A stretch of DNA of 20,000 nt, from the NCBI RefSeq assembly GCF_004010195.1, contig NC_057757.1, forward strand, positions 1,404,938-1,424,937. Reading direction: 5' to 3'. Both the position numbers and the translations under genes were made by a program. The stretch is from Chiloscyllium plagiosum. Taxonomy: Eukaryota. This document shows positions 1-20,000 of this stretch, one piece after another. The first letter of the stretch is position 1, and each line of letters starts with the position of its first letter. The notes beneath the pieces were generated by a model. That model was not told the origin of the DNA and made no database searches. It worked only from the letters and a program-made list of their open reading frames with translations.

Positions 1-332
1 CAGTATTACTGTTGGTGTCCAAACCAGCTGCCCCGGAGGGGGGTGGGAGGGGTCAGCTGGGGTTAGGGACGCGGACGGGGGTTGGACGGTGGCTTAGGGG
101 GAATAGTGGTGCGGGATTGGGGGGCAGGCAGGGGCAGACGGAGTTGGGGGGGGGCAGGGGTGGGGTTGGGGGGGCGGGGGCTTGTGTGCTGTGTGCTGCT
201 GCCTAGTCTCCTGAACGGGGAACAGACTTCACAGAAAACTCCGAGCCCAAGAGGGAATCAATTAACCGAATAATCAATTATCCGAATGAAATAGTGCCCG
301 CTCATCTCGTTCGGATAATTGAGGTTTCTCTG
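1..332. mobile_element. Right end of a pogo/Tigger-like (Tc1/mariner superfamily) non-autonomous DNA transposon
   Basis: Ends ...ttcggataattgaggtttctctg|ta (reverse complement TA|CAGAGAAACCTCAATTATCCGAA), a Tigger-type TIR followed by a TA target. Subterminal inverted copy caattatccgaa (275-286) vs ttcggataattg (310-321). The left end lies outside the window. Confidence 0.6.
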
Positions 333-334
333 TA

Positions 335-468
335 TTGAATAGGAAGGGTTTAGAAGGAATATGGACCAAGTGCTGGTAAATGGAACTAGAATAATTTAGG
401 ACAGCTGTTCGGCATGGACCAAAGGGTCTGTTTCTGTGCTGTGTACGTCTGTGACTCTATGACTATGA
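335..468 (+). mobile_element. CR1 LINE 3' UTR fragment
   Basis: gaataggaagggtttagaagg...gctggtaaatggaactag...ccaaagggtctgtttctgtgctgt followed by a short tandem tail gactctatgactatga; recalled as typical of elasmobranch CR1 3' ends. Confidence 0.7.
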
Positions 469-881
469 GATTTGGAGATGGAAAAGGTCCCTGCTTGAGA
501 ATCATAAAGAGAAGAGGAAGCAATACAGATCCAGTATGGGCATTTGGAGAAAATGATCCAACCGAGCATTTAATTGGAACTAGGTTAACACCTCATTTGG
601 AAGGCAGACCTATCACAATACTGCATACTAGTATCGACTGTATTGGACGAGAGTTGGTGTCCATTAGTTGTCAAACTTTTCTTAATCTTTTATTGGCTGT
701 GAGTCACATTGGTAAGGCCACATGTTATTCTCAATCCCTAGCTGCCTTTGCGATGGTTGTGGAGAGCTATTTGAATTGCCCGAAATGTTGATTTTCCTGC
801 TCCTTGGATAAAGAACTGGTTGAGCAACTGGAGACAGAGAGTAGTAGTTGAAGGGAGTTTCTTGAAATGGAGAAAGGCAAT

Positions 882-1140
882 TCAATCATAGGACAAGCTA
901 GAGAATTCCTAGAAACATGGAACTCATCCGTGGACTCTATCAACAAGCACATAGATCCAATATACTGGCACTACAACCAGAACCAGCAACCAGAAGCAGC
1001 AGAAATGAAACCAAATAAATTCCAAAAGGCACAGTACAGCAGCACTTCACAGGAGGGTTGAGGATGTCACCTGGACATGGGACGAAACCTCTGCAAATTA
1101 ACTTCCCAGCTCAACGAATATACCCACAATGACGACAACT
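882..1140 (+). mobile_element. Decayed Penelope-like element 3' end (GIY-YIG C-terminus plus degenerate hammerhead motif)
   Basis: ORF 867-1061 contains IIGQAREFLETWNSSVDSINKHIDPIY, resembling Penelope endonuclease C-termini. It is followed by (t)TGAGGA-tgtcacc...gggac-GAAAC (1058-1088), a hammerhead-like core with C3 mutated. Confidence 0.65.
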
Positions 1141-1278
1141 AATGTGATATTTAAGAGGAATATCGACAACAGCACAGTATCCACATTAACCAGCAGTCCA
1201 GGGTTTCAATCACATCTGCAGAGACTTCAACATCAGGACATAAATGGGAGACATTGTGGCCTATTGGCTCAATTTTTA

Positions 1279-1589
1279 ATTAGATTTAGATTTGATTCCC
1301 TGCAGTGTGGAAACAAGCCCTTCAGCCCAACAAGTCCACACTAACTCTCTGAAGAGCAATTCACCCAGACCCATTTCCCTCTGACTAATGTACCTAACAC
1401 TATGGGCAATTTAGCATGGCCAATTCACCTAACCTGCACAATCTTTGGACTGTGGGAGAAAACCAGAGCATCCGGAGGAGACCCACGCTGACACGGGGAG
1501 AATGTGCAAACAGACAGTTGCCTGAGGCTGGAATTGAACCTGGGACTCTGGTGCTATTAGGCAGCAGTGCGAACTACTGAGCCACCGTG
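1279..1589 (-). mobile_element. HE1-type tRNA-derived V-SINE
   Basis: Minus strand has an A box (TGGCTCAGTAG) and B box (GGTTCAATTCC), a V-domain-like core (cgtgggtctcctccggatgctctggttttctcccacagtccaaagat) and a CR1-like 3' tail ending in short (atcta) repeats. Confidence 0.85.
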
Positions 1590-2481
1590 TTGACGGGGGA
1601 AGGAAAGAAATTGAAAATTTTGTTCTTGGAGGGCAGTTCTGGATCTGGCATCCGTGGGAAAACTTGTAGATTCCATTAGTACTGCAGGGAGAGTGGAATA
1701 GAAAATGTGCTTTCACACCTTTATGACTCTAGTTACCTTTAATGGGCTTGCCAAAGTGCCTAACCCAGAGTGACAGTTAGCATTTCGTTTCCAGAGAAAG
1801 TGCACCGGACATGAGCGTTTTAATGTGAAGTAGTTCGGATTGCTCCAGAACGTAACAGCATAAGTGACAGCAGGAGGATGAGGCCATTCAGCCCATCTAG
1901 CCTGGTCTATCAAAAATGAAATTGTGTCTTAACTTTCTTCAGCTCTACCTCCCTGGACTATTAATACACACTTGATGTTAATAATATATAGAAATATTTT
2001 GATTATAGACTTGAACATACTCAGTGACTGATCCTTCTACACTCAGATGCATGGTGTGCACAAAAGATGAATCATTTTCTGAGTAAAAACATTTCTCCTC
2101 GAATTTCTCTTGAATTTGTATAGAATGATCCATTGTCCTTGACCCCCCTCCAGTAGAATTATCTTTCCAGTGTTGATCGAATGGAAAGTATGTATGTCAG
2201 AATGTACAAATTGGGCTTTTCTGAAAGATGACATGTGGCACTGTAGTCCTCCCTCAGCCAATATGATGCAGCCTGGATTTATGCAAGCTCAGTCTGGATT
2301 TGGGGTTTCTGTCTGGAGGAGTGTAAGAGATGCACAATTCCCTTTCCATTTGTAACAAATGGAAATTGACATCAAACCATAGCACTGAACGGAATGTGAT
2401 TCTGATGTGGAAAGAGAATGAAATGGATGAAGGAAATGTATTCAGTATAAAATCTGACACCATGAAAATTATCTTAAACAG

Positions 2482-2595
2482 AAACAAAGACAACAACTGA
2501 GGACTCGACAATGGAGTCTACTTCAGTGGACACAACAGTGGTAACCATCAGTTCAAATCCTACCCTGACATCCACTGATGTTTCAACATCAGGAG
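2482..2595 (+). pseudogene. Mucin-like exon copy 1 (114 nt) with mutated splice donor; probable pseudo-exon
   Basis: Acceptor atcttaaacag is intact and the frame is open (ETKTTTEDSTMESTSVDTTVVTISSNPTLTSTDVSTSG), but the donor reads GGAG|gaaagt instead of GGAG|gtaagt. Confidence 0.65.
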
Positions 2596-3810
2596 GAAAG
2601 TGGCAGACATTGTGACCTATCATGAGAACATATCCAACTTTAATTATTCTGTACAACTGTGCACGATCACTTCACCTGTAATTTGTCTTGCCCTATTTTA
2701 ATAGAGCATAACTGATTTATTGGAAACAATTAAACTTGCAGAGGGCAGGGGTTTCTGAGGTATTGCCAATGTTTAACAGAGTGAGCAATGGGAGCTAATT
2801 TATGAATATTATGATTACTTAGAAAACAAGGAAGTAATAGCTAGAATGGATACTTTCTCTTCTTGATGATGTTTAGGGGGTGGAGGTTAGCCCAGGACAC
2901 TATCAATGGTTCAACTGCTTTTGGACAAATAACACAGTTAAATCCAATTCTCCCACAAGTGACTATGGAAGCATTGACAAAGTAATGTCACTTTGGAGAG
3001 TTTATATTTCAGCACTCCCTCTGCATTGCTGACCCCCAGCCTGGATCTGCTGGAAGTAACTCTGGGGTCGACTTAATGACCTTTCGACTGAGTATTTTGC
3101 AAGTGCCTGTCCTGAAAAGAGTGACAGTTACCATTTTATTCCCAGAGAAGGTGCACCGGACGTGTGCGTTTTAGTGTAAAGCAGTCAGGATTGCTCCAGA
3201 ACATCAGAGCATACGTGACAGGAGGAGGACAAGGCCATTCAACCTGTCTAGCCTGTTCTATCAAAAATAAAATTGTGTCTTTCCTTTCTTCAATGCTAGG
3301 TCCCTGGACTATTGCTGCAGCACTTGATGTTATTAATATATAGAAATATTTTGATCACAATCTTGAACACACTCAGTGACTGAGCCTTCTGCACTTAATT
3401 GCATTCATCATCTTCTGACTAAAACATTTCTCCTAGTCTTTGTCCTGAATTTGTCGAGAATGTTCCCTTCTCCTTGACCCCACTCCAGTGGAATTATCTT
3501 TCCAATGTTTACCTATTTGAAAGTATGAATGTTAGAATGTACAAATTGGACTTTTCTGAAAGATGAACTGTAGTCCTCCATCAGCCAACCTATGGTGCAG
3601 CCTGGATTTGTACAAACTCAGTCTGGGTCTTGGGTTTCAGCCTGGAGGAGTGTAAGAGTTGCACAATTCCCTTTCCATTTGTGACAGATGGAAATTGACA
3701 TCAACCCATAGCATTGAATGGAATATGATTCTGATGTGGAAACAGGATGAAATGAATGAAGAAAATGCATTCAATATAAAACCTGACCCCATGAAAATTA
3801 TCTTAAACAG

Positions 3811-3924
3811 ACACTAAGACAACAACTGGGGACTCGACAATGGAGTCTACATCAGTGGACACAACAGTGACAACCATCGGCTCAAATCCTACCCTGACAC
3901 CCACTGATCCGTCAACATCAGGAG
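3811..3924 (+). CDS. Mucin-like Ser/Thr-rich exon copy 2 (114 nt, phase 1-1)
   Basis: tcttaaacag|...GGAG|gtaaat; DTKTTTGDSTMESTSVDTTVTTIGSNPTLTPTDPSTSG (first residue assumes an upstream exon ending in G). Confidence 0.8.
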
Positions 3925-4098
3925 GTAAATGGCAGACATCATGACCTATAGTTAGAACATATCCAACTGTAATTATTCTCTGAGAGATTGTATACGATGA
4001 CGTCACCTGCAATTTGTCTTACCCTAATTTGAATTCAGAGCATTACTAATTTATTGTAAACAATAAAACTTCCAGTGTGTGGAGTTTCTGAGGTATCG

Positions 4099-4263
4099 AC
4101 GTTTCGGGCATAAGCCCTTCTTCAGGAATCAGGGTCCTGAAGAAGGGCTTATGCCCGAAACGTCGATTCTCCTGTTCCTTTGATGCTGCCTGACCTGCTG
4201 CACTTTTCTAGCAACACATTTTTAAGCTCTGATTTCCAGCATCTGCAGTCCTCACTTTCTCCT
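4099..4263 (+). mobile_element. Short Penelope-like insertion with inverted 5' end and hammerhead motif, 16-bp TSD
   Basis: Absent from other units. Flanked by agtttctgaggtatcg at 4083-4098 and 4264-4279. Perfect 33-bp inverted repeat 4095-4127/4135-4167. Confidence 0.85.
4131..4170 (+). ncRNA. Minimal type I hammerhead ribozyme motif (Penelope type)
   Basis: agggtc-CTGAAGA-a-gggc-ttat-gccc-GAAACGTC-gattct: conserved core, 4-bp stem II, palindromic ACGT stem III, GUC cleavage triplet, and a 6-bp stem I with two G-U pairs. Confidence 0.6.
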
Positions 4264-4808
4264 AGTTTCTGAGGTATCGTCGATGTTTAACAAAGCGAGC
4301 GATAGGAGCCAATTTATGAACATCAAGATTACTTCAAAAACAAAGAACAAAGAGATAGAATGGATACACTTTCTTCTTGATGACATTTAGGGAATGAAGA
4401 TTAGCCCAGGACAATATCAACAGTTCAACTGCTTTTGAACCAATAACACAGTTAGATCCAATCCTCCCACAAGAGACTATGGAAGCAATCACAAAGTAAT
4501 GTCACTTTGGAGAGCCAATATTGCAGCACTCCCTCTGCATTGCTGATCTCCAGCCTGGATCTGCTGACTGTAACTCTTGGGTTGAGTTAATGAGCTTCTG
4601 ACTGAGTTTTATGCGCTCACCTCACAGCACAGAGAGACTCCCAATGTAATAAGCTTGCCAATGAGCCTGTCCTGAACAGTGAGACAGATACCATTTATTT
4701 CCAGGGCAAGTGCACCGGACATGAGTGTTGCAATGTACATCAGTCAGGATTGCTACAGAACATAAGAGCATAAGTGACAGCAGGAGGATGAGGCTATTCA
4801 GCTTATCT

Positions 4809-5973
4809 ATGAAGTGGTTGTAGATGAAAAGTATTCTGCCTGGAGGTCAGTGGTGAGTGATGTCCTGGAGGGCTCTGCTCTTGGGCCTCTGCTCTTTGTA
4901 GTTTTTAGAAATGACTTTATGAGGAAGTTGAGGGGTGGGTTTATAAATTTGCTGATGACACAAAGGTTGGAGGCGCCGTTGATAGTATCGAAATCTGCTG
5001 CAGGCTGCAGCGCAACATAGACAGGATGCAGAGGTGGGCTGAGAAATGACAAATGGAGTTCAACCTGGATAAATGCAAAGTGATGCATTTTGGAAGGTCG
5101 AACTTGAATGCAGAATATACGATTAAAGACAGGATTCTTGGCAGTGTGGAGGAACAGCGGAATCTTGGTGTTCAAGTGCATAGATCCCTCAAACTTGCCA
5201 CCCAAGTGGATATGGTTGTCAAGAAAGCATGTGATGTTTTGGCTTTCAGTAACAGGGGGATTGAGTTTAAGAACTGCGAGGTTTTGCTGCAGCTCTGCAA
5301 AACCCTAGTGAGATCGCACTTGAAATATTGTGTCCAGTTCTAATCGCCCTATTATACGAAAGATGTGGAGACTTTGGAGAGGGCGCAAAGAAGGTTTACC
5401 AGGATGCTGCCTGGACTGGAGTTGAAGTCACCTAATACAACAACCCTGCTATATCTGCATTTTTCCAAAATCTGCCCGCCTATGATTAATTATCCTCCCT
5501 ACTGCTATTAGTGGATCTGTTGAAGAGAGGTTGACTAAGCTCAGACTTTTGTCTCTGAAGAGAAGGAGGAAGAAAGATGACCTGATCAAGGTGTACAAGG
5601 TAATGAGAGGCATGGACAATAGCACTAAACAGAGTGTGATTCTGGTGTGGAAACAGGTTGAAATGAATGAAGCCAGAGACTTTTCTCCAGGTCAGGATTC
5701 ACTGCCACGAGGGGTCATAGTTTTAAGGTGTTGGGAGGGAGGTCGAGAGGAGACGTCAGAGGTAGTTTCTTTATGCAGAGAGTTGTGAATGCATGGAATG
5801 TGTTGTCAGTGTTGGTGGTGGAAGTAGAGTCATTAGGGACATTGAAGCGATTGCTGAACATGAACATGGGTGCGTTGGTTAGGTTATTTCATTTTAAATT
5901 AGGATTAATCCTCGGCACAACATCATGGGCCAAAGGACCTGTTCTGTGCTGTACTTTTCTATGTTCTATGTTC
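4809..5973 (+). mobile_element. 5'-truncated, decayed CR1 LINE (reverse transcriptase C-terminal half and 3' UTR)
   Basis: SAWRSVVSDVLEGSALGPLLF (PQGSVLGP motif), MEFNLDKCKVMHFG...LVRSHLKYCVQF, RGSFFMQRVVNAWN; stops and frameshifts; ends in a (ttctatg)n tail. About 230 bp of the host unit is missing at the site and no TSD is seen. Confidence 0.92.
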
Positions 5974-6332
5974 CATATTCTCATGTTCCGTTGTCCTTAA
6001 CCCCACTCCAGTGGAATTATCTTTCCAATGTTGATCCAGTGGAAGTCAGAATATGCAAATTGGGCTTTTTTGAAAGATGACATGTGGCACTGCAGTCCTC
6101 CCTCAGCCAACCTACAGTGCAGCCTGGATTTGTGCAAGCTCAGTCTGGGTCTGGGGTTTCAGTCTGGAGGAGTGTAAGAGATGCAGAATTCCACTTCTGT
6201 TTGTAACAAATGGAAATTGACATCAAACCATAGCACTAAACAGAGTGTGATTCTGGTGTGGAAACAGGTTGAAATGAATGAAGAAAATATATTCAGTATA
6301 AAATCTGACACCATGTAAATTATCTTAAACAG

Positions 6333-6446
6333 AAACAAAGGCAACAACTGAGGACTTGACAATGGAGTCTACATCAGTAGACACTACAGTGGCAAACATC
6401 AGCTCAAATCCTACCCTGACATCTATAGATCCATCAACATCAGGAG
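6333..6446 (+). CDS. Mucin-like exon copy 3 (114 nt)
   Basis: tcttaaacag|...GGAG|gtaaat; ETKATTEDLTMESTSVDTTVANISSNPTLTSIDPSTSG. Confidence 0.8.
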
Positions 6447-7731
6447 GTAAATAGCAGATATTGTGACCTATAGTTAGAACATATCCAGCTGGAATCATTC
6501 TTTGAGATATAGGTACACGATCACTTCACGTGCAATTTACTTTGCCCTACTTTGATTCGAGAGTATAACTGATTTATTGTAAACAGTTAAACTCCTAGAG
6601 GGAGGAGTTTCTTTGATATGGCCAATGTTTAATAGAGTGAGCAATGGGAGCTAATTAATGAACATCAAGATTACATGGAAAAAAAGGAGGAAAAGAGCTA
6701 GAATGGATACTCTCTCTTCTTGATGATGTTTAGGGGATGAAGATTAGCCCAGAACAATATCAGTGGACTACCTGCTTTTGGACGAATAACACAGTTAGAT
6801 CCAATTGTCCCACAAGATACTATGGAAGCAATCACAAAGTAATGTCACTTTGGAGAGTTGATATTGCAGCACTCTCTTTCCATTGCTGATCTCCAGCCTG
6901 GATCTGCTGGCAGTAACTCTGGAGTTGAGTTAATGAGCTTCTGACTGAGTTTTATGCACTCACCCCACAGCACAGAGAGAGTCCCAATGTAATAAGCTGC
7001 CAATGTGTCTGTCCTGAACAGTGAGACAGATACCATTTTACTTCTAGAGAAAGTGCACGGGACATGTGCGTTTTAGTGTAAAGCAGTAAAGATTGCTACA
7101 CAACGTCAGAGCATAGTGACAGCAGGAGGATGAGGCCATTCAGCTCATCTAGCCTGGTCCATCAAACATAGAATTGTGTCTTACCGTTCTTCAACGCTGG
7201 TTCCCTGGACTATTGCTGCAGCACTTTATGTTATTAATATATAGAAATATTCTGATCACAGTCTTGAACACACTCAGTGACTGAGCCTTCTGCACTCAGT
7301 TGCATTGTGTGCACTAAAGATTAATATGACTAAAAACATTTCTCCTTGTCTTTGTGCTGAGTTTGTATAGAATTATCCCTTGTCCTAGACCACACTCCAG
7401 TGGAATTATCTTTCCAATGTTGATTAATTGGAAAGTATGTATGTCAGAATGTGCAAATTGGGCTTTTCAGAATGATGACATGTGGCACTGTGGTCCTCCT
7501 CAGCCAACCTAATATGCAGCCTGGATTTGTGCAAGCTCAGTCTGGGTCTGGGGTTTTAGTCTGGAGGAGTGTAGGAGATGCAGAATGCCCTATCAATTTG
7601 TAACAAATGGAAATTGACATCAAACCATAGCACTGAACAGAACTTGATTCTGATATGGAAACAGGATGAAATGAATGAAGAAAATGTATATTCAGTATAA
7701 AACCTGACCCCATGAAAATTATCTTAAACAG

Positions 7732-7845
7732 AAACAAAGACAACAACTGAGGAATTGACAATGGAGTCTACTTCAATGGACACATCAGTGGTAACCATCA
7801 GCTCAAATCCTACCCTGACATCCACTGATATGTCAACACCAGGAG
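7732..7845 (+). CDS. Mucin-like exon copy 4 (114 nt)
   Basis: tcttaaacag|...GGAG|gtagat; ETKTTTEELTMESTSMDTSVVTISSNPTLTSTDMSTPG. Confidence 0.75.
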
Positions 7846-8495
7846 GTAGATGGCAGACATTGTGACCTATAGTTAGAGCATATCCAACTGTAATTATTCT
7901 CTGAGAGATTGGTACACGACCACTTCACCTGCAATTTGTCTTGCCCTAATTTTAATAGAGCATAACTGATTTATTGGAAACAATTAAACTTCCAGTGGGA
8001 GGAGTTTCTGAAGTATAGCCAATTTTAATAGAGCGAGTGATGGGACCCAATTTATGAACATCAAGATAACTTAGAAAACAAGGAGGAAAGAGCTAGACTG
8101 GATACTCTCTCTTCTTGATGATGTTTCAGGGATAAAGATTAGCACAGGATAGTATCAACAGTTCAACTGCTTTTGGACCAATAACACAGTTAGATCCAAT
8201 CCTCACACAAGAGACCATGGAAGCAATCACAAAGTAATGTCATTTTTGGAGAGTCGATATTCTAGGACTCCCTTTCCATTGCTGACCTCCAGCCTAGATC
8301 TGCTGGCAGTAACTCTGGGGTTGATATGCTGCTGTTCTGACTGAGTATTATTTGCTCACCACAGAGTACAGAGAGATCCCCAATGTAATAAGCTGCCAAT
8401 ATACCTGTCCAGAACAGAGTGACAGTTATCATTTCATTTCTAAAGTAAGTACACTGAACATGTGTGTTTTGGCGTAAAGCAGTCAGGATTGCTAC

Positions 8496-8812
8496 AGAAC
8501 GTAGGAGCATAAGTGACAGCAGGAGGATGAGGCCATTCAGCAAGCAAAACTAAAATTGTGTCTTAAATTTCTTCATCGCTATTTCCCAGGAGTATTGATG
8601 CAGCACGTGATCTTATTAATATGTAGAAATATTTTGATCACATTCTTGAACGCACTGTGACTGAGCCTTCTGCACTCAACTGCATTGTGTGCACAAAAGA
8701 TTCATCACCTTCTGACTAAAAACATTTCTCCTTGTCTTTGTCCTGAATTTGTTGAGAATGCTTCCTTGTCCTTGACCCCACTCCAGTGGAATTATCTTTC
8801 CAATGTTGATCC
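8496..8812 (-). mobile_element. Ancient CR1 3'-end relic built into the repeat unit (representative copy)
   Basis: Minus-strand translation KFRTKTRRNVFSQKVMNL resembles the CR1 ORF2 end (FRTEMRRNFFTQRVVNLWN). agaacgtaggagcataag...gaggccattcagc resembles the reverse-complemented CR1 tail. Present in most units. Confidence 0.65.
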
Positions 8813-9116
8813 AGGGGAAAGTTTGAATGTTAGAATGTACAAATTGGGCTTTTCTGAAAGATGACATGTGGCACTGTGGTCCTCCCTTAGCCAACCTACT
8901 GTGTAGCCTAGATTTGTGCAAGCTCACTCTGGGTCTGGGTTTTCTGTCTGGAGGAGTGTAAAAGATGCATAATTCCCTTTCCATTTGTAACAAATGGAAA
9001 TTGACATCAAACCATAGAACTGAACAGAATGTGATTCTGATGTGGAAACAGGATGAAATGGATGAAAAAAATGTATTCAGTATAAAATCTGACACCATGA
9101 AAATTATCTTAAACAG

Positions 9117-9224
9117 AAACAAAGATAATAACTGAGACAATGGAGTCTACATCAGCAGACACAACAGTGACCACCATCGGCTCAAATCCTACCCTGACAT
9201 CCACTGATCTGTCAACATCAGGAA
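9117..9224 (+). CDS. Mucin-like exon copy 5 (108 nt, in-frame 6-nt deletion)
   Basis: tcttaaacag|...GGAA|gtaaat (weaker donor, A at -1); ETKIITETMESTSADTTVTTIGSNPTLTSTDLSTSG. Confidence 0.7.
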
Positions 9225-10497
9225 GTAAATGGCAGCCATTATGACCTATCGTTAGAAAAAGTTTTCTCTGCGAGATTGGTACACGATCACTTCACCTGCA
9301 ATTTGTCTCGCCCTGATTTTAATAGAGAGCAAAACTTCTTATATAAACAATTAAACTTCCAGAGGGAGGAGTTTCTGAGGTATCGCCAATGTTTAACAGA
9401 GCAAGCGATGGGAGCCAATTTATGAACATGATGATTACTCAGAAAACAAGGAGGGGAGAAATAGACTGGATACACTTTCTTATTGATGATGTTTAGGGGA
9501 TCAAAATCAACCCAGGACACTATCAATTCTCCAACTGCTTTTGGAGCAATAACACAGTTAGATCCAATCCTCCCACAAGAGACTTTGAAGCAATCACAAA
9601 ATAATGTCACTTTGGAGAGTCAATATTGCAGCACTCCCTCTGCATTGCTGACCTTCAGCCTGGATCCTGGCAGTAACTCTGAAGTCGATTTGATGAGCTT
9701 CTGACTGAGTATTATGTACTCACCGTGGAGCACAGAGAGAGTCCCAATGTGATCAGCTTGCCAAGAAGCCTGTCCTGAAAGAGTTACAGTTACCATTTCC
9801 TTTCCAGAAAAAGTGCACTGGATACGTGCGTTTTAGTGTAAAGCAGTCAGGATTGCGGCATGACCGTAAAAGCATAAGTAACAGCAGGAAGATGAGACCA
9901 TTTAGCCCATCTAGTCTTTTCCATCAGCATTTAAATTGTTTCTTACATTTTTCAATGCTTGTTTCCTGGACTCTTGCTGCAAAACATGATGTTATTAACC
10001 TATAGAAAGTTTTAATCATGCTCTTGAACACACTCAGTGACTGAGCCTTCTGCACTTAGTTGCATTGTGTGCACTAAAGACTCATCAATTTCTGACTAAA
10101 AATCATTTCTCCTCATCTTTGTCCTGAATTTGTCGAGAAAGTTCCATTCTCCTTGACCCCACCCCAGTGAAATTATCTTTCCAGTGTTGATCGAGTGGAA
10201 AGTATGAATGTTAGAATGTGGAAATTGGGCTTTTCTGAAAGATGACATGTGGCACTGTAGTCCTCCCTCAGCCATTTTACTGTGCAGCTTGGATTTGTGC
10301 AAGCTCCGTCTGGGTCTGGGGTTTCACTCTGAAGGAGTGTAAAAGATGCACAATTCCCTTTCCATTTGTAACAAATGGAAATTGACATTAAACCATAACA
10401 TAGAACGGAATGTGATTCTGATGTGGAAACAGGATGAAATGGATGAAGAAAATGTATTCAGTATAAAATCTGACATCATGAAAATTATCTTAAACAG

Positions 10498-10611
10498 AAA
10501 CAAAAACAACAACTGTGGACATGACAATGGAATCAACATCAGTGGACACAACAGTGACAAACATTGTCTCAAATCCTACCCTGACATCCACTGATCCGTC
10601 AACATCAGGAG
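10498..10611 (+). CDS. Mucin-like exon copy 6 (114 nt)
   Basis: tcttaaacag|...GGAG|gtaaat; ETKTTTVDMTMESTSVDTTVTNIVSNPTLTSTDPSTSG. Confidence 0.8.
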
Positions 10612-11810
10612 GTAAATGGCAGACATTGTGACCTTTAGTTAGAGCATATCCAACTATAACCCTTCTCTGAGAGATTGGTTAATGATCACTTCACCTGCAA
10701 TTTGCCTTGCCATAATTTTAATAGAGAGCATGACTGATTTATTGTATACAATTAAACTTCTACAGGGAGGAGTCTCTGAGTATAGTCAATTTTTAATAGA
10801 GTAAGCAATGGGAGCCAATTTATGAACATCAAGATTAGTTATAAAACAAGGAGGAAAGAGCTAGAATGGATACTCTCTCTTCTTGATGGTGTTTTAGAGA
10901 TAATGTTTAGCACAGGATATTATCAATGGTTCAACTGCTTTTGGACCAATAACACAGTTAGATCTAATCTTCCCACAAAAGACTATGGAAGCAATCACAA
11001 AATAATGTCACTTTGGAGTGTCGATATTGCAGCATTCCCTCTGCACAGCTGACCTCCAGCCTGGATCAGCTGGCAGTAACTCTGGCGCTGAGTTAATGAG
11101 CTTCTGACTGAGTTTTATGCGCTATCCTCACAGCACAGAGAGAGTCCTAATGTAATATGCTTGCCAATGAGCCTGTCCTGAACAGTGAGACAGATAGCAA
11201 TTTATTTCCAGAGGAAGTGCATCGGACATGTGCATTTTAGCATAAAGCAGTCAGGATTGCTACAAAACAGAACTGCATAAGTGACAGCAGGAGGATGAGG
11301 CTATTCAGCCAATCAATCATATTCTAGCAAAAATACAACTGTGTCTTAAATTCTTCATCGTTATTTCCCAGGAGTATTGATGCAGGACCTGACTGAGCCT
11401 TCTGCACTCAGTTGCATTGTGTGCACAAAAGATTCATCATCTTCTGATTAAAAACATTTCTCCTTGTCTTTATTCTGAATTTTTGATAATGTTCCCTTGT
11501 CCTTAACCCTTCTCCAGTGGAATTATCTTTCCAGTGTTGATCTATTTGAAAGTATGACATGCGGCACTGTAGTCCTCCCTCAGCCGAACTACCATGCATC
11601 TTGGATTTGTGCAAGCTCAGTCTGGGTCTGGGGTTTTCTGTCTGTAGGAATGTAAAAGATGCACAAGTCCCTTTCTATTTGTAACAAATGGAAATTGACA
11701 TCAAACCATAACATAGAACAGAATGTGATTCTGATGTGGAAACAGGATGAAATGGATGAAGAAAATGTATTCAGTATCAAACCCGACATCATGAAAATTA
11801 TCTTAAACAG

Positions 11811-11924
11811 ACACAAAGACAACAACTGAGGAATTGACAATGGAGTCAACTTCAGTGGACACAACAGTGACAACCATTGGCTCAAATCCTACCCTGACAT
11901 CCACTGACCCATCAACATCAGGAG
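11811..11924 (+). CDS. Mucin-like exon copy 7 (114 nt)
   Basis: tcttaaacag|...GGAG|gtaaat; DTKTTTEELTMESTSVDTTVTTIGSNPTLTSTDPSTSG. Confidence 0.8.
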
Positions 11925-12320
11925 GTAAATGGCAGTCATTGTGACCTGTCGTTAGAACATATCCAACTGTAATTATTGTCTGAGAGATTGGTCATGATCA
12001 CTTCATTTGCAATTTTTCTTGCCTGAATTTTAACAGAGCATAAGTAATTTATTGCAAACAATTAAATCTCCAACAGAACGAGTTTCAGAAGTATAGCCAA
12101 TGTTTAATACAATGAGCGATGGGAGCCACTGTATGAACATCAAGATTTTGTGGAAAACAAGGGGAAATAGCGAGAATAGATACTCTCTCTTCTTGATGAT
12201 ATTTCCGGGATGAAGATTAGCACAAAATACAATCAATGGTTTAACTGCTTTTGGGCCAATAACACAGTTAGGTGCAATCCTTCCACAAGAGACTATGGAT
12301 GCAATCACAAAGTAATGTCA

Positions 12321-12437
12321 TGATTTGTTGATGCAGGTGTTGGACTGGGGTGTACAAAGATAAAAATCACACAACACCAGGTTATAGTCTATATTGTCCA
12401 GGTTATAGGACTATAACCTGGTGTTGTGTGATTTTTA
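12321..12437 (-). mobile_element. Short Penelope-like insertion with inverted end, 14-bp TSD
   Basis: Flanked by acaaagtaatgtca at 12307-12320 and 12438-12451. Perfect 29-bp inverted repeat 12361-12389/12409-12437. The family assignment is from recollection of shark repeats. Confidence 0.75.
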
Positions 12438-13245
12438 ACAAAGTAATGTCACTTTGGAGAGTCGATATTGCAGCACTCCCTCTGCACTGGGCCCCTTCAG
12501 CCTGGATCTGCTGACAGTAACTCTGGGGTTGTGTTCATGAGCTTCTGACTGAGTTTTGTGCGCTCACCTCACAGCACAGGGAGAGTCCCAGTGTAATAAG
12601 CTTGCCAATGAGCCTTTCCTGAACATTGAGATAGATACCATTTTACTTCCAGACCAAGTATACTGGAGATGTGCGTTTTAGTGTAAAGCAGTCAGGATTG
12701 CTACATGACCGTAAGAGCATAAGTGACAGTAAGAGGATGAGGCCTTCAGCCCATTTAGCCTCTTCCAGCAGAATTAAAATTGTGCCTTACCTTTTTTCAA
12801 TGCTCGTTCCCTGGACTCTTGCTGCAGCAATTGATGCGATTAACATATAGAAATATTTTGATCATATTCTTGAACACACTCAGTGACTGAGCCTTCTGCA
12901 CTCAGTTGCATTGTGCGCACTAAAGACTCATCATTTTCAGACTAAAATACATTTCTCCTTGTTGTTGTCCTGAATTTATCGAGAACGTGCTGTTCTCCTC
13001 GACCTCACTCCAGTGGAATTATCTTTCCAGTGTTGATCCAGTGGAAAGTATGAAAGAATGTTAGACCCGGTCTAGGTCAGAGGAGTGTAGGAGATGCACA
13101 ACTTCCTTTCCATTTGTAACAAATGGAAATTGACATCAAACCGTAACATTGAACAGAATGTCATTCTGATGTGGAAACAGGATGAAATGATTGAAAACAG
13201 TGCATTCAGTATCAAATCTTACACCATGAAATTTATCTTAAACAG

Positions 13246-13344
13246 AAACAAAGACAACTGAGACAATGGAGTCTACATCAGTGGACACAACAGTGACAAC
13301 CATTGGCTCAAATCCTACCCTGACACCCACTGATCCGTCAGGAG
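13246..13344 (+). CDS. Mucin-like exon copy 8 (99 nt, in-frame deletions totalling 15 nt)
   Basis: tcttaaacag|...GGAG|gtaaat; ETKTTETMESTSVDTTVTTIGSNPTLTPTDPSG. Confidence 0.78.
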
Positions 13345-14078
13345 GTAAATGACAGACATTGTGACTTATCGTTAGAACATATCCAATTGTAATTTGTCTC
13401 TGAGAGACTGGTACACGACCACTTCACCTGCAATTTGCCTTGCACTAATTTTAATTCAGTGCATGACAAATTTATTGTAAACAATTCAATGTCCAGTGGG
13501 ACGAGTTTCTGAAGTATAGCCAATGTTTAACAAAGCAAGTGATGTGAGCCAATTTATGAACATCAAGATTACTTAGAAAACAAGGGAGAAATATGTGGAA
13601 TTGATACTGTCTCTTCTTGATGGTATTTTGGAGATGAAGATTAGCCAAGGATACAATCAATGGTTCAACAGCTTCTGAAGCAATAACACAGTTAGATCCA
13701 ATTCTCCAACAAGTGACTATGGAAGCAATCACAAAGTAATGTCACTTTGGAGTGTCGATATTGCAGCACTCCCTCTGCAGTGCTGACCTCCAGCCTGGAT
13801 CTGCTGGCAGTAACTCTGGGGTTGAGGTAATGAGCTTCTGACTGTGTTTTATGCACTCACCCCACAGCACAGAGATAGTCCCAATGTAATAAGCTGCCAA
13901 TGTGCCTGTCCTGAACAGTGAGACAGATACCATTTTACTTCCAGAGAAAGTGCAGCCTGGATTACTGCAAACTCAATCTGGGTTTGGGGTTTCTGTCTGA
14001 AAGAGTGTAAAAGATGCACAAGTCCCTTTCCATTTGTAACAGTATAAAATCTGACACCATGAAAATTATCTTGAACAG

Positions 14079-14192
14079 AAACAAAGACAACAACTGAGGA
14101 CTCGACAATGGAGTCTACTTCAGTGGACACAACAGTGGTAACCATCAGCTCAAAACCTACCCTGACATCCACTGATCTATCAACATCAGGAG
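14079..14192 (+). CDS. Mucin-like exon copy 9 (114 nt)
   Basis: tcttgaacag|...GGAG|gtaagt (consensus donor); ETKTTTEDSTMESTSVDTTVVTISSKPTLTSTDLSTSG. Confidence 0.82.
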
Positions 14193-15354
14193 GTAAGTGG
14201 CAGACATTGTGACCTATCATGAGAACATATCCAACTTTAATTATTCTGTCCAACTGTGCACGATCACTTCACATGCAATTTGTCTTCCCCTACTTTTAAA
14301 AGAGAGCATAACTGATTTACTGTTAAAAATTAAACTTCCAGATGTATGAATTTCCAAAGAAAAGCCAATGTTTAATAGAGAGAGCGATGGGAGCTAATTT
14401 ATGAACATCAAGATAACTTAGAAACCAAGGAGGCAATAGCTAGAATGGATACTCTCTGTGCTTGATGATGTTTAGGGGAATGAAGATCAGCCTAGAATAC
14501 TATCAATGCTCCACTGCTTTAAGAGCAATAACATGTTTAGATCGAATCCTCCCACAAGAGACTACGGAAGCAATCACAAAGTAATGTCACTTTGGAGAGT
14601 CAATATTGTAGCACTACCACTGCATTGCTGTCCTCCAACATGGATCTGCTGGAAGTAACTCTGGGGTTGATTTGATGAGTTTCTGCCTGAGATTTTTGCG
14701 CTCACCATGGAGCACAGAGAGAGTCCCAATATAATAAGCTGCTGAAGTGCCTGTCCTGAGCAGGGTGACAGTTACCATTTTATTCCCAGACAAAATGCAC
14801 CGGACACGTGTGTTTTAGTGTGAAGTAGTTCGGATTGCTCAAGAACGTAAGGGCATAAGTGACAGCAGGAGGTTGAGGCCATTCAGCTCATCCAGCCTGT
14901 TGTATCAAAAATGAAATTGTGCCTTCCCTTTTTTTCAAGGCTAGTTCCCTGGACTCTTGCTGCAACACTTGATGTTATTAACATATAGAAATATTTTGAT
15001 CAAATTCTTGAACACACTCAGTTACTGAGCCTTCTGCACTCAGTTGCATTGTGTGCACTGAAGACTTTTCGTTTTCATACCAAAAAAAATTTCTCCGCCT
15101 CTTTGCCGTGAATTTGTACAGAATGGTCCCTTGTCCTTCACTCCAGTGGAATTATCTTTCCAGTGTTGATCGAGTGGAAAGTATATCTGTCAGAATGTAC
15201 GAATTGGGCTTTTCTGAAAGATGATGTGGCAATGTTGTCCTCCCTTAGCCAACCTACCGTGCAGCCTGGATTTGTGGCAAGCTCAGTGTGGGTCTGGGGT
15301 TTCCGTCTGGAGGAGTGTAAGAGATGTTCAATTCCCTTTCCGTTTGTAACAAAC

Positions 15355-15690
15355 TTCAATATCGGGAGGTGAATGGCAGACATTGTGACCTATCGTTAGA
15401 ACATATCGAACGTATATCCAACTTTTAGCTAGAATGGATACTCTCTCTTATTGATGAAGTAGCATAGCACAGGATACAATCAATGGTTCAACTGCTTTTA
15501 GGACAATAACACAGTTAGATGCAATCCTCCCCGACATCCACTGATATGTCAACATCAGAAGGTAGATGGCAGACGTTGTGACCTATAGTTAGAACATATC
15601 CAACTGTAATTTTTCTCTGAGAGATTGGTTAATGATCACTTTATATGCAATTTGTCTTGCCCTACTTTTAATATTAGGAGGTAGGTGGCA
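15355..15690 (+). pseudogene. Three acceptor-less 3' exon remnants (orphan donors at 15369, 15562, 15681)
   Basis: tcaatatcgggag|gtgaat, gacatccactgatatgtcaacatcagaag|gtagat and ttaggag|gtaggt, none preceded by the ttaaacag acceptor. Confidence 0.7.
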
Positions 15691-16195
15691 GACATTGTGA
15701 CCTATCATGAGAACATATCCAACTTTAATTATTCTGTACAACTGTACACGATCACTTCACCTGCAATTTGTCTTGCCCTACTTTTAATAGAGAGCATAAC
15801 TGATTTAATGGAAACAATGAAACTTCCACAGGGAGGAGTTTCTAAGGTATCGCCAGTGTTAAACAGAGCAAGCGATGGGAGCCAATTTATGAACATCATG
15901 TTTTCTTGGAAAACAAGGAAGAATGAGAGAGAATAGATCCACTTTCTTCTTGATGATGTTTAGGGGATGAATATCAGCCCAGGACACCATCAACGGTTCA
16001 ATTGCTTTTGGGCCAATAATACAGTTAGATTCAATCCTCCCACAAGAGACCATGGATGGAATCACAAAGTAATATCACTTTGGAGAGTCGATATTGCAGC
16101 ACTCCATCTGCACTGGGCCCCTTCAGCCTGGACCTGCTGACAGTAACCCTGGGGTTGGGTTCATGAGCTTCTGACTGAGTTTTGTGCGCTCACCT

Positions 16196-16695
16196 NNNNN
16201 NNNNNNNNNNNNNNNNNNNNNNNNNNNNNNNNNNNNNNNNNNNNNNNNNNNNNNNNNNNNNNNNNNNNNNNNNNNNNNNNNNNNNNNNNNNNNNNNNNNN
16301 NNNNNNNNNNNNNNNNNNNNNNNNNNNNNNNNNNNNNNNNNNNNNNNNNNNNNNNNNNNNNNNNNNNNNNNNNNNNNNNNNNNNNNNNNNNNNNNNNNNN
16401 NNNNNNNNNNNNNNNNNNNNNNNNNNNNNNNNNNNNNNNNNNNNNNNNNNNNNNNNNNNNNNNNNNNNNNNNNNNNNNNNNNNNNNNNNNNNNNNNNNNN
16501 NNNNNNNNNNNNNNNNNNNNNNNNNNNNNNNNNNNNNNNNNNNNNNNNNNNNNNNNNNNNNNNNNNNNNNNNNNNNNNNNNNNNNNNNNNNNNNNNNNNN
16601 NNNNNNNNNNNNNNNNNNNNNNNNNNNNNNNNNNNNNNNNNNNNNNNNNNNNNNNNNNNNNNNNNNNNNNNNNNNNNNNNNNNNNNNNNNNNNNN
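16196..16695. other. Assembly gap (500 N)
   Basis: Exactly 500 Ns, probably a placeholder length. Confidence 0.99.
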
Positions 16696-17108
16696 TGCTG
16701 TGCTGTTCCAGCAATCAAGTTTCAACTCCAATTCTCCAACAGGTGACTATGGAAGCAATCACAAAGTAATGTCACTTTGGAGTGTCAATATTGCAGCACT
16801 CCCTCTGCAGTGCTGACCTCCAGCCTGGATCAGCTGGCAATAACTCTGGGGTTGAGTTAATGAGCTTCTGAATGAGTTTTATGCGCTCACCCCACAGCAC
16901 AGAGATCATCCCAATGTAATCATCTGCCAATGTGCCAGTCCTGAACAGTGAGACAGATACCATTTTACTTCCAGAGAAAGTGCAGCCTGGGTTAATGCAA
17001 ACTCAGTCTGGGTTTTGGGTTTCTGTCTGAAGGAGTGTAAAAGATGCACAAGTCCCTTTCCATTTGTTACAGTATAAAATCTGACACCATGAAAATTATC
17101 TTAAACAG

Positions 17109-17222
17109 AAACAAAGACAACAACTGAAGACTCGACAATGGAGTCTACTTCAGTGGACACAACAGTGGGAACCATCAGCTCAAAACCTACCCTGACATCC
17201 ACTGATCTATCAACATCAGGAG
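17109..17222 (+). CDS. Mucin-like exon copy 10 (114 nt)
   Basis: tcttaaacag|...GGAG|gtaagt; ETKTTTEDSTMESTSVDTTVGTISSKPTLTSTDLSTSG. Confidence 0.82.
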
Positions 17223-18504
17223 GTAAGTGGCAGACATTGTGACCTATCATGAGAACATATCCAACTTTAATTATTCTGTACAACTGTACACGATCACTTC
17301 ACCTGAAATTTGTCTTGCCCTACTTTTAATAGAGAGCATAACTTATTTACTGTAAAAAATTAAACTTCCAGAGATAATAATTTCTAAAGAAAAGCCAATG
17401 TTTAATAGAGCGAGCGATGGGAGCTAATTTATGAACATCAAGATAACTTTGAGACCAAGGAGGCAATAGCTAGAGTGGATACTCTCTGTGCTTGATGATG
17501 TTTGGGGGAATGAAGATCAGCCCAGAATACTATCAATGCTCCACTGCTTTAAGAGCAATAACACATTTACATCCAAACCTCCCACAAGAGACCAGGGAAG
17601 CAATCACAAAGTAATGTCACTTTGGAGAGTCAATATTGTAGCACTACCTCTGCATTGCTGTCCTCCAACCTGGATCTGCTGGAAGTAACTCTGGGGTTGA
17701 TTTGATGAGTTTCTGCCTGAGATTTTTGCGCTCACCATGGAGCTCAGAGAGAGTCCCAATATAATAAGCTGCTAAAGTGCCTGTCCTGAACAGGGTGACA
17801 GTTACCATTTTATTCCGAGACAAAGTGCACCGGACACGTGTGTTTTAGTGTGAAGTAGTTCGGATTGCTCCAGAACATAAGGGCATAAGTGACAGCAGGA
17901 GGATCAGGCCATTCAGCTCATCTAGCCTGTTGTATCAAAAATGAAATTGTGCCTTCCCTTTTTTTTAAGGCTAGTTCCCTGGACTCTTGCTGCAACACTT
18001 GATGTTATTAACATATAGAAATATTTTGATCAAATTCTTGAACACACTCAGTTACTGAGCCTTCTGCACTCAGTTGCATTGTGCCCACTGAGGACTCTTC
18101 GTTTTCATAGCAAAAAAACATTTCTCCGCCTCTTTGCCGTGAATTTGTACAGAATGGTCCCTTGTCCTTCACTCCAGTGGAATTATCTTTCCAGTGTTGA
18201 TCGAGTGGAAAGTATATCTGTCAGAATGTACGAATTGGGCTTTTCTGAAAGATGACGTGGCAATGTTGTCCTCCCTTAGCCAACCTACCGTGCAGCCTGG
18301 ATTTGGGCAAGCTCAGTCTGGGTCTGGGGTTTCCGTCTGGAGGAGTGTAAGAGATGTTCAATTCCCTTTCCGTTTGTAACAAATGGAAATTGACATCAAA
18401 CCATAGCATTGAACAGAATGTCATTCTGATGTGGAAACAGGATGAAATGAATGAAAAAATGTATTCAGTATAAAACCTGACACCATGAAATTTATCTTAA
18501 ACAG

Positions 18505-18609
18505 AAACAAAGACAACTGAGACAATGGTGTCTACATCAGTGGACACAACAGTGACAACTATCGGCTCAAATCCTACCCTGACATCCACGGATCCGTCAA
18601 TATCGGGAG
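18505..18609 (+). CDS. Mucin-like exon copy 11 (105 nt, in-frame deletions totalling 9 nt)
   Basis: tcttaaacag|...GGAG|gtgaat; ETKTTETMVSTSVDTTVTTIGSNPTLTSTDPSISG. Confidence 0.75.
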
Positions 18610-18769
18610 GTGAATGGCAGACATTGCGACCTTTCGTTAGAACATATCGAACGTATATCCAATTTTTAGCTAGAATTGATACTCTCTCTTATTGATGAAG
18701 TAGCATAGCACAGGATACAATCAATGGTTCAACTGCTTTTAGGACAATAACATAGTTAGATGCAATCCT

Positions 18770-18802
18770 CCCTGACATCTACTGATATGTCAACATCAGA
18801 AG
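18770..18802 (+). pseudogene. Acceptor-less 3' exon remnant
   Basis: ccctgacatctactgatatgtcaacatcagaag|gtagat, the counterpart of the remnant at 15530-15561. Confidence 0.65.
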
Positions 18803-19996
18803 GTAGATGGCAGACGTTGTGACGTATAGTTAGAACATATCCAACTGTAATTTTTCTCTGAGAGATTGGTTAACGATCACTTCACCTGCAATTTGCCTTG
18901 CCCTACTTTTAATAGTGAGCATAACTGATTTAATGTAAACAATTAAACTTCCAGAGGGAGGAGTTTCTGAGGTATCGCCAGTGTTAAACAGAGCAAGCGA
19001 TGGGAGCCAATTTATGAACATCATGTTTTCTTGGAAAACAAGGAAGAATGAGAGAGTATAGATACACTTTCTTCTTGATGATGTTTAGGGGATGAATATC
19101 AGCCCAGGACACTATCAACGGTTCAATTGCTTTTGGGCCAATAACACAGTTAGATTCAATCCTCCTATAAGAGACCATGGATGCAATCACACAGTATTAT
19201 CAGTTTGGAGAGTCGATATTGCAGAACTCCCTCTGCACTGGGCCCCTTCGGCCTGGACCTGCTGACAGTAACCCTGGGGTTGGGTTCATGAGCTTCTGAC
19301 TGAGTTTTGTGCGCTCACCTCACAGCACAGGGAGAGTCCCAGTGTAATAAGCTTGCCAATGAGCCTTTCCTGAACATTGAGACAGATACCATTTTACTTC
19401 TAGACCAAGTGTACTGGAGATGTGCGTTTTAGTGTAAAGCAGTCAGGATTGCTACATGACCGTAAGAGAATAAGTGACAGTAAGAGGATGAGGCCTTCAG
19501 CCCATTTAGTCTCTTCCAACAGAATTAAAATTGTGCCTTACCTTTTTTCAATGCTCATTCCCTGGACACTTGCTGCAGCAATTGATGCGATTAACATTTC
19601 GATATATTTTGATCATATTCTTGAACACACTCAGTGACTGAGCCTTCTGCACTCAGTTGCATTGTGCGCACTAAAGACTCATCATTTTCAGACTAAAATA
19701 CATTTCTCCTTGTTGTTGTCCTGAATTTATCGAGAACATGCTATTCTTCTTGACCTCACTCCAGTGGAATTATCTTTCCAGTGTTTATCCAGTGGAAAGT
19801 ATGAAAGAATGTTAGACCCGGTCTAGGTCAGAGGAGTGTAAGAGATGCACAACTTCCTTTCCTTTTCTAACAAATGGAAATTGACATCAAACCGTAGCAT
19901 TGAACAGAATGTCATTCCGATGTGGAAACAGGATGAAATGATTGAAAAAACTGCATTCAGTATCAAACCTTACACCATGAAACTTATCTTAAACAG

Positions 19997-20000
19997 AAAC
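19997..20000 (+). CDS. Start of mucin-like exon copy 12 (cut by window edge)
   Basis: aacttatcttaaacag|aaac matches the acceptor and exon start of the other copies. Confidence 0.55.

What the first reader, a model, noticed from the sequence alone, without database searches (positions are those of the whole stretch)
2482..20000. Hidden array of tandemly duplicated, frame-symmetric mucin exons inside an apparent satellite
Seen: each full ~1.4 kb unit holds one AG...GT-bounded segment encoding a ~38-aa module that is about half Ser/Thr. There are 11 complete copies and none has an in-frame stop. Lengths are 114 (x8), 108, 105 and 99 nt, so all indels are multiples of 3, while the flanking unit sequence has many arbitrary indels. 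Many differences are synonymous (ACT/ACA, TCT/TCA, GAG/GAA, ATC/ATT, GAT/GAC, CCG/CCA). Established: short phase 1-1 Ser/Thr-rich exons build the O-glycosylated stalks of surface proteins such as CD45 and CD44. Inference: this is a live gene whose mucin domain grows by duplicating exon+intron cassettes rather than by an intra-exon VNTR. The 10 GT-intact copies would add about 370 aa, and repeat masking or ORF calling would hide them.
Basis: partly seen in the sequence, partly recalled or inferred. Interest (0 to 1): 0.85.

Follow-up and report, generated by a model that had tools for sequence, protein, structure and literature searches.

The report
Shark mucin, one repeat per exon
The apparent satellite holds real, spliced 114-base exons of a bamboo-shark cell-surface mucin of the human MUC3/MUC12/MUC17 type; unlike the human genes it stores each repeat of its likely sugar-coated stalk in its own exon and likely varies stalk length by skipping exons, a design described before for chicken Muc13.

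Summary
Observation confirmed: 11 complete modules (114 nt x8, 108, 105, 99), all open in a phase 1-1 frame; 10 have GT donors, one has GA. The array runs about 17.5 kb past the window (23 GT-bounded modules found). It is followed in frame by EGF, SEA, EGF, transmembrane and tail exons, giving a predicted 1,196-aa MUC3/12/17-type mucin beside ACHE, as in humans. The host gene is not CD44 or CD45. Contigs of one probable RNA run join modules exactly at the predicted GT..AG sites (3 of 15 listed joints; none in the DNA-like run). The best joint, 6446 to 10498, has no mismatches and skips two modules. Exon indels are 3 of 3 in frame versus 6 of 47 in introns; dN/dS is about 0.56. One-repeat-per-exon mucins are known (chicken Muc13, schistosome SmPoMuc), and this scan noted a similar array in another shark gene. 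Not found in seven literature searches: this design in the MUC3 cluster, an ACHE-linked cluster in a shark, and skipping evidence. A neighbouring paralogue likely keeps the classical single exon. Allelic deletion is not excluded as the cause of the skip.

The parts
2482..2595 (+). Repeat module with AG acceptor but GA instead of GT donor; likely skipped or dead in this haplotype
   Evidence: the same module type on unplaced contigs has GA in L036 and GT in L037
3811..3924 (+). PTS repeat exon, 114 nt, phase 1-1
   Evidence: outside the stretch on which reads were laid
6333..6446 (+). PTS repeat exon, 114 nt; seen spliced directly to 10498
   Evidence: joint 6444/10496 (GT..AG), record 1, 0 mismatches; next-best copy differs at 12 places
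7732..7845 (+). PTS repeat exon, 114 nt; absent from the 6446-10498 spliced contig
9117..9224 (+). PTS repeat exon, 108 nt; absent from the 6446-10498 spliced contig
10498..10611 (+). PTS repeat exon, 114 nt; spliced on both sides
   Evidence: joints to 6446, 11811 and a 13246-type start
11811..11924 (+). PTS repeat exon, 114 nt
   Evidence: joint 10609/11809, short side 30 letters
13246..13344 (+). PTS repeat exon, 99 nt
   Evidence: joint 10609/13244; its first 26 nt are shared with two downstream copies
14079..14192 (+). PTS repeat exon, 114 nt
17109..17222 (+). PTS repeat exon, 114 nt; unit 95-98% identical to the units at 14079, 22497 and 27387 (the last two beyond the window)
18505..18609 (+). 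PTS repeat exon, 105 nt; unit 98.8% identical to the one at 28783 (beyond the window)
19997..20000 (+). Start of a further module, cut by an assembly gap. Beyond the window the gene continues with 13 more GT-bounded modules (L001-L002) and nine exons for EGF, SEA, EGF, membrane helix and tail (L004-L005)
1053..1239 (+). Decayed module at the 5' edge of the array (stop or frame change, no GT donor). The candidate signal-peptide exon lies upstream of the window (L011:4494-4572, unconfirmed)
15356..15701 (+). Three partial module ends without acceptor, left by internal deletions (another at 18764-18823)
1749..20000 (+). Tandem exon+intron cassettes (unit 0.8-1.4 kb, introns about 85% alike), with repeat-element insertions near 4090-4263, 4810-5986 and 12321-12437 and a 500-base gap

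Best explanation
The repeat is the spliced, one-repeat-per-exon Ser/Thr-rich stalk of a bamboo-shark gene whose downstream exons encode an EGF-SEA-EGF-transmembrane tail of the MUC3/12/17 type next to ACHE; the stalk is likely O-glycosylated on an epithelial surface, likely grew by unequal crossing-over of exon+intron cassettes, and is likely shortened in some transcripts by exon skipping. Shown: module anatomy, one stop-free frame from the candidate signal exon to the stop, exon-exon joints, synteny. Because every module is phase 1-1 and a multiple of 3, whole cassettes can be gained or lost in the DNA and skipped in the RNA without shifting the frame. Modules that lose a splice site drop out and decay. 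Inferred from the human family: SEA self-cleavage, glycosylation and glycocalyx barrier function.
For: Splicing: 3 GT..AG joints exactly at module ends, all in run X1 and none in X2 among the 15 listed joints. The 6446-10498 joint has 102+114 letters without mismatch, and other copies differ at 10 or more places. The joined forms occur 0 times in the 370 kb of genomic DNA held. Depth in X1: median 88.5 in 7 exon bins versus 4.1 in 22 intron bins (p=0.0014); in X2: 4.5 versus 17.5 (p=0.83; one repeat-element bin left out). Host gene: 32 exons joined in a script give 1,174 codons and 0 stops, plus a last exon of 22 codons. The C-terminal 311 aa are 64% identical to a RefSeq 'mucin-17-like' of Mustelus and 54% to that of Narcine. 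9 of 19 hit clusters carry a mucin name, all MUC3 or MUC17. An acetylcholinesterase gene lies about 66 kb upstream on the opposite strand. Selection: in-frame indels, third-position divergence 0.134 versus 0.079 and 0.087 at positions 1 and 2, introns 0.153; non-synonymous deficit p about 0.006. Cassette duplication: units 95-99% identical in three groups.
Against: X1 is only guessed to be RNA and also holds intronic contigs. It is one run of assembled contigs, without strand or tissue. The two raw-read RNA runs gave no test (X6 laid only on a repeat element, X7 laid nothing). Four joints were not shown. Two of the three joints have a short side of 28-30 letters, and module ends differ by as little as 1-3 letters, so their exact partners are uncertain. 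No read links the array to the signal exon or the EGF exon. The signal exon has no homologue found. Selection is moderate. Near-identical units beside gaps may be assembly duplicates, and further copies lie on three unplaced contigs, so the copy number is unresolved.
Confidence: 0.88

Rival explanations
1. The gene model is right, but splicing is constitutive: the missing modules in the 6446-10498 contig reflect a deletion allele or a different unit order in the sampled animal, so stalk length varies only between alleles.
For: The array is clearly unstable (partial units, near-identical blocks, extra copies on unplaced contigs). The RNA-like run is not known to come from the assembled animal, and no matched DNA was laid. 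The 10611-13246-type joint cannot be pinned to one copy.
Against: X1 also holds an exact 404-base contig (8405-8808, 0 mismatches) from the intron between the two skipped modules, and raised depth over module 7732. The skipped units are therefore present in that sample, although a heterozygous or pooled sample would explain this too.
Confidence: 0.35
2. The array is a non-coding satellite or a dead part of a mucin pseudogene whose open modules survive by recent homogenisation.
For: Broken copies of the same gene lie 170-200 kb downstream. Decayed and partial modules occur in the array. Lack of stops alone is not significant (p about 0.13).
Against: Exact GT..AG joints in X1, in-frame indels only, a non-synonymous deficit, and an intact C-terminal gene in matching phase. 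Automatic protein models of Scyliorhinus and Narcine show 38-residue periodicity.
Confidence: 0.04
3. The host is a Muc13 orthologue or a CD44/CD45-type protein, for which multi-exon stalks are already known.
For: Chicken and zebrafish Muc13 have a multi-exon PTS domain and a SEA domain (PMC1552070).
Against: 0 of 19 looked-up hit clusters are named MUC13. The nearest Atlas cluster of the Mustelus orthologue is 'mucin-12' (0.97). The gene sits beside ACHE, the marker of the MUC3 cluster (PMC9578598). All exons from array to stop are assigned and none is a Link, FN3 or phosphatase exon.
Confidence: 0.05

Closest known systems
Human MUC3A/MUC3B/MUC12/MUC17 cluster (7q22; PMC9578598, PMC13643018)
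   Same: Ser/Thr-rich stalk, two Cys-rich EGF-like domains flanking a SEA domain, one transmembrane helix, short tail; tandem paralogues directly beside ACHE.
   Different: The human stalk is one exon of 16-39 kb in MUC3A, MUC3B and MUC12; here it is at least 23 exons of 84-114 nt. The cleavage motif reads GSIVT rather than GS[V/I]VV, the first EGF-like exon has four cysteines, and the predicted tail has no class I PDZ motif.
Chicken Muc13 (Lang et al. 2006, PMC1552070); zebrafish Muc13 mentioned there as unpublished
   Same: SEA-type membrane mucin with one repeat per exon, EST support, and a proposal that splicing could vary stalk length.
   Different: A different gene (beside HEG), at least 12 repeats of 20 aa. 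That paper only raised the possibility of skipping; here a skipping joint is seen. It also found no MUC3/12/17 in chicken or fish.
Schistosoma mansoni SmPoMuc genes (PMC2576457)
   Same: A short exon with its flanking introns forms about 1-kb genomic tandem repeats, up to about 20 per gene, homogenised by concerted evolution.
   Different: Flatworm genes with a 27-nt exon and introns over 93% identical; none of the passages seen mentions a SEA, EGF or membrane part.
Automatic shark and ray gene models named mucin-17-like or mucin-3-like (e.g. XP_078056943.1, XP_069771473.1; chiPu_0019990)
   Same: The same gene or its orthologues; 54-64% identity over the C-terminal 311 aa.
   Different: They are partial. 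The Chiloscyllium punctatum model has four modules and lacks EGF1, SEA and the membrane helix; no full-length model was found.

Membership tests
MUC3-cluster (MUC3/12/17-type) membrane mucin | N-terminal Pro/Thr/Ser-rich repeat domain | tested here: met
   836 codons, 51% Ser+Thr, 6% Pro
MUC3-cluster (MUC3/12/17-type) membrane mucin | Juxtamembrane SEA domain | tested here: met
   First SEA exon alone hits PF01390 at E=1.4e-4, below cut-off; the 64%-identical orthologue passes cut-off at E=2.9e-8
MUC3-cluster (MUC3/12/17-type) membrane mucin | SEA cleavage motif G/S[V/I]VV | tested here: inconclusive
   GSIVT at the expected place; last residue differs from the motif given in PMC13643018; cleavage not testable
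MUC3-cluster (MUC3/12/17-type) membrane mucin | Two Cys-rich EGF-like domains flanking SEA | tested here: met
   Exons at extended coordinates 52624 and 64956-66602 (L004, L005); the first has four Cys (review gives six), as in shark relatives
MUC3-cluster (MUC3/12/17-type) membrane mucin | Single transmembrane helix and short tail | tested here: met
   Hydropathy 3.7 over 19 residues in the exon at 66602; tail exons to stop at 67732
MUC3-cluster (MUC3/12/17-type) membrane mucin | Cluster of paralogues adjacent to ACHE | tested here: met
   Acetylcholinesterase about 66 kb upstream; two paralogue tails and two broken copies within 205 kb downstream. A serpin (2 Mb) and a FIS1-family hit (5.6 Mb) lie on the same contig; the serpin's identity and TRIM56 were not tested
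MUC3-cluster (MUC3/12/17-type) membrane mucin | Signal peptide | tested here: inconclusive
   Best of 11 upstream candidates by donor score, phase 1, 7.9 kb before the first module; no homologue or RNA link
Mammalian MUC17/MUC3/MUC12 in the strict sense | Stalk encoded by one large exon | tested here: not met
   At least 23 separate exons with spliced joints; hence filed as a variant of the cluster lineage, not as MUC17 itself
Mammalian MUC17/MUC3/MUC12 in the strict sense | C-terminal class I PDZ-binding motif | tested here: not met
   The predicted last exon ends Leu-Met-Asn; that exon is a prediction without RNA support
Mammalian MUC17/MUC3/MUC12 in the strict sense | O-glycosylation and apical intestinal expression | not testable with these tools
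   Tissue of run X1 is not on record
MUC13 | Adjacent to HEG1 | not tested
   No search for HEG1 was run; the upstream neighbour found is ACHE
MUC13 | Closest relatives are MUC13 proteins | tested here: not met
   0 of 19 clusters named MUC13, 9 named MUC3 or MUC17; no tree was built
CD44 or CD45 stalk | Link domain, or FN3 plus phosphatase domains (recalled) | tested here: not met
   All exons from array to stop match SEA-mucin relatives over 311 aa

The most novel reading that the evidence does not exclude
Sharks and rays have kept, within an ACHE-linked MUC3 cluster older than amphibians, two opposite designs side by side. One paralogue has a classical giant VNTR exon. This gene's 38-residue exon module may be conserved across elasmobranchs, and its stalk length is tuned within one animal by regulated exon skipping, giving a splice-adjustable glycocalyx.
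Probability: 0.35. Interest if true: 0.7.

Novelty: new variant of a known kind. Interest (0 to 1): 0.5.

Why it matters
It gives sequence evidence for an idea raised in 2006 for chicken Muc13: that a mucin stalk can change length by splicing, not only by allelic repeat number. It shows the exon-per-repeat design in a family whose human stalks are described as single exons. It places an ACHE-linked MUC3-type cluster in a cartilaginous fish, whereas PMC9578598 suggests the cluster first emerged in amphibians. Practically, it shows how about 70% of a coding sequence can look like satellite and be missed by gene models. The principle itself is known, so the surprise for a mucin specialist is moderate.

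Tried and rejected
Tandem Repeats Finder (period up to 500) missed the array. The run search listed no holder on record as RNA, which is no evidence either way. Single-cell RNA runs X6 and X7 gave no coverage of the modules: no test. A search for longer homologues of the Mustelus orthologue and of the candidate signal exon found none, which is weak evidence. The signal-exon DNA has no second copy in the 370 kb held. A genome-wide SEA family search did not list this locus, and an ARS2/SRRT-family search pointed to another contig, so that part of human 7q22 synteny (recalled) is not met. One 'stop' in the per-base tally is a counting artefact of a codon with two changes; no module has a stop. 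P0016, a low-complexity hit, was ignored as unrelated. No stalk was found for the two downstream paralogues in the scaffold (gaps there). The 2007 PNAS paper on mucin evolution was not held, so what it says about Xenopus exon structure is unknown to me. CD44, CD45 and MUC13 were considered and rejected. No structure prediction was run, as the stalk is low-complexity and the domains were identified by sequence.
Full report
Observation. The window holds a diverged tandem unit from about 1749 to the end. One search found 11 complete modules of 114 (x8), 108, 105 and 99 nt, each after an AG and stop-free only in the frame that starts at base 3 (phase 1-1). Ten end in GT; the one at 2482 ends in GA. 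The ten sum to 370 codons. All 3 distinct exon indels among 20 modules are multiples of 3, against 6 of 47 in 11 full-length introns (p=0.004, or 0.024 counting two events). Divergence is 0.079, 0.087 and 0.134 at codon positions 1-3 and 0.153 in introns. Using the intron mutation spectrum as null, synonymous alleles are as expected (20 versus 18), non-synonymous ones are depleted (27 versus 43, p about 0.006), and dN/dS is about 0.56. Absence of stops alone is weak (p about 0.13).

Extent. The window is G000:C48:1404938-1424937. Coordinates below 1 or above 20000 continue the window's numbering. With 200 kb of flanks the array runs to about 37500: 23 GT-bounded modules (10 in the window, 13 at 22497-37508) including four diverged ones at the 3' end, plus one or two cut by a gap. 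Eight more copies lie on three unplaced contigs. Three groups of units are 95-99% identical, pointing to recent block duplication, though some may be assembly duplicates beside gaps. The true copy number is unresolved. A decayed module at 1053-1239 and acceptor-less module ends at 15356-15701 and 18764 show what happens when splice sites are lost.

Host gene. Fifteen kb after the last module begin exons for an EGF-like domain (52624-52725), a SEA domain (three exons, 55264-59442, GSIVT), a linker, a second Cys-rich domain (64956-65118), a transmembrane helix (66602-66778) and a tail. Their splice phases match throughout, and the first is phase 1, as the array requires. Joined in a script with a candidate signal-peptide exon 7.9 kb upstream of the first module (-5506 to -5428; best donor score among 11 candidates), 32 exons give 1,174 codons without a stop; a predicted last exon adds 22 (67665-67732), for 1,196 aa with an 836-residue stalk that is 51% Ser+Thr. 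The EGF2 exon is 100% identical to a Chiloscyllium punctatum protein model, so the organism is a bamboo shark. That model contains four modules and lacks most of the rest. The C-terminal 311 aa are 64% and 54% identical to RefSeq mucin-17-like proteins of Mustelus and Narcine. Of 19 hit clusters looked up, 9 carry a mucin name, all MUC3 or MUC17, and none MUC13; the Atlas neighbour of the Mustelus protein is 'mucin-12'. An acetylcholinesterase gene lies about 66 kb upstream on the other strand, and further paralogues lie downstream. This is the ACHE-MUC3-cluster arrangement described for humans in PMC9578598. An SRRT-family hit is on another contig. The signal exon is unconfirmed.

RNA. Four runs were laid on window 6000-15350, covering 7 of the 11 modules. 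X6 and X7 gave no test. X1 (contigs, RNA only by guess) shows three joints with GT..AG ends exactly at module boundaries: 6446-10498, 10611-11811 and 10611-13246-type. X2 (DNA-like) shows none among the 15 listed joints; 4 joints were not displayed. The first joint has 114 and 102 letters without mismatch, while other copies differ at 10 or more places, so it is unambiguous and omits modules 7732 and 9117. The other two have a short side of 28-30 letters and cannot be pinned to one copy. X1 depth is concentrated on exon bins (median 88.5 versus 4.1, p=0.0014) and X2's is not (4.5 versus 17.5), with one repeat-element bin left out and multi-mapping as a caveat. The joined forms do not occur in the 370 kb of DNA held. 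X1 also carries an exact contig from the intron between the two omitted modules, so they are present in that sample. Skipping is the likelier reading (about 0.6), but a heterozygous or pooled sample with a deletion allele is not excluded. No read ties the array to the flanking exons.

Mechanism. Shown: symmetric in-frame exons, spliced joints, homologous introns, an intact downstream gene and synteny. Inferred: growth and shrinkage by unequal crossing-over of cassettes; exon skipping as a second, within-individual route to length variation; and, from the human family (PMC13643018), O-glycosylation, SEA self-cleavage and a barrier role at an epithelial surface.

Relatives. The Scyliorhinus model has a period of 38/76 residues (0.59/0.95 self-match) and the Narcine model a weak best period of 38 (0.38 versus about 0.3 for the next periods). 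This suggests an old 114-nt module, but I could not see their exon boundaries. The paralogue models of Rhincodon and C. punctatum have a 13-residue period instead. A pattern from that repeat led to an unplaced contig with a gap-bounded open frame of 1,631 codons of similar short repeats. It is likely the single-exon stalk of a neighbouring paralogue, linked by sequence likeness only.

Known work. PMC1552070 (read: parts 1-3 of 4, the main text) describes chicken Muc13 with one 20-aa repeat per exon, mentions a multi-exon stalk for zebrafish, proposes length control by splicing, and found no MUC3/12/17 in chicken or fish. PMC2576457 (passages) describes exon+intron tandem repeats in schistosome mucins. 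PMC9578598 (passages) and PMC13643018 (passages and the EGF section) describe single-exon stalks in the human cluster; the former suggests the cluster emerged in amphibians. PMC13345508 (passages) states that all canonical mucins have a large VNTR exon. PMC4948705 (passages) had nothing on this gene. Seven searches listed no paper on this shark gene or on a multi-exon stalk in the MUC3 cluster. The library lacks most subscription papers, the 2007 PNAS paper was not held, and no supplements were read, so Xenopus or fish precedents may exist.

Verdict. Real, and correctly read by the first stage apart from the host family. New variant of a known kind; interest 0.5.

Noticed in passing
L040:4669-9561 (- strand; unplaced contig C96908): Uninterrupted, gap-bounded frame of 1,631 codons of roughly 13-residue Ser/Thr/Asp-rich repeats, resembling the stalks of the Rhincodon and C. 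punctatum paralogue models; likely the classical single-exon stalk of a neighbouring mucin.
   Followed up: partly
extended window coordinates 92876-142084 (-) and 150324-186187 (+); L008-L027: Two closely similar MUC17-like paralogue tails facing away from each other with only about 8 kb and two gaps between them and no stalk; possibly an assembly artefact or an inverted duplication.
   Followed up: partly
extended window coordinates 236220-269574; L032-L035: Two broken or partial copies of this gene's EGF/SEA/EGF exons, with frame changes and a stop.
   Followed up: partly
window 2482-2599; L036; L037: The first module type has a GA donor in the window and on one unplaced contig but GT on another: a polymorphic or copy-specific loss of a splice site.
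   Followed up: partly
window acceptors of all core modules, e.g. 3751-3810: The acceptors are poor in pyrimidines (about 7-8 of 17 bases) in an A-rich context, which could favour skipping.
   Followed up: no
window 4090-4263, 4810-5986, 12321-12437: Insertions into single units: a short repeat element, a LINE-like fragment (type judged by eye, not searched) and a very high-copy palindromic element that drew most reads.
   Followed up: no
L018:6984-8546 (-): Large coding exon of acetylcholinesterase; best solved-structure matches are acetylcholinesterases.
   Followed up: yes
L005:7408-7414: Two tandem AG acceptors three bases apart before the first tail exon, both in frame.
   Followed up: no
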